A stretch of 64,000 nt of DNA from positions 1 to 64,000 of the forward strand of contig JBDHAC010000004.1 of the NCBI GenBank assembly GCA_039588275.1, in the 5' to 3' direction. Shown here one piece after another: positions 1 to 64,000 of this stretch (within the stretch, counting starts at the first letter, position 1; every line of letters starts with the position of its first letter). Made by a program: the position numbers and the translations under genes. The notes below the pieces were generated by a model. That model made no database searches and had not been told where the DNA came from. It saw nothing but the letters and a program-made list of their open reading frames with translations. The stretch is from Gemmatimonadota bacterium. GTDB lineage: Bacteria; Gemmatimonadota; Gemmatimonadetes; Palauibacterales; Palauibacteraceae.

Positions 1-99
1 AGTACCGCTTCAACCACCGGAGCCTCAAGCCGACCGACTTCGCCGACCATCTTGTGCAGGTGATGGTCTCACCCAATGGTCCGTGAAACGTCAAATGCC
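1..99 (+). mobile_element. Probable 3' end of an IS1595-family transposase plus candidate right terminal inverted repeat (truncated by window edge)
   Basis: Reading from base 3 gives YRFNHRSLKPTDFADHLVQVMVSPNGP* (TGA 84-86); bases 1-2 (AG) are compatible with a preceding Glu codon. E-x-R-F-N-x-R is the C-terminal signature of IS1595/ISXO2-like transposases. Bases 89-99 read GGCATTTGACG on the minus strand, resembling an IS1595-family end. Only 27 codons are visible. Confidence 0.45.
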
Positions 100-211
100 C
101 TCAGCTGAAACGTCGCACGGGGGTCCGCGCGTACGCCGGCCGTTTCGGCATCAGCCGGAACCCCGTGCTGTCCTACACGTGCGGTACCCTCGTGCCTTTG
201 AGGAGGCGAAC

Positions 212-583
212 ATGATTGCCAGGACGTGGCGAGGCGCTACCTCTTCGGAAGACGCCGAGGCCTACCACGAGTACCTGAACGAAACCGGAGTTCGCGCCTG
301 CGAGGAGACTCCCGGGAACCGGGGGGTCTACGTGCTCCGACGAGTCGTGGAGACACGAGCGGAATTCCTCTTCGTGTCGCTGTGGGATTCGATGGATGCC
401 GTAACTAGATTCGCGGGTGCGGATGCGCGAGCCGTGTTCTACCCTGAGGACGAACGGTACCTGATTGACTTTGATCCAGATGTAACGCACTACGAAGTAC
501 TGGTGCCCCCGCCGCGGAACGGCGAAGCGACGTCAGATAGCAGGTCAGCGAGCGGCTCGTGGCTCAGGCCGTCGAAGCGTTGA
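212..583 (+). CDS. Antibiotic biosynthesis monooxygenase (ABM)-like dimeric alpha/beta-barrel protein
   Basis: ATG 212 follows AGGAGG (201-206). MIARTWRG...TPGNRGVYVLRR...FLFVSLWDSMDAVTRFAG...AVFYPEDERYL is typical of this small family. Confidence 0.8.
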   Translation: MIARTWRGATSSEDAEAYHEYLNETGVRACEETPGNRGVYVLRRVVETRAEFLFVSLWDSMDAVTRFAGADARAVFYPEDERYLIDFDPDVTHYEVLVPPPRNGEATSDSRSASGSWLRPSKR

Positions 584-596
584 GGAATCGGTACCC

Positions 597-1805
597 ATGC
601 TGAAGACCCTCCGTTCGGTCATGCGTTTCCGGAGGTTCGAATCGGACCCGGTGGTTCGGCGGCTGTCGAGATGCGCGAACGTCGAGGATCTGCGTCGGGT
701 CGCTGAGCGTCGATTGCCCAAAGGGGTCTTCGGGTACATCGACGGCGGGGCGGAGGACGAGCGCACGCTGGAGCGTAATCGCTCGGCCTTCGAACGACTC
801 GAGTTTCGGCCGCGTGTGCTGCGGGACGTAGGCGAGGTCGATCCGAGCACCACGCTCCTCGGTCGTAGGCTGCCGTTTCCGCTGATCCTCGCGCCCACGG
901 GCTTCGGCCGTATCGCCTGTTCGGGAGGCGAGCTCGATGTGGCGCGGGCGGCGGCGCGCGCCGATATCCCCTACACCCTGTCCACCCTCGGTACGCGCTC
1001 GATCGAAGAGGTGGCCGATGTAAGCGCGGGGCCCAAGTGGTTCCAGGTCTACGTGTGGCGGGACCGGGGGCTGGTGAAGGAACTGGTGGAGCGCTCGGCG
1101 GCCGCGGGCTACGAGGCGGTGATCCTCACGGTGGACAACCCGGTGCTCGGGCGTCGCGAGCGCGACGTGCGCTCGGGCTTCACGCTTCCTCCGAAGCTGG
1201 GTTTGGATACGCTGATCGACGGGATCCTCCACCCGGGCTGGACGTGGGACTTCGTCCGGGCGGAGCCGATCGTATTCGCGAACGTGGCCGGTCGAGGCGT
1301 GGGTGACGGGACCGATGCGATCTCGCTCTCCGAGTACGTGAACACCCAGTTCGATCCGGGCCTCTCCTGGAAGGACGTCGAGTGGCTGCGCTCGGTCTGG
1401 GACGGTCCGCTGATCCTGAAGGGCATCCAGACGGTCGAGGACGCCGAGCTCGCTGCGGACGCAGGCGTCCAGGCGATCGCGCTGTCGAACCACGGCGGCC
1501 GGCAGTTGGATCACGCACCTCCCCCGCTCGAGCTCGTCGCTCCCGTGGTCGAGCGCGTGGGGGACCGGGTCGAGGTGATCTGCGATGGGGGTGTTCGCCG
1601 CGGCGGCGACATCGCCAAGGCCCTCGCGCTGGGGGCGCACGCGTGTATGGCCGGTCGCGCCTACTTCTATGGACTCGGGGCCGGCGGCGAACGCGGAGTG
1701 GACCTCGTGCTCCAGTGGTTCGATGAAGGACTGCGCCGCGCGATGGCCCTGATCGGGGCGCGCACGGTAGCCGAGCTGACCCCAGAGCTCGTGCGATGGC
1801 GCTAG
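597..1805 (+). CDS. lldD: FMN-dependent alpha-hydroxy-acid oxidase/dehydrogenase (L-lactate dehydrogenase-like)
   Basis: Motifs YIDGGAEDE, FRPRVLRDV, LAPTG, TVDNPVLGRRERD, LKGIQT, SNHGGRQLD, DGGVRRGGDIAKALALGA, GRAY. Confidence 0.9.
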   Translation: MLKTLRSVMRFRRFESDPVVRRLSRCANVEDLRRVAERRLPKGVFGYIDGGAEDERTLERNRSAFERLEFRPRVLRDVGEVDPSTTLLGRRLPFPLILAPTGFGRIACSGGELDVARAAARADIPYTLSTLGTRSIEEVADVSAGPKWFQVYVWRDRGLVKELVERSAAAGYEAVILTVDNPVLGRRERDVRSGFTLPPKLGLDTLIDGILHPGWTWDFVRAEPIVFANVAGRGVGDGTDAISLSEYVNTQFDPGLSWKDVEWLRSVWDGPLILKGIQTVEDAELAADAGVQAIALSNHGGRQLDHAPPPLELVAPVVERVGDRVEVICDGGVRRGGDIAKALALGAHACMAGRAYFYGLGAGGERGVDLVLQWFDEGLRRAMALIGARTVAELTPELVRWR

Positions 1806-2689
1806 CCAGGCGGTGTTCCTTCGCTCCACGCGTCGCCCTCTTGGCGGCTCTCGCGGTGGGCCTCTTCCTCGGCCTCGGCTCATTGGCGTTGGCGCAAGAC
1901 CCACCCGGTTGGGTGTCCGCTTTGGATTACCGGCCCGAAGAGCTGCACCGGATCGACATCGGTGCGTACGGCTACCCGTTCGTCAGGGTCGAGGTCAACG
2001 GCGTGGAGCTGGAGCTGCCCTTCGACACGGGGAACATGGTCGGTCTCAGCCTGGCTCCCGATTTGGTCGAGAGACTGGCACTTCCACGAATCGATGAGTG
2101 GCGCAGCCGAGCCTCTGACGGGACGCTGCGAGGCACGTACGGGATCCATGAGGCGGACCGTGTGGTCGCCTTCGGCATCGAGACGACAGGGGAGCGCGCT
2201 TACGAGTTCGCGCACCCGGATCTCCCCGGATTGCTGGGGCCACAACTACTACGTGATAAACGGTTTACGCTGGATTACCGAAACCGATTACTCGCAATCA
2301 CGGATCGTCCGCTGCCGAGGCCGGAGAAGCTGGCTGGAGCTCTGGATCTCGTGCCTTCCTCGCACCGCGAAGACCTCCTGCTCGTGTGGGGAGAGATCGG
2401 CGGCCGCCGCGTCCTCATACAGATCGACACGGGCAAGAGTCGCTCGACCGTCGATCCCGAGGTCGCGAGCGACCTCGGCCTCACGGAAACCGAGACCGGT
2501 GTCGTCGTGGACGGGCTGCGCTTCGGGGGGCATGAGTTCTCCGTGCCTTCCGCGAAGCTCGTCGTCCTCCGTGAGATCGACCCGGATCGCTCCGAGCCGA
2601 TCCTCGTCGGGATCGGATCCGACATTCTCCGTGATGTCGTGCTGACCGTGGACCGGATCGGCGGTCGGCTGATTGTGCAGGGACACTGA
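1796..2689 (+). CDS. Secreted two-domain retropepsin-like aspartyl protease
   Basis: Signal peptide ending ALA-Q. Two catalytic-type motifs, PFDTG and QIDTG, each later followed by a hydrophobic-Gly motif (GLLG, VGIG). Confidence 0.75.
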   Translation: MALARRCSFAPRVALLAALAVGLFLGLGSLALAQDPPGWVSALDYRPEELHRIDIGAYGYPFVRVEVNGVELELPFDTGNMVGLSLAPDLVERLALPRIDEWRSRASDGTLRGTYGIHEADRVVAFGIETTGERAYEFAHPDLPGLLGPQLLRDKRFTLDYRNRLLAITDRPLPRPEKLAGALDLVPSSHREDLLLVWGEIGGRRVLIQIDTGKSRSTVDPEVASDLGLTETETGVVVDGLRFGGHEFSVPSAKLVVLREIDPDRSEPILVGIGSDILRDVVLTVDRIGGRLIVQGH

Positions 2690-2699
2690 GGTTCGCGGG

Positions 2700-3128
2700 A
2701 TGAGCACCGTCATTTTGTTGGCGCACGGGCTCGTGGGTTGGGCGCTGTGCGGCGCGATCATAGCCGCGGCGCGGAAGCGGACCACGTTGAGCCGGGCGCT
2801 CCTGATCCACGCGGTCGGTGCGCCGATCGTCTTCGCGCTCCTCTCGGTTCTGTACTTCAGCGTCTTCCACTACACCTCGCCGCTGACGACGGCGGGTGTG
2901 TTCGTCGGTGTGATCGTGCTGATGGACGCGGGCGTGGTGGCGCCGTTCATGGAGAACAGCTTCGACATGTTCCGGAGCGTCCTCGGAACGTGGGTTCCGT
3001 TCGGGCTGATCTTCGCGGCGGTTTATCTGACGGGCGTGTCGCTCGTCGGGTGGCTTTCATGTCGGATCGTGACGGGGACGAGGCCGTCTTCACGATGCGA
3101 GCGGACGGCACGCGAGTGGAGCGGCTGA
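2700..3128 (+). CDS. Small integral membrane protein (about 4 TM), hypothetical
   Basis: ATG 2700; four hydrophobic segments; SFDMFRSVLGTWVPFGLIF. The C-terminal ~20 aa look like read-through into foreign sequence. Confidence 0.7.
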   Translation: MSTVILLAHGLVGWALCGAIIAAARKRTTLSRALLIHAVGAPIVFALLSVLYFSVFHYTSPLTTAGVFVGVIVLMDAGVVAPFMENSFDMFRSVLGTWVPFGLIFAAVYLTGVSLVGWLSCRIVTGTRPSSRCERTAREWSG

Positions 3129-3166
3129 CCCGGCCCGCCCAGGATGAATCTGGCGGGCCGGGCTGA
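3047..3166 (+). pseudogene. Remnant 3' end of a TolB/PD40 beta-propeller gene
   Basis: Alternative frame reads RVAFMSDRDGDEAVFTMRADGTRVERLT...*, matching the PD40/TolB repeat pattern (IAFxSDRDGxxxIYxMxADGxxxxRLT). There is no plausible upstream gene body. Confidence 0.55.
3129..3162. terminator. GC-rich hairpin between convergent genes
   Basis: CCCGGCCCGCC (3129-3139) and GGCGGGCCGGG (3152-3162) form an 11-bp inverted repeat; no clear U-tract. Confidence 0.4.
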
Positions 3167-3189
3167 CGCCCCCGCGTCTTCCTCTCGAG

Positions 3190-4089
3190 TCAGTTCAAGA
3201 ACTCACGCATGCGATCGAAGAACTCGTCCTCGTACTCCTGCAGGCCGATCCCGAGCCTGTTCTCCAACGAGGTGGCGAACGGGATCCCATTCCCGCCGTT
3301 GATGAGGACATCTCTGACACTCGGCTTCGTGTTGCCGAGGCCCGCTGGATCTAGCAGATACGTGACGGCGAGCTCGAACATCGGGTAGTAGTAGTAGAAG
3401 CCGATCATTTCGACGTCGGGATAATCGTATCGGTGCATCGCGATCGGGTTCAGCTCCCCATAGGTGGCGACCAGCTCGTCCAGCTTCACGAGGCTTGTAA
3501 CACGGCCTCCCGCGGTCCCCCCCGCCACGTATTCCGCGATCCCCTCGGTCAACCAGACGTCCACCAGGTGAGGGTTGTCGGAGCCCTTGAGCAGGCCCTC
3601 GACTGCGTGCATGAGCTCGTGCGTCACCACCCGCGTGTAATTATCCAGCTCGGTGCCCCCGATCTGCGTTCGCCACTCGTGGTCCAACGAGAAGATCATC
3701 AGGCCGCCGTAGTAGCCCCACCCGCCCCAATCCTGCGGGCTGTGGTTCTTGTACGCATAGATGTGGAGCTTCGACTGCCCGGCCGGGAAGCGGAACATCG
3801 TCTCTGGGTCGATCTCGAAGTCGGCCTTCAGGACGACCAGGAGCTCCTCGCCGATCTCGGCGAGCTTCTGGCGTGCCTCGAGGCTGGCCGCGTCGCTGTA
3901 CACGACGAAATTCTGGCTCTCGTACGGCTTCCCATCGTGAGGCCACTTGAACCCCGTTCGGTACCAGGATCCGCTGTCCACCATGCCGGGTGGGAGACCG
4001 CCTCCGTCGGGACCGGTGGCATCACCGCATCCCCCGATAAGCACCAACAACGCCAGCAGTATGAATCGTCTATGTCGCATCGCTCTCAT
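3190..4089 (-). CDS. Lipoprotein, gluzincin-type zinc metallopeptidase (peptidase MA-like)
   Basis: Basic N-terminus, hydrophobic stretch and lipobox LIGG-C; HELMH followed by WLTEGIAEY (HExxH + EGxA gluzincin signature). Confidence 0.75.
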   Translation of the reverse strand: MRAMRHRRFILLALLVLIGGCGDATGPDGGGLPPGMVDSGSWYRTGFKWPHDGKPYESQNFVVYSDAASLEARQKLAEIGEELLVVLKADFEIDPETMFRFPAGQSKLHIYAYKNHSPQDWGGWGYYGGLMIFSLDHEWRTQIGGTELDNYTRVVTHELMHAVEGLLKGSDNPHLVDVWLTEGIAEYVAGGTAGGRVTSLVKLDELVATYGELNPIAMHRYDYPDVEMIGFYYYYPMFELAVTYLLDPAGLGNTKPSVRDVLINGGNGIPFATSLENRLGIGLQEYEDEFFDRMREFLN

Positions 4090-4406
4090 CCCCTCGTTCG
4101 TTCTTGGGCCTGCGTTCGTCTCCGGCCTGCGGGCGATCGGGAGCCCCAGGGCGCTTCCCCTGTTGCCCGCGCCTACGTTCTGAACGAGAGGGTAGTCGAG
4201 ATGCGTCTCACTGCCGTCTGTCTGAGCGTCATGTGGCGCATGACGGCGCGTGGCGTTGTCGCGATCGGTGTGTGACGGTGGGCGAGCTGGTTGCTGGGGA
4301 GCGGTGAGTGGCTGTCGGAGTGACTGCGGGTCTTCGGAGCACTCCTTCCCGGGCTTCCGTATACTAGAGAGACAGCAGGGCCCAATCCTCAGGGGGAGGT
4401 CGAGGT

Positions 4407-5081
4407 ATGGCCGCGCCGCGTCCCAGCGCTTCGGCGCGTTTTCGGGCTGCGTATCCGCGAGTTCTCGCGGTGGGCGCCGGAATCTCGGTCGCCGCGCATG
4501 CGGGGCTGGTCATAGTCGCGAGCGGGGTCGGCGTCCGACTGCCGGAACCCTCCGGGGCGCTAGCGGCGCCGCGCGTGGTGATGTTGGCGCCTGCTCCTCT
4601 GGACGCGCCCCCGGCTGTACAGATCGCACCGCCGGCGACTCCGGTCGTCAGGCCTCCCGCCCCCGAAGCCGAGCCGGTGCCGGTGCGGGAGGCGCCCGAG
4701 CCGGAAGCCCCCGAGCCCATGTACATTCCGCACGACGTGCCCCCGCGACTCATGAACCTCGATCAGGTGCTCTCGGCCCTGCGCGACGGATATCCCGAAG
4801 ATCTCCCTGAAGAGGCGGGAGAGAGCGTGGTCATCCTGTGGCTGTTCGTGGATGGCGCGGGACGGATCACGCATGTGAGGCTCCGGCAGTCGAGTGGGTA
4901 CCAGCCGCTGGACCAACTCGCGCAGGATGTGGCGCCCATGATGGCGTATCGGCCGGCCCTCCACCTCGACGAGCCGATCGGCGTGTGGGTCCAGCAGCAG
5001 ATCCGCTTCGAGCCCCCCACATCGGGCGCCGGGCAAAGTGAACAGCCACCGCGCGTCACGGGAGCCGGATCGGGCGTCTAG
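4407..5081 (+). CDS. tonB: TonB family energy transducer
   Basis: TM anchor with SxxxH (ISVAAHAG), Pro/Glu-rich linker, and TonB C-domain (YPEDL...GESVVILWLFVDGAGRI...QSSGYQPLD...YRPA...IGVWVQQQIRF). Confidence 0.8.
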   Translation: MAAPRPSASARFRAAYPRVLAVGAGISVAAHAGLVIVASGVGVRLPEPSGALAAPRVVMLAPAPLDAPPAVQIAPPATPVVRPPAPEAEPVPVREAPEPEAPEPMYIPHDVPPRLMNLDQVLSALRDGYPEDLPEEAGESVVILWLFVDGAGRITHVRLRQSSGYQPLDQLAQDVAPMMAYRPALHLDEPIGVWVQQQIRFEPPTSGAGQSEQPPRVTGAGSGV

Positions 5082-5208
5082 CTCACGCATTGCGGCGCGG
5101 CGCACCGCTGTACATCCTCTATTCCATCGATACTTGCCGCAGGACTGACGGTCTGACCTCAGCGCGGTCTTGATTGCCTATCAGTTGATCCTTCGTTTGG
5201 AGAGTATC

Positions 5209-8200
5209 ATGCTCGTCGATCGCTGCCGGCGCTCGCTTCTCGCGTTCGTGCTCCTCCCTTTCTGTTCATCACTGCTGGCGCAGGAGGGCCCGGAGCCCGG
5301 GAAAGGCCTCCCGCTCGAGCCCGCCCGCTGGGCCAACTTCACGACCAGCGAAGGGACGTGGATGTCGCTGGACGTGAGTCCCGACGGCCAGACGATCGCC
5401 TTCGATCTGCTGGGCGACCTGTACACGATCCCGATCGAGGGAGGCACGGCCACCCGGATCACGCACGGTCTGGAGCACGACATGCAGCCGCGCTTCAGCC
5501 CGGACGGCGAGCACGTCGTCTTCATCTCGGACCGGAGCGGTGACGACAACGTGTGGATCGCCGGCGCGGACGGGAGCGACCCGAGACAGGTCACCAAGGA
5601 TGGAGGAGTCGTAAGCAACTTCCTCTCTCCGGAGTGGACGCCCGACGGCAACTACATCGTTGTCGCGCGTGGCACGCTCGCCGGCGGGCTCGAGAAGCTG
5701 TGGCTCTACCACAAGGACGGCGGAGTGGGGATCGAGCTGACTCCGGCATCACGGGGGTTCCGGTTCCAGGGCCCCGCGTTCGGTTCCAACGAGCGCTACG
5801 TGTGGTATGCGCAGCGGAACAGCTCGTGGCAGTACAACTCGGTCTTCCCGCAGTACCAGATCGGCGTCTACGATCGCGACACCGGGACCCGCACCACGAT
5901 GAGCTCGCGGTACGGGTCGGCGTTCCGTCCGGCGCTGTCGCCCGACGGCCGATGGCTCACGTACGGCACCCGCCACGACACCGAGACGGGCCTGGTGTTG
6001 CGCGAGCTGGCCACGGGGGAGGAGCGCTGGCTCGCCTACCCGATCCAGCGCGACGAACAGGAGTCGGTGGCCAACATGGACGTGCTCCCCGGCTACTCCT
6101 TCACCCCGGATTCGCGCGCGGTCGTGATCTCGTACGGCGGGGGAATGTGGCGCGTGCCGATCGACGGGTCGGACGCGACCGAGATCCCGTTCACGGTGAA
6201 CGCGGAGGTGGCGGTCGGTCCGGAGGTCGAGTTCGAGTATCCGATCGAGGACGGCCCCACATTCACCGCGCGGCAGATCCGAGACGCGAAGCCCTCGCCC
6301 GATGGCAGCCGGATCGCGTTCAGCGCGCTGGACCGGCTGTACGTGGTGGACCTGCCCGACGGCACTCCGCGACGGTTGACGAGCGATAACGTGGGCGAGT
6401 TCCACCCGGCCTGGTCGCCGGACGGATCCTCGATCGCGTACGTGACGTGGAATGATGCCGAAGGCCACCTCATGCGGGTCTCGTCGACTGGCGGGGCGCC
6501 GCAGCGCGTCTCGGCGGCCACGGCCTACTACCAGATGCCGGCCTGGTCTCCGGATGGCAACCGGATCGTCGCCATGCGGGCCGACGCGCGGAACCTGCAC
6601 GAGTCGATCGATCCCTTCGTGTTCGATGGGCTCGGGGCCGAGTTGGTGTGGTTCCCGGCGGCGGGCGGGGACGCGACGGTGATCGGACCGACGGCCGGCC
6701 GAGCGGCCCCGCACTTCACGGCCGATCCGGACCGCATTTACACCTACGGCTTCGTGCCAGCGGCTGGCGGGCAACCCGCGACGGCTGCCCTGGTATCGAC
6801 CCGTTGGGACGACAGCGACCTCAAGCAGCACCTGCGCGTCACGTGGCGGCTGCCGCTCATGGCGCGCGGCTGGGAGCTATCGCCCACCTCGGACATCATC
6901 ATGCCGCGCGACTTCGAGCGCGAAGCGAGGGAACGGCGCGAGGCGGGGGTTCGCGAGGGCAGCGCCCCCGAGTTCCCGGTCGACTTCGTGATGATGGCTC
7001 CGCGGGGCGATCTCGCGCTCGCACAGGTCAACAACGACGTGTACACGATCACCGTCCCCAAGACCGGGGGACCCGTGCCGACGGTGCTGGTCAGCAAGCC
7101 GGACAGCGCCCAGATGCCGGTCCGGAAGCTGACCGACATCGGAGGCGAGTTCCCCGCCTGGGGGGCGGACGGCCGCACGGTCCACTGGTCGATCGGAAAC
7201 GCCTTCGTGACGTATGACCTCGACCGAGCAGAGGCGGTCGACGACAGCCTGCGTCGGGCGGGGGCCGATTCGGTCGCGCTGCGCGAGGGGACGTACCGGC
7301 CCGAGGAGCGGCGGATCAGGATCGACGTGCCGCGCGACGTCCCGCGGGGAACCGTGGTGCTCCGCGGCGCCCGCGTCATCACCATGCGCGATGACGAGGT
7401 CATCGATAACGCCGACGTCGTGGTCGTGGACAACCGCGTCTCTAGCGTCGGTCCGACCGGCAGCGCCCCCACGAACGCGACCGTGATCGACGTGTCGGGG
7501 ACCACGATCATCCCCGGCTTCGTGGATACGCACTCCCACATGTGGAATCTGTGGGGGCTCCACTGGACACGGCCTTGGATCTACCTGGCCAACCTGGCCT
7601 ACGGGGTCACCACAACGCGCGATCCGCAGACCGCGACCACCGACGTGTTGACCTATGCCGACCTCGTCGATACGGGCCGCATGCCGGGGCCGCGGGTGTA
7701 CTCGACCGGGCCCGGCGTGTTCTGGATCGAGGCGATCCGCGACCTCGACCACGCACGCGAAGTCCTGCGGCGGTACAGCGACTACTACGACACCAAGACC
7801 TTCAAGATGTACATGTCGGGCAACCGCCGGCAGCGACAGCTACTGATCATGGCATCGCGGGAGCTCGAGCTGATGCCGACCACCGAGGGCGGGCTCGACT
7901 ACCGCCTCAACATGACGCACGCGATGGACGGGTACCCGGGGATCGAGCACACGATGCCGATCATCCCGGCCTACCGGGACGTGATCGAGCTGTTCAAGAC
8001 CTCGGGCACGGTCAACTCACCCACGCTGCTCGTGACGTACGGCGGTCCGTGGGCCGAGAACTACTTCTACACCCACGAAGATCTGGTGGGGGATGAGAAG
8101 CTGGCTCACTTCACCCCCAAGGGGGAGCTCGACCAAAAGATCCGGCGCCGCAATCCCGGCCCGGGCCCCGGGGGGTGGTTCATGGAAGACGAATACGTGT

Positions 8201-8625
8201 TCGACAAGCACTCGGCCTGGCTCAAGGATCTGGTCGAGGCTGGAGGACGCACGGGGGTCGGGAGCCACGGCCAGCTCCAGGGCTTGGGCTTCCATTGGGA
8301 GCTGTGGGCGCTCCAGAGTGGGGGGATGAGCGAGCACGACGCGCTCCGCGCAGCGACGATCATGGGCGCCGAGGCGATCGGACTGGGCAGAGACGTGGGG
8401 ACGGTCGAGGCTGGCAAGCTGGCCGATCTGATCGTGCTCGAGTCGAATCCCCTCGACGACATTCGCAACACCAACACCATCCGCTACGTGATGAAGAACG
8501 GCCGCCTGTACGACGGCGACACGCTGGATGAGCGCTGGCCCCGGCAGCTCACCGCCGCCGACGAGCCATGGAGGCACACGGCGCCTGTCGGCCAAGCGGC
8601 TCGTCAGGGAGGAGGTGTCCGATGA
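5209..8625 (+). CDS. Secreted PD40/TolB beta-propeller + amidohydrolase protein (paralog 1)
   Basis: Signal peptide; EGTWMSLDVSPDG and many SPDG/TPDG repeats; amidohydrolase motifs IPGFVDTHSH, GVTTTRDP, GSHGQLQG, GTVEAGKLADLIVL, VMKNG. ATG 5209 is preceded by GGAG. Confidence 0.9.
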   Translation: MLVDRCRRSLLAFVLLPFCSSLLAQEGPEPGKGLPLEPARWANFTTSEGTWMSLDVSPDGQTIAFDLLGDLYTIPIEGGTATRITHGLEHDMQPRFSPDGEHVVFISDRSGDDNVWIAGADGSDPRQVTKDGGVVSNFLSPEWTPDGNYIVVARGTLAGGLEKLWLYHKDGGVGIELTPASRGFRFQGPAFGSNERYVWYAQRNSSWQYNSVFPQYQIGVYDRDTGTRTTMSSRYGSAFRPALSPDGRWLTYGTRHDTETGLVLRELATGEERWLAYPIQRDEQESVANMDVLPGYSFTPDSRAVVISYGGGMWRVPIDGSDATEIPFTVNAEVAVGPEVEFEYPIEDGPTFTARQIRDAKPSPDGSRIAFSALDRLYVVDLPDGTPRRLTSDNVGEFHPAWSPDGSSIAYVTWNDAEGHLMRVSSTGGAPQRVSAATAYYQMPAWSPDGNRIVAMRADARNLHESIDPFVFDGLGAELVWFPAAGGDATVIGPTAGRAAPHFTADPDRIYTYGFVPAAGGQPATAALVSTRWDDSDLKQHLRVTWRLPLMARGWELSPTSDIIMPRDFEREARERREAGVREGSAPEFPVDFVMMAPRGDLALAQVNNDVYTITVPKTGGPVPTVLVSKPDSAQMPVRKLTDIGGEFPAWGADGRTVHWSIGNAFVTYDLDRAEAVDDSLRRAGADSVALREGTYRPEERRIRIDVPRDVPRGTVVLRGARVITMRDDEVIDNADVVVVDNRVSSVGPTGSAPTNATVIDVSGTTIIPGFVDTHSHMWNLWGLHWTRPWIYLANLAYGVTTTRDPQTATTDVLTYADLVDTGRMPGPRVYSTGPGVFWIEAIRDLDHAREVLRRYSDYYDTKTFKMYMSGNRRQRQLLIMASRELELMPTTEGGLDYRLNMTHAMDGYPGIEHTMPIIPAYRDVIELFKTSGTVNSPTLLVTYGGPWAENYFYTHEDLVGDEKLAHFTPKGELDQKIRRRNPGPGPGGWFMEDEYVFDKHSAWLKDLVEAGGRTGVGSHGQLQGLGFHWELWALQSGGMSEHDALRAATIMGAEAIGLGRDVGTVEAGKLADLIVLESNPLDDIRNTNTIRYVMKNGRLYDGDTLDERWPRQLTAADEPWRHTAPVGQAARQGGGVR

Positions 8626-11600
8626 GGACGCCGAACGAGGTCACCAGGCGAGCGGTCGGTTCGATGGTCGGCGATTCACGCGTAGAACCCTCGCGGGCGG
8701 ACGTAGCCCGTTTGGGCGTCCCGGGCGCGGCGTGGTCACGCGCGCTCCTGCTCGGTGTCGCGTGCACCGTGGTGACGTCGATGGGCGTCTCGGCGCAGGC
8801 GCCTCCAGGCGGTCCCCCGGGCGCGAAGCCGCCTCCGCCCCTTCTGCTCAAGGCGGATCGGAAGGCCGAGTTCACCGCCACGCGCGGCACGTGGATGTCG
8901 CTCGACGTGAGTCCCGACGGCCAGAGGATCGTGTTCGATCTCCTCGGAGACCTGTACACGGTTCCGATCGAGGGTGGGCGGGCCACACGGATCACCGAGG
9001 GCATGGCGTACGACGCTCAGCCGCGCTTCAGCCCCGACGGCGAGACCCTCGTGTTCGTCTCCGACCGGAGCGGGGGCGACAACGTGTGGACGATGCGGCT
9101 CGATTTCACCGACACCACCCAGGTGACGCAGGGCAACAACAGCCTGTACGTCTCCCCCGAGTGGACCCCCGACGGCGAGCACGTCGTCGTGAGCCGCTCC
9201 GGCGGCTTGGGCGGAACGCACAAGCTCATGATGTACCACGTCGAGCGACGCGCTCCACTTCCCGTGGTCGCACAGCCGGCAACGCGGAAGATGTTGGGTG
9301 CCGCACCTGCGCCGGACGGGCGTTACATCTGGTATGCGGCCCGCACCGGCGACTGGAACTACAACGCGAGGTTCCCGCAGTACCAGCTCTACCGGTACGA
9401 CCGAGAGACCGGCAACTCGCTCCGCATGACGGGCCGCTACGGGTCGGGCTTTCGGCCCGCGATCTCGCCCGACGGCAATTGGCTCGTGTACGGCACGCGC
9501 GAGAACACCGATACGGGGCTCCGGGTGCGGAACCTGACGACCGGCGACGAGGAGTGGCTCGTCTTCCCGATCCAGCGCGACGACATGGAATCGCGCGCGA
9601 CCCTGGACGTGCTCCCGGGCTACGCATTCACGCCCGATTCGCGCGCCGTCGTCCTCTCGTACGACGGCCAGATCTGGCGCGTGCCGATGGACGGCGGGGA
9701 TCCGGTGAACATCCCGTTCGAGGCCGAGGTCAAGCTGGATGTGGGTCCCGAGGTGAAGTTCGCGTACGAGATCGACGTGAGCGAGGAGGTGACCGCGCGA
9801 CAGATTCGGCACCCCACCCCCTCTCCCGACGGGGGTCGGATCGCGTTCACGGCGTTCGACCGGCTGTGGATCAAGGACATGCCGGACGGCGACGCCAGCC
9901 GTTTGACCGACGCCGAGGTGGGCGAGTACCACCCGGCCTGGTCGCCGGATGGCCAATGGGTGGCGTACGTGACGTGGGATGACGCGGACGGCGGGCATAT
10001 CATGCGCGCACGCGCCGATGGGACGGGGCAGCCTGCGCAACTCACGGGCGTCCCGGCGCTCTACTACAACCTCGCCTGGTCGCCCGACGGGCAGCGCATC
10101 GTTGCGACCCGCGGCGCCGCGCGCGATCTGAAGCGAGCACCCGACATCTTCTTCGGTCCGCTGGGCGGCGAGTTCGTGTGGGTGCCGTCGGCCGGAGGGG
10201 AGGTGACGCTGATCGCCCCGACCGGTGGTCGGGACGTCGCGCACTTCCGTGCCGACGTGAACGACCGGATCTACGCCTACCGTCCTTCCGAGGGCCTGGT
10301 CTCGTTCCGCTGGGACGGCACCGACGTGAAACGACACCTGATCGTTCGCGGCGCACCGATCCCGACCGCCTCGAACCCGCACGAAGAGGCCTGGGAGGTG
10401 CTGCCGCGCAGGGTCTTCCCGGTGTTCAAGAGCGAGATCTACGGAGACGCCGAAGGAGCGAACGCCGCAGACGAGGCGCTCGAGCCCGCGGAGGGTGCTC
10501 CGCGGGCGCCGCCGGCCAGGCTCGTGCTGATCTCACCCCGGGGTGACCGGGCGGTCGCCCAGGTCGGAGCCCACATATACACGGTGGACATCCCCGAGAT
10601 CGGACCCTCGGCACCCACGATCTCGGTGGCGAACCCGGCCAGGGCGCCGGTTCAGGTCCGGCACCTCACGGAGATCGGCGGGGAGTTCCCCTCGTGGAGC
10701 GCCGACGGCGAGCGTGTCCACTGGGCGATCGGGAACGCGCTGTTCACATATGACCTCAGCCGGATCGAGGCGATCGAGGACAGCACGGTGCAGGAGACGC
10801 GCGACAAGGTCCGCCAGGCCCTCATCGCCCGCGGCATCATCGACAGCCTGAAGGCGACGCGGACGGTGGTGGACAGCCTGAGGAAGGACACTACCGTCGC
10901 GGTGGTGCCCGACTCGCTCCTCGCCAAGCTGAACGGCTTGATCGCCGACTCCGTGGAGATTCAGGCCGACTCGCTGATCGCGGCGGCCGAAAAGGCGCGT
11001 GCGCGTGCCGCGGCGATCCGTGAGCGAGCGGATTCGGTACGCACCGGGCTCGACACGCTGCGGGCCGACACCGTCTACAAACCGCTCGAGCGGCGGATCG
11101 AGGTCAAGCTGCCGCGGGACATCCCACGTGGTACGATGGTGCTCCGCGGCGGGCGCGTGCTCACGATGAAGGAGCACGAGATCATCGAGAATGCCGACGT
11201 CGTCGTGACCGACAACCGAATCGTGGCGGTGGGCACGACCGGCGAGGTCGAGGTGCCAGAGGGCGCGCAGGTCATCGACGTAACGGGCAAGACGCTGATC
11301 CCGGGGTTCGTCGACACCCACTACCATGCGCAGTGGCTCGTGCCGGAGATCCATCCGGGACAGACGTGGCAATACCTCACCAACCTGGCGTACGGCGTGA
11401 CGACGACGCGTGACCCCCAGACCGGGTCGACCGACATCCTGAGCTACAGCGATCGCGTCGAGACCGGCGGGATGGTGGGGCCGCGCATTTATTCGACGGG
11501 TCCCGGCGTGTTCCGGGGTGAGGCGATCCGGGACACCGCGCACGCCGAGTCGATTCTGAAGCGGTACAGCGAGTACTACGACACCAAGACTCTGAAGATG

Positions 11601-12416
11601 TACCTGTCGGGGAACCGGCAGCAGCGCCAGTGGATCATCAACGCGGCCAAGAAGCTGGAGCTGATGCCGACCACCGAAGGCGGGCTCGACTACAAGCTCG
11701 ACCTGACGCACGCGATCGACGGCTATCCGGGCATCGAGCACGCCCTGCCGATCGCACCGATCTTCGATGACGTCGTGCAGCTGTTCAAGGCGTCTCAGAC
11801 GACCAACAGCCCGACCCTGTTGGTTTCGTATGGTGGGCCGTTCGGCGAGAACTACTTCTACACCAAGGGCGGCATACACGACGACGAGAAGCTCCGCCGG
11901 TTCGCGCCGCACGCCAGCGTCGACGCGCGAACCCGCCGTCGCGGTCCGGGCGCGGGTGGCAGCCCGGGACAGTCGGGCTGGTTCCTGGATGAGGAGTACG
12001 TGTTCTCGAAGCACGCCGAGTTCATCAAGAAGCTGGTGGAGAACGATGCCCGGGCGGGTGTCGGCAGCCACGGGCAGCTCCAGGGCCTCGGATACCACTG
12101 GGAGCTCTGGGCGATGGGCTCCGGCGGGTTGTCGAACCATGACGCATTGCGCGTAGCGACGATATTCGGGGCCGAAGCGATCGGGTTCGGGAAGGACATC
12201 GGCACCGTCGAGGCCGGCAAGCTGGCCGACATCCTGGTGCTCGACGCCGATCCGCTCGCCGACCTGCACAACACCGCCCAGCTCCAGTACGTCATGAAGA
12301 ACGGCCGGCTGTACGACGCCGCAACGCTGGACGAAGTGTGGCCGCGCCAGCGCGCGCTCCCGATACCGCCATGGCGGGGTCAGGAACCGGACAGCGTGGG
12401 GGCGGGGATCCCCTAG
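8622..12416 (+). CDS. Secreted PD40/TolB beta-propeller + amidohydrolase protein (paralog 2, with ~100-aa insertion)
   Basis: ATG 8622 overlaps the upstream stop (ATGA) after GGAGG. Same architecture and motifs as paralog 1 (IPGFVDTHYH, GSHGQLQG, GKLADILVL). Confidence 0.9.
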   Translation: MRTPNEVTRRAVGSMVGDSRVEPSRADVARLGVPGAAWSRALLLGVACTVVTSMGVSAQAPPGGPPGAKPPPPLLLKADRKAEFTATRGTWMSLDVSPDGQRIVFDLLGDLYTVPIEGGRATRITEGMAYDAQPRFSPDGETLVFVSDRSGGDNVWTMRLDFTDTTQVTQGNNSLYVSPEWTPDGEHVVVSRSGGLGGTHKLMMYHVERRAPLPVVAQPATRKMLGAAPAPDGRYIWYAARTGDWNYNARFPQYQLYRYDRETGNSLRMTGRYGSGFRPAISPDGNWLVYGTRENTDTGLRVRNLTTGDEEWLVFPIQRDDMESRATLDVLPGYAFTPDSRAVVLSYDGQIWRVPMDGGDPVNIPFEAEVKLDVGPEVKFAYEIDVSEEVTARQIRHPTPSPDGGRIAFTAFDRLWIKDMPDGDASRLTDAEVGEYHPAWSPDGQWVAYVTWDDADGGHIMRARADGTGQPAQLTGVPALYYNLAWSPDGQRIVATRGAARDLKRAPDIFFGPLGGEFVWVPSAGGEVTLIAPTGGRDVAHFRADVNDRIYAYRPSEGLVSFRWDGTDVKRHLIVRGAPIPTASNPHEEAWEVLPRRVFPVFKSEIYGDAEGANAADEALEPAEGAPRAPPARLVLISPRGDRAVAQVGAHIYTVDIPEIGPSAPTISVANPARAPVQVRHLTEIGGEFPSWSADGERVHWAIGNALFTYDLSRIEAIEDSTVQETRDKVRQALIARGIIDSLKATRTVVDSLRKDTTVAVVPDSLLAKLNGLIADSVEIQADSLIAAAEKARARAAAIRERADSVRTGLDTLRADTVYKPLERRIEVKLPRDIPRGTMVLRGGRVLTMKEHEIIENADVVVTDNRIVAVGTTGEVEVPEGAQVIDVTGKTLIPGFVDTHYHAQWLVPEIHPGQTWQYLTNLAYGVTTTRDPQTGSTDILSYSDRVETGGMVGPRIYSTGPGVFRGEAIRDTAHAESILKRYSEYYDTKTLKMYLSGNRQQRQWIINAAKKLELMPTTEGGLDYKLDLTHAIDGYPGIEHALPIAPIFDDVVQLFKASQTTNSPTLLVSYGGPFGENYFYTKGGIHDDEKLRRFAPHASVDARTRRRGPGAGGSPGQSGWFLDEEYVFSKHAEFIKKLVENDARAGVGSHGQLQGLGYHWELWAMGSGGLSNHDALRVATIFGAEAIGFGKDIGTVEAGKLADILVLDADPLADLHNTAQLQYVMKNGRLYDAATLDEVWPRQRALPIPPWRGQEPDSVGAGIP

Positions 12417-12488
12417 CGGAGCACAAAGACTGGATCGGCCCGCGCCGGTCACGGGCCACCATCCGGGGGATTGCGAGGCGAAAGCGAA

Positions 12489-12519
12489 GAGCCCCACGGT
12501 GAGTCTCACCGTGGGGCTC
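12489..12519 (-). terminator. Intrinsic terminator, possibly bidirectional, between convergent operons
   Basis: Perfect 15-bp inverted repeat GAGCCCCACGGTGAG-T-CTCACCGTGGGGCTC, followed on the minus strand by TTCGCTTT. Confidence 0.75.
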
Positions 12520-12530
12520 CGGTCAGCCCG

Positions 12531-13043
12531 TCACCCGTCCGGGTCGGGGACGCCCAGGTCAAGGACCACTCGCCACACCCCATCCTCCCCGCGCTTCCAG
12601 ACGGTCGTGTATTGGCCTTCGGCGCGGACCGTGTCTCCTTCCGGGCTGACGACCTGCCGGAGATAGCGCCCGACCGTGTACCCCAGATCTCCGCCGCTTC
12701 CGACATCGGCGAACTGGGGCTCCCAGGTGAACCTGAGGTCGGGGTTCGCGAAGACCGGGGTCATGAACGACCGGATCGAGTCTCGTCCGCGAACTTCGCC
12801 CCCCGGAATGAGCATGACGCCGTCCTCTGCGAACGCGGCTACCCAGCCTTCAACACCGGCCCGCGCCGTCTCCTCGGCGAACAGGCGGTCCGCCTCCATG
12901 AGCTCCGCCGGGTCAGGTGGCGGTGCGTCCGGAGCCGGGAGATCGAGGCGTCCGGGCGGAGTCTCGGTCGTCGTCGGTGTGCAGCCGAGCGCGAGGGCCG
13001 TGATGGCGCTGACGATCGTCGGGGCGAGAGAGGTGTGAGTCAT
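12531..13043 (-). CDS. DUF4440/SnoaL (NTF2-like fold) lipoprotein
   Basis: ATG 13043 overlaps the zwf stop; lipobox LALG-C; FAEDGVM...RGRDSIR...SGGDLGYTVGRY...GQYTTVWKRGEDGVWRVVLDLG. Confidence 0.8.
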   Translation of the reverse strand: MTHTSLAPTIVSAITALALGCTPTTTETPPGRLDLPAPDAPPPDPAELMEADRLFAEETARAGVEGWVAAFAEDGVMLIPGGEVRGRDSIRSFMTPVFANPDLRFTWEPQFADVGSGGDLGYTVGRYLRQVVSPEGDTVRAEGQYTTVWKRGEDGVWRVVLDLGVPDPDG

Positions 13044-14530
13044 GACGAGACCTCGTTTGCATTTGGGTGCGGTGGAGGCTCCCGCCACTCGGCGAACTCT
13101 TCGCATAGAAGCTCGTCGGCTTCCTTCGGGCCCCAGCTCCCGGCCGCATACGTCCGCACCCGGTGCTCGGTTTCGAGCAGCGGGCTGAACAGCTCCCACG
13201 AAGCCTCGGCCTCATCGCCGTGTACGAACAGCGTCTGGTCGCCGGTCAGGACATCGAGGAGCAGGGTCTCGTACGCGTCCGGTACCGGGCCGAAGGCATC
13301 GCGGTAGAAGAAGTCGAGCGGCAGCGTCCGGAGCTGGAGCGGCTCGCCGGGGACCTTCACGTCGACGCACAACGCGAAGCCCTCGTTCGGCTGGAGCGTG
13401 AGATAGAGCACGTTCTGCTGGATCGCGCACATCCCCATGGTCTCGAACAGACACACCGGGGGCGCGTGGAAAGTGACCGCGATCTGGGTCAGGCGGCGGG
13501 GCAGGCGCTTCCCGGTGCGCAGGTAGAACGGTACGCCCTGCCAGCGCCACGTGTCGATCGACAGCTTGAGCGCGGCGAACGTCTCGGTCCTGGAGCCCGG
13601 CTCCACGCCCGGTGCCTCCAGATATCCGGGAACGGCCTCTCCATCCACCTCCCCCGAGGCGTACTGGGCGAGGACGACATCTTCGGGGCGGATCGAGGAG
13701 ACCGCGCGTAAGAGTTTGACCTTTTCGTACCGCACCGACTCCGCGTCGAAGGCGCTCGGCACCTCCATTCCCACGAGCGCGAGGAGCTGTGCCATGTGGT
13801 TCTGCACCATGTCACGCAGCGCGCCCGATTTGTCGTAGTAGCCGGCCCGGCGCCCGATACCGATGTCCTCGGCGACGGTGATCTGGACGCTTTCCACCCG
13901 GTCTCGGTTCCAGAGCGACTCGAACACCGTGTTGGCGAACCGGAACACGAGGAGGTTCTGGACGGTCTCCTTGCCCAGGTAGTGGTCGATCCGGTACACC
14001 TGCTCTTCGTCGAAATGGCGGTGGATCGTCTCGTTCAGCGCCCGGGCAGAGTCGAGGTCCCGCCCGAAGGGCTTCTCGACCACGAGACGCACCCACCCGG
14101 GTCCCTCGTTCAGCCGCGCGCGCGCGAGACCCTCGATCGCTCCGGTGAACACGCGGGGCGGGAGAGCCAGGTAGAAGACCCGGTTTCCGGGGAGGCTGCA
14201 GGTGCTCTCGATCTTTTCGATGCGCTTCCGGAGCGCCTCGTGGTCGGCGTCGTCGCCCTCTGGGAACGGCTGGTAATAGAGCCGCGCCGCGTCCACGGCC
14301 TCGAGATCCGCCTCCCCGAAACCGGCCTCCTCGAGCGCCTCACGCGCCCAGACCCGGAACGAGTCATCGTCCAGCTCGGTGCTGCGCGCCACGGCGAGGA
14401 CGGCGCGGGCCTTCCCCAGGTGCCCCTGTCTCGCCAGGCGGCGCAGGGCAGGGAACAGCTTGCGGCGGGTGAGATCGCCCGTGCCCCCGAGGATCACGAA
14501 CAGGTGGGGCTCGACGCGATACCCGCTCAT
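13040..14530 (-). CDS. zwf: Glucose-6-phosphate 1-dehydrogenase
   Basis: GGTGDL, EKPFG, RIDHYLGKE, RDMVQNH, RWQGVPFYLRTGK. Confidence 0.97.
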   Translation of the reverse strand: MSGYRVEPHLFVILGGTGDLTRRKLFPALRRLARQGHLGKARAVLAVARSTELDDDSFRVWAREALEEAGFGEADLEAVDAARLYYQPFPEGDDADHEALRKRIEKIESTCSLPGNRVFYLALPPRVFTGAIEGLARARLNEGPGWVRLVVEKPFGRDLDSARALNETIHRHFDEEQVYRIDHYLGKETVQNLLVFRFANTVFESLWNRDRVESVQITVAEDIGIGRRAGYYDKSGALRDMVQNHMAQLLALVGMEVPSAFDAESVRYEKVKLLRAVSSIRPEDVVLAQYASGEVDGEAVPGYLEAPGVEPGSRTETFAALKLSIDTWRWQGVPFYLRTGKRLPRRLTQIAVTFHAPPVCLFETMGMCAIQQNVLYLTLQPNEGFALCVDVKVPGEPLQLRTLPLDFFYRDAFGPVPDAYETLLLDVLTGDQTLFVHGDEAEASWELFSPLLETEHRVRTYAAGSWGPKEADELLCEEFAEWREPPPHPNANEVSS

Positions 14531-14557
14531 GCCCGATCCCTCCGGGGCATTGGCCCG

Positions 14558-15466
14558 TCAGTCATCGCGGCGCACGGCGTGTCCGCCGAACTGGTTGCGA
14601 AGCGCGGCCAACATGCGGTCCGCGTATGACTCTTCATCGCGAGAGCGAAGGCGCGCGAGCAGGGCCAGCGTGATCACCGGTGCCGGCACATCCTGCTCGA
14701 TGGCCTCGGCCACGGTCCAGCGACCCTCGCCCGAATCGGACACCCAGGGTGCGATCTCGGCCAGCTCTTGGTCCCCCGCCAGCGCGCGCGCAGCGAGATC
14801 CAACAACCAGGAGCGCACCACGGACCCGTGCCGCCAGATCTCCGCGACCTGGTGCAGGTCGAGCTGGAACTCGGTCTTGTGCTTGAGGATCGAGAACCCC
14901 TCCGCGAACGCCTGCATCATCCCGTACTCGATTCCGTTGTGCACCATCTTCACGTAGTGGCCGGCGCCGCTCGGTCCCACGTAGCCCCACCCGCGGTCGG
15001 GTGCGGGGGCCAGGGTCTCGAAGATCGGCCGGAGGCGCTCGGCGGCGTCCGGATCGCCTCCCACCATGAGCGAGTAGCCCTCGGCGAGGCCCCACACGCC
15101 GCCACTCGTCCCGACGTCGATCAGCTGCAGGCCGTGCTCGGCCAGCGCCTGCGCGCGGCGCAGCGTGTCCTTGTAGTTGGAGTTTCCACCCTCGATGATC
15201 ACATCCCCGGCGCTCAGGTGCGGAGCCAAGGCCTCGATCGTCGCGTCGGTCGGCGGCCCCGACGGCACCATGATCCACATGACGCGTGGTGTCTCCAGCT
15301 GGCCGGCCACGTCCTCCGCCGAGCCGGCGCCGATGGCCCCGTTCTCGACAGCTCGCGCCACTGCCTCCTCGCGGAGGTCGTAGGCGACGACCTCGTGACC
15401 GCCCTTCAGGAGCCGTTCGGTCATATTGGCCCCCATCTTCCCGAGGCCGACCATCGCGAGCTTCAT
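14558..15466 (-). CDS. gnd: 6-phosphogluconate dehydrogenase, short decarboxylating type
   Basis: GLGKMG, MVPSG, DVGTSGG, GHYVKMVHNGIEYG, DSGEGRW, LRNQFGGHAV. Confidence 0.95.
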   Translation of the reverse strand: MKLAMVGLGKMGANMTERLLKGGHEVVAYDLREEAVARAVENGAIGAGSAEDVAGQLETPRVMWIMVPSGPPTDATIEALAPHLSAGDVIIEGGNSNYKDTLRRAQALAEHGLQLIDVGTSGGVWGLAEGYSLMVGGDPDAAERLRPIFETLAPAPDRGWGYVGPSGAGHYVKMVHNGIEYGMMQAFAEGFSILKHKTEFQLDLHQVAEIWRHGSVVRSWLLDLAARALAGDQELAEIAPWVSDSGEGRWTVAEAIEQDVPAPVITLALLARLRSRDEESYADRMLAALRNQFGGHAVRRDD

Positions 15467-17208
15467 GCAGTCTCTCCGTGCGTGTCCGCGTAGTTGTCGA
15501 CGAGCTGAAGGAGTCGGTGCAGCCCGATCTCGGAGGGGCCGAGACGGATGCTCAGGACGCGTCGTCCGCGCTGGGACAGCGCGCCCAGGTCGCCATCCGC
15601 CTGGGCTCGGATCAGCTGCCCGAACGTGAAGTCCCGCTCGGGGACGGCGAGGTGGCTGGCGGCATCATCCACGAGTTGGAGGAAGACGCCGTTGTTCGCG
15701 CCGCCCTTGTGCAGCTGCCCTGTCGAGTGGAGGAAGCGAGGGCCGTACCCCAGGGTTGTCGCCGCACCGGTCGCGCCCGTGAGTGCCTCCCTGAGGGTTT
15801 GGAGTGTCTCGAGCTCTTCCTCGCTCCCGCCCGCCGTGTAGACCTGGATCCCCACGTAATCACCGGGCCCCGACTGCTCCAGGAAGTGGTCGAGGCGCGC
15901 CTGCAGCTCCTCGACGTCGACGCTCGCGGGGAGCGCGGAGCCCGCGTGTCCCCAGGGCGGCGTGTCCCACGCGAGGTCCAGCTCGACCTCTTCTTCGTCA
16001 GCGCCCTCGTAGATGTCCTCGCCCGCCATGGCGCGTTGGGCGAGCTCCTTGGCCACCTGCACATCGGGCTGGTTGAAGGGGTGGATGCCGAGCGCCGAAC
16101 CGGCCATTGCGACGGCGATCTCCCAGATGAGGAACAGGCCCCCGATCTGTTCGGGCGCGTCCAACTCGACTCGGATTACGGCGTGACCGGCCGCCTCGAG
16201 CGCCTCCAGGCGCTCCGGCGCGTCGTCGTCCTCGCCCCATTCGCCGGCTGCCGCCACGGCCTCGGGGGAATCGAGCAACCCGACGAAGACGCGATCACTC
16301 CCGTAGTCGGCGGGATCGAACGCCGGCTCGTGCGTGATCGGCACGATGCCCACCCCGTCCTTCCCGGTGCTCTCGGCGATGAGCTGCTCCGCCCAGTCCG
16401 GGAACGCGCTCCAGACGGGGCTCGTCACGAACGTCACCTTGTCACGCCCCGCGCGGGTCATCTCTGCCAGCGCCGCCCCGAGCTGAAAACCGGGGTTGTG
16501 CTCGATGCTCTCCACGCAAGCGTCGGCGGCCCGAGTCGCACGTTCGAGGAGCATGGCCGGGTCGATCCCCATCAGCGCGGCGGGCACGAGCCCGAACGCG
16601 CTCAGGGCCGAGAAGCGGCCACCCACATCCGGGGGTGCCTCGAAGACGCGCCGGAAGCCCCGCTCGCGGGCCAGCTCGACCAGCGAGCTGCCAGGGTCCG
16701 TGATCGCGATGAAATGATCGCCTGGCGATTCCACGACCTCCTGCGTGCGGGACCAGAAGTGGTGGAAGAGTGACAGCGTCTCGAGCGTCGTCCCGGACTT
16801 GCTCGCCACGATGAAGATCGCGTTCGCCGGGTTGAGCCAGTCGAGCTGCCCGATCGCGGTCGGGTGGGTCGTATCCAACAGGGTGAGCGGCAGCCCCTCG
16901 GCTCCCAGCGTCCGGGCCAGCACCTCCGGCGCCAGGCTCGACCCTCCCATGCCGAGGAGCACCACGTCGGAAATCCAGAACGGGACTCCGCCACGCAGCT
17001 CGGCCAGTTCAGGTACAAGACCCTGCGAGGTCTCGTGCAGGTCCAACCACCCCAGCCGGTCCGCCAGCTCGGGCGGCGGCGGGTCGGACGCCCACAGCGT
17101 CGTGTCCTTCGTCCATAGACGATCGACGGCGTCCGCCGATTCCCACTCCCGGAGCCGATCCTGGACCGCGTCGCGGGCCTCGCCGAGTGAAAGCTCGATA
17201 TGGATCAT
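15463..17208 (-). CDS. pgi: Glucose-6-phosphate isomerase (stand-alone form resembling the PGI half of Tal-Pgi fusions)
   Basis: RLGWL, GMGGSSL, ASKSGTTLET, ITDPGS, VGGRFSALS, EQLIAESTGK, FNQPDV, GYGPRFLHSTGQLHKGG. Start placed at the second Met (17208). Confidence 0.85.
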   Translation of the reverse strand: MIHIELSLGEARDAVQDRLREWESADAVDRLWTKDTTLWASDPPPPELADRLGWLDLHETSQGLVPELAELRGGVPFWISDVVLLGMGGSSLAPEVLARTLGAEGLPLTLLDTTHPTAIGQLDWLNPANAIFIVASKSGTTLETLSLFHHFWSRTQEVVESPGDHFIAITDPGSSLVELARERGFRRVFEAPPDVGGRFSALSAFGLVPAALMGIDPAMLLERATRAADACVESIEHNPGFQLGAALAEMTRAGRDKVTFVTSPVWSAFPDWAEQLIAESTGKDGVGIVPITHEPAFDPADYGSDRVFVGLLDSPEAVAAAGEWGEDDDAPERLEALEAAGHAVIRVELDAPEQIGGLFLIWEIAVAMAGSALGIHPFNQPDVQVAKELAQRAMAGEDIYEGADEEEVELDLAWDTPPWGHAGSALPASVDVEELQARLDHFLEQSGPGDYVGIQVYTAGGSEEELETLQTLREALTGATGAATTLGYGPRFLHSTGQLHKGGANNGVFLQLVDDAASHLAVPERDFTFGQLIRAQADGDLGALSQRGRRVLSIRLGPSEIGLHRLLQLVDNYADTHGETA

Positions 17209-17313
17209 CGCGTGATTGCGTTCAGTCGCGTGTCGGGCAGCATGGTTGATTCTCCGGATTCCGATGTCGGGGCACGGTCGAGCACCCGTCAGGTTCACGA
17301 TCGGGCGATCGAA

Positions 17314-18630
17314 TCAGGACTCCGATAGAACTCGCTCGCTCGTCTCGAAGAATGCCGCCAGCTCCTCGTCCGAGGTCATCAGGTTGGGCGAGATGCGGAC
17401 CGAGTTGAGGCCCTGCGTACGGAAAGGCCTGAACACGAACCCGTGTTCCAGCATGCGCGTCGAGAACTCGGTGCTCGACAGCCCCTCGAGCGAGATGGCG
17501 ACCAGGCAGGCGCCCATCTCCCAGCGCTCGGGCGAGCTCCAGCCGAGACCGGGCGCGGTCTTCACGCGCTCGCGCAACTGCTCGAAGAAGTGGCGATAGC
17601 GGGCCACCTTGGCCTGGAGACCGATCGCGTCCTGAAAATCGAGCGCATCCCCGAGCGCCAACAGCGCCGGGAGATTGCGCGTCCCGTAGTCCTCGTACAC
17701 GCGGGCGCTCCCCGCCCACCGCGTTTGCCCCCAGGTCACCCACATCGCGCGCAGCTCGGCGCGCTTCTCGGGCCGCGCGTACAGGAGTCCGAGGCCCTTT
17801 GGGCACTGCACCCACTTGTGCGGACTCGCGGCGTAGAAGTCGACGCCCGCCACCTCGGCCTCGATCGGAAGCATGCCCACGGTCTGGGCCCCGTCGACGG
17901 CCACGAACTCGACGCCGCGTTCGTGCGCCGCGCTCGCCAGCTCGGCCATCGGGTGCCTCAGACCGACGATGTTGTCGACGTGCGGGAAGGCGAGAACGCG
18001 GGTCTCGGGGCGAATCTGCTCGGCGTGGAGCTGGACGACGTCCTCAGCTGTCAGACCGGGGACGCTCTCGATCGGGATGTCGAACTGCCGGACGGTATAA
18101 CCGCGGGCTTCCGCGTGGTGACGGAAGCACACGCTGGCCCCGTCGTGGTTGAGCGAGCTGAACAGCACCTCGTCCCCGGGACCGAGCGGGAGCCCCTGCG
18201 CGAGCAGGTTGAACCCCTCCGTCGTGTTGTGCGTGATCGCCACGTCCGCGGCCGGGACCCCGAGCGCCGCGGCACCCTTCGCGCGCACGGCCTCGCGCGG
18301 CTCCTCCCACGCACCGCCCCACATGTACAGCCACGGGTTCGTCTCGCACACGCCCAGGTAGGCCTTGTGGGCCTCGTGCACGACGCGAGGGATGGTCCCG
18401 ATCGAAGCGTGATTCAGATAGGCGACGTCGGGGGCGAGGAGGTACTCCTCCCGCATACGGGCCGCGAATCGGCCGAGCTCGCCGTCCGCGTCCAACCGGT
18501 GGGCGCCGACCGCTCCCGAGACGTCCTCGGCCGAGCTTGCCAGCGCGCGATGCGCGTCTACCAAGGGCGCGACGGCAGCCGCGCCCAACGCCCCCGAGGC
18601 CCGCTTCAGGAACTCGCGGCGGTGTGTCAT
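17314..18630 (-). CDS. Tat-exported class V PLP aminotransferase (isopenicillin-N epimerase/cysteine desulfurase-like)
   Basis: Twin-arginine signal HRREFLK; YLNHASIG, NTTEG, VDGAQ, ASPHKW (PLP lysine), GTRN, VRISP. Start overlaps the ppa stop (TGATG). Confidence 0.85.
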   Translation of the reverse strand: MTHRREFLKRASGALGAAAVAPLVDAHRALASSAEDVSGAVGAHRLDADGELGRFAARMREEYLLAPDVAYLNHASIGTIPRVVHEAHKAYLGVCETNPWLYMWGGAWEEPREAVRAKGAAALGVPAADVAITHNTTEGFNLLAQGLPLGPGDEVLFSSLNHDGASVCFRHHAEARGYTVRQFDIPIESVPGLTAEDVVQLHAEQIRPETRVLAFPHVDNIVGLRHPMAELASAAHERGVEFVAVDGAQTVGMLPIEAEVAGVDFYAASPHKWVQCPKGLGLLYARPEKRAELRAMWVTWGQTRWAGSARVYEDYGTRNLPALLALGDALDFQDAIGLQAKVARYRHFFEQLRERVKTAPGLGWSSPERWEMGACLVAISLEGLSSTEFSTRMLEHGFVFRPFRTQGLNSVRISPNLMTSDEELAAFFETSERVLSES

Positions 18631-19190
18631 CAACCTGTCCCGGGGCCCGTCCCGCGCGCGGCCCTGTCGTCACGGTACCGTTCGATCGATGCGTTGATGA
18701 GACCGGCCGCGGCGTAGCGATCTCGCCACCCGCTGATCTTCGTCTGGATGCCCTCGAGGTCTTTGTAGATCGTGAAGAAGTGTTCCACCTCGCGGAGGAA
18801 GTGGGGCGGGACATCCTCCAGCGCTTTCGAGTGGTCGTGCAGGGGATCGCGGAGCGGCACGGCGAGGATCTTCTCGTCCACACCCGCCTGGTCTTCCATC
18901 TCGAACACGCCCAGTGGGCGCACCTCGATCAGACAGCCGGGGAACGTAGGCTCGCTGACCATCACGAGCACATCCATCGGGTCGCCGTCGTCCGCCAACG
19001 TCTGCGGGATGAACCCGTAGTCCGCCGGATAGAAAACGGCGCTGTACAGGAGCCGGTCGAAGCGGATCAGGCCGGTCTCCTTGTCCAGCTCGTACTTGTT
19101 CCGCGAGCCGCGCGGGATCTCGACGAAGACGTTGAGCTCGTCGGGGGGGTTCGGGCCCGTGGGCAAGTCGTGCAGCGGGTTCAGCGCCAT
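18630..19190 (-). CDS. ppa: Inorganic diphosphatase (family I)
   Basis: EIPRGSRNKYE, DRLLYS, YPADYGFIP, DGDPMD, DEKIL, HFFTIYKDLE. Confidence 0.96.
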   Translation of the reverse strand: MALNPLHDLPTGPNPPDELNVFVEIPRGSRNKYELDKETGLIRFDRLLYSAVFYPADYGFIPQTLADDGDPMDVLVMVSEPTFPGCLIEVRPLGVFEMEDQAGVDEKILAVPLRDPLHDHSKALEDVPPHFLREVEHFFTIYKDLEGIQTKISGWRDRYAAAGLINASIERYRDDRAARGTGPGTG

Positions 19191-19231
19191 ATCGGCCCTC
19201 CGGGGCTCACGTCGAGGATTCCGTTCGCCGG

Positions 19232-20899
19232 TCAGAAGAGGCCGACGACCTTCCCGTCTTCGAGGATCTGCATCCCCTCGGCCGCCGGTACCCTGGGCAG
19301 CCCGGGCATGATCATGACCGTACCAGTCCGCGCCACCACGAACCCCGCGCCGGAGGAGGGCCGCAGCTCCTGCACGGTGATCCGGAATCCCTCGGGGCGG
19401 CCGAGAACGGCCGGGTCGTCGGTCAGGCTGTTCGGCGTCTTGGCGATGCAGACCGGTAATCCACCGAGCCCGATCGACTCGAGCTGCTTGAGGTCCTTCT
19501 GCGCGGGCTTCGTGTAGTCCACGCCGTCGGCCCCGTAGACCTGTGTCGCTATCGTCTCGATCTTCTCCGAGAGCGAGGCCTCCAGGGAGTAGAGCGGCGC
19601 GTAGTCGCTCTCGCGGGCCTCGAGGGCGTCGAGGACGGCGCGCGCGAGATCCTCGCTGCCTTCACCGCCGCGGGCATGCCCTTCCCAGCGGGCGGAGCGC
19701 ACCCCGAGCGCCTCGCACGCTTCCGCCATCACGGTCAGCTCCTCCTCCGAGTCCGTGGCGAACACGTTCAGCGCCACCACCGGTGTCACACCGAATCTCC
19801 GCAGGTTCTCGACGTGCTTCTCGAGGTTGGGGGTGCCTCTGCGTACCGCCTCCGGATCCGGCTCGGTCAACGCGTCCCTGGAACCACCGCCGTGCAGCTT
19901 CAGCGCCCGTGTCGTGGCGATCAGCACGACCGCCTCCGGGCGCAGGCCACCGACGCGGCACTTGATGTCGAAGAACTTCTCGGCGCCGAGATCCGATCCG
20001 AACCCGGCCTCGGTCACGACCACATCGCCGAACGCGATCCCGGCCCGTGTCGCCATCAACGAGTTGCACCCGTGCGCGATGTTGGCGAACGGACCGCCGT
20101 GCACGAACGCGGGCGTCCCCTCGAGCGTCTGCACCAGGTTCGGGGACAGGGCCTCGCGCAGGAGGAGCGTCATCGCGCCGCTCACGTTGAGCGATTCCGC
20201 GTACACCGGCTCACCCGACGACGTGTAGCCGAGGAGGATGTTGCCGAGCCGATTCTGCAGGTCCTCGAGGCTCGAGGCCAGGCAGAAGATCGCCATCACC
20301 TCCGATGCGGCGGTGATCATGAAGCCGTCCTCGCGCGGGACGCCGTTGATGCGCCCGCCGAGCCCGAGCACGATGAAGCGCAACGCCCGGTCGTTCATGT
20401 CCACGGCTCGCCTCCAGCTGATCTGCCGGGGGTCGAGGCGGAGCGTGTTCCCCTGGTGCAGGTGATTGTCGAGGGCCGCCGAGAGGAGCGCGTGGGCCGA
20501 TGTGATGGCGTGCAGATCGCCGGTGAAGTGCAGGTTGATGTCGGCCATCGGGATGACCTGCGAGTACCCGCCCCCGGCCGCGCCGCCCTTGATCCCGAAC
20601 ACCGGGCCGAGGCTCGGCTCGCGAAGGGCCAGGACGCTCTTCGTCCCGATGCGGCGTAGCCCATCGGCCAGTCCCACCGCGACCGTGGTCTTTCCTTCGC
20701 CCGCAGCCGTCGGGGTGATCCCCGTCACCAACACGAGTCGCCCGGAGCCCGGCTCGCTCTCGATGATGGTCTCGGGACGGATCTTTGCCTTGAAGTGACC
20801 GTAGGGCTCCAGGTCCTCCGGCGAGAGGCCCAGCGAGGCGGCGATTTCCGTGATCGGGCGCGGGGTCGCGGCCTGCGCGATCTCGACGTCCGTTAACAT
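19232..20899 (-). CDS. fhs: Formate--tetrahydrofolate ligase
   Basis: TPTAAGEGKTT, LREPSLGPVFGIKGGAAGGG, INLHFTGD, HGGPFANIAHG, TEAGFGSDLGAEKF, MPGLP; GGAGGGG RBS upstream of ATG 20899. Confidence 0.97.
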   Translation of the reverse strand: MLTDVEIAQAATPRPITEIAASLGLSPEDLEPYGHFKAKIRPETIIESEPGSGRLVLVTGITPTAAGEGKTTVAVGLADGLRRIGTKSVLALREPSLGPVFGIKGGAAGGGYSQVIPMADINLHFTGDLHAITSAHALLSAALDNHLHQGNTLRLDPRQISWRRAVDMNDRALRFIVLGLGGRINGVPREDGFMITAASEVMAIFCLASSLEDLQNRLGNILLGYTSSGEPVYAESLNVSGAMTLLLREALSPNLVQTLEGTPAFVHGGPFANIAHGCNSLMATRAGIAFGDVVVTEAGFGSDLGAEKFFDIKCRVGGLRPEAVVLIATTRALKLHGGGSRDALTEPDPEAVRRGTPNLEKHVENLRRFGVTPVVALNVFATDSEEELTVMAEACEALGVRSARWEGHARGGEGSEDLARAVLDALEARESDYAPLYSLEASLSEKIETIATQVYGADGVDYTKPAQKDLKQLESIGLGGLPVCIAKTPNSLTDDPAVLGRPEGFRITVQELRPSSGAGFVVARTGTVMIMPGLPRVPAAEGMQILEDGKVVGLF

Positions 20900-21087
20900 A
20901 TCTATACCCCTCCGTTCTGAGGGTCTTCGACCTGTTCTGGCCACGATGACCCGCGGGCGGATCGGCGCGGGTGACCGGGGTTTTCAGGCTATCGACGGTG
21001 CACGCGACAGCCTGGTCCGTGAAGGACTCTACGACTCTTTGCGCCGCTGCAAAACCCGGCGCGAGACATCGTGACGAAACGGTGATG

Positions 21088-22782
21088 CTACGTCGAGGGC
21101 GCGGCCTCACCGGGCGGGCCGAGCCGGCTCAGGATGGCACCGATCAGGACCACCGAAACGGCCCCGACCACGTTGTACCACAGCCACGAGACATCAGTCA
21201 GCCCCCAGACGAGGAAGACCGAAGCCAGTCCGGAGAGGAGCCCGACGAAAGCGGCGGTGGCGGTAGCCCCCGGCACCAGAAACGCCAGCAGGAAGACGCC
21301 GAGCATGGAGCCGTAGAACAGCGAGCCCACCTCGTTGACCGCCTCGATCAGCGAACCCAGCTGGCCCGCGTACAGCGCGAAGGCCATCGCGAACAGTCCC
21401 CAGGCCAGGGTCACGAGACGCGATACCCACAGATAGTGGGCGTCCGCGGCGTCGGGCTTGAAGTACCGCCTGTAGAAATCGATCACCGTCGCGCTCGAAA
21501 GGGCGGTGAGCTCCGAATCGAGCGAGGACATCGCGGCCGCGAAGATGACCGCGATCAAGAGCCCCAGAATGCCCGCCGGCACGTACGTGATCAGATAGGA
21601 GGGGAAGACGTAGTTCACGTCGTTGGAAGAGGCTCCGCGCACGTCCGAGATGAGCTCCTTCGATTCGTCCCTCAGCCGCCCGAGCTCCTCGTCGTACGCG
21701 GCGATCTGCCCTCGCAGAGCGGTCAGATCGCCCCCGGACTCCCGGGCATCGAGCAGCTCGAGCGTGGCCTGCCGCCGCAGATCGTGGGTTGTCGCGTGCG
21801 CTGCCTCGAGCTGCTGGAACTCCCCCGCGCGCGGGCTCTCCTGCACGACCGCGACCTCGGCCGCGTTGAACACCAGCGGCGGACGCTCGAAGTGGTAGAA
21901 CACGTACAAGAGGACCCCGATCGACAGGATGAAGACCTGCATCGGGACCTTCACGAACGCGTTGAAGATGAGCGACAGACGCGACTGCTTGAGAGAGCTG
22001 GCCGTCAGGTAGCGCTGCACCTGGCTCTGGTCGGTTCCGAAGTACGCCAGCGCGAGGAACAGTCCGCCGATCAGCCCCGACCAGACCGTGTAGGTGTTCG
22101 TCGGGTCCCACGACAGGTCGATGCTCGTCCACATCTGCCGGATGCCGCCGATATAGGCGACGTCGGTGACACCGACGCTCGCGGGCAGGGTCGTGAACAG
22201 CACCACCAGCGCGATCCCGATCCCCGCGAACATCATCAGCATCTGGATCACGTCGGTCCAGATCACCGCGGTGATCCCGCCCATGATCGTGTACGCGATC
22301 GTGACCGCGGCCATGATGAGGATGGTGATCGTCTCGTCCCAACCCATGATGACCGACAGCACGATGGCGGGCGCGTACAGCACGATCCCCGCGGCCAGCC
22401 CCCTCGAAAGCAGGAACAGGAAGCTGGTGAGCGAGCGTGTCTTGGCGTCGAAGCGCCGCTCCAGGTACTCGTACGCCGTGAACACCCGCGCGCGGTAGAA
22501 AAACGGCACGAAGATCACGCACAGGAGCACCATCGCGATGGGCTGAGCCAGGTAGACCTGGACGAACTCCATGCCGTCATCGAATGCCTGCCCGGTGGTG
22601 CCGATGTAGGTGATCGCGCTCGCCTGCGTCGCCATCACCGACAGACCGATGGCTCCCCAGTGCAAACGCCGGTTTGCGAGGAAAAAGCCCTCGACTCCCA
22701 CGTTCTTGCGGCTCTGGTAGTACGCGAACACCAGCACGCCCCCGAAGTAGAGCGCGAAGACGAGCCAGTCGGAAACCGTCAT
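21088..22782 (-). CDS. Sodium:solute symporter (SSS family)
   Basis: Many TM helices; GLSVMATQASAIT, TAYEYLERRFD, GGITAVIWTD, GTDQSQVQRYL, AAAMSSLDS. Confidence 0.93.
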   Translation of the reverse strand: MTVSDWLVFALYFGGVLVFAYYQSRKNVGVEGFFLANRRLHWGAIGLSVMATQASAITYIGTTGQAFDDGMEFVQVYLAQPIAMVLLCVIFVPFFYRARVFTAYEYLERRFDAKTRSLTSFLFLLSRGLAAGIVLYAPAIVLSVIMGWDETITILIMAAVTIAYTIMGGITAVIWTDVIQMLMMFAGIGIALVVLFTTLPASVGVTDVAYIGGIRQMWTSIDLSWDPTNTYTVWSGLIGGLFLALAYFGTDQSQVQRYLTASSLKQSRLSLIFNAFVKVPMQVFILSIGVLLYVFYHFERPPLVFNAAEVAVVQESPRAGEFQQLEAAHATTHDLRRQATLELLDARESGGDLTALRGQIAAYDEELGRLRDESKELISDVRGASSNDVNYVFPSYLITYVPAGILGLLIAVIFAAAMSSLDSELTALSSATVIDFYRRYFKPDAADAHYLWVSRLVTLAWGLFAMAFALYAGQLGSLIEAVNEVGSLFYGSMLGVFLLAFLVPGATATAAFVGLLSGLASVFLVWGLTDVSWLWYNVVGAVSVVLIGAILSRLGPPGEAAPST

Positions 22783-22813
22783 CCGGCCAGTCGTGCCAAG
22801 GGAGCCGGTCGCA

Positions 22814-23050
22814 TCAGGAGCTGAAGTCGAGGAGACGCGTGAAGACGTAAAGGAGGACGGTGAGCGCCGCCGTATACAGGACCACGGTCACGTACAGGGC
22901 TCGCCAGCTTCCGAAAATCCCGATCTGCCCATCCTCCTCGCCCGGGTGCTCGCCCTCGATGTGAGGCGCGGACTGCCCGGGCGAGGGTCGTGCCGGCTCT
23001 GGCATCTCCCCCGGCGTGGGCCGGCGGGGTGGGCCTTCGGCCGGCGTCAT
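22814..23050 (-). CDS. Small single-TM protein preceding the SSS gene
   Basis: ATG 23050 overlaps the PIG-L gene stop (ATGA). Pro-rich N-terminus, then FGSWRALYVTVVLYTAALTVLLYVFTRLLDFSS. Position fits an accessory-subunit gene. Confidence 0.65.
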   Translation of the reverse strand: MTPAEGPPRRPTPGEMPEPARPSPGQSAPHIEGEHPGEEDGQIGIFGSWRALYVTVVLYTAALTVLLYVFTRLLDFSS

Positions 23051-25773
23051 GGGTACCTGGGGTCGTCCCAGTCGGTGGGGTCGAGCGAGATGAGGTTGGC
23101 GAACAGCCGGTACGCCCCCGGCACGCCTGCCGGTAGCTGGCGGAAGAACGAGAGCGACGTGTGGGCGTATAACCCATCCCCGTAGCGTGCCACCAGCAGA
23201 CCGCCTCTCAAGGCGTCCTCTCCCTCGTCGGACATCTCGAGAGGGGCCAGGTATCGATCGTCCCATTCGGTCGGGAAGTAGAGCCCCCGTTCCTGCACCC
23301 ATCCCTCGAAGTCGGCTTCCTGCAACCGATTAGGTGTCTCGAACAACTGGAGGTCCGGAACGAGGACGCGAACTTCGGCAGTCTCGTCCGTCACCCGTGG
23401 CGCCGGCCGTCCGATTCGAATCGGGTAGGGGGCGTACTGGCCATCCATGAACTCGTACTTGTTGTACTGCACGATCAAGGTGCCGCCGGCATGGACCCAC
23501 TCGAGGAGAGTCGGGGTCGCGGCGGCGAGATCCGGGCGTACCTCGTACGTGCGCACGCCGAGGACGATGGTCTCGAAGCGAGCGAGCCGCTCAGCGGTCC
23601 AATCCGCCGGCTCGATCATCTCGACCCCCAGCCCCAGCTGCCGGATCGCCGCGGGGCCCTCGTCCCCCGAGCCCATCACGTATCCGATCTTGCGATCCGC
23701 GACCCGAACGGGGATCCGCAGCACGCGGATGGTGGCATCGGTCGCGAACAAACGCCGCTCGATGTGCGGGTAGTCGATGATCTCGATCGCCTGAGAGAAC
23801 GAGTCGCCGTCGCCGGTACGGGCGACCGGTCTCAGCGTGTACGTCCCCTGGCTCGCTCCGCTCGGCTGCAGGCGAAACTCGAACCGCGCCTCCGCGCCCT
23901 CACCCTCCAAGGAAAACGGCGCGGCGGCGGGCTCCGAGAGCCAGCCGTCGGGCGTCTCGAGGGTCAGCGTGCCACTCACCGGGCCCGGGTCCTCGCTGCG
24001 GATCGTGACCGTGAGGTCACGCGGCGACTCGTCGGCGCCCGCCCAAACGAGCGTCGTGGCAGAAGGGCGAACGGAAAGACGGGGCGCGATGTGAACGGGT
24101 CGCCAGAACTCGCCGCTCGCCTTGTCGACGCCGCGGTACCGGATCGCATCGGAGATCTGGAGACGCACGGGCTCGAGCCCTGGCCCCGACAACGTCAGCT
24201 CCTGCCTCATCCCGAATGGGGGCGGGTCGAACGGCTCGTTCCAGAGCGCGTCATCTTCCGGCCACGCGTATACGTCGCCGCGCCGTGGCTCGGCCAGGTA
24301 ATAGGGGAGGCTCGGTCTCGCGGATCGTGGCAGCCGCAGTCGGTATCGCCACACGGCCAGATCGTCGGGCCCGACCGTCGTGAGCGAGCCGGGGTTCGTG
24401 TCGGCCATCCGCTCGCGGGAACGGAAGAACCTCCCGAACAGGCTGCCATCGGGCGGTGGCTCCTCATCCGGTGCGGGCTCGAGTTCGTACTCCCCGTTCG
24501 ACGGCGTGGTCAACGACGGCGGACTCGCTTCGACGCGATACGACCCGCCGCTCCAAACGCGAGTGTCCACGAGGGCGCCCTGACCCGGGACGAGCACATC
24601 GTCGTGGACGCGGCCATCGACGAGCACGCCGGCAGCCGCGAGGATGGCGCGCACGAGCAGATCGCCCCGCCGTCCCAGCTCGCGCTCTAGCTCCACGCCC
24701 TCGTCCCCCGCGAAGGCGAGTGTGGAGATCGCTTCCTGGAGCCGGCTGCGCGCGCGAGCCAGCGGAAGCACCGCGTCCGCGGGGCTAGTGGCGCTCAGTG
24801 ACCGACCCGCCGTCTGGACCTCGTCCCGATACGCATCGATCGCCCGAGCGGCGGCCTCGCGAGAATCGCCGACGAGCTGACGCGTGAGCCCCGTGAGCGT
24901 CGTATCGATGCCCGCGAACAGAGGATCTTTCGGACCCGCGTCTACGCGACTCTCCAGAAGGAGCAGCCCGGTCGTCCTCGGTCCGGGAGTCTGAGCGGTC
25001 CCGAAGTCTTGCGAGCGATGCTGGCTCCGGCTGTCCATCGCCAGCTGATGGTGAGACCGTCCGAGGAGCGGGTCCAGCCTCCCCGTGGGGAGCTGAAGCG
25101 AAGCCGTCTGCGGGTCGAAGAACGTGCGGCGGTACAGCTTGAGCGGCTTCCACGGCTCGAGGCCCGCGTCCCGGTGTTCCGGGAACCGATCGGGGTCGCC
25201 CGCCGCATCGTAGGCCTCACGCGCGAGGATCCCGGCCGCCTGGTGCTGCCCGTGCCCGTCGCTCGGCGTGCCGCTGAATATGGAGACGATGACCTGCGGG
25301 CGGAGTCGCCGCACGGCGCGGACCAGGTCCGACAGGAGCGCTTCACGGGGCCAATGCCGAAAGGTCTCATCCGCGCTCTTGGAATACCCGAAATCGTACG
25401 CTCGGCTGAAGAACTGACTGGCCCCATCCAGGGAACGGGCGGCGAGGAGCTCGCCCGTGCGCACGACCCCTAGGCCTTCTCCCAACTCGGGACCGATGAG
25501 GTTCTGACCTCCCTCGCCGCGCGTGAACGCGAAGTAGCCCACCTCGACGCCCAGGCCGCGCGCGAGAGTTGCCAGGAGAGCGGTGTCCTCGTCGTCCGGG
25601 TGTGCCGCAACGAGCAGGACGCGCTTCACCCCGTCTAGCTGACGCAGCAGGAGCCCGACCTGGTTGGCCGGGGGAGCGGGCGGAGACTGCGCCCGGCCGT
25701 CGGACGGGAGCGCGACGAGCATCCCGATGAGCGCGACCGTGGCCGGCCTGCAAATAACCCTACAAGAACCCAT
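23047..25773 (-). CDS. Secreted PIG-L/LmbE-family deacetylase with Ig-like (NEW3-like) and C-terminal class I glutamine amidotransferase-like regions
   Basis: Signal peptide; AAHPDDED, TRGEGGQN, DFGYSKS, HGQHQ, SRSQHRSQ, GYVMGSGD, GWVQERGLYF, FFRQLPAGVPGAYRLFANL. The first ~240 aa of the listed ORF overlap another gene and are rejected. Confidence 0.88.
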   Translation of the reverse strand: MGSCRVICRPATVALIGMLVALPSDGRAQSPPAPPANQVGLLLRQLDGVKRVLLVAAHPDDEDTALLATLARGLGVEVGYFAFTRGEGGQNLIGPELGEGLGVVRTGELLAARSLDGASQFFSRAYDFGYSKSADETFRHWPREALLSDLVRAVRRLRPQVIVSIFSGTPSDGHGQHQAAGILAREAYDAAGDPDRFPEHRDAGLEPWKPLKLYRRTFFDPQTASLQLPTGRLDPLLGRSHHQLAMDSRSQHRSQDFGTAQTPGPRTTGLLLLESRVDAGPKDPLFAGIDTTLTGLTRQLVGDSREAAARAIDAYRDEVQTAGRSLSATSPADAVLPLARARSRLQEAISTLAFAGDEGVELERELGRRGDLLVRAILAAAGVLVDGRVHDDVLVPGQGALVDTRVWSGGSYRVEASPPSLTTPSNGEYELEPAPDEEPPPDGSLFGRFFRSRERMADTNPGSLTTVGPDDLAVWRYRLRLPRSARPSLPYYLAEPRRGDVYAWPEDDALWNEPFDPPPFGMRQELTLSGPGLEPVRLQISDAIRYRGVDKASGEFWRPVHIAPRLSVRPSATTLVWAGADESPRDLTVTIRSEDPGPVSGTLTLETPDGWLSEPAAAPFSLEGEGAEARFEFRLQPSGASQGTYTLRPVARTGDGDSFSQAIEIIDYPHIERRLFATDATIRVLRIPVRVADRKIGYVMGSGDEGPAAIRQLGLGVEMIEPADWTAERLARFETIVLGVRTYEVRPDLAAATPTLLEWVHAGGTLIVQYNKYEFMDGQYAPYPIRIGRPAPRVTDETAEVRVLVPDLQLFETPNRLQEADFEGWVQERGLYFPTEWDDRYLAPLEMSDEGEDALRGGLLVARYGDGLYAHTSLSFFRQLPAGVPGAYRLFANLISLDPTDWDDPRYP

Positions 25774-25838
25774 GGCGCACGAAACTAGGGCCCCTGGCCC
25801 TGTCGCGCTCGTGATTGTCCCGCTCGACGCCACTCGTC

Positions 25839-26426
25839 TCAGGTCTCGAGATTCGCGACGTGCTCTACCGCTTCGGCGCGACGCCGGGTGCGCCAGACGA
25901 TCCATACGAGCAGCAAGACCGCCACGCCGAGCGCGACCCAGGGAAGGCGCTCGAGAAGCGCGGTGAGTCCCCAGCCCGATGCCGTGAACACGATCGCCCC
26001 CGGGACGATCCCGACCGCTGTGGTCCAGAAGAAGCGCCAGCGGGGGATCGGGGTGAGGCCGGCTCCCCAGTTGAGGGCGGTGAAGGCGATCAGGGGCATG
26101 AAGCGGGCTAGCAGGAGTCCGCCCCAGCCGGCTCGCATCACGACGCGATCGGCTCGTTCGAGGGCCGTGGGGCGAAGGACGCGCTCGGCGGCCGGGCGGC
26201 CCAGGGCGCGCGCGATCTCGAAGCTGGCCGTGGCCCCCGCCATGGCGCCCACCCACGTGATGACCGTCCCTGCGATAGGACCGAACAGGGCTCCGTTGAT
26301 CATGGCCGGAGCCTCGGCGGGGATGGGGAGGATGGCTACGCCGGCCATGACGAGCGGGGCGATCAGGTACGCCCACCCGCCGATCGCCTCCATCCACGCA
26401 CCGATATCGTAGAAGAACTGCTCCAA
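25839..26426 (-). CDS. TVP38/TMEM64 (DedA/VTT-domain) membrane protein
   Basis: TTG 26426 preceded by AGGAG; LPIPAE...NGALFGP...ARALGRP...LLARFMPLIAF...NWGAGLT...FFWTTAVGIVPG. Confidence 0.85.
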   Translation of the reverse strand: MEQFFYDIGAWMEAIGGWAYLIAPLVMAGVAILPIPAEAPAMINGALFGPIAGTVITWVGAMAGATASFEIARALGRPAAERVLRPTALERADRVVMRAGWGGLLLARFMPLIAFTALNWGAGLTPIPRWRFFWTTAVGIVPGAIVFTASGWGLTALLERLPWVALGVAVLLLVWIVWRTRRRAEAVEHVANLET

Positions 26427-26595
26427 CGAGTGCTCCTGCTCCGGGTTCAGCGTCCGGCCAATCTCGGATACGCTCGTGCGGCGGGAAAGGTTGCACACAG
26501 CCTGATCTCGTTCTCCGGCGTTATCTTGTGGGCGGGACCCGGTCCTCACAGGGTAGAGATGCCGGTTCGATCCGAACCGATCGCGGAAGGGCAGA

Positions 26596-28284
26596 ATGAC
26601 CGACGAGAGCAGACAGACGGAGGGCGTCCCCGGGGCATCGGAGCCGCCCATCATCGCATCGCTCGTCCACCTGTCGGGTCCGCTGCGGGGCACGACCCAG
26701 CGCCTCACGGATCTGGTCATTCGCATCGGGACGGCGGCAGATGCCGAGGTCCATTTCCCGACCGATCGAGCGCCGAACGTGGGAGAGCACCACGCAACGC
26801 TCACCCGGCAGGAGCGGACCTACGTGATCAGGTCGCTGGACGATCACGAAGTGCGCGTCAACGGCGGGCCGGTGGAGCGCCGCGTCCTCGAGTGCGAGGA
26901 CGTGATCGAGCTCGGCGCGCGGGGTCCCATCCTCCGCTTCCGCTGTGGGGCTCGTTCCCAGGCGCGGCACAAGAGCATGCGCGAAGCGCTCGCCGATTGC
27001 GTCGACTGCGCGCGGGCCACGGGTGACAGCCGAGTGGGCGCCATCTGGGCCTTTCTCCGTACCTTCCCGCATGAGCTGATGACGCAGACGACGCCTCGCA
27101 CACGTGGCGTCGTGGTGGCGATGCTGTTCGTGATGGCGGTGGGCTTCGGGGCCATCTTCCTGTACGGCCTCGGTCTCGAGCGGCGCCTCGCGCGTGAGTC
27201 GGCGCGCGTTTACGACATCGCCGCGCTGCTCGAGGGCGGGGAAGAGGCACTGCCGACCCGACAGGAGCTCGGTCGCATCCGGGCCGATCTCGAGGGGCAG
27301 GTGTCGAGTGCCGTCGAGCGGGTCGAAGCGCTCGAGGCCAGGAGCTCCGCGGCGGAGCGCGTGATCGAGACGGCGGCGCGATCCGTCGTGTTCCTGCAGG
27401 GATCGTACGGCTTCCTACAGCCACCGGATCAGCGTCCGCTCCGCGTGATGCTCGGTCCGGGTGGCCAACCGCTGACCGATGCGCGAGGCAACCCGCTCGC
27501 CAGCCCGGACGCGGACGGACCGCGGTTGGAGCGTCAGTTCACGGGCACCGGCTTCGTGATCACGGAGGGCGGTTTCCTCCTCACGAACCGTCACATCGTC
27601 GTGCCCTGGGATTTCGACCCCACCGCGCGGCGTCTCGTCGAGGCGGGGCTCACGCCGGTCATGTACCGTCTGATCGGATACGTGCCCGATACCGAAGAGC
27701 CGTTCGAGCTCGAGACCGTCGGCGCCAGTGAAAGCGCGGACGTGGCCGTGCTCCGGGCGGATGGCCTCCCGGCCCAGGTCATCCCGCTCGTACTCTCCGA
27801 GGCTCCTCCGCAGCCGGGCGCCGAGGTGCTGGTGCTGGGCTACCCGACGGGGATACGGGCGTTGCTGGCGCGGACCGACCCCGCCTTCGTCGACGAGCTG
27901 ATGCAAACGCCCGGCATCGACTTCTGGGAGGTCGCGCGGCGACTCTCGCAGGCCGGGCACATCGCGCCGCTGGCGACACGCGGGATCGTCGGACAGGTGA
28001 CTTCGACGCACGTCGTGTACGACGCGGAAACGACGCGCGGGGGCAGCGGCGGGCCCGTGCTGGGTCTCGACGATCGAGTGATCGCGGTCAACGCGGCCGT
28101 CCTGAACGAGTTCGGGGGATCGAATCTCGGCGTGCCTGCGGCCGAGGCCTTCGCACTGCTCGAAGCCCTGTCGACTCGGGGTGAGGCGGCGGAGGGTTCC
28201 GAGGACCCTCAAAGGCTTGAGGACCCACAGAGGCCGGGTGCGCACGGCCCGGGGACTCCGGACACCCTTCCAAGGCGCCATTGA
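26596..28284 (+). CDS. FHA-domain / TM / coiled-coil / trypsin-like serine protease
   Basis: N-terminal FHA-like region (IRIG...HHATL...VNG...DVIELG), one TM helix, coiled coil, then triad motifs GTGF...LTNRHIV, ADVAVL, GGSGGPV. Confidence 0.85.
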   Translation: MTDESRQTEGVPGASEPPIIASLVHLSGPLRGTTQRLTDLVIRIGTAADAEVHFPTDRAPNVGEHHATLTRQERTYVIRSLDDHEVRVNGGPVERRVLECEDVIELGARGPILRFRCGARSQARHKSMREALADCVDCARATGDSRVGAIWAFLRTFPHELMTQTTPRTRGVVVAMLFVMAVGFGAIFLYGLGLERRLARESARVYDIAALLEGGEEALPTRQELGRIRADLEGQVSSAVERVEALEARSSAAERVIETAARSVVFLQGSYGFLQPPDQRPLRVMLGPGGQPLTDARGNPLASPDADGPRLERQFTGTGFVITEGGFLLTNRHIVVPWDFDPTARRLVEAGLTPVMYRLIGYVPDTEEPFELETVGASESADVAVLRADGLPAQVIPLVLSEAPPQPGAEVLVLGYPTGIRALLARTDPAFVDELMQTPGIDFWEVARRLSQAGHIAPLATRGIVGQVTSTHVVYDAETTRGGSGGPVLGLDDRVIAVNAAVLNEFGGSNLGVPAAEAFALLEALSTRGEAAEGSEDPQRLEDPQRPGAHGPGTPDTLPRRH

Positions 28285-28442
28285 TGTGTTATATCTCTAC
28301 CATTGTCCGTGACTGCCTTCGCACAGTTCGATAGACACAGACGCGCCGAAACGTCCACGGGCCGTGCTCCGCGGCGCTCGCACGTCGCAACTGACGATCC
28401 CGGGCGGAGTTGTACGCCCGTGATCCCCTGAAAGGAAGATCG

Positions 28443-28847
28443 ATGCCTTCGCCTGCCGACAAGGTAATGACTTTCGTCGAGCGACAGCTCAAGAAAGATC
28501 CAAAGACCCCGAGCCGGAAGCTGTTCGAGCGCGCGAAGAAGATGGATCCCGCAGTCGCGCGGTTAAGCCTCCGACAGTTCCACGCTAAGTACCCGTTACA
28601 GGTGAAGCGGCGGCTCGCCCCGAAACGACGAACGAAGAAGAGAGCGCCAAAGTCTGCCGCCGCTCCCCGGGCCGGACAGGCGCCCGCCCGTCGAGCTGCG
28701 GGGGATGAGGCCGCGATTCGCGGTGTGCTGCTCCGGTTCGCCAAAGATGTGTCGGCGGCGGAGGGCAAGACGGAGACGATCGAGATCCTCGCGAACGTCG
28801 ATCGCTACGTCGCGGACATCATGAAAGCGGCCCGTAGGGTGGGTTGA
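28443..28847 (+). CDS. Small basic hypothetical protein (Lys/Arg-rich)
   Basis: ATG 28443 after GGAAG; high-GC codon usage; LSLRQFHAKYPLQVKRR followed by a K/R/A-rich linker and a helical C-domain. Confidence 0.7.
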   Translation: MPSPADKVMTFVERQLKKDPKTPSRKLFERAKKMDPAVARLSLRQFHAKYPLQVKRRLAPKRRTKKRAPKSAAAPRAGQAPARRAAGDEAAIRGVLLRFAKDVSAAEGKTETIEILANVDRYVADIMKAARRVG

Positions 28848-28860
28848 TACGCGGGGACTA

Positions 28861-28930
28861 GCAGGTCGCCCGACTCTTCAGCGACCTGCACGAGACGAGG
28901 CGCGAGCCCGGAGAGACGACCCGGGCTCGC
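28861..28930. terminator. Two tandem GC-rich hairpins after the small basic gene
   Basis: GCAGGTCGC/GCGACCTGC (28861-28889) and GCGAGCCCGG/CCGGGCTCGC (28902-28930); no adjacent U-tract. Confidence 0.35.
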
Positions 28931-28988
28931 CGACCTCCACGTCACGTTTTCCTTCGCGTCAAACGAGTCCGCTCCATGGGAGGCCACG

Positions 28989-30227
28989 GTGCAGCAATCA
29001 CTGACACTCGGCGGCCAGACGGGGCGCAGGGCGCTCAGCTTCTCGTTTGGCGTCGGCATGATCGTCTCGTCGATCATGACGGTACGGCACTACTTCGCCG
29101 CCAACTTTCCCGAATCCATCTTCGAAGGCTCCTTTTGCGACATCAACGCGTTCTTCAACTGTGACGCTTCGGCATACGCGGTCATATCACAGATAGGCGG
29201 TGTGCCGCTCGGCTATTTCGGCATGTCCGTCGGGCTGCTGGTCGTTATGGGAGCGGTGTTTCCGTCACTGGAGGTCGAGAGGACCAACAAGACGATCGCC
29301 CTGGTGAACGTGATCGGCGTCGTGGCGCTTCTTCTGTATTCCGTGTCTTACATGCGAAGCCTGTGCCTGCTGTGCGCCGGTTTCTACCTGTTCTCTATCG
29401 CCAACTTCGTCCTGTTCTGGCGGTACGGGATCGATCGGGACCAGCCGGGGCTTTTCGCCCGCTACTTTCAGCCTTCCGCGAGGCACGCCCTCGCGTTCGG
29501 AACGGTCATGCTGGGCGGAGCGTACGGCTTCGCCGAGTACCACGAGGCCAGGGAGGAAGCGCAATCAGGTAGCGTCGCCGCCCGCGTGGTGGAGGAGTTC
29601 TACAGCCTGCCGACGGTGGAGTGGCCCAGCTTCATCTCTCCGTATTGGACCATGAGGTCGACCGAGAACTTCGAGGACGCACCGATCCGGATCGTCGAGT
29701 ACGTCGACCTCCTGTGCCCGGACTGCCTGTATCTCGCGGAGCAGATGGAGCGAGCGGCGCAGGACTTTCACGGGAAGATCAACCTCGCGTATCAGCTCTT
29801 CCCGTTGGAGGCGGCGTGCAACGACGTGGTCGAAAAGGACCTGCACCCGGGCGCCTGCGATGTCTCGTACATGGCCGCGTACGACCCCGACAAGTTCCAT
29901 GACATTCAGGAGGACATCTGGGCCAACTTTCGAGCGGCCCGCACACCCGAAGGGCGTGAGGAGCTTGCCCGGAAGTACCAGGTCGACGCTGCGCTGACCG
30001 ACTCGGCCACGATCCACCTCGTGCGCCGGATGATCGAGACGGGCCGCGAGTACGAAAAGACGTCGGAGGAGTACTCGCACGGCATCCGGTCGACGCCGAC
30101 GATGATCGTCAACAACCGCATGATCATCGGCACGTTCCCCTACGAGCAGCTCAAAGCCATCTTCCAGGCGCTCGTGGATGAGCACGAGGGCGGAGGCCGG
30201 TTCATGGAGAACTGGGTGGAGGAGTAG
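28989..30227 (+). CDS. VKOR-domain / DsbA-like thioredoxin fusion
   Basis: VKOR loop cysteines CDINAFFNC and redox CLLC in a TM region; C-terminal thioredoxin fold with DLLCPDC and GIRSTPT (cis-Pro loop). GTG start after GGAGG. Confidence 0.88.
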   Translation: MQQSLTLGGQTGRRALSFSFGVGMIVSSIMTVRHYFAANFPESIFEGSFCDINAFFNCDASAYAVISQIGGVPLGYFGMSVGLLVVMGAVFPSLEVERTNKTIALVNVIGVVALLLYSVSYMRSLCLLCAGFYLFSIANFVLFWRYGIDRDQPGLFARYFQPSARHALAFGTVMLGGAYGFAEYHEAREEAQSGSVAARVVEEFYSLPTVEWPSFISPYWTMRSTENFEDAPIRIVEYVDLLCPDCLYLAEQMERAAQDFHGKINLAYQLFPLEAACNDVVEKDLHPGACDVSYMAAYDPDKFHDIQEDIWANFRAARTPEGREELARKYQVDAALTDSATIHLVRRMIETGREYEKTSEEYSHGIRSTPTMIVNNRMIIGTFPYEQLKAIFQALVDEHEGGGRFMENWVEE

Positions 30228-31113
30228 GAGGCTGCTGACGAACCCGAGTGGGCCGCGCGCCCATCGAAGGAGAGTCACGACGCGGCTGGCATGGGTCGGA
30301 GCCTTCGCGGCGCTGTTGTACGCCCCGCTCGACGGACACGGGCAAGCGCGGCGCGATCCGGTCCTGCAGCCGGTATCGGCGGTGAAGGCGCGGACCATCC
30401 TTCTCGGCGCGGGCCTGGCCTGGGGGTCGGACCGCTCGTTCCCTCTCTCCGGACTCGAAGGCAATCTTCTCTCGATAGGGCGTCTGAGTCTCGCCTACGC
30501 GCTCGCCGACCGGGTCCTCCTCGAAATCCGGGGCGACGTGTGGCAAACGCTGTGGGTGGATGAGGCCGACCCTCCTCCAATCCCACTCGACTCCGATGCG
30601 CAGGACGGCCGCACAGGGGATGTCGGCGATTTTCGCATCGGCTTGCTCCTCGCGCCGATCGGGGGTGAGCGCGGCTTCTCGGCCGGGGCACACGTGGAGG
30701 TGAAGCTCCCAAACTCGAACGAGGCGAAAGGGATCGGATCCAACACGACGGATGTGCGGCTCGCTCTACTCGGTTCGTACGGGGCTCCCCGTTGGCGCGC
30801 GACCGTCAGCCTCGGGGTCGGGATCCTCGAGGCCCCGGTGGAGAGCTTCGAGCAGAACGACGTCTTTCTGTATGCGGGCGAGCTGCTCTATCGGGTGGGG
30901 TCGGGCTTGCGGCTCGCCCTCGGTCTGGAAGGCCGTGCCAGCACCCGTGATCGGGTCCCTCTCGGGACCGAGGACCTCGGCGAGGTCGTCATCGGGGCGG
31001 ACTATCGGCTCGGATCCTGGCTCCTGGATGTGGGCCTGACCCGGGGACTCGTGGAGGACTCGTCGGAGTGGGGCGTGAGGGCGGGGTGGGCATACGCGGC
31101 CGGTGGGCCCTGA
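30178..31113 (+). CDS. Putative outer-membrane beta-barrel protein (true start probably about 30232-30290)
   Basis: Signal-like segment; amphipathic beta-strands; GDVGDFRIG, VKLPNS...GIGSNTTD; C-terminal WGVRAGWAY. Confidence 0.6.
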   Translation: MSTRAEAGSWRTGWRSRRLLTNPSGPRAHRRRVTTRLAWVGAFAALLYAPLDGHGQARRDPVLQPVSAVKARTILLGAGLAWGSDRSFPLSGLEGNLLSIGRLSLAYALADRVLLEIRGDVWQTLWVDEADPPPIPLDSDAQDGRTGDVGDFRIGLLLAPIGGERGFSAGAHVEVKLPNSNEAKGIGSNTTDVRLALLGSYGAPRWRATVSLGVGILEAPVESFEQNDVFLYAGELLYRVGSGLRLALGLEGRASTRDRVPLGTEDLGEVVIGADYRLGSWLLDVGLTRGLVEDSSEWGVRAGWAYAAGGP

Positions 31114-31158
31114 GGCGCCGGTCATGCTCGAGGCTACCCGGGCCGGTCGTGAATCGCG

Positions 31159-33249
31159 TCAGGGCTGCCCCCCACCTCCGACCGACCGGTCGATCCCGAG
31201 CACGAGCCCGGCCGCCAGCGTCGTGAAGGACTCGCTCCCACCCGGAGGTCGTTGGTGCCTCACGAAGATTTGGAAGCGACTCGAAGCCCCGAGATCGGCC
31301 GATAGACGGAACTGGCCCTCGAGCAGGGACCCGCTCAGGTCGTCGGACTGGCTCTCCACCGACCCGTATCCGAACACCGGCTCGATCTCGAGCGGACCGA
31401 CGGGGCGGTACGCGAACCCGAGGTAGCCCCGCACTTCGCTCTCCGCGATCCGTCGGTCGTCGAGCACCGTGACCGTCTCACCGAAGTATACGGCTGGCCG
31501 TACCGCGAAACGATCGCTCGCCTGGATGTCGGCCCTCCCGTAGCCGACCCAATCGTCCCGGTCGAACCACCGTCCCAGGTACCCGCCGAACGCGATTTCA
31601 CCGCGACCCTGCGTGAGCTTGACCGCTTGCTCCCCGTGGTAGACGTACTCGAACAGATCCCCCGCCTGGTTCCTCCGCCCGGCCTCGAACGAGGTGATCA
31701 GACGACGATCCTGGCCCCAGGCGAGCGCCAGCCCTCCGAAGTAGGACTCCAGATCCTGAGTGCGGCGGACGAACAACGGGTTGTGGAGTCCGAGCGCGTT
31801 GTCGTATCGACCCCATATGCGCAGGAACGGGAACGGCCAGATGGACGCCTCGACCATGATGGTCCCCGTCGTCTCGCCGGTCTCGATCGCCGTGCCGCCC
31901 CAGATGTCCAGCTGCAGCCATGGAGGCAGGCTCGGGAGGGACGCGAGCTGGGCGTCGACCTGCTCCGAGAGCTCGGGGTCAAGCTCGAGCGCGCGGCGGA
32001 AGGCGGCGCGAGCCTCGTCCATCTCACCGGCCGCTGCCCACGCGCGCCCCAGCTCGAACCAGGCCTCGGCGTCGTCGGGGTCGAGCGAGACGGCCCCCTG
32101 ATACAGCCGTAGGGCTCCCTCGGCGTCTCCGCTCGCGAGCGCCTCGGCCGCCAGCTGCTTCCGCTGGAGGACGATCGCCGCTGTCTCACCCGCCTCCTCC
32201 ACCGCCTGCTCGATCTGGGGTTGGCGCTCATCTGCGGGATCGGGCGCCGCCTCCTCCGGGTCGCCGGCGGTCGGTGGGCCCTGCTCTTCGGGTTCCGGTG
32301 CCTCGGCTATCGCCGTAACGGGGGACGGCATCACCGGCAACGAAGCCAGCGTGAGGCCATCGCTCTGCACTTCCAGGACGTAGCGTGCCAGCTCCGCGGT
32401 CGCCGGGACCGTGAACAGCACGGTTCCGCTCGCGTCAGCCGTGCGCGTCGACTCCTGCACGGGTGGCGGAGTGCCCACGAGCCCGCGGGAAGTCGCCCGA
32501 GCACGAAGCGTCAGAACGGCGTTGGGAACGCGGTTCCCGTACCTGTCGAACGCGACCGCCGACACCTCGAGGGTCCCGGTGGGCTCGTCCGGGAGGACGA
32601 GCCGATCCGGCTCGACTTCGACCCGCGCGGGTGAGCCCGCTGCGACATCCAGCACTACCCCTACCGGGCCGGTCAACGATTCGCCCACCGCGGTGACCAC
32701 GAGCGAATGGCTTGCCGCCCCGGTCCCGGCCGGAACTCGAAATCGGGCCTGGCCCTGAGCGTCGGTGGTCGCGCGCATGGTGCTGGCCAGGCCGCCGGGG
32801 ATGTTCTCGGTGCCTCTCAGGACCAGTTGTACCCCTGCTCGCGGACCCTCAGGGCCGCGCAGCTGCACCGTCAGCGTCGCGGTGCCGCCAACGCGGGCAG
32901 CCAACCTCGGCGTGGAGAGGCTGATGAGAAGCGGCGTGGGCTCAGCGGGAGTGGGTGGAGGTGACGCGCACGCGTCGATCGCGGCCAGGATCGTCGCATC
33001 AGCACCGAGCTGCCGCAGATCGGCAAGGTCACGAGCGCTGGGCTCGAAGCTCAGGCAACTGCGCTGGACTATGGCCACCACTTCGGGACGGGTATACGTC
33101 CCGCCGCTCAGGAGGCGGGTCAGATCGCTCTTCGAGAGCGGTGCCGGACGCCGGGCGCCGGGGTCCTGGCCCTGGGCGAGCCCCGGACACGCCGCCAGTA
33201 CGGCGAAGAGAATCGCGGCGCCGCGCAGCATACCGACCGATCGGGTCAC
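31159..33249 (-). CDS. Secreted multidomain protein: small helical N-domain, Ig-like (Big_1-like) domains, TPRs and C-terminal beta-barrel-like region
   Basis: Signal peptide; Ig motifs ATTDAQGQARF and AFDRYGNRVP...TADASGTVLF; TPRs (YQGAVSLDPDDAEAWFELG...AFRRALELDP); ~250-aa aromatic/Gly-rich amphipathic C-terminus. GTG start overlaps the upstream stop (GTGA). Confidence 0.7.
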   Translation of the reverse strand: MTRSVGMLRGAAILFAVLAACPGLAQGQDPGARRPAPLSKSDLTRLLSGGTYTRPEVVAIVQRSCLSFEPSARDLADLRQLGADATILAAIDACASPPPTPAEPTPLLISLSTPRLAARVGGTATLTVQLRGPEGPRAGVQLVLRGTENIPGGLASTMRATTDAQGQARFRVPAGTGAASHSLVVTAVGESLTGPVGVVLDVAAGSPARVEVEPDRLVLPDEPTGTLEVSAVAFDRYGNRVPNAVLTLRARATSRGLVGTPPPVQESTRTADASGTVLFTVPATAELARYVLEVQSDGLTLASLPVMPSPVTAIAEAPEPEEQGPPTAGDPEEAAPDPADERQPQIEQAVEEAGETAAIVLQRKQLAAEALASGDAEGALRLYQGAVSLDPDDAEAWFELGRAWAAAGEMDEARAAFRRALELDPELSEQVDAQLASLPSLPPWLQLDIWGGTAIETGETTGTIMVEASIWPFPFLRIWGRYDNALGLHNPLFVRRTQDLESYFGGLALAWGQDRRLITSFEAGRRNQAGDLFEYVYHGEQAVKLTQGRGEIAFGGYLGRWFDRDDWVGYGRADIQASDRFAVRPAVYFGETVTVLDDRRIAESEVRGYLGFAYRPVGPLEIEPVFGYGSVESQSDDLSGSLLEGQFRLSADLGASSRFQIFVRHQRPPGGSESFTTLAAGLVLGIDRSVGGGGQP

Positions 33250-35372
33250 GGCACGATCCGTAGCCGCGTGGGTGGCGCGGGTGGAGTCGTGTCGGCCACC
33301 CGCGGCGTCGTGACGTTTACCGCGGCGCTTCGTGCGCTCTCGAGGCCCGCGCCGTTGACGGCCGAGACCTGGTAGCTGTACTGCGTGTTCGCGACCACCG
33401 TCGTGTCCGCGAACGTCGTCGTAGTGCTCGTGGCCCTGACTGCTCCGTTTCGGTAGATGCGATAGCTAGCGACGCCCGACTCGGGGTCCGTCGCGGCGCT
33501 CCACGTCAAAGTAACGCGTGTGGGCCCCTCAGGCGTGACAACGAGTCCGGCCGGCACCGTCGGCGGCGAAGTATCCGCCGAGGCGGGCGTCGTGATGCTC
33601 AGCGGGGCGCTGCGCGCGCTCTCGATTCCCTCGCCGTTGATGGCGGAGATCTGGTAGCTGTAGGTCGTGCTCGCCTGTAGGCCGGCATCCATGAAACTCG
33701 TGCTTGTGCTCGACCCGACGCGCGCGCCGTCGCGATAGATGTTGTAGCTGTCCACGCCGGACTCGGGGTCGCTTGAAGCGCTCCAGGTGAGGGTGACGCT
33801 CGTCGGAGACGTCGCGCTCGCCGCCAGGTCGGCAGGTACCGTAGGCGGCGTCGTGTCGGCCGGAGCCGGTGTGGTCACGCTTACCGCGGTGCTCAGACCA
33901 CTCTCCAGGCCCTCTCCGTTCACCGCGGAAACCTGATAACGGTACGTGTTTCCACCCCGCACGCCGCCGTCCGTGAAGGTCGTGTTCGTGCTCGACCCGA
34001 CGCGCGCGCCGTCGCGGTAGATGTTGTAGCTGTCCACGCCGGACTCGGGGTCGCTTGAAGCGCTCCAGGTGAGGGTGACGCTCGTCGGAGACGTCGCGCT
34101 CGCCGCCAGTCCCGTGGGCACCGTAGGTGGCGTGGTGTCGGGCGGGGGGAGCGTGGTGACCACGACGGTCGCCGTAGGCGGACCCTCCAGTCCGTCCCCG
34201 TTTACGGCTGTCACCTGATAGCTGTATTGCGTGGAGCCGGTAAGCCCCGTGTCGCTGAACGAAGTGGTCGTGCTGGAGCCGACGATGCTGCCATCGCGGT
34301 AGATGTTGTAGCTGGCCACGCCGGACTCCGGATCGCTGGCGGCCGTCCACGTGAGAGCGACCCGATCGTGAGCAACGGCCTGCGCCGCGAGTCCGGAGGG
34401 CGCGGTTGGCGGGGTATCGTCGGCCGTCTGAACCGTCACGGAGGCGCTCAGGGCACCTTCGGTGCCGGCCCCGTTCACGGCGGAGACCTCGTAGGTGTAC
34501 GTCGTGTTCCCGCTCAACCCCGTGTCCGAGAAGGTCGTGGTCGTGTTGGAGCCCACGATGGCGCCATCGCGGTAGATGTTGTAGCTGTCCACGCCGGATT
34601 CGGGGTCCGAGGCCGCCGTCCACGAGAGATCCACCTGTGTCGCCCCGGCGGCAATGGCGGCCAGCGCGGTCGGGGCCGTCGGCGGCGTGTTGTCGAACGT
34701 GGTCGCCAGGATCCGGACGCTCAGCGCTCCCTCGAGACCCTCTCCGTTCACCGCGCTGACCTGGTACGAATAGGTCTGGTTCACCTGCAGCCCCGTGTCG
34801 GAAAAGGTCGTGGTGGAGCTCGACCCGACCTGTGCTCCGTCGCGGTAGATGTTGTAGCTGGCGATGCCCGTCTCTGGGTCCGAGGCCGGCGCCCACCGGA
34901 GGTCCACGCTCGTGGCCCCGATCGAAGTGGCCGTCAGGCCAGTCGGTTGCGTGGGAGGCGTAATGTCGGGGAGTGGCGTGGTGACGGTGGTGGGCGGGGT
35001 GCTGCGCGGTCCTTCCTGATCCAGCGAATCCACCGCCGAAACGCGGTACGAGTAGGTCGTGACCGGCTGAACCGTCGTATCGATGAAGCTGGTCGTCGTG
35101 GACGTGAAGACCGGACCGTCCCCCCGGTAGATGACATAGTGCTTCACGGGTGGCTGGCTGACCACCGCATCCCACGTGATCCGGACGCGACGGCTGCTGA
35201 GCGCCGTGGCTGCCACGTTGCGCGGTTTGCTGGGCGCAACGGTGGTGCGGTCCGCGTCGGGAGAGGCCCCGGAGCGCGGTGCCGGCGCCGCCCCTGCAAG
35301 CACAACGGTCAGGAGCACGAGCCCGAGCGCCATCCGGGATTCCGGTCTCCACGCCCCGCCGAGCCCGCTCAT
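33246..35372 (-). CDS. Secreted protein of seven tandem fibronectin type III domains with a C-terminal orphan FN3 A-strand
   Basis: ATG 35372 overlaps the upstream stop (alternative start 35333); hydrophobic signal; seven ~92-aa repeats, repeats 2-7 reading DxxPPTxPxxL...W...DPExG..SYxIYRxG...YxVxAVN and repeat 1 more divergent; ends DTTPPAPPTRLRIVP*. Confidence 0.9.
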   Translation of the reverse strand: MSGLGGAWRPESRMALGLVLLTVVLAGAAPAPRSGASPDADRTTVAPSKPRNVAATALSSRRVRITWDAVVSQPPVKHYVIYRGDGPVFTSTTTSFIDTTVQPVTTYSYRVSAVDSLDQEGPRSTPPTTVTTPLPDITPPTQPTGLTATSIGATSVDLRWAPASDPETGIASYNIYRDGAQVGSSSTTTFSDTGLQVNQTYSYQVSAVNGEGLEGALSVRILATTFDNTPPTAPTALAAIAAGATQVDLSWTAASDPESGVDSYNIYRDGAIVGSNTTTTFSDTGLSGNTTYTYEVSAVNGAGTEGALSASVTVQTADDTPPTAPSGLAAQAVAHDRVALTWTAASDPESGVASYNIYRDGSIVGSSTTTSFSDTGLTGSTQYSYQVTAVNGDGLEGPPTATVVVTTLPPPDTTPPTVPTGLAASATSPTSVTLTWSASSDPESGVDSYNIYRDGARVGSSTNTTFTDGGVRGGNTYRYQVSAVNGEGLESGLSTAVSVTTPAPADTTPPTVPADLAASATSPTSVTLTWSASSDPESGVDSYNIYRDGARVGSSTSTSFMDAGLQASTTYSYQISAINGEGIESARSAPLSITTPASADTSPPTVPAGLVVTPEGPTRVTLTWSAATDPESGVASYRIYRNGAVRATSTTTTFADTTVVANTQYSYQVSAVNGAGLESARSAAVNVTTPRVADTTPPAPPTRLRIVP
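33706..34109. repeat. Near-perfect 122-bp direct repeat (33706-33827 and 33988-34109) within FN3 repeats 5 and 6
   Basis: Copies are offset by 282 bp and differ at one position (cgcgAtagat vs cgcgGtagat) by manual comparison. Confidence 0.9.
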
Positions 35373-35755
35373 TCTCCTCTGAGCTCCGCGCTGACCTCGC
35401 CGGACAGGGCGCTCTCGTTGCCGTCCAGGTCGAGCGCCGTCACCGCGAAGTAGTAAATGCCGCCGGACAGGTGGGTCAGCGTGTGGGTCGTCTCGGAGCC
35501 TACCTCCACCATGGTGCTGGCGTCTTTCGTGAGCGGCGTCGTTTGGCTGTAATAGAGCCTGTACGAGGCCAAGTCGGTGAGCGGCGCCCCGGTGGCATCC
35601 GTGGCAGGGGGATCCCAGGCAAGGGTGATCGAAAATGTCTGGATCTGGGAAGGTGGTCCGGTGAAATCCGCCGGTGCGCCGGGCTGGCAGGCCATCCCGA
35701 GTGAAACCAGGACTGCGAGGACCGACCTGCGTCCCCGGGAAGGGAATCCGTCCAT
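35369..35755 (-). CDS. Lipoprotein with a single FN3-like domain
   Basis: Basic N-region and lipobox LGMA-C; SITLAWDPP...DLASYRLYY...LSGGIYYFAVTALDLDGNESALSGEV is the FN3 B-G strand pattern. Confidence 0.8.
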   Translation of the reverse strand: MDGFPSRGRRSVLAVLVSLGMACQPGAPADFTGPPSQIQTFSITLAWDPPATDATGAPLTDLASYRLYYSQTTPLTKDASTMVEVGSETTHTLTHLSGGIYYFAVTALDLDGNESALSGEVSAELRGE

Positions 35756-36140
35756 CTCGCTCTCGCTCCACCCTTTCGAGGAACTCGCCCGCGCGGGGCA
35801 ATCGCGCCGCCGGAGCCCCTGCTCCGTGGCCCGCCGCGCCGGCATCTCCAGTCCCTGCGCCCGCGACAGGTGGGCGCAATCGTGAAGATGCCATGGCCGA
35901 GTCCGCCGCTCCGCACCGCGTTCGCCGACGCACGTTAGTGCGACAGGCTACTTCCCCCGGAGCAATCCGGACGTACCGAACGCATACGCGAATGACGCAG
36001 GAAATGCAAACCCGCTCGGGCTGTGGGGGCTTCCTTGCTCGCTGGAAGGAGGCCATCCAACTTCCGTCGACGGGAGGGCATGCGACCGGGGGCGCGGGGG
36101 CATGCGACCGGGTGATACGGCCGACACAGGAAGAGACGAC

Positions 36141-36539
36141 GTGAACCAGGACTCCGACCCCACCGAGTCGATCCGCAGAATCTCGCGAGAACGTGCCGAA
36201 CGAATCGGACGCAAGGCTTTCGACGAGATGGTGGATGCCTTCTACGCAGACGATGCGCAGTTGCTCCCATCGGGGGCTTCGGCCCTGCGTGGTCGAGAGA
36301 AGATTCGGCGGTTCTGGCACCTGACGCCTGACGAGGGACTCGTGTCTCTCACACTCGGGAGCCGGGAGATCGAGGCGTCCGGGGATCTGGCGTTCGAGAT
36401 CGGTCGCTTCTCGAGGACCGTGCGCCCGCGTCACGGCGCGCCATTCCAGGAACATGGGAAGTACATCGTCGTCTATCGTCATGGTGCAGACGGCTATCGG
36501 GCCATTGCCGAGATGTACAACAGCGACGCGAGACGCTGA
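36141..36539 (+). CDS. DUF4440/SnoaL (NTF2-like) protein
   Basis: FYADDAQLLPSG...RGREKIRRFW...SGDLAFEIGRF...GKYIVVYR; GTG start at 36141. Confidence 0.8.
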   Translation: MNQDSDPTESIRRISRERAERIGRKAFDEMVDAFYADDAQLLPSGASALRGREKIRRFWHLTPDEGLVSLTLGSREIEASGDLAFEIGRFSRTVRPRHGAPFQEHGKYIVVYRHGADGYRAIAEMYNSDARR

Positions 36540-36578
36540 TCGGCCGAAACAGTTGGAGAGCGGAGAACTGGAGACGGC

Positions 36579-36959
36579 ATGAGCACTGACGCGACTCTGT
36601 ACAGCCTGGCGGAGGTCCCCGTGGAGCCGGTGACGGACACGATTCGTCGCCAGTTGATCACGGGGGAGCGTGCGATGTTGGCGTACGTGCGCCTGGATCG
36701 GGGGTGCATCGTCCCACGGCACTCGCACGAGAACGAGCAGTTCACCTGCATCCTCGATGGCGCGCTTCGCTTCTGGCTCGGGGACGACGGAGAAGACGAG
36801 CGCGTGGTCCGGGCGGGAGAGATTCTCCACATCCCGTCCAACGTGCCCCACAAGGCCGAGGCCCTCGAGGACACGTTGGACCTGGACGTGTTCTGTCCGC
36901 CCCGCCAGGACTGGCTGGATGGAACGGACACCTACTTTCACGACGACCCCGAAGCGTGA
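36579..36959 (+). CDS. Cupin domain protein
   Basis: VPRHSHENEQ and IPSNVPH metal-binding cupin motifs; DLDVFCPPRQDW. Confidence 0.88.
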   Translation: MSTDATLYSLAEVPVEPVTDTIRRQLITGERAMLAYVRLDRGCIVPRHSHENEQFTCILDGALRFWLGDDGEDERVVRAGEILHIPSNVPHKAEALEDTLDLDVFCPPRQDWLDGTDTYFHDDPEA

Positions 36960-36966
36960 GGTCGAC

Positions 36967-37758
36967 ATGGACCTAGGTCTGCGAGGGAAGGTGGCCTTGG
37001 TAGCGGCCTCGAGTCGCGGATTGGGGCGAGCCGTGGCCGAAGAGCTGGGGGCGGAGGGAGCCCATCTGGTGCTTTGCGCTCGGGGAGAACGAGAGCTCGA
37101 GGACGCCGCTCGCGCCATCACGGAGCAGTGCGAGGTCCGCGCTCATCCCGTGCCCACCGACCTGGCGGACCCCGAGGCGATCGAAGGCTTGGTGCGCGCG
37201 GCGCTGAGCGAGTTCGGCCGCGTGGACATCCTCGTGAACAACGCGGGCGGGCCGCCGGCGGGGCCGTTCGAGAGCCACACGCGCGAGGACTGGCGACAGG
37301 CCATCCGATTGAACCTGGAAAGCGCGCTCGAGCTCACTCGCCAGCTCCTTCCGGGGATGAAGGAACGCGGGTGGGGGCGCATCATCAACATCACGTCCCT
37401 GGCCGTAAAGGAGCCGGTCGACCAGCTCATCCTTTCCAATAGCGTGCGCGCCGCCGTAACGGGGTTCGCTCGGACGCTGGCGAACGAGGTCGCGGCACAC
37501 GGGATCACCGTGAACAACGCCCTGCCGGGCTATACGCGAACGAAGCGATTGGAGCAGTTGGCGGAGACGGTCGCGCGGGACAGGAAAATCGACGTGCGGC
37601 ACGTAGAGGCCGAGTGGGAGAGCACCATCCCCATGGCGCGCCTCGGCGAGCCCCGCGAGTTCGCGGCCTTGGTGGCGTTTCTCGCCTCCGAGCGCGCGAG
37701 CTACATCACGGGCACTTCGGTCACCGTCGACGGCGGGCGGGTACGCTCGCTCTTCTAG
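36967..37758 (+). CDS. SDR family oxidoreductase
   Basis: MDLGLRGKVALVAASSRGLG, DILVNNAGGP, GWGRIINITS, SNSVRAA, VDGG; GAGG RBS upstream. Confidence 0.9.
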   Translation: MDLGLRGKVALVAASSRGLGRAVAEELGAEGAHLVLCARGERELEDAARAITEQCEVRAHPVPTDLADPEAIEGLVRAALSEFGRVDILVNNAGGPPAGPFESHTREDWRQAIRLNLESALELTRQLLPGMKERGWGRIINITSLAVKEPVDQLILSNSVRAAVTGFARTLANEVAAHGITVNNALPGYTRTKRLEQLAETVARDRKIDVRHVEAEWESTIPMARLGEPREFAALVAFLASERASYITGTSVTVDGGRVRSLF

Positions 37759-37875
37759 CGGGTAGCCGGGGGCGTCCGATCTCCCCGCCACCCGCCATTT
37801 CGACCTGCTCGTCCGCTCGGGTGTCGCGTCGTCGGTTGGAGAGTCGGCGTCGTCAGTTCAGGCGTCTCCGGACCG

Positions 37876-38307
37876 TCAACGCAGCGTGAAAGTGAAATCC
37901 GCCGCGAAGGGTGCTCCCGCGCACTCGTCGTCGATCTCGACGCTTCCAGACACGGAGCTCCCGCCCTCGGCGACGACGCCGCCGCCGGAGGCCACGCCGC
38001 TGCACCCGTTCTCCACGATCGAATACGGGACGGTCAAGGTGAGCTCGGCGCCCACGATCAGGCCTTCCAGATCGCCGTCGATCGTGACCGGGTCGCGGAT
38101 CGCCATGACGCCGGTGACCGCGCCGCCGACCGCGGTCTCGAGCTGCATGGTCCCCGTGTACACTTGGCCATCGTCGGCCACGAACTCGATGGCGTACTCG
38201 CCGTTGACGTTGAAGGCGTAGCCGGGCTCGCCGGGCTCGGGGTTTCCGGCGCACGCGGCCAAACCGGCCGACAGCACCGCGGTGCCGAGTAGCGTTGTCA
38301 TCCTCAT
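37876..38307 (-). CDS. Hypothetical beta-rich lipoprotein
   Basis: ATG 38307 after AGGAG; lipobox LAA-C; acidic beta-rich body with two further Cys. Confidence 0.7.
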   Translation of the reverse strand: MRMTTLLGTAVLSAGLAACAGNPEPGEPGYAFNVNGEYAIEFVADDGQVYTGTMQLETAVGGAVTGVMAIRDPVTIDGDLEGLIVGAELTLTVPYSIVENGCSGVASGGGVVAEGGSSVSGSVEIDDECAGAPFAADFTFTLR

Positions 38308-38542
38308 GCCAGGTCTCCTGTGGAAGGGAAGGGGCGTCGGCCTCCGACGAGCGTGGGGGCGCGACGTACCGCTCTCGCGGCTCCGTACGGCTCGCGCGCG
38401 CGGCCGGTTTCGCACGCTCCGTCAGCGCTGCCGTCCCGCGCGCGAGCGTAGTAGATTCACGCGCGCCGCGCTACGGCCGCGGCGTAGCCAAGAGCATGTG
38501 AGGCGAGAAGGCACGTTCACGATATACCGGAGATCGAATCCC

Positions 38543-39058
38543 ATGGTCGACAAAGAGGTCCAGGACGCGATAAACGAGCAGATCAGACACGAGTTTTACG
38601 CTGCGTATCAATACCTCGCCATGATGACTTACTTCGAGGGCAAGAGTCTGGATGGCTTCGCGACCTGGATGCGACATCAGGCCGAGGAGGAGGTAGCACA
38701 TGCCATGCGGCTGGTGGACTTCCTGCTGGACAGGGGCGGAGAGGTCGAGCTGCACGCGATCGAAAAGCCCCACTCGGGTTTCGCGTCGCCGCTCGAGGTG
38801 ATGCGCGCGGCTCTCGCACACGAGCAGAAGGTCACGGCCATGATCAACGACCTGTACGAGTTGGCGGTCGCACACAACGACTACCCGGCTCAGGTCCTCC
38901 TCCAGTGGTTCATCTCCGAGCAAGTAGAAGAGGAAAAGAGCGCCGGGGACATCGTGGACAAGCTCGAGTTCGCCGGTGACTCACCGAGCGCCATCCTCGT
39001 CCTGGACGAACGTCTTGGCCAGCGCACGGGCGACGAAGACGAAGAGGAAAAAGCGTAA
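38543..39058 (+). CDS. ftnA: Non-heme ferritin
   Basis: AINEQIRHEFYAAYQYLAM, QAEEEVAHAMR, HEQKVT, LQWFISEQVEEE (ferroxidase residues). Confidence 0.93.
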   Translation: MVDKEVQDAINEQIRHEFYAAYQYLAMMTYFEGKSLDGFATWMRHQAEEEVAHAMRLVDFLLDRGGEVELHAIEKPHSGFASPLEVMRAALAHEQKVTAMINDLYELAVAHNDYPAQVLLQWFISEQVEEEKSAGDIVDKLEFAGDSPSAILVLDERLGQRTGDEDEEEKA

Positions 39059-39097
39059 CGGCGCGGACAGTATCCGGGAGGCTCGAAGGCGGGCGAC

Positions 39098-40549
39098 GTG
39101 GGTCAGGTACCGCTCCTCACGATCGGACACATCTCGCTCGCTTTCGTGCTTTCCGTGCACATCCTGCTTCACAAGCATCGCCCCGTCTCTGCAGTCCTGT
39201 GGCTCGCCGCGGTCTGGGCCGTACCCATCGCCGGCGCCCTCGGGTATGGTGCCTTCGGAGTGGATCGTGTTCGCCGGCACGCTTCCGAGCGCGCGATCGT
39301 GCAGCGGGCCCTGTATCACGGACCTTCCAGTTTGCTGGCAGTCGAATGGTCGGGCTCGACGGAGGAGGACCCGCTCAACGCGCACCCGGCCGAGCACATT
39401 CTTCGCACCACGGACCCCGCCGTGCGCGCGCATCGCGTACTCCCCGGCAACCGCGCCGAATTGCTGGTGGATGGGGACGAGTTCTACCCGGTGCTGTTCG
39501 ACGCGCTCGAAGGCGCCGAGTCCTCGATCAACCTGCAGACGTACATCTTCGCCATCGATCGAACGGGCAAGCGCCTGCGCGATCTGCTGATGCGCAAAGC
39601 CGCCGAGGGTGTGCAGGTACGCGTGCTGTACGATCGGTTCGGGTCGACGTTCGCACACGTGACGGGCTTCTTCAGATCGGCGAAGAAGAACGGGGTTCGG
39701 GTCGGCTCCATCAGCCAGGCCCACCCACTCAAGGGCCGGTTCCAGATCAACCTGCGGAATCACCGGAAGGTGGTGGTGATCGACGGCCGGTCCGGCTTCC
39801 TGGGCGGTATGAACTTCGATGACCGCAATCTGAGCGTGCCCGGGCGCATCGGGCCCGACCGCGACTATCAGGTCCGTCTGGCCGGACCGGCGGTCATGGA
39901 ACTGCAGGACGCATTCGTGGCCGATTGGTACTTCGCCACCCGGGAAGATCCCGAGACGTTTCGGTCCGAAGCGTTCTTTCCGACGCTCCTTCCCGTAGGT
40001 AACGGGCTCGTACAGATGGTGCCCGGAGCTCCCGAGCGGGGCGGACGCGGACTGGCGCACGCGTACTTCGCGGCGCTGGTCTCGGCGCGTGAGTCGGTCG
40101 ATATCGTGACCGCGTACTTCGTGCCGGACGAGACGATACTGGAGGCACTCCGATACGCGGCGTTCCGCGGGGTGCGCGTCCGACTCGTGCTGCCCGCGAA
40201 GAGCAACCACTGGTACACGAGCTACGCCGCTCGCTCGCTGTACGGGCCTCTTCTGCAAGCAGGCGTGCGCATCTTCGAGCGCGAGCCGCCGTTCATGCAT
40301 GCCAAGGCACTCGTGGTGGATGGCGTATACGCGATGATGGGCTCGGCGAATCTCGACTACCGGAGCCTGCAGCTGAACTACGAGCTGAACGTAGAGATCG
40401 CGGATCCACCCTTTCTGGAGAGGTTGACCGAGCAGGTGGAATCGGAGATCGCCGTCAGCTGCGAGATCACGCTCGCGCACCACGCCGCGCGGCCGGTCGT
40501 CCGGCGGCTGACCGAGAACCTCTGTTTCCTCTTCCAGCCCATGCTGTGA
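39098..40549 (+). CDS. cls: Cardiolipin synthase (phospholipase D family)
   Basis: Two N-terminal TMs; two HKD motifs (NHRKVVVIDG...GGMN and HAKALVVDG...GSANLD); TAYFVPD. Confidence 0.9.
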   Translation: MGQVPLLTIGHISLAFVLSVHILLHKHRPVSAVLWLAAVWAVPIAGALGYGAFGVDRVRRHASERAIVQRALYHGPSSLLAVEWSGSTEEDPLNAHPAEHILRTTDPAVRAHRVLPGNRAELLVDGDEFYPVLFDALEGAESSINLQTYIFAIDRTGKRLRDLLMRKAAEGVQVRVLYDRFGSTFAHVTGFFRSAKKNGVRVGSISQAHPLKGRFQINLRNHRKVVVIDGRSGFLGGMNFDDRNLSVPGRIGPDRDYQVRLAGPAVMELQDAFVADWYFATREDPETFRSEAFFPTLLPVGNGLVQMVPGAPERGGRGLAHAYFAALVSARESVDIVTAYFVPDETILEALRYAAFRGVRVRLVLPAKSNHWYTSYAARSLYGPLLQAGVRIFEREPPFMHAKALVVDGVYAMMGSANLDYRSLQLNYELNVEIADPPFLERLTEQVESEIAVSCEITLAHHAARPVVRRLTENLCFLFQPML

Positions 40550-41403
40550 TGGCAACCGCCGAGGAATGGCTCCGAGCGGAGGACGAAACCCGGCTCTTTC
40601 ACCGCTGGTGGGTACCGTCCGGCGAGCCGCGAGCGGCCCTCGCCGTCATCCACGGCGTCGGCGAGCACGGCGATCGTTACGCGCCGTTCGCCGAGCTGCT
40701 GACGGCTCGACGAGCAGCCGTCCACGTCATGGATCTCCGCGGTCACGGCCGCTCGGACGGGGTGCGGGTCCACGTGGATCGGTGGGGTTCGTACCTGACG
40801 GATCTGGCCGCATTCCTTGGCGCGGTCGGGAGGGTGCGAGGCGCGTGCCCCGTCTTCCTGTTCGGTCATAGCCTCGGAGCGCTGATCGCGCTCGACTACG
40901 CGCTCGGCCCCGGATCGGGCTCGACCGACGGATCAAGGCCGGTCGGACTGATCTCGAGCTCGACGGCGATCGATCCGAAAGGCGTTGCGACCCCACTCCT
41001 GGTGACGATCGCCAGGCTGCTCTCTCGAGTGGCGCCGCGGGTTTCGCTCGACCTTGGGATCGACCCCGCGGCCCTGTCTCGCGACCCGGCGGTGGCGCAT
41101 GCCTACGAGGAGGATCCCCTGGTGCACCGGAGGGCCACCGTACGGTGGGGTACCGAGGTCCTCGCGGCGACGGCGTCGATTCGGCGCAGGGCAGCCCGGC
41201 TGCGGATGCCGCTTCTCGCGTGCCACGGTACGGCCGATCGCCTCACATCGCCGGACGGCAGCCGCTGGCTCGCGGAGACCGTGTCCAGCGCCGACGTGGA
41301 GCTGAAGCTGTTCCCGGGTGCGTACCATGAGCCGCACAACGACCTGTGCGCCGGAGAGGTCGCGGCGCACTTCGTCGCGTGGATGGAGACGCGGGTCGCA
41401 TGA
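40549..41403 (+). CDS. Alpha/beta-hydrolase, lysophospholipase/monoacylglycerol lipase-like
   Basis: IHGVGEH, DLRGHGRSDG, FGHSLG nucleophile elbow, HGTAD, YHEPHND; start overlaps the cls stop. Confidence 0.9.
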   Translation: MATAEEWLRAEDETRLFHRWWVPSGEPRAALAVIHGVGEHGDRYAPFAELLTARRAAVHVMDLRGHGRSDGVRVHVDRWGSYLTDLAAFLGAVGRVRGACPVFLFGHSLGALIALDYALGPGSGSTDGSRPVGLISSSTAIDPKGVATPLLVTIARLLSRVAPRVSLDLGIDPAALSRDPAVAHAYEEDPLVHRRATVRWGTEVLAATASIRRRAARLRMPLLACHGTADRLTSPDGSRWLAETVSSADVELKLFPGAYHEPHNDLCAGEVAAHFVAWMETRVA

Positions 41404-41474
41404 GTCGAGGATCCCGCATGCCGTGGCGTGGCCGGAGTCGTAGCCACACTCATTCAGAAGGAACTCGCTGAACG

Positions 41475-42149
41475 ATGACCACAGGACGGCTTCCCTTCAT
41501 ACCGCTCACCGGGTATCCGCCGATCCCGCCGGACGAGATGGTGACACGGGCGCGCGCATTCCGAGATGAGATGCAGCGTCGGCGAACCGTGCGTCACTTT
41601 TCAGATCGGGAGGTGCCCCGCGACGTTATTGATGCGGCTCTCGAGGCCGCCGGGACAGCGCCCAACGGCGCCAACATGCAGCCGTGGCACTTCGTCGTGA
41701 TCGGCGACCCGGCCGTGAAAGGCCGCATTCGCGTGGCGGCGGAGCAAGAAGAGCACGAGTTCTACACGCGCAGAGCCCCGAAGGAGTGGCTCGAGGCGCT
41801 GGCGCCGCTGGGTACGGATGAGCACAAGCCGTTTCTCGAAACGGCACCCTACCTGATCGCGATCTTCGCCGAGAGCTATTCTCTGCGTCCGGATGGGGTG
41901 AGGGTGAAGAACTACTACGTGACCGAATCGGTCGGGATCGCGACCGGGATTCTGATCACCGCGTTGCACCGCGCCGGGCTCGCGACGCTCACCCACACAC
42001 CGAGCCCGATGCGGTTCCTGAACGAGATCCTCGGGAGACCGGAGAACGAGCGCCCGTTCCTGCTCCTGGTCGTCGGTCATCCCGCGGAGGATGCGACGGT
42101 ACCCGACCTGCGCAAGAAGCCCCTGGAAGAGATCGCCAGCTTCGTGTAG
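41475..42149 (+). CDS. Nitroreductase-superfamily flavoprotein, iodotyrosine deiodinase-like
   Basis: [60 protein letters not shown]: the lid E/Y/K and active-site Thr pattern of the IYD subgroup. Confidence 0.8.
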
Positions 42150-42210
42150 GCCCGGTCGCGCGCGCACTCGGGCAGTGCGCCGCCGGTAGGAGTGCTCGGG
42201 TAGCGACCTG

Positions 42211-43701
42211 CTAGTTCGCCCGCACGGTGCGGCCTTCAGCCCACGCCCGCAGGCCCTGCACCTTTTCGGACATCGTCCTGGAGAGCGGACGGGTCGCGGC
42301 GACTTCGGCCAACAACGCGTCAGTAGAGAGCGTCGCCTTGTCCGAGAACGCGGTGTAAAGCCCCGCGACGACCACCTGCTCGATCTCGGAGCCGCTGAAG
42401 CCGTCAGTCGCACTCGCGAGGTTGGAGAGCCCGAAGCCCGAGCTCTTCTGGCCGCGCTTACGGAGGTGGATCTCGAAGATCTTCTCGCGAGTCTCTTCAT
42501 CCGGCAGGTCGACGAAGAAGATCTCGTCGAAGCGGCCCTTGCGCAGGAATTCGGCAGGGAGCCGCTGGACGTCGTTGGCGGTCGCGACCACGAACACGTC
42601 GCCACGGCGGTCCTGCAGCCAGGAGAGGAAGGTTCCCAGGATGCGCATGGTCACTCCGCCATCCTGATCGCCCGCACCCGCAAACGCCTTCTCCAACTCG
42701 TCGATCCACAGGATTACGGGAGCCATGCGCTCGGCGGCGGCTACCGCGCGCTTGAAGTTCCGCTCGCTCTCTCCGATGTACTTGTTGTACAGGTTCGATG
42801 GGTCGAGCTTGAGCAGCGGCAAGCCCCACTCCATGGCCACCGCCTTCGCGCACAGGCTCTTGCCGCAACCGGGTACGCCCAGCAGTAGGACGCCACGCGG
42901 GAACTCGAGCCCGAACTCGGAGGCACGCTCCGGGGTCTCGACAATCGCCTGACGCTTCCGGAGCCAGTCCTTGAGCGTGGCCAGGTCCGCCACCTCGGCC
43001 AGGCTCTCCTCTACCGGGTAATACTCCAGCAGCCCTTCTCGCTCGATCAGTTGCTTCTTGGCCTCGACGACCTTGCGGATATCGTCCGGCGACAGTTGTC
43101 CGTCCTCGATGATCGCCTTGGTGAGTACCTTCTCGGCCTCCAGGAGGGTGAGGCCGCGGAGGTTCTGGAGCAGCCTCTGAGTCTCGTCCGGCGTCTGATC
43201 CACGGCGATGTGACCACGGCGATTCAGATCTCGCACGATGTGCTGCAACAGTGCCCTGTATTCCTCGATGTCCGGTGGCGGCAGTTGCAGGACGGTGGCG
43301 ACCTGCTGCACGGACTCCGGCAGATCGAGCCCGGCTCCGGTCAGGATGATTGCCCCGGCGACCTCGCGGTACGGTTCGGCCGCGTCGCGAAGCTTCCGCG
43401 CCAACACCGAGTCGGCCAGATACGGCTCGAAGCCCTTGAACAGATAGATGGCCGGGAAGCGCGCGCTCTCGACGTGATCCAGCGCCTGACTGGGATCGCC
43501 CGTACCGTAGATGCTTGACTCCTTGTCGGTCCGGCGCAGCCCCTTGCTGGGGGTCCACGCGAACAACGGCAGATCCAGTTGGTCGGCGAGATGCTTGAGA
43601 AGACTCTCGGCTCGGTCCTCCTCGGCGGTGTCGAGAACGACGATCGAGTGGCGAGAGCGGAGAAGGAGATCGAGGTCCTGGAGAGGGTCAGTTCGGCTCA
43701 T
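42211..43701 (-). CDS. AAA+ ATPase (Ycf46-like architecture)
   Basis: Degenerate N-terminal domain (EEDRA), then GVPGCGKS Walker A, LWIDELEK Walker B, TAND, RKGRFDEIFFVDLP, GFSGSEIEQ, LRAWA. Confidence 0.85.
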   Translation of the reverse strand: MSRTDPLQDLDLLLRSRHSIVVLDTAEEDRAESLLKHLADQLDLPLFAWTPSKGLRRTDKESSIYGTGDPSQALDHVESARFPAIYLFKGFEPYLADSVLARKLRDAAEPYREVAGAIILTGAGLDLPESVQQVATVLQLPPPDIEEYRALLQHIVRDLNRRGHIAVDQTPDETQRLLQNLRGLTLLEAEKVLTKAIIEDGQLSPDDIRKVVEAKKQLIEREGLLEYYPVEESLAEVADLATLKDWLRKRQAIVETPERASEFGLEFPRGVLLLGVPGCGKSLCAKAVAMEWGLPLLKLDPSNLYNKYIGESERNFKRAVAAAERMAPVILWIDELEKAFAGAGDQDGGVTMRILGTFLSWLQDRRGDVFVVATANDVQRLPAEFLRKGRFDEIFFVDLPDEETREKIFEIHLRKRGQKSSGFGLSNLASATDGFSGSEIEQVVVAGLYTAFSDKATLSTDALLAEVAATRPLSRTMSEKVQGLRAWAEGRTVRAN

Positions 43702-44765
43702 GCCGAGCCGGCCTCCGGGTTCGCCAGATAACGCTCGGCTCTCCGTCGAGCGGCATGCACGGGAGATTCGTCTCCCGCGGCCGCTTCCTCGAAGATCGCT
43801 GCGAGCGTGGCGCCGATACCTTCCACCTCGGAGCGGATCTGTTCCTCATCGGTCACCCCGAGCTGCATGCGACCGAACGCGATCGCACCACCCGCGTTGA
43901 TGATGTAGTCGGGTGCGTACAGGATGTCGCGCTCGTGCAGACGTTCAGCATCCTCGGGCGCCTGAAGCTGGTTGTTCGCGGAGCCCGCCACGATGTGACA
44001 GCGCAGACGTGGAACCGTCTCCGCGTCGAGCGTGGCACCGACGGCGCATGGCGAGTAGATGTCGACCTCGGCGTCGGCCATATCGGCCGGCGCCACGACC
44101 GTACCGACCAGTCGTTCGGCGCTCGCTCGGGCCGTCTCCTCGTCGATGTCACACATGACGAGCCGCGCCCCCGCGTCCGCCAGCATGTGGGCCAACGGCA
44201 GGCCGACATCCCCGACGCCCTGGATGAGAACCGAGCGTCCCTCGAGCGAGCTGTCTCCGAATCGGCTCTGGAGGGCGGCGCGCATGCCGGCGAGCACGCC
44301 GAGGGCGGTGTAGGGTCCGGGATCCGTGCTGTGCCCGTGGAGGATCCCCATGACATAGGGAGCGCCGCCGGAGACGACCTTCATGTCCTCCGGGGTGGTG
44401 CCCAGATCCACGCCGGTGCGGAACGCCCCCCGCAACGAGCTCAACAGCCGGCCGTACCGCTCCAGCAGGCGCTGCCTGCGGTCACCCGTGAGCGTCTCCC
44501 GTGTCGCGAGCACCGCCTTGCCGCCCCCAAACGGGATTCCGACACCCGCCCACTTGTACGTCATGCCTTCGGCCAGGCGCATGGCGTCGAGGAGGCCTTC
44601 ACCCAGGGTCGGGTACGTCTTCATCCGGGTGCCACCGACGGCGGGACCCATGCGGGTGTCGTGAAGAGCGATGAAGATCCACGTGTCGGTCGCGGGGTCG
44701 CGAGCCACGACCACGGACTCGCCCGGCCAGCCCTCGATTCGTGTCGTCAGATCATCCGGTGTCAA
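43698..44765 (-). CDS. Glu/Leu/Phe/Val dehydrogenase (leucine dehydrogenase-like)
   Basis: GPAVGGTR, LAEGMTYK, GGGKAV, DLGTT, QGVGDVG, PCAVG, GSANNQL, PDYIINAGG; TTG start. Confidence 0.92.
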   Translation of the reverse strand: MTPDDLTTRIEGWPGESVVVARDPATDTWIFIALHDTRMGPAVGGTRMKTYPTLGEGLLDAMRLAEGMTYKWAGVGIPFGGGKAVLATRETLTGDRRQRLLERYGRLLSSLRGAFRTGVDLGTTPEDMKVVSGGAPYVMGILHGHSTDPGPYTALGVLAGMRAALQSRFGDSSLEGRSVLIQGVGDVGLPLAHMLADAGARLVMCDIDEETARASAERLVGTVVAPADMADAEVDIYSPCAVGATLDAETVPRLRCHIVAGSANNQLQAPEDAERLHERDILYAPDYIINAGGAIAFGRMQLGVTDEEQIRSEVEGIGATLAAIFEEAAAGDESPVHAARRRAERYLANPEAGSA

Positions 44766-44916
44766 GTTAGCCCCCCCGCGACGTCGCGCGGCGGATACGC
44801 ACGGCGACGGGTCACGGACCGGACCGCACCCCGCGACCTGGAAGTGGTGGAACGAAGTGAATATGGGCGCCCGCTGGCCCGGGCGCCCGGTGCTATCTAC
44901 GGATCGTAGGTGTCAC

Positions 44917-44988
44917 CTACAGATAGTAGATGAGCAGGTAAGCAGCCAGAACGACGATCAGGATCGTGTAGATTAGCTTCCGATTCAT
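44917..44988 (-). CDS. Unannotated 23-aa single-helix membrane peptide MNRKLIYTILIVVLAAYLLIYYL
   Basis: Manually translated from ATG 44988 to TAG 44917; GAGGGGG purine run just upstream; positive N-terminus plus 19 uncharged, mostly hydrophobic residues; most codons end in G/C. Confidence 0.65.
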   Translation of the reverse strand: MNRKLIYTILIVVLAAYLLIYYL

Positions 44989-45031
44989 CTGCCCCCCTCG
45001 GCTGAGAGTATCTCTCCCGGCCCCACCCGGG

Positions 45032-45811
45032 TCATGAACAGGGATTCGCGGGCAGACGCACCGGCCGCAAGGTGTAATTGCGATCCAGCAGCCTCGCCCC
45101 CGTCGTCTGGAAGTACTCGCTCCAGAAAGCCTTCACCCGCTGCGCGATCTGGGTGTCCACTCGAGCCCCCACCACCATGACGCACAGGTCCGTCAAGTCC
45201 GGGAGCCTGCCCTGGGCATCGGCGTCCGCTACCCAGCCTGCGGGAGGCATCTGACGAAGCCCTTCCATGTCGATCGCACGGTTAGACTGGAGCATGTCCG
45301 AAAAAAGATACAAGATCGTCTCATGATCTCGATAGGCCCGCAACTCCTCGCCCACGTCGTGCAGGGTTGAGAGGATGTCGGTGCCATTGATGTTCTGCCG
45401 GCCCGTCGTATCGGAGAACTGCGACAAGAGGATCTTCGCATCTCTCAGGAAACGGGCGCGCGAGATGGAATCCTGCATGAGCTCTCGACCGGTGAACTCC
45501 ACCTCCGGGACCTGTTGCGACCAGCGCCGGGGCGGCTCGGCGAGCGAGAGCTGCAAGAGCTGCATGGCCGCCACACGATCTCCGTAGTCCAGCTCGTCCA
45601 GCCTTTGGTTCGTGAGCTCCGCGGCCAGTGTGAGGGTATGGTCCGGGATGCTGGTCGAGCGATCGAAGACGAAAATCACCTGTAGCTGCGGCCGTACGCT
45701 CGCGGGGGGCTGCGAGTCTCCACCGGGCGCGGACCCGCCGGAGCAGGCCCACGTGCCGAGTATGAGAAGAAGCGCGGTATGTAGGGCTGAACGTTGTCCG
45801 TGCCTCACCAC
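45032..45811 (-). CDS. Lipoprotein with VWA-like (MIDAS) domain
   Basis: Lipobox TWA-C; FVFDRSTS (DxSxS), GTDIL (T) and LFSDMLQ (D) give the MIDAS pattern; overlaps the upstream gene end. Confidence 0.65.
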   Translation of the reverse strand: MVRHGQRSALHTALLLILGTWACSGGSAPGGDSQPPASVRPQLQVIFVFDRSTSIPDHTLTLAAELTNQRLDELDYGDRVAAMQLLQLSLAEPPRRWSQQVPEVEFTGRELMQDSISRARFLRDAKILLSQFSDTTGRQNINGTDILSTLHDVGEELRAYRDHETILYLFSDMLQSNRAIDMEGLRQMPPAGWVADADAQGRLPDLTDLCVMVVGARVDTQIAQRVKAFWSEYFQTTGARLLDRNYTLRPVRLPANPCS

Positions 45812-47493
45812 GCGATCGCTTCCTGGTTGAACCTCTGGCGCGCCTCCTCGAACCGCTGCGCCAGACCGTGTCGCTCGCCGTCGTATTGCTCGGGCGAGCG
45901 GAGCGGCTCGATCGCCCCCGCGTCCTCCACTTCGATCTCGATGCCGAGAGCGACGGGCTCCTGGAACGCCGCAATGGTGCGCGGGTCCAGGCCACGCGCA
46001 CGTCCGTTCTCCGCGCGGTAGAGGGCGATCACGGATTCAAGCTCTCGAACCATCGCGCGCGGCTCCTCCAGAGCCGATGCGACGGCTACGGTCTTCAACG
46101 AGCGGATCCTCTTCGCCAGATCGGCGAGGAAGGTCGTGACGTCGCTGGCCGTCCCCTCCGCCGCTTCGATGAACTCCAGGCGTTCTCGCTCGAACGGACT
46201 TTCGTTGAAGTGCTCCCTGCGTCTGTCCCGCCGGTGGAAGTATGCCGCCGACAGCGCGCATATCACCAATGTCGTGTTGAGGAGCAGGATGGGGAAGCTC
46301 AGGCGGCTCATCGAGCCGGCATACTCCCGCAACAACACCGCAGCGCCCTGCATGTCGTCCGCCCGGTTCAACCGCGCGTTGGCTTCGAGCAAGTTCCCGT
46401 CGGCTCTGAGGAAGCCGGCTTGTCGGCGGAGCTCCTCGACGACGATTGTGTCCTGCTGGTACTGCTCTTCGCCGACCTGACCGAGTCGGATGCGCGCCTC
46501 GTAAAGAACGCCGAGGACGAGAATCAGGCCCAGGGCCGTAAGGGCCATGGGGATCACGTTCTCCATCTTGGACTTCACGGCGACCGTATGGTGGCGCTCC
46601 TCCTGGTCGTGTTGCATCACGAGGTCGCGCAAGGAATGCCCGAAGAAGTGGGCGAGCACGCACAGGAACGTCACGACCCCCGCCGCCAGGAGGGCGGCGT
46701 CGGGCCTCAGGAGGATCTGCGCGAAGACGCGCTCGGCCCCCGCGAACCATCCCTCCGACGTCTCAGCCACCAGTCGGATCTGCCGCTCGGTGAGCACGTC
46801 TCGCGGGAGAAGCGCCTGGAACACAGGGGCGTTGGCGAAGAACTCCACGAGCCCCAAGAAGGTGATCGCGAGGAGATAAATGCGAGTCTGGATCCCACGA
46901 TCCTGTGCGTCCTTGCCGAGCTCGTCCGTGACTTCGCGGTGACGAAGAGCCCGCCGCGCCTTGAGCCGCAGCAGTTCGTTGGTGAGCCGCTCGAAGCGGT
47001 CGACGGCCAGCGAGGCTCGCCCGAGCTTGTCGGTGATCTGCTCTTCGTGCTCAGCGACCTCGTTGTGCAGCCATCTGCGGTATTGAAAGCTCCAGCGATC
47101 GAAGAACGCCCGGCACCGGTCTCGAAGGTCCTGCTCGGAGCCCGTGGGGCCAGGGCTCGACTCCTGCGGAACGCCGGCCGCCGCATCCTCTCGAGCGACC
47201 CGGATGGCCTCATCGCGGAGGCGACTGACGCCGACCTCCTGAAGATCCGTCACCGGGCTTTGCAGCGCTCCCGGCGTGGTCACGTGCGAGGCTTCTGGCC
47301 CGACGACGGCGACCGGCCGCCGGTCGTCGGGCCGCACCGGCAGGCTATCGCGCGCGACGTCCTGGGGAGCGGCGCGGCGTGCTTCCATGCGCTCGAGCCA
47401 ACTCGGCGATCGGTTCTCGCCATCGCCGGCGGCAGGGGGAGTGGGATCGTCGTTCAGCGTCGGGTCCGGTTGGGCGTTCGTGTCATCTGCCAA
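45805..47493 (-). CDS. Hypothetical membrane protein (about 4 TM) with long coiled coils
   Basis: Charged helical N-region, TM segments (IYLLAITFLGLVEFFAN; LLAAGVVTFLCVLAHFFG; ALGLILVLGVLY; ILLLNTTLVICALSAAYF) and charged helical C-region. Confidence 0.75.
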   Translation of the reverse strand: MADDTNAQPDPTLNDDPTPPAAGDGENRSPSWLERMEARRAAPQDVARDSLPVRPDDRRPVAVVGPEASHVTTPGALQSPVTDLQEVGVSRLRDEAIRVAREDAAAGVPQESSPGPTGSEQDLRDRCRAFFDRWSFQYRRWLHNEVAEHEEQITDKLGRASLAVDRFERLTNELLRLKARRALRHREVTDELGKDAQDRGIQTRIYLLAITFLGLVEFFANAPVFQALLPRDVLTERQIRLVAETSEGWFAGAERVFAQILLRPDAALLAAGVVTFLCVLAHFFGHSLRDLVMQHDQEERHHTVAVKSKMENVIPMALTALGLILVLGVLYEARIRLGQVGEEQYQQDTIVVEELRRQAGFLRADGNLLEANARLNRADDMQGAAVLLREYAGSMSRLSFPILLLNTTLVICALSAAYFHRRDRRREHFNESPFERERLEFIEAAEGTASDVTTFLADLAKRIRSLKTVAVASALEEPRAMVRELESVIALYRAENGRARGLDPRTIAAFQEPVALGIEIEVEDAGAIEPLRSPEQYDGERHGLAQRFEEARQRFNQEAIAW

Positions 47494-47506
47494 TGGATCC
47501 TCTCCC

Positions 47507-48856
47507 TCAGATCATCCCTTCGCCGACCGGCATGTCGAGGAAGTAGGACCGACACGCGAGCCCCAGCATACGCCCGGACAGCGCCGGCTCCTCTCCCAGG
47601 TAGCGAGAGATATCCAGCAGGTGGTTGACGATGTCACGGGGGTGACAGGCTCGCGCCGGCAGCCCACGCTTCTCGTAGAACTCCTTGTAGACGAGATCGA
47701 CGCCTCTCTCGGAATATTCCAGTCCAGCGGTGTCGCAGCAGCGTTGGAAGATCTCCTCGTAATCCTCGCGCGAGGGATTCCCGACCAGGACTTTGTACTG
47801 AATCCTACGGAGGAATGCTTCCTCGACCAACTCGCTGGGGTTCAGGTTCGTCGCGAAGATCAGCAGGCACTCGAACGGCACCGGGAGCTTGTGCCCCATC
47901 GGGAGGCTCAGGAAATCCATATGCCGGTCGAGGGGGACCATCCAGCGGTTCAGCAGGTCGCGAGGCCGCACGCGCTGCCGACCGAAATCGTCGATGATGA
48001 AGACGCCGCAGTTGGCCTTGATCTGAGGGGGCGCGCGGTAGACGCCCGACTGAGGATCGAATTGGAGCTCCAGCTCATCCAGCGTGAGCTCACCACCCAC
48101 CATGACGACTGGTCGTCGAACCAGCGCGTATCGCTGGTCGAAGTCGGGGGCCTCTCGCAGGAAGGTCGGACCCTCCTCCTGGAAATCGACCTCACCCTGA
48201 CTGCGGTGAGCGACGGGATCGAAGACGCTGATGATCTGGCCGTCGATCTCGATAGCGAACGGGATGAAGATCGTGGTGCCCAGCATCTCGGCGACGGCTT
48301 CCGCGATCGACGTCTTTCCGTTCCCGGCGTGTCCGTAGAGGAACAGCGACTTTCCCGAGTTGATCGCGGGACCGAGCGTCTCGATGAACTCCTCGTCGAA
48401 CACGAGGTGGCTGAAGCCCTCGACGATCCTCTCGCGGCCGACCTGTAGGCCACGCGTGCTCTGTGAGCGGACCGATTCCCAGTACTCGGAAAGCGGGATC
48501 GGCGCCGGACCTACGTAGCGGCTCGTCTGCATGATCTCGCGGCAACGCGCACGTCCTTCACCCGTGATGTCGAACGTGTACCCGACGCGTCCGTGGCCCT
48601 CGCTCCCGCGCACCTCTACGAGCCGTCGATGCTGGAGGTCGAGAAGCTCATCGTCGAGGATGGCGAACGGGAGTCGCAGGAACCCCTCGAGCTGTCTCCC
48701 GGTTCGCGCGCCCTGGAGATAGAGCGTCTTCAGGAGCAAGTCGGATACGAACGCGTCGGAGAGACCCGTGTCCTCGAGGGTCTCCGGCACCGGGGGCGCT
48801 TTTGATGCGGCCGCCTCGGGGGCGACCGCGGCTTCGGCGGCAACGTAGGGAGTCAT
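47507..48856 (-). CDS. Tad-locus-associated P-loop/AAA ATPase with N-terminal winged-helix-like segment
   Basis: PETLEDTGL, YVGPAP, LGPAINSGKSLFLYGHAGNGKT (Walker A), GGELTL, KANCGVFIIDDFGRQ (Walker B), LNRWMVPL, FATNL, EAFLRRI. Confidence 0.85.
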   Translation of the reverse strand: MTPYVAAEAAVAPEAAASKAPPVPETLEDTGLSDAFVSDLLLKTLYLQGARTGRQLEGFLRLPFAILDDELLDLQHRRLVEVRGSEGHGRVGYTFDITGEGRARCREIMQTSRYVGPAPIPLSEYWESVRSQSTRGLQVGRERIVEGFSHLVFDEEFIETLGPAINSGKSLFLYGHAGNGKTSIAEAVAEMLGTTIFIPFAIEIDGQIISVFDPVAHRSQGEVDFQEEGPTFLREAPDFDQRYALVRRPVVMVGGELTLDELELQFDPQSGVYRAPPQIKANCGVFIIDDFGRQRVRPRDLLNRWMVPLDRHMDFLSLPMGHKLPVPFECLLIFATNLNPSELVEEAFLRRIQYKVLVGNPSREDYEEIFQRCCDTAGLEYSERGVDLVYKEFYEKRGLPARACHPRDIVNHLLDISRYLGEEPALSGRMLGLACRSYFLDMPVGEGMI

Positions 48857-48878
48857 GGTATTCTTCGTCCTCCACCCA

Positions 48879-49250
48879 TCACGCGGCCGCGCGGCCGCTT
48901 TCAGTCCACTCGAGCTGGTCGCCGATCTCGGTTCCCGTCGACGCGAGCGTGCCCGTTGGCAACTCGAGCGCGTACTCGGCGCTCCAGTGCATCTTCGTGC
49001 GCTTCCTGGGCTGCAGGTCCGAATACACCGCCACGACCCGCTTCGCTTTGTCCACCAGCGCCACGTCGATGGCGAACTTCATCCAGTACATGTGCACGCC
49101 CTGGCTCGGCACGATGAGGAGCCCCTCCCCAAGCTGCGGCTCGGGCTGCCCGATCAGGCCCCTGAGACGAGGCCACCAGCGGTCGGCGACCTGTATCCGG
49201 TCGCCGAGTGCCACGCCACGGCTGACGTTGGCGATCCGGATCGTACTCAA
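48879..49250 (-). CDS. DUF192 family protein
   Basis: VADRWWPRLRGLIG, GLLIVP, VHMYWMKFAIDV, ALELPTG; TTG start directly after tadC. Confidence 0.85.
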   Translation of the reverse strand: MSTIRIANVSRGVALGDRIQVADRWWPRLRGLIGQPEPQLGEGLLIVPSQGVHMYWMKFAIDVALVDKAKRVVAVYSDLQPRKRTKMHWSAEYALELPTGTLASTGTEIGDQLEWTESGRAAA

Positions 49251-49252
49251 CG

Positions 49253-50182
49253 CTAGAAGCCTCCGAAGAAGTCCCGGAAGATGAACACCGACGGCCCGAC
49301 GAGGACGACGAAGATTGCCGGGAAGATGAAGAAGATGAGCGGGAACAACATCTTCACGGTTGTCTTTGCCGCGGCCTCCTCGGCGCGCTGCATGCGCTTG
49401 GACCGCAGAGTCTCTGCATGAACGCGTAGGGCGTCGGCGATCGAAGTCCCGAATCGGTCCGTCTGCATGAGCATCGACGTCAGAGAACGGATGTCGTCGA
49501 CGCCGGTACGTTCGCCGAGTCGCCGAAGGGCTTCGTCGCGAGGCGTCCCCGCCCGGATCTCCAGGTTCACCACGGTGAGCTCATCGCTCATCTCGGGGCT
49601 GAGACGGTCCACCTCCTCGGACACGCGAACGAGCGCCTGGTTGAGACCCAAACCCGCCTCGACGCACACTACGAGCAGATCGAGCGTGTCCGGGAGGGCT
49701 CGGCGAAGCTCGAGCTGACGCTTCTTGACACGACCGTCCACGTACAGGTACGGGAACATCCACCCGAAGAGCCCCAGTAGAACGGCGATCAGGAAGAGAG
49801 CGGGTGGCCGCACGCCGAGGAACGCGAGCCCCAGGAAGCCTCCGATGCCCAACCCCGCGCCCCCCAGGATGCGGGTGGCCAGATAGATGGCGACCGCGTT
49901 CGGGTGCCGAATGCCGGCGTGGACCATCCACAGTCGCGTGGCGGAATCGCTGACCTGCCGAGCGCCGACCCGTTCTCCGAGCGCCTGGAGGATCCCGGAG
50001 AACCGCTCTCGCTTCGCTTGGCGGCGACGTCGCTCACGCAACTCGCGGTACGTCATCGCGCCCGTCTGGAGCGACGCCAGCCGTCGACGCACGAGCCGTG
50101 TCTCGGCCGGCGCGATGTTGGCGAGGCCGAGTACGAGCAGCCCCACCGCGAGCGCTGTCAGGGCCACGACGAGAAAGATCAT
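49253..50182 (-). CDS. tadC: Tad inner-membrane platform protein TadC
   Basis: LPDTLDLLVVCVEAGLGL, EIRAGTPR, QTDRFGTSIADALR, RAEEAAAK, KMLFPL. Confidence 0.93.
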   Translation of the reverse strand: MIFLVVALTALAVGLLVLGLANIAPAETRLVRRRLASLQTGAMTYRELRERRRRQAKRERFSGILQALGERVGARQVSDSATRLWMVHAGIRHPNAVAIYLATRILGGAGLGIGGFLGLAFLGVRPPALFLIAVLLGLFGWMFPYLYVDGRVKKRQLELRRALPDTLDLLVVCVEAGLGLNQALVRVSEEVDRLSPEMSDELTVVNLEIRAGTPRDEALRRLGERTGVDDIRSLTSMLMQTDRFGTSIADALRVHAETLRSKRMQRAEEAAAKTTVKMLFPLIFFIFPAIFVVLVGPSVFIFRDFFGGF

Positions 50183-50206
50183 CTTCCTTCCCTCAGATCA
50201 GAGCGG

Positions 50207-51193
50207 TCAGAAGTCGATGTCCATGATCCGCCGAATGGCGACGAACCCGATGAGCTGAAGGCCTGCAGCCATGGCTAGCATCAGCCGTCCGAGCGGCTCG
50301 GTAAACAGGACGCGCATGTACTCGGGATTCAGCATGAACATCCCAACGCCCGCGACGATCGGGGCCAGTCCGAGCACGATTCCGGTCATGCGACCGTGAG
50401 CCGTGTGCGTTCGCAGCTGTCGTCGGAAGCGGAATCGGTCACGGATGATCTTCGACAGGTTGTCGAGGATCTCCGCGAGGTTACCCCCGGATTCCAGCTG
50501 GATCAGTACGGCGGTCACGAAGATCCGGACATCGAGCAGGGTCAAGCGATCCGCGAGCGCGAGTAGGGACTCCGAAAGGGGCAACCCGAACTTCTGCTCC
50601 TCGTATACCTGCCGGAACTCGCCCGAGATGGGCTCGGTCGCCTCCTCGGAGACCACACGAAGCCCGGTGGAGAAGGCGTGCCCGGCCCGGATGGCCCGAC
50701 CCAAGAGGTCGATGGCCTCGGGGAAATTCTCCTCGAAGCGGAGGAACCGCTTCTTCCGTTTACGCGACACGCTCAGGTAGGGAAACAACGCACCGACCGT
50801 CGCGCCGGCGACCGGCACGATCCAACCACCCACCGAAACGAGCATCGCGATCCCGACCGCGGCCGCGAAGCCCACCGTGAGGAGAACGAACGTGCCGACG
50901 CTCCACCCCACGTCGGCCTGCGCGAGGAAGTGCCGCATGTCCTGACGGCGCGGGAACTTGAGTAACACAGGCTCGAGCCAGTGAGGGTCGTCGGGCGATC
51001 GCTGCCGCAGGAGACTGTCGAGGCCCTCCTCATGGTCGGGGTCCGAGAGCTTCCGAAGCTCGCGGCTGATCGATCGTTGACGCCCGACCTGTCTAAGCCC
51101 CTCCCATAGCAGCGCGAGCGACGCGATGGCGAGCGCCACGATGCCGAAGGCAACCAGGGCCGCCAGAACCGGAGAGCCGCGTAACGCTTCCAC
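50207..51193 (-). CDS. tadB: Tad inner-membrane platform protein TadB
   Basis: FPEAIDLLGRAIRAGH, EF...EQKFG, IQLESGGNLAEIL, TAHGR, NPEY; GTG start just after the tadA stop. Confidence 0.93.
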   Translation of the reverse strand: MEALRGSPVLAALVAFGIVALAIASLALLWEGLRQVGRQRSISRELRKLSDPDHEEGLDSLLRQRSPDDPHWLEPVLLKFPRRQDMRHFLAQADVGWSVGTFVLLTVGFAAAVGIAMLVSVGGWIVPVAGATVGALFPYLSVSRKRKKRFLRFEENFPEAIDLLGRAIRAGHAFSTGLRVVSEEATEPISGEFRQVYEEQKFGLPLSESLLALADRLTLLDVRIFVTAVLIQLESGGNLAEILDNLSKIIRDRFRFRRQLRTHTAHGRMTGIVLGLAPIVAGVGMFMLNPEYMRVLFTEPLGRLMLAMAAGLQLIGFVAIRRIMDIDF

Positions 51194-51195
51194 CG

Positions 51196-52599
51196 TCAGA
51201 TCCCGCTGGCGAGGTCGAGGTTCGCGAACAGCGTCTCGGACAGGTCGATACCGTGCTCCTGCAGACGCTCGGCGCACTTCGGACGGATCCCCGTCGCGCG
51301 GAAGTCTCCCGCGACCTGACCTTCGGGCGTCACGCCTTCGCGCTCGAAGGTGAACAGATCCTGCATGGTGATCACATCGCCCTCCATCCCGACGATCTCC
51401 GCGATCGAGACGATCTTTCGGTTCCCGTCCGAAAGCCGGGACACGTGGATGACGACGTCGATCGCGCTCGCGATCTGTTGACGGACGCCCTTCTCCGGGA
51501 GATTGAGGTTGGCCATCGAGACCATGGTCTCCAGACGGTGAAGCGCGTCCCTGGGAGTGTTCGCGTGCAGGGTCGTGAGCGACCCGTCGTGGCCGGTGTT
51601 CATGGCCTGGAGCATGTCGATCGCCTCGGAACCGCGGACCTCTCCGACGATGATTCGGTCGGGCCGCATGCGCAGCGAGTTGATTACGAGCTGCCGCTGA
51701 GTGACCTGGCCCGCTCCCTCGATGTTCGGTGGACGGGTCTCCAGCCGAACCACGTGCGGCTGACGGAGCTGCAGCTCCGCCGAGTCCTCGATCGTCACAA
51801 TTCGCTCAGTGTGCGGGATCGATTCCGACAGCACGTTCAGAAGCGTGGTCTTTCCGGACCCGGTACCCCCCGTGATAAGCACATTGAGCTGCGCCTTCAC
51901 GCACCCCTGAAGAAGCGTGAGCATCTCGCCGGTCAGCGATTGGTTGCGCCGAAGGTCATCTGAGGACAGGACATCCCGTCGGAACTTACGGATCGACAGA
52001 TGAGGACCGTCGATCGCCAATGGCGGGATGATCGCGTTCACGCGCGAGCCATCCGCCAGACGGGCGTCGACCATCGGGGACGAATCGTCTATCCGCCGCC
52101 CCACCGCCGATACGATCCGGTCGATGACCTGAAGGAGGTGACGGTCGTCCCGGAACCGCACGTCGGTCTTGTGCAGCCTACCGTCGATCTCGATGAACAC
52201 CTGGTCGTATCCGTTGACCAGGATATCGGAGATGCTCATGTCGTTGACGAGCGGCTCCAGCGGTCCGAGGCCGAAGACCTCGTTGATGACCTGCTCGACC
52301 AGCATCTCCCGCTCTTCGAGGTTGAGCGGAGTCTCTTCGCTCGCGAGCAAATCGCGCACGATCTTGCGGACTTCGTCCGCCGCCTCCTCCTGATCTCGCT
52401 CGCTCAGATTTGCGAGATTGAGGCGCTCCAGGAGACGCCGGTGGACGCGGGTGCGGATCTCCTGCAGCTCGGTCGGATAGTCTCCCGAGCTCACCCAACC
52501 ACTGTCCAGGTCCGGCTCGCTCCCGCGCTCCCAGGCGGCCTGTCCTCCACCCGTCGAGGCCATTGCCTCCTGCTCGGGAAGATCGGCTGCACTACTCAT
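51196..52599 (-). CDS. tadA: Tad secretion ATPase TadA/CpaF
   Basis: [56 protein letters not shown]. Confidence 0.96.
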
Positions 52600-53875
52600 G
52601 GCTCTTCACCTCATCCTTCGCGACCGCCCCTTGGCGCCCGTTTCGTCCGAACAAACCCGAGAGCCAGCCACCCGACCCCTCGGCTACGCGTGTCCCGGTC
52701 ACCCTCGAGGCCAGCGACCGTATGTCCCTCGCGAACGTCGATTTCTGGTCCGCCACCGCCGGTCGCCCGGCGTTGATCGAGTTCATCACCGCCCGATAGT
52801 CGTTCCGAAGCGTCCAGAAGACGTCCATCTCCAAGGTCTTCTCGATCTCGGGGACCGTGATGGCCTGGTGAGGATCGAATCGGTTCACCAAGAGACGAAT
52901 CCACTCGTCCGGCTTATGTCGACCGAAGCTCCGGACGAGCTGGAGGCACCGGGTCAGATTGCGAAGCGACGGGATGTCGGCGGTGGTGACCAGGTAGACT
53001 TCGTCCGAATCCTCGAGGGCGCCGAGCGTGGCCGGCGTAAACGTCTTCGGGGAGTCCACGATGATGTAGTCGTAATGCTGCTTCAGGAAGCTCAGGACCT
53101 GACGGACCCTCTCGCTGCTGACGGCCTCGTAGTCGGCGGGCTGGTAGGGTGCCGACAGGATCTCGACGCCCGTGTCGTGGCGCTCGATGTACGAGGCGAG
53201 CAACCCGGAATCGACGCGGTGGAAGTTCTTCATCAGGTCGACGACGCTGAATCGGGGCTCGACGCCCAGGACGAGGGCCGATTCACCCAACTCGAGATCG
53301 AGATCGACCAGGAGTGTCTTCCTGCGCGTAAGCCGGTGCATCTCGATCGCGAGGTTCGCCGCCACGGTGGTCGAGCCCGTACCGCCCTTCGCGCTGAAGA
53401 CCATGATCACCCGGCCCGGCTCAGCCGAAAGCCGCTCGACGTGACGCCCGGACTTTCGCAGCACGCGCTCGATGGCGCTCTCCAGCTTTGCCGACTCCAC
53501 CGGCTTGCCCACGAACTCGGTCACCCCGGCCTGCATGGCCGCGAGGATGATCTCGGGGGCATCGGTGCTTCCGAAGGCGATCGTCGCGGCCGCCAGGTCC
53601 GAGTCGATCACGAACTGCGCGAACTTGAGCCCGACGTGAGGGTCGCTCTCCAGATCGAGAAAGGCGATATCCGGCTTCAGGCCTCGCAACTGCTCGAGAT
53701 GCGAGTCGTCGATCTCCGTGAACGGCGCGGTGATCGACTTCTCGATTGCCACATGCGTGGGGCTTTCCTCCAACCGCGCACGCAACATCTCCGTGAAATC
53801 TCCGTCCGCGGAGATCGCGACCGCCGTCAGGGAGCCGCCAGGATCTGACCGTTTATCTACAGGCGCTGCGCTCAA
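52592..53875 (-). CDS. tadZ: TadZ/CpaE (receiver-like + MinD-like ATPase)
   Basis: Atypical receiver domain ([10 protein letters not shown]), deviant Walker [30 protein letters not shown], amphipathic GWLSGLF tail; start at TTG 53875 or GTG 53881. Confidence 0.9.
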
Positions 53876-53877
53876 GG

Positions 53878-55092
53878 TCACTCCACCAGTCTGAGTACTT
53901 TCACCACGGGACCGGCCCCCGGGTTGCTGCTCCCGAAGCCGATAGCCGGCATGATCCGGGCGTACACGTTCGCCTGACCGGGCGGCCCCGGATCGATGCT
54001 TTCGATGAACACGCCCATGAAATGGCTGATCAAGAAGTGCGGCCCGCTGCCCTGTTGCGTAAAGGTGTTCGGGTTGAATGCGGGGACCGCACGATACCGA
54101 AGCCCGCCGGTCACGATCGCGTTCCCGTTGTTGGCATCGCGCGCGCACGTGCAGCTCGGGTCGTAGTATTGCCCCGAGTAGAGCGGGTCGTTGAGGATCT
54201 GCCGGAACGCATCCACGAGCGATTGCTTGTTCCCCGCCTCCCTCCACATAGGATCTGTCGGGACGTACCCGTCGTCAGGTCCATCGGGGCACCCCAGGAT
54301 CCTCTCGCGAATCTCGGAGGTCCCGCTGACGCCCTGTGGGAGCCACAGGTCCCAGTAGCCCGGCTGCAAACGGCTGCTCGGCGGCGGACCCTTCCCCTTG
54401 CCGCCTTGCGACGGCAGGAGCGTGATCAGCTCGCCGATGATGTCGTATCCGACGTAGGCCGGGTTCGGGTTGCCGAACTGGTCGTACGGCTCCGGATAGT
54501 AATCGCCCTCGCTCGGATCCCATTCGAGGCTACCGAAGTTGACCCACCGATCCGGGAGGGCGACCGGAAGCAGGCAGCTCACGGACGCGGCATCGGGGGA
54601 CCACTCGGCGGCCGCCACCGTCGCCACGTCCACGTTGGTCACGCCGAACATGCGTGCGAACAGGGTCGACACCGGGCTGCCATAGTTCTGAGTGCGCAGC
54701 ACGCGGACCCGCACCTTGTCGGGGAGAAGCACGTCGATATCCTGATCGCGCAGAGCGATCTGATCGCCCCGGACGTCGTTCTGGCTCGCGTACTGCTTCG
54801 CCCACTGCCGAGCCTGCGCCGGATCTCCCGGCTTGTAGATGAGCGAGCCGGCTCCGGCCAACGCCGCACCGTCGGCCGTGCGCTGGGCCTCGCTGCGGGC
54901 GGTCATCAGCATGCCCATGTCGACCGCCAGCGCCGCGATGCTGATGAACACCGCGATGCCCAGCGCCACGAAGGCCGCGACGGCACCACGTTGATCGGTC
55001 GCCCAGCGGGCTCGTACCCGGCCCCGGCCGCGCCGTCGCTGCGCCCCGATGGGTGCGGGCGAGAACCCCGTCGTCGAATTCAACCGTCTCAT
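53878..55092 (-). CDS. tadG: TadG-like pseudopilin/adhesin
   Basis: QRGAVAAFVAL...ALAVDMG...EAQRTADGAALAGA TadG N-terminus; TLFARMFG; C-terminal LRLVE. Confidence 0.85.
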   Translation of the reverse strand: MRRLNSTTGFSPAPIGAQRRRGRGRVRARWATDQRGAVAAFVALGIAVFISIAALAVDMGMLMTARSEAQRTADGAALAGAGSLIYKPGDPAQARQWAKQYASQNDVRGDQIALRDQDIDVLLPDKVRVRVLRTQNYGSPVSTLFARMFGVTNVDVATVAAAEWSPDAASVSCLLPVALPDRWVNFGSLEWDPSEGDYYPEPYDQFGNPNPAYVGYDIIGELITLLPSQGGKGKGPPPSSRLQPGYWDLWLPQGVSGTSEIRERILGCPDGPDDGYVPTDPMWREAGNKQSLVDAFRQILNDPLYSGQYYDPSCTCARDANNGNAIVTGGLRYRAVPAFNPNTFTQQGSGPHFLISHFMGVFIESIDPGPPGQANVYARIMPAIGFGSSNPGAGPVVKVLRLVE

Positions 55093-55157
55093 CTGTCCGC
55101 TAATCCGTCGTCTACGGTCTCGAGTTCCCGACCCTATCCCCGTCGATCCGGATACCG

Positions 55158-56492
55158 CTACGGGTTATCCGAGCCATCCGCCGAACGATCGTCCGGGTTC
55201 CGGATCGACTTGTCCCACTTCCATGTCTCCGGCTCGTCGGTCGGAATCGGCGGCGCGTCATCGAGCGGCTGCACGATCCTCGGCGTCACCAGCACGAGTA
55301 GCTCCGACCGATTCTGGCGCATGTTCTTCGACTTGAACAGCTCACCGAGGATCGGGATGTCACCCAGGATCGGTATTTGGGCCACGTCTTCGATCAGCGT
55401 GTTGTCGACCAGACCGGCGATCGCGAACGTCTGCCCATCCTCGAGCTCGATGGTGGTCTCCGCCTTCCTCGAGAGGAGAGAGGGGATCCGGAAACCCTGG
55501 ATGGTCAGGCCGTTGGCGAAGTCCAGCGAGGAGACTTCGGGTGCGACCCACAGCCGGATCGCGCCGGAATTCGTGATGTCCGGAACGAAGCTGAGCCGGA
55601 TCCCGAACTCCTTGAACTGGATCGTGACCGCGTTGCTCGCCGCGCCACCTTGCAGGGTGGGGAAGGGGAACTCTCCCCCAGCCAGGAAGGACGCCGACTC
55701 GGCTGGCATCGCGAGCAGGTTGGGCTCGGCGAGGCTCTTGAACAACCCCCTGTTCTCGAGCGCCTGTACGAACGCCGCGACGCGCGAAGGGTCGTGGAAG
55801 ATGAAGAAGTTCACCGCGTCAGAGAACGCCTCGGCGATCGGTGCGCCAGGCTGATCCTGATCGGCCGACCGGACGTTGTCGACGGGCCCGATGACGACGT
55901 CGACATTGCTACCGTCCCGCGTCAACAGGGTTGGTCCGAGCTCCTCCAGCCAGCTCCGGCTCACCTCGGCAAATCGCACTTGGAGGAGGATCTGTCCGAG
56001 ATCCGGTACCGCCATGTTGTCGATGATCTGGACATCGCCCAGGCTACGGGCCAGCTGCAGCGCTCGGCGCGCCACCTGTCGATCCTGCACCTGACCGGAG
56101 AGGATCACGGTGTTCACGATCGCGGACGCCTGGATCGTCTCGTCAGGGAATAGGCGCTCGAACTCTCGCTGCAGCGAGGCCGCGTCCGCAGTCACTCGGA
56201 CCGTGTAGCTCGCTCGCGAGCCCGCCCGGTCCCAGATGAACAAGGTAGTCGAGCCCGGCGACTTCGCGGTCACGACGATCTCCGTGCCGGAGACGGGCAC
56301 CACGTCCGCCACGTCCGGATTCCCGATCGAGACGCGGGCCATCGTCGCGCCGACCGTGACGACCGTAGAGTTGCCCGTCGGGAGCACGATCTCCTGGCTC
56401 ACCTGAGCCTCGAGCGCTCCTCCGCTCAGGGCCACCCAGGTCGCGACCAGGGCGATCCCCACCACACGCCGTATCTTCATCCCGTTCACCAT
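55158..56492 (-). CDS. rcpA: Tad secretin RcpA/CpaC
   Basis: RVSIGNPDVAD, GSTTLFIW, QILLQVRFAEVSR, LAEPNL, FLAGGEFP, FKEFGIRL, DGQTFAIAGL, PILGELFKS, ELLVLVTP. Start could also be 56540 or 56480. Confidence 0.93.
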   Translation of the reverse strand: MVNGMKIRRVVGIALVATWVALSGGALEAQVSQEIVLPTGNSTVVTVGATMARVSIGNPDVADVVPVSGTEIVVTAKSPGSTTLFIWDRAGSRASYTVRVTADAASLQREFERLFPDETIQASAIVNTVILSGQVQDRQVARRALQLARSLGDVQIIDNMAVPDLGQILLQVRFAEVSRSWLEELGPTLLTRDGSNVDVVIGPVDNVRSADQDQPGAPIAEAFSDAVNFFIFHDPSRVAAFVQALENRGLFKSLAEPNLLAMPAESASFLAGGEFPFPTLQGGAASNAVTIQFKEFGIRLSFVPDITNSGAIRLWVAPEVSSLDFANGLTIQGFRIPSLLSRKAETTIELEDGQTFAIAGLVDNTLIEDVAQIPILGDIPILGELFKSKNMRQNRSELLVLVTPRIVQPLDDAPPIPTDEPETWKWDKSIRNPDDRSADGSDNP

Positions 56493-56536
56493 CAGTCGAA
56501 CCCTCTCTCGCTCACACCCAACGCCGCTTCCGTAGA

Positions 56537-57388
56537 TCACGACCCACCTCCGCCGCCGCCTTCGACGGGTTCGACCGATTTCGCGGGACCTCTGTAGACT
56601 TCGACCGACACGCCGGTTGGCTCTCGCGGCACCACCCGCCGCGCGCCTGCAGGTGTGGTCACGCGCCGCGTCGTGATCAGCTCGCGCGTCCGGACGCCCT
56701 GAGTCTCCACCGTGTCCCGATCCAGCGTGTTTCGAAGTGCCAGACGGATCTTGCCGCGGTCCTCCGCGTGTGTGAGCCGCTCCGCATCGTCCGGATCCAC
56801 CAGCAGCGTCACGACGGGGACCAGGACGGCCTGGTTCTCATCGTTGGTCGTTGTCATCTGGCCGATCCCCAGGACCTGGATGTCCTGAAGAACCACCTGC
56901 GTGATCGGCTCCCCGACCTGCGCGCCCTCCCCCAGAGTCACGAGAACATCGACGCGCTGGTGCGGCTGGACGAAGCCGGCCACCCCGATCACGTCGTTCA
57001 CTCGCACGGCCATCGCCCGCATGCCCTCGTCGATTCCCAGCGGCACGCCGGCCCCCGCCTCGGGGCTGGCCACCTTGCTGGACAGGAAAGGCTCGTTCAG
57101 GCGAAGCGGCATCAGGAGCCCGCGCCCGACGACCTCCTCGGGGGTACTGGCAAACCCCTCGGGCACGACGGAGGCGGGCCAGTCGATCATCCGAATGTCT
57201 TGCTGCGTGATGAGCTCCCCGAAGTTCATGTCGCGGTTCGCGACCACGACCTGGACGGTCGGAGCTTCAGAGGCCTGAATCACGCCCGGCACCGCGGGCT
57301 GTCGAAGGAAGCGGAACGCCAGATACGCCGCCAACAGGCCCGACACCAGCGCCAGTACCAGAATCACTCCCACACGATTTCGCATCAT
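56537..57388 (-). CDS. cpaB: Flp pilus assembly protein CpaB/RcpC
   Basis: TM anchor, SAF domain (VVVANRDM), GMRAMAVRVNDVIGVAGF, VDVLVT, VLQDIQVL, VTLLV, IRLALRN. Confidence 0.93.
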   Translation of the reverse strand: MMRNRVGVILVLALVSGLLAAYLAFRFLRQPAVPGVIQASEAPTVQVVVANRDMNFGELITQQDIRMIDWPASVVPEGFASTPEEVVGRGLLMPLRLNEPFLSSKVASPEAGAGVPLGIDEGMRAMAVRVNDVIGVAGFVQPHQRVDVLVTLGEGAQVGEPITQVVLQDIQVLGIGQMTTTNDENQAVLVPVVTLLVDPDDAERLTHAEDRGKIRLALRNTLDRDTVETQGVRTRELITTRRVTTPAGARRVVPREPTGVSVEVYRGPAKSVEPVEGGGGGGS

Positions 57389-57572
57389 CCGCCTCTCGAT
57401 TCCTCTTGGATCGCCGCTGCCTTTGCCCGTCAGCGATATGTCTTGGATCGTTCTTTAGATTATGTACTCACGCGGTACACGACTCGGACTTCGATCCGCA
57501 TCGCTCGCGAGCGAGGGGATCGGCATCGCAACTGTCCTTCTCTCTACTCGGTCCTCATCGGCGACCGAATCG

Positions 57573-58073
57573 TCAGGGTTCGTTCCTCATCGTCGAACGA
57601 GCGGTCAGGGTGATCGTCGTGTAATTGGTGCCGCACCCCACACACATCAGATCAAGAACCGGACCGAGGACCACGAACTGGTGCACGTAATCGATTTCCA
57701 CCGTTTCAGATGGGTTGTTCGGCGTCCCGAAAGCGCACAGACTGCCAGGCACCCCCTGGCAGTAGTACGTGATAGTCGCGGTCGGGGGGCCGGAGGCCAG
57801 CCCGCTCTGCGTGAGCAGGGTCGTGACATGATTGTCCACGCCAGCCTGATTCTGGTTGGGCATGACGCCCATCCTCACCCCCTCGCGGGCGACGTTCGTG
57901 ATGACCTGGTACGTGCGCCATGCAGCGGCGAACTCGATGATCCCGAACACGATCACCAGCAGGATCGGTAAGGCGAGGACGAACTCCACGAGCGACTGCC
58001 CTCGCTCGAGCTTGCGCCCGCGGAGTTGAGCTGCCCGACGCCTGGTCGAGTGCCACGTTCTCCTGTTGGTCAT
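57573..58073 (-). CDS. tadE: TadE-like pseudopilin
   Basis: RGQSLVEFVLALPILL...GIIEF...NVAREGVR; ATG overlaps the cpaA stop. Confidence 0.9.
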   Translation of the reverse strand: MTNRRTWHSTRRRAAQLRGRKLERGQSLVEFVLALPILLVIVFGIIEFAAAWRTYQVITNVAREGVRMGVMPNQNQAGVDNHVTTLLTQSGLASGPPTATITYYCQGVPGSLCAFGTPNNPSETVEIDYVHQFVVLGPVLDLMCVGCGTNYTTITLTARSTMRNEP

Positions 58074-58654
58074 CCCAGCCAGCCTTGTAATGTCCCGATC
58101 AGGGACCACTCCGGACTTGTCCCGTACACGAACCACGAAGTCACCGCGCCGACGGCTATCGCGACGCCGTATGGCACGGTCAGCACGTCTGGCGTGTCGA
58201 GGGTGACCGCCGCCCCCGATTCCGCCCCTTTCCAGCCGCTGAACGTCCGCGCGCCGAACGTCACAATGATCGCGTGCAGATTGGACAGGGTTTGGCGAAA
58301 CGCCCGATGCTTCATGATCATCAAGATCGCCATCACCCCACCGACCAGCGCCATCACGAGCAACGCGAACCAGATCCGCTGGGGGCCCAGGAAAGCGCCC
58401 ACCGCGGTCAGTAGCTTCACGTCCCCACCACCCAGCCCCCCGGTCAGGAAGAACGGGAGGGCGAGGCCGAAACCGATCCCCGCCCCGGCCAGCCCACCAC
58501 TCAACGAAGCGAGGCCATCCGGCACCCGCAGCAGGAGCGCGAGCACCAGCGCACCGACGGTCAGCACGTTCGGGAGCCGTCGCTCGCGCAGGTCGAACCA
58601 GATTGCTGCAAGCGCCACGGCGCTCAGAGCGCCGCCCATCAGTGCCGTCAGCAC
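58070..58654 (-). CDS. cpaA: Prepilin peptidase CpaA/TadV (peptidase A24)
   Basis: DLRERRLPN, GGLGGGDVKL, VPYGVAIAVG. Confidence 0.93.
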   Translation of the reverse strand: MLTALMGGALSAVALAAIWFDLRERRLPNVLTVGALVLALLLRVPDGLASLSGGLAGAGIGFGLALPFFLTGGLGGGDVKLLTAVGAFLGPQRIWFALLVMALVGGVMAILMIMKHRAFRQTLSNLHAIIVTFGARTFSGWKGAESGAAVTLDTPDVLTVPYGVAIAVGAVTSWFVYGTSPEWSLIGTLQGWLG

Positions 58655-58799
58655 CCTCTACCTTACAGCTCGAGCGCGCGCTTCATCGCGTAATCCTCAC
58701 CGTCGGCCACAAACTACGTGGGCCAGCGCGTCGAGGCGAAACGAGCGCGGGTCAAAGGAGACATCGTCTTCGACCGGGCGCGTGTGTTCACGCAGATGC

Positions 58800-58982
58800 C
58801 TAGGAACCGCCCGACGTCGTGTTCAGAGTCGAGGCTGCGTTGCCGAACGCACCGTTGATTCCGGACGCCAGCACGGTCATCCCCGCTGTGATGGCGAGGG
58901 CGATCAACACGACCAACAGAACGTACTCCGTAGCGTCCTGCCCGGACTCATCCTTCCAGAGTCGAGTAAGAACCCGCGACAT
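58800..58982 (-). CDS. flp: Flp family type IVb pilin
   Basis: MSRVLTRLWKDESG|QDATEYVLLVVLIALAITAG...: prepilin Gly cleavage site, E+5/Y+6 Flp motif, hydrophobic helix; AAGGAGGGG RBS. Confidence 0.93.
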   Translation of the reverse strand: MSRVLTRLWKDESGQDATEYVLLVVLIALAITAGMTVLASGINGAFGNAASTLNTTSGGS

Positions 58983-59086
58983 AAAACCCCTCCTTGACCT
59001 CGTTGGCCTGTGGCTTGGCCTCGTTAGCCTTCCCTGCCGAAACGCGGCCAAGCCGGTTCCGGCGGCAATGTCGGACACCCACTCAA

Positions 59087-59103
59087 TTGCACGAGCCGTT
59101 CCT
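59087..59103 (-). promoter_or_regulatory. Candidate sigma54 (-24/-12) promoter for the flp/tad operon
   Basis: Minus strand reads aGGAACggctcgTGCAa (GG-N10-GC), about 105 nt upstream of the flp ATG. Confidence 0.5.
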
Positions 59104-59632
59104 CTCTCTCGCTCGCGTGAGGCCTGCCGCCGCCGGTGGCCAGGTCACTGACCTGCCGCGCCGGTTGAACTCACGCTCGCGGCGCTCCTGTGAAGGATGT
59201 GTGCCACGCGACCGAGGCGAACCGCTTCACGCCCGCCGAGCGTGCCGCGGATACCTGTAGTCGTTGTGCTGCTTGAACCTACCGAACACCGGCGCCCCCC
59301 CGGCCATGCCGCGGATTCCGCCGCCGGGTGCGCAGCGGGCCTGCCGCCTGCTGTCGGGCGAAGGCACCGGTGTTGGCAGGACTCGACACTCGGATACTAA
59401 GCGGTTCCGGATAGTCAAGATAGAAAGTGTCGGGAGAGCGGTCTTCCGCCCCCCATCGCGGGGTTCAGACCTACGGATGTGGCCCTACTCCGCCGGATGC
59501 CCGTCAACCCTCGGGATGGGGACCGCCGCTGCCGCCGCGTCGGTGCCACATTCTCGGGGCAGATCTCCGCGCAGCGACAGCCCCGGCATGGTGTTGCGTG
59601 CGTCCCTCACTCGTAGGAGCAGGCTGCGCCGC

Positions 59633-61177
59633 TCAAGGCACGCAGAGCCCGTTTCCGTCGTGCTGGACATCGGGGACGGGCGTCCCCTTGAGGACGGCGA
59701 GCTGAGGACCATCCAACCGAGCGAAGACCCCACCCAGGTCGTCCTCGTACACTTTCTCCCAGCCCGGTTGGAGCGACATCAGATTGAACGTCGGTCGAGC
59801 CTTCGGAAACAGAACGAGATCGGTCGGGCGCTTTTCCAGCACGTCTTGCCATTCTCCGATTCCGTTCTGGAATCGGAGATACTCCGTGTAGATGCTGTCC
59901 GGGTACACGGTTTCCCGCCTCCCGTCCATCGAGATGCGGATCTCGGGGGCCAGGTGCCAGAGTGCGTACTCCCCCCAGTCGAAATACACCGCGAGGTTAC
60001 CCTCAACGCCGCTGCGGTCGAGCCATTCGACCGCGCGAGCCGGAAACGAGATGGAGCGCTGCGTGTCGATTCGAATGCAGCGGAGGTGCGGCGCACCACG
60101 CGCCGTGAACATGAGCGCGACGGCCAGGGTGAAGACGATGAGTACCGGGCGAAGTCGCGTAGTCGCCTCGGAAACGGGCTCCGGATCACGCGCCCACGAC
60201 GCAGCCATATGGTTAGCGAGGAGGACTCCGAAGCCGAGCGCGAAGAGCTGAAGGTGCCGCACCGCCGTGAGCGGTAGCACGGCCAGGACCGCGAAGAGCA
60301 GGAGCAGCGGCGGTCTGCGGGGCACGGTGCCGCGGAGCACGGCGAGACCCGCGAATAGGAGCGAGGCGAGGTATACGACTCCGCGTGGCGTTGCGATTTG
60401 GAGCGTCCGCCACTCGACGATGTCTGGCCGCGGAACCGTGCCCGTGCGGATGAGGAAGGACGGGAGGCCCCATCCGTAGGGATTGAGGAGCAGCGCGACG
60501 CTGCAGCCGGCCACCACAACCGCCGGGAGCCACAGCTCCCGCAGCCCATGGAAGCCGTCCGCCCGGAATCGAGGCCACGCCACCAGCGCTCTGCCGACGG
60601 CCCAGATTCCCACTACGCCGAGGCCGGCGAGGACCCCACCGTGGAAGTTGATCCACACCGCGAACAGCGGCGGGAGGAACCACAACGCGCGCTCCCGCCC
60701 CGTCTCGGCCGCATACAGGATGCGCAGGGTGATCAGGAACCCCAGGTAGGTGAAAGCCTGAGGACGAATGGTCGTCAGACCCGGTATCAGGAGCACGACG
60801 ACGGGAAGGAGGACCAGACCGGCGCGCAACCCGTCGAGTCCCGCCCGACACAGGTGCCGGTACACGAGTCCCGCGATGAGAAGCGCCAGCGCGAGCTTGA
60901 ACAGCAGGAGCGCGCGTCCGCCGCCCAGCGCGTACAAGCCGGCGAACACCACCTCCGACAGCAATTCGTGGTTCACCCACTCATGGCCCGCCGTCAGGTA
61001 CGAGAACGGATCCTCGCGGATGACGGACCCGGCCGCCCATGTGAGCTGGCCGAACCGGATGTGACCCCAGAGGTCCGGATCCGCCACGGCAGGGACCAGG
61101 AGAAAGAAGGCGATCGCCAGCATGAGGAGCGTGATACTGCGCGACCACCATCCCGAAGTGACTCCCTCACCCTGCAT
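59633..61177 (-). CDS. Polytopic membrane protein resembling GT-C glycosyltransferases
   Basis: First TM followed by acidic loop DPDLWGH...DPFSY...WVNHELL; about 11-12 TMs with RPQAF, WINFHGG, LNPYG, IVEW, AVRH; soluble C-domain with DWGEY and DGRRETVY. Confidence 0.65.
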   Translation of the reverse strand: MQGEGVTSGWWSRSITLLMLAIAFFLLVPAVADPDLWGHIRFGQLTWAAGSVIREDPFSYLTAGHEWVNHELLSEVVFAGLYALGGGRALLLFKLALALLIAGLVYRHLCRAGLDGLRAGLVLLPVVVLLIPGLTTIRPQAFTYLGFLITLRILYAAETGRERALWFLPPLFAVWINFHGGVLAGLGVVGIWAVGRALVAWPRFRADGFHGLRELWLPAVVVAGCSVALLLNPYGWGLPSFLIRTGTVPRPDIVEWRTLQIATPRGVVYLASLLFAGLAVLRGTVPRRPPLLLLFAVLAVLPLTAVRHLQLFALGFGVLLANHMAASWARDPEPVSEATTRLRPVLIVFTLAVALMFTARGAPHLRCIRIDTQRSISFPARAVEWLDRSGVEGNLAVYFDWGEYALWHLAPEIRISMDGRRETVYPDSIYTEYLRFQNGIGEWQDVLEKRPTDLVLFPKARPTFNLMSLQPGWEKVYEDDLGGVFARLDGPQLAVLKGTPVPDVQHDGNGLCVP

Positions 61178-61424
61178 CGCACCACCGTGTCATGCTTGCC
61201 GCCCCCTTGTCGACTACCCGTCCATACTCACGGTTCACGCGTCGATTCACCACATGGCTCGTTCGGGCCCGAATCGCCACAGCGAACAGCCGCTCCTTTC
61301 GGACCGCTCCCTCGCAAGAACCTTGCAGGCCCACGCGAGCGTGCTCCAGCGTACATTGGAGTGGCGCAGGGCGCGAGGACGCTCGGGCCTCTTTCTTCGT
61401 GGGAACTGGCAAGCAGGGGATGGC

Positions 61425-62336
61425 GTGGCGAACTGGGCGATCGAACATCTTCTGTCGACGCAGAATCCCGATGGGGGATGGGCAGCCTATGCCCGGGGTC
61501 CGAGCCGCACCGAACCGTCGGCGCTGGCCGCGATGGCGCTACGTCTCACCGAGGAGACGGCTCGGGGCACGAGCACCGAGGCCAGCCTCGCCTGGCTGAG
61601 GCGTCACCAGGACCCGTCCGGCGGCTGGCCCGCGATGGAGGGCCAGCGGGCCGATAGCTGGATGACAAGCCTCGCGACGCTCGCTGTGTCACACTTCGAG
61701 CCCGAAGGCGAACCCGCTCGACGCGGCGCGGACTGGCTACTGCGGCAGGAGGGCCAGACTGCCTCGTGGTGGGTGAGGCTGCTCGTTCGGTTGCGACCGC
61801 AGAGTCAGGCGGTCGAGCTCGATCCCGACCTCATCGGCTGGCCGTGGACGGAGGGGACGTTCAGCTGGATCGAGCCGACTGCGTACGCGCTCCTGGCACT
61901 GAAGCGGCTACGCCCCACCCTTCCCGCGAGATCCGCCGCCGGCCGGATCGAGATGGGGGAACGGATGATCATCGATCGCACCTGTCGCGGGGGCGGGTGG
62001 AACTACGGGAACTCGGTCGTTCTCGGCGAGGAGCTGTGGCCTTACCCGGATACCACGGCCCTCGCGCTACTCGCGCTGCAGGGACGCGCGTCGCCGGAGA
62101 TCGATTCGAGCCTGACGAGGCTGTCGCGAATGCTGGAGGAGAACCGCTCCCTGCTAGCCGTATCCCTCGCGACGCTCTGTCTTCGCGCGTACGACCGGGC
62201 CGTTGGGGCGCTGCAGTCCGAGCTGACCGCGCGCGCCGGGCCGGAGACGGCGATGTTCGAGACCCGGCCGATCGCGCTGGCGGCCTTGGCGCTTGTCGAG
62301 AGTACGTCGCCCTGGAAGGTCGCGCGCGATGGTTGA
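61425..62336 (+). CDS. Prenyltransferase/squalene-cyclase (QW) repeat alpha/alpha-barrel protein
   Basis: QW-type repeats LLSTQNPDGGW, LRRHQDPSGGW, GGGWNYGN; GWPWTEGTFSWIEPTAYALLAL; start placed at GTG 61425. Confidence 0.75.
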   Translation: MANWAIEHLLSTQNPDGGWAAYARGPSRTEPSALAAMALRLTEETARGTSTEASLAWLRRHQDPSGGWPAMEGQRADSWMTSLATLAVSHFEPEGEPARRGADWLLRQEGQTASWWVRLLVRLRPQSQAVELDPDLIGWPWTEGTFSWIEPTAYALLALKRLRPTLPARSAAGRIEMGERMIIDRTCRGGGWNYGNSVVLGEELWPYPDTTALALLALQGRASPEIDSSLTRLSRMLEENRSLLAVSLATLCLRAYDRAVGALQSELTARAGPETAMFETRPIALAALALVESTSPWKVARDG

Positions 62337-63342
62337 CCGGCGTGAGTTCGTCAAAGCCTCCGTCGCGATCGCGGCGGTCGGTGGATTGAACGCGTGTCGG
62401 CGCGACCAGCCGGGCTGGAGTCCCGATGCCGTTCGCAAGCCCGAGGTGTCGCCTGTAGCCATCCTCCCGGCCGAGCGGTACGACGAGGCGGCCCTGAAGG
62501 ACACGGTCACGCGCGGCGTGGAGATGTTCGGTCTGGACGTGCGGGATCGCCGCGTCGTCTTGAAGCCGAACCTGGTCGAGTTCGATCCCGGTGGCGTGAT
62601 CAACACGCATCCCACGCTGATCGCGGCGACGATCGAGGCATTTCGCAGCCTGGGAGCGCGCGAAGTGATCATGGCCGAAGGGCCCGGACACCGGCGCGAC
62701 AACGAATACCTCCTCCGGGCTTCAGGGATTCACGAGCAGCTCGAAGACATGGGAGCGCGCTTCGTGGATTTGAACCACGACGTCGTGCGTCGCGTCGCGC
62801 TGCGCTCGAGCTTCACCCGGCTCGGGGAGCTCTACCTTCCGGCCACTGTTCTCGACGCGGACCTGTTCGTCTCGATGCCGAAGCTCAAGACGCACCACTG
62901 GGCAGCCGTCACGCTTTCCATGAAGAACATGTTCGGGGTCGTGCCGGGCTCGCTGTACGGGTGGCCGAAGAACATCCTGCACTGGGTCGGGCTGGAGGGG
63001 AGCATCGTGGACATCAACGCGGCGTTGGACGTGCCGCGATTCAACATCGTGGATGGGATCGTGGGGATGGAGGGGAATGGGCCCATCCAGGGTGAAGCGA
63101 AACAGGTAGGGGTGGTCGTGTTCGGCGCCGATCCCGTGGCCGTAGACGCGACCTGCACACGGCTCATGAGCATCGACCCTTGGAGGGTCGGCTACCTGGC
63201 GGCGGTCGAACCCTTCCTCGGCAACCTCGCGACCGAGCGGATCGAGCAGCGGGGCGAGGATCTGTCCCCGCACCAGGCGGATTTCCGAGTTCTGGAGGGG
63301 TTTTCGCACACCAAGACGACACCCCCGATGGCCGCCGGCTGA
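62329..63342 (+). CDS. Tat-exported (lipo)protein, DUF362 family
   Basis: DRREFVK twin-arginine signal and GLNA-C lipobox; VVLKPNLV, INTHP, AEGPG, FVDLN, MPKLKTHHW, TLSMKNMFG, IVDGIVGMEGNGP, DPVAVD. Confidence 0.85.
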   Translation: MVDRREFVKASVAIAAVGGLNACRRDQPGWSPDAVRKPEVSPVAILPAERYDEAALKDTVTRGVEMFGLDVRDRRVVLKPNLVEFDPGGVINTHPTLIAATIEAFRSLGAREVIMAEGPGHRRDNEYLLRASGIHEQLEDMGARFVDLNHDVVRRVALRSSFTRLGELYLPATVLDADLFVSMPKLKTHHWAAVTLSMKNMFGVVPGSLYGWPKNILHWVGLEGSIVDINAALDVPRFNIVDGIVGMEGNGPIQGEAKQVGVVVFGADPVAVDATCTRLMSIDPWRVGYLAAVEPFLGNLATERIEQRGEDLSPHQADFRVLEGFSHTKTTPPMAAG

Positions 63343-63372
63343 GCGGCAGGGGGAAACCAGACGGACAGAACG

Positions 63373-63389
63373 CTGGCATACGGAATGCT
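63373..63389 (+). promoter_or_regulatory. Candidate sigma54 (-24/-12) promoter
   Basis: cTGGCATacggaaTGCt matches TGGCA-N7-TGC, about 105 nt upstream of the ATG at 63494. Confidence 0.55.
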
Positions 63390-63493
63390 CGCATGCCACT
63401 CTCGAACATGTCGGGGGTATGGAGGGCACGGTCGTGCGCGGAAGTCATCGAACGGACGCGCTCTCGATCGACGCTCGGATTCGGGATCGAGGG

Positions 63494-64000
63494 ATGATGA
63501 ACCTGTACTTCGGGGACATGCTGCCTCCCACTCGGGAGCTGAGGGCGGAACGACAGGGCGAGCAAGTCCTCGTCGGAACCGCTTCTCCAGTGCAGCTCGA
63601 GGTACGGATGGTCGCCCACCACCTCACCCCCCCGGGCACTGCCTGCATAGGCACGTTCCACGACGGGAGATCAATCGGGCGCTGTGCGATCCCGGAGGAG
63701 AGCGTCGAAGAGTTCCTCGGCATGGAGCTCTTCAAGCGGCCCGTATCGCTGGCGCTGAACGTCCGGCGAGGGGGACCGGGTCTCGAAGGCAATCTGCTCG
63801 CGCTGGTTCCGATGGATGCTCAGCTCGAGGAGCCTGAGGATGAGGCCCCCTGGAAGGCGAGCGTTCCTGGCGCTGGGTACGAAGCGGCTGCAGGCCTCGC
63901 GCCCGAAGAGGGGCAGCTCGTGGGGATCTTCCTCGGACAGATCGTCCGATTCGACAAGGATCGGCGGAGCCCCGACAATCTCCTTCGCGAAGCGGCCGAC
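63494..64000 (+). CDS. Hypothetical protein, truncated by window end (absent from the ORF track)
   Basis: Open frame from ATG 63494 (GAGGG upstream): MMNLYFGDMLPP...EDEAPWKASVPG...IFLGQIVRFDKDRRSPDNLLREAAD; high-GC codon usage and no stop before 64000. Confidence 0.7.
   Translation, partial: MMNLYFGDMLPPTRELRAERQGEQVLVGTASPVQLEVRMVAHHLTPPGTACIGTFHDGRSIGRCAIPEESVEEFLGMELFKRPVSLALNVRRGGPGLEGNLLALVPMDAQLEEPEDEAPWKASVPGAGYEAAAGLAPEEGQLVGIFLGQIVRFDKDRRSPDNLLREAAD

Follow-up and report, generated by a model that had tools for sequence, protein, structure and literature searches.

The window, a stretch of 64,000 nucleotides from a Gemmatimonadota bacterium, encodes on its minus strand a putative lipoprotein whose single fibronectin type III (FN3)-type domain is predicted to lack strand A and, overlapping it, a rod of seven complete FN3 repeats that ends in an orphan strand-A tail. 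Comparison of related loci and structure prediction suggest that the rod tail probably completes the lipoprotein fold by donor-strand complementation and tethers the rod to a membrane. The two-part module is real, conserved and, as far as found, unpublished; none of the papers listed in the literature searches describes a natural FN3 domain split into tag and socket. If binding is confirmed, the lipoprotein-tail pair would represent a new form of donor-strand complementation.

Architecture of the lipoprotein and the rod

Three minus-strand genes lie in series, each sharing four bases with the next, and display the following features.

35369–35755, minus strand: gene for a predicted lipoprotein, 128 aa, with one FN3-type domain predicted to lack strand A, the "socket" (sequence, Pfam, AF2, profile alignment)
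35687–35755, minus strand: signal peptide and lipobox-like site, last residue Cys23 (sequence inspection, invariant Cys)
35636–35686, minus strand: Pro/Gly-rich linker, residues 24–40, with a degenerate P-x-x-P-x-x-F motif at 35683–35663
35381–35635, minus strand: six-stranded FN3 core (strands B, C, C', E, F, G), residues 41–125 (AF2, Foldseek)
35369–35372, minus strand: ATGA overlap of lipoprotein stop and rod start (sequence)
33246–35372, minus strand: rod gene, 708 aa, with signal-like N-terminus (hydrophobic leader), seven FN3 repeats and orphan tail
33294–35246, minus strand: seven complete FN3 repeats (35246–34968, 34967–34695, 34694–34422, 34421–34140, 34139–33858, 33857–33576, 33575–33294)
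33249–33293, minus strand: orphan strand-A tail DTTPPAPPTRLRIVP, the "plug"
33246–33249, minus strand: GTGA overlap of rod stop and third-gene start (sequence)
31159–33249, minus strand: third gene, 696 aa, with signal-like N-terminus, weak Ig-like region, TPR (~32154–31972) and a likely outer-membrane β-barrel (~31929–31162)

No promoter or terminator consensus was found in 30900–36200. A convergent 311-aa gene (30178–31113, plus strand), which matches no Pfam or NCBIfam model, accompanies the operon in just two close relatives, and nearby genes encode a VKOR-DsbA fusion (28989–30227) and a Yop-YscD_cpl (FHA-like) protein with a trypsin-like protease (26596–28284).

The rod, for which inspection predicts a signal peptide, matches PF00041 in seven stretches (Pfam, E 3e-66), comprising repeats of 91–94 aa that all possess their own strand A; it contains no incomplete domain. 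Repeats 2–7 open with D-x-x-P-P-T-x-P-x-x-L, and the strand-B Trp lies 14 residues past that Leu. Past repeat 7, the 15 residues of DTTPPAPPTRLRIVP (33293–33249) are followed directly by TGA, so that the orphan start of an eighth repeat, described in the original prediction from the same opening motif, is indeed present in the sequence.

The lipoprotein gives a partial match to PF00041 (E 6e-5; 23.6 bits, slightly short of the cut-off, 25) that covers residues 36–116 and profile positions 9–76 of 84. When its profile was aligned with that of the rod repeats (probability 94.6), the alignment started at repeat column 17, just ahead of strand B, which together with the partial Pfam match bears out the proposal that this FN3 domain opens essentially at strand B. 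AF2 models computed from 19 and from 132 sequences both present six strands and no strand A (mean pLDDT 80.7 and 87.1, respectively), and the blocks of the six-stranded core reach pLDDT values of 84–97. A Foldseek search with the lipoprotein model returned FN3 domains as top matches. Neither model displays the seven strands, strand A included, of a complete FN3 domain; folding of the lipoprotein alone as a seven-stranded FN3, which the original prediction had named as evidence against itself, was therefore not seen. A signal peptide and lipidation are predicted for the protein from inspection, and the Cys23 column is invariant in 132 aligned sequences, with a Cys-to-Trp distance of 21–29 residues in 122 homologues. 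Two Gemmatimonadota records with a 76–77% identical lipoprotein yield proteins identical to those of two loci in the relatives, and each entered the counts a single time.

The segment ahead of strand B retains some features of a strand-A start. The full start motif, P-x-x-[LV] at 13–16 residues ahead of the Trp, occurs in 8/122 lipoproteins (absent from 114) vs 50/53 rod repeats. In the window, Ile38 of PPSQI precedes Trp47 by 9 residues, as noted originally in comparison with the 14 of the repeats, but PPSQI is not the best strand-A candidate, since PGAPADF (residues 25–31; Phe 16 before the Trp), overlooked in the original prediction, fits a P-x-x-P-x-x-hydrophobic start better. A hydrophobic residue occupies position Trp-14 in 75% of the 122 homologues, followed by Pro at Trp-13 (111/122) and Trp-10 (102/122), and three linker prolines are at least 90% conserved in the lipoprotein alignment. 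No β-strand is predicted in the linker, and residues 33–42 have a mean pLDDT of 73 in the 132-sequence model. The prolines at Trp-13 and Trp-10 and the low incidence of the motif relative to the rod repeats are the grounds on which the domain is classified, from alignment and model, as strand-A-less, although its own linker might sit loosely in the groove. The linker is a possible placeholder in the strand-A groove, and the conserved prolines, the hydrophobic residue at Trp-14 and the pLDDT at residues 33–42 indicate that it may even shield the groove permanently.

Such shielding bears on an alternative in which the lipoprotein domain is stable with six strands, or shielded by its own linker, and binds the tail briefly, as an escort or chaperone, or never. 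The high AF2 confidence of the core (84–97), the conserved linker prolines and the existence of strand-A-less relatives with no detectable tail are all consistent with it. AF2 confidence is, however, no measure of stability, while the tail has the length of one strand and the strict 1:1 coupling of the genes suits a structural partner, which leaves this alternative unlikely.

Conservation of the tail and its association with the lipoprotein

A profile search of 61 related genomes identified the lipoprotein in 17 (E < 1e-20). The 21 loci examined comprise 20 from these genomes and one further locus (L003); one of the 21 breaks off within the lipoprotein and another is a fusion. In all 19 remaining loci the lipoprotein TGA overlaps the partner ATG or GTG (RTGA), and all 19 partners open with a hydrophobic leader. 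Three partners run off the contig, leaving 16 with a visible 3' end, and each of these terminates in the tail D-x-x-P-P-x-x-P-x-x-L-[RH]-[VILA], with 4–7 residues past the Leu before the stop. Orthologues that run on into a full eighth domain, the other outcome named against the prediction, were consequently not observed (16/16 visible ends are tails). The tail is preceded by 0, 1, 2, 3, 4, 5, 6, 7 or 8 repeats. Three partners have no FN3 domain ahead of it: that of L050 is DUF4185-like (E 8.5e-10, slightly under the Pfam cut-off), and those of L052 and L058 carry a non-FN3 region.

Five of the 15 tail positions are invariant in 16 sequences. When 18 tails were compared (the 16 visible partners, one fused rod and one further rod), the residue after the Leu was Arg in 17, whereas 65 internal strand starts have Ala, Thr, Ser or Val there, and L-[RH]-[IVL]-[IV] was present in just one of 91 complete FN3 strand starts of other proteins. 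Against 39,164 six-frame ORFs of the window genome, a tail profile scored 36.2 for the rod end and 12.6 for the next-best match, pointing to a single tail. Judged by these alignments, the tail behaves as a portable module under selection of its own.

The tail might instead be a relic, left by truncation of an eighth repeat or by gene fission, and the next gene, which overlaps the stop, would hold that stop in place; it does resemble the repeat starts, and in the window the rod stop overlaps the start of the third gene. The same tail nevertheless follows 0–8 repeats as well as non-FN3 domains, it is kept where no barrel gene follows (e.g. L050, L051, L052, L057 and L058), and its invariant positions carry a signature unlike that of the repeats. 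The relic reading is thereby largely refuted and can hardly be credited. Truncation or frameshift as the origin of the tail is ruled out by the invariant positions and by the 16 conserved ends, since all visible partners end alike whatever the number of repeats.

Individual loci vary in layout. At L041:4602–6414 (G027) a frameshifted rod gene extends over two frames (3 + 4 repeats) with the tail on the second piece. L042 (G028) has a tandem layout, in which a rod end with its tail is followed by a lipoprotein gene, a second tailed rod and the barrel gene, in a genome with three lipoprotein copies and three tails. In L050 and L052 (G040 and G037) the genes around the pair resemble, by eye, those for polysaccharide deacetylases and glycosyltransferases; behind the pair lies a paralogue of the DUF4185-like cargo, itself a lipoprotein without the tail. 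At L054:3831–6476 (G030), socket, seven repeats and tail form one ORF whose junction resembles a decayed signal peptide; this arrangement, present in one genome only, is either a natural fusion or an assembly artefact.

Across the 61 genomes, the search for co-occurrence suggested in the original prediction revealed the tail in 15 of the 17 genomes with the lipoprotein, the partner being cut by contig ends in the other two, and in 0/44 of those without it; as the genomes are kin and incomplete, these counts are not independent. A degenerate DNA pattern that recovers 16 of the 19 known tails matched two of the 44 lipoprotein-free genomes, and neither match was a C-terminal tail.

The third gene, whose C-terminal region is a likely outer-membrane β-barrel, is often but not always linked to the lipoprotein-rod pair. 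It directly follows the rod in the window and at 9 related loci. Among the 61 genomes it was detected in 21: 14/17 with the lipoprotein and 7/44 lacking both lipoprotein and tail, in one of the latter merely as contig-end fragments. It was not found in three lipoprotein genomes (G008, G037 and G040), of which G037 is 97% complete and G040 is a single contig, 93% complete, with two lipoprotein-tail pairs. The tail tracks the lipoprotein more closely than it tracks the barrel.

These counts bear on the alternative that the tail serves as a signal for export or sorting, read by the TPR/β-barrel protein or other machinery, the lipoprotein having a different role. The position of the barrel gene directly behind the rod, the fixed C-terminal motif on unrelated secreted proteins and the retention of the tail in the L054 fusion agree with such a signal. 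In the atlas, the barrel neighbours clusters of YaiO-like and Slam-like proteins at a score of 0.93, a weak lead in that just 136–159 of 256 features are shared. None of nine barrel sequences matches a Pfam family of the Slam/YaiO type, and no relative of the barrel was found in the PDB. Short, portable C-terminal modules on unrelated secreted proteins are well known as sorting signals (LPXTG, PEP-CTERM, MYXO-CTERM and the T9SS CTD), and the tail also recalls the modular docking of cohesin-dockerin pairs and of SpyTag/SpyCatcher, where SpyTag is engineered and covalent. The tail differs from all of these: it has neither a transmembrane helix nor a basic tail, and it contains no folded CTD and no dockerin that binds calcium. 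It presents neither the motif, the hydrophobic helix nor the basic cluster of sortase or exosortase substrates, and none of 15 C-terminal pieces matched an NCBIfam sorting model; no NCBIfam model covers the tail. The T9SS CTD is a folded domain of ~70–100 aa, in contrast to these 15 residues with no NCBIfam or Pfam match. With the barrel not found in three lipoprotein genomes, including G040 and G037, and found in seven that lack lipoprotein and tail, a sorting signal is quite improbable. The original prediction had offered tether and sorting signal as alternatives; gene coupling and co-occurrence favour the former.

A model for strand complementation and its relation to known systems

The pair combines an incomplete β-sandwich acceptor, whose missing strand is predicted from the models, with a matching free strand on another chain, as donor-strand complementation systems do; physical insertion of the strand, also a mark of such systems, is proposed here. 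In this mechanism, the most economical reading, both chains would be exported, in a ratio of ~1:1 from the coupled genes, and the last 15 residues of the rod would fill the vacant strand-A groove of the lipoprotein to give a seven-stranded FN3 domain. The conserved linker prolines may hold the groove weakly until displaced by the tail. Repeat 7 and the tail are connected by the D-x-x-P-P linker that also lies between successive repeats, so the lipoprotein domain would take the place of an eighth repeat in the rod. The stop, 4–7 residues past the Leu, would fall where strand A finishes before the A-B turn. In the FN3 topology, strand B starts at the end of the domain that lies away from the preceding repeat; being far from repeat 7, this end would place the lipid at the base with the rod pointing away, and the lipid would hold the rod to a membrane by its C-terminal end. 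At 3.5–4 nm per domain the rod would extend ~25–28 nm. A role of the rod as spacer or adhesin is a guess.

A Glu ahead of the strand-B Trp, present in 80/122 lipoproteins vs 0/53 repeats, would presumably face the tail Arg, in the register that we assume from fibronectin. This possible charge pairing between socket and tail is a weak hint, and it fails where the Glu is replaced, by Ala in the window lipoprotein and by Arg in L056 and L057. Several observations speak against the tether: the conserved linker could itself fill the groove, the L054 fusion keeps its tail despite having socket and rod in one ORF, strand-A-less relatives exist with no detected tail, and the tails of the metagenome loci described below, most of them short, have no separate socket gene nearby that was found.

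Donor-strand exchange can be compared with type V pili of Bacteroidia (FimA, Mfa1), in the account of which a C-terminal donor strand fills the β-sandwich groove of a partner, a protease starts the exchange, and subunits of a transthyretin-like two-domain fold polymerise; the anchor is a donor, the tip has no donor strand, and the monomer groove is held by a placeholder strand (PMC13655056). The C-terminal donor, the β-sandwich groove and the lipoprotein anchoring would be shared with the system described here, as may be the placeholder. In contrast, the fold here is FN3 and not two-domain transthyretin-like, and the lipid-anchored protein would be the acceptor and the distal protein the donor. 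A type V stalk subunit carries groove and donor strand together, while neither the window lipoprotein nor any of its 122 homologues has a tail and the rod has no incomplete domain; unlike type V pilins, the pair cannot polymerise. An incomplete Ig-like domain completed by a strand of another chain is likewise a feature of chaperone-usher pili (Fim/Pap), where the donor is an N-terminal extension (PMC13655056), and of the Pam pili of CPR bacteria, where it is an internal linker (PMC13278184). Both are described as needing chaperones; no chaperone or usher family of Pfam or NCBIfam matched any of the three genes, and the donor here is C-terminal. In the chain-like fibres of phages GP4 and A1002, the sheets of small β-rich subunits gain a strand from an extended chain (PMC13730344). 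The main text of that paper, in which "fibronectin" is absent, presents fibre dimers on a rope protein, with no lipoprotein or C-terminal tag.

Strand exchange by FN3 domains themselves is exemplified by anastellin, an incomplete FN3 domain (PMC13233970), described as an animal matrix protein fragment that acts on intact domains and thus different from a gene-encoded tag and socket. It lends plausibility to pairing of the tail with some other strand-deficient domain, or to its swapping into a repeat of another rod to form a mesh, and metagenome tails with no socket nearby fit the same scheme. All seven rod repeats, however, have their own strand A, and the genome (86% complete) contains one such lipoprotein and no second socket-like protein that was found (next-best match E 4.6e-5), so that a different partner is very unlikely.

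Distribution beyond the related loci

A strict tail-plus-stop pattern matched at least 120 metagenome loci, from which ~250 stretches are estimated for the collection; two were left out because of their sample label and 118 were examined. Translation gave the motif in 100 of the 118, with 96 in frames of at least 100 aa or open at the 5' end. As the stop belongs to the pattern, the terminal position of these matches proves nothing, and the cargo is the informative part. Many unrelated secreted proteins of metagenomes thus terminate in a similar tail; among 33 cargo proteins, Pfam identified GSDH propellers, β-helices, BACON repeats, an apiosidase-like domain, an M10 peptidase and a phosphoesterase. 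Of the metagenome tail proteins, just one matches the profile of the FN3 repeats and just one that of the socket. A hydrophobic leader is present in 32 of 36 cargo proteins, a count that has no control and is not taken as evidence. No separate socket gene was found near the tail in the 118 loci, most of which are short.

The same pattern matched 0/401 genomes of the phylum of the window and also misses the tail of the window itself; the result shows its low chance rate and indicates that the metagenome tails come mostly from other lineages. A loose tail pattern matched five genomes of other loci at control level. A socket search across the phylum was positive in 5/251 genomes, which is no test of absence as only 19 candidates per genome were scored. 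In a profile search of 1.84 billion representatives, long proteins with many FN3 domains dominated the output, and the tail ends none of the 150 matches listed.

Socket and tail are combined in one chain only in L054 and L180. The L180 protein is a clear socket homologue (probability 98.5 by profile comparison), with strand B right behind a short hydrophobic leader and a C-terminal tail. As the two elements are only three residues apart in a single chain, head-to-tail chains would be favoured for L180. L110 and L125, taken by eye for further socket-plus-tail proteins, were dropped at profile probabilities of 1.5 and 0.1, and this order was not identified in any solved or phage protein. The small proteins at L180:11–343 and L097:7740–8033 share the ending PGAPTNLRV[IV]F. 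L004 includes three strand-A-less relatives, in a genome with no terminal tail among six of seven pattern matches examined. Six proteins (P0085, P0098, P0150, P0044, P0137 and P0148) contain 3–5 strand-A-less domains in tandem but themselves lack the tail, and are possible scaffolds or, alternatively, possible proof that the domain stands alone.

Together these architectures raise a broader proposal, which we advance tentatively and regard as somewhat more doubtful than probable: the orphan strand might be a general docking code across bacterial phyla, in which socket-only lipoproteins would anchor tailed enzymes and adhesins, socket-plus-tail chains (L180, L054) would polymerise into FN3 filaments, and tandem sockets (P0085, P0150, P0098) would form cellulosome-like scaffolds by strand completion. 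If the tether reading is true, a 15-residue tag and a 100-residue catcher would constitute an undescribed, enzyme-free means of anchoring or displaying secreted proteins, and tagged cargo would become predictable from a C-terminal motif that lies outside the NCBIfam models. Many proteins labelled just "fibronectin type III domain-containing" would acquire a function; 1,607 of 3,430 candidates fall in this class at E 0.001 or better, individual matches being unchecked. A natural non-covalent tag-catcher pair would also be useful for protein engineering.

Two further similarities were recorded. The phage tail wing base protein gp30 (PDB 9d93_Sa) is a weak match to the socket profile (E 0.005) from chain residue 5. 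Elsewhere in the genome of the window, G000:C19:79790–80893 is paralogous to the N-terminal part of the third gene (E 3.5e-17).
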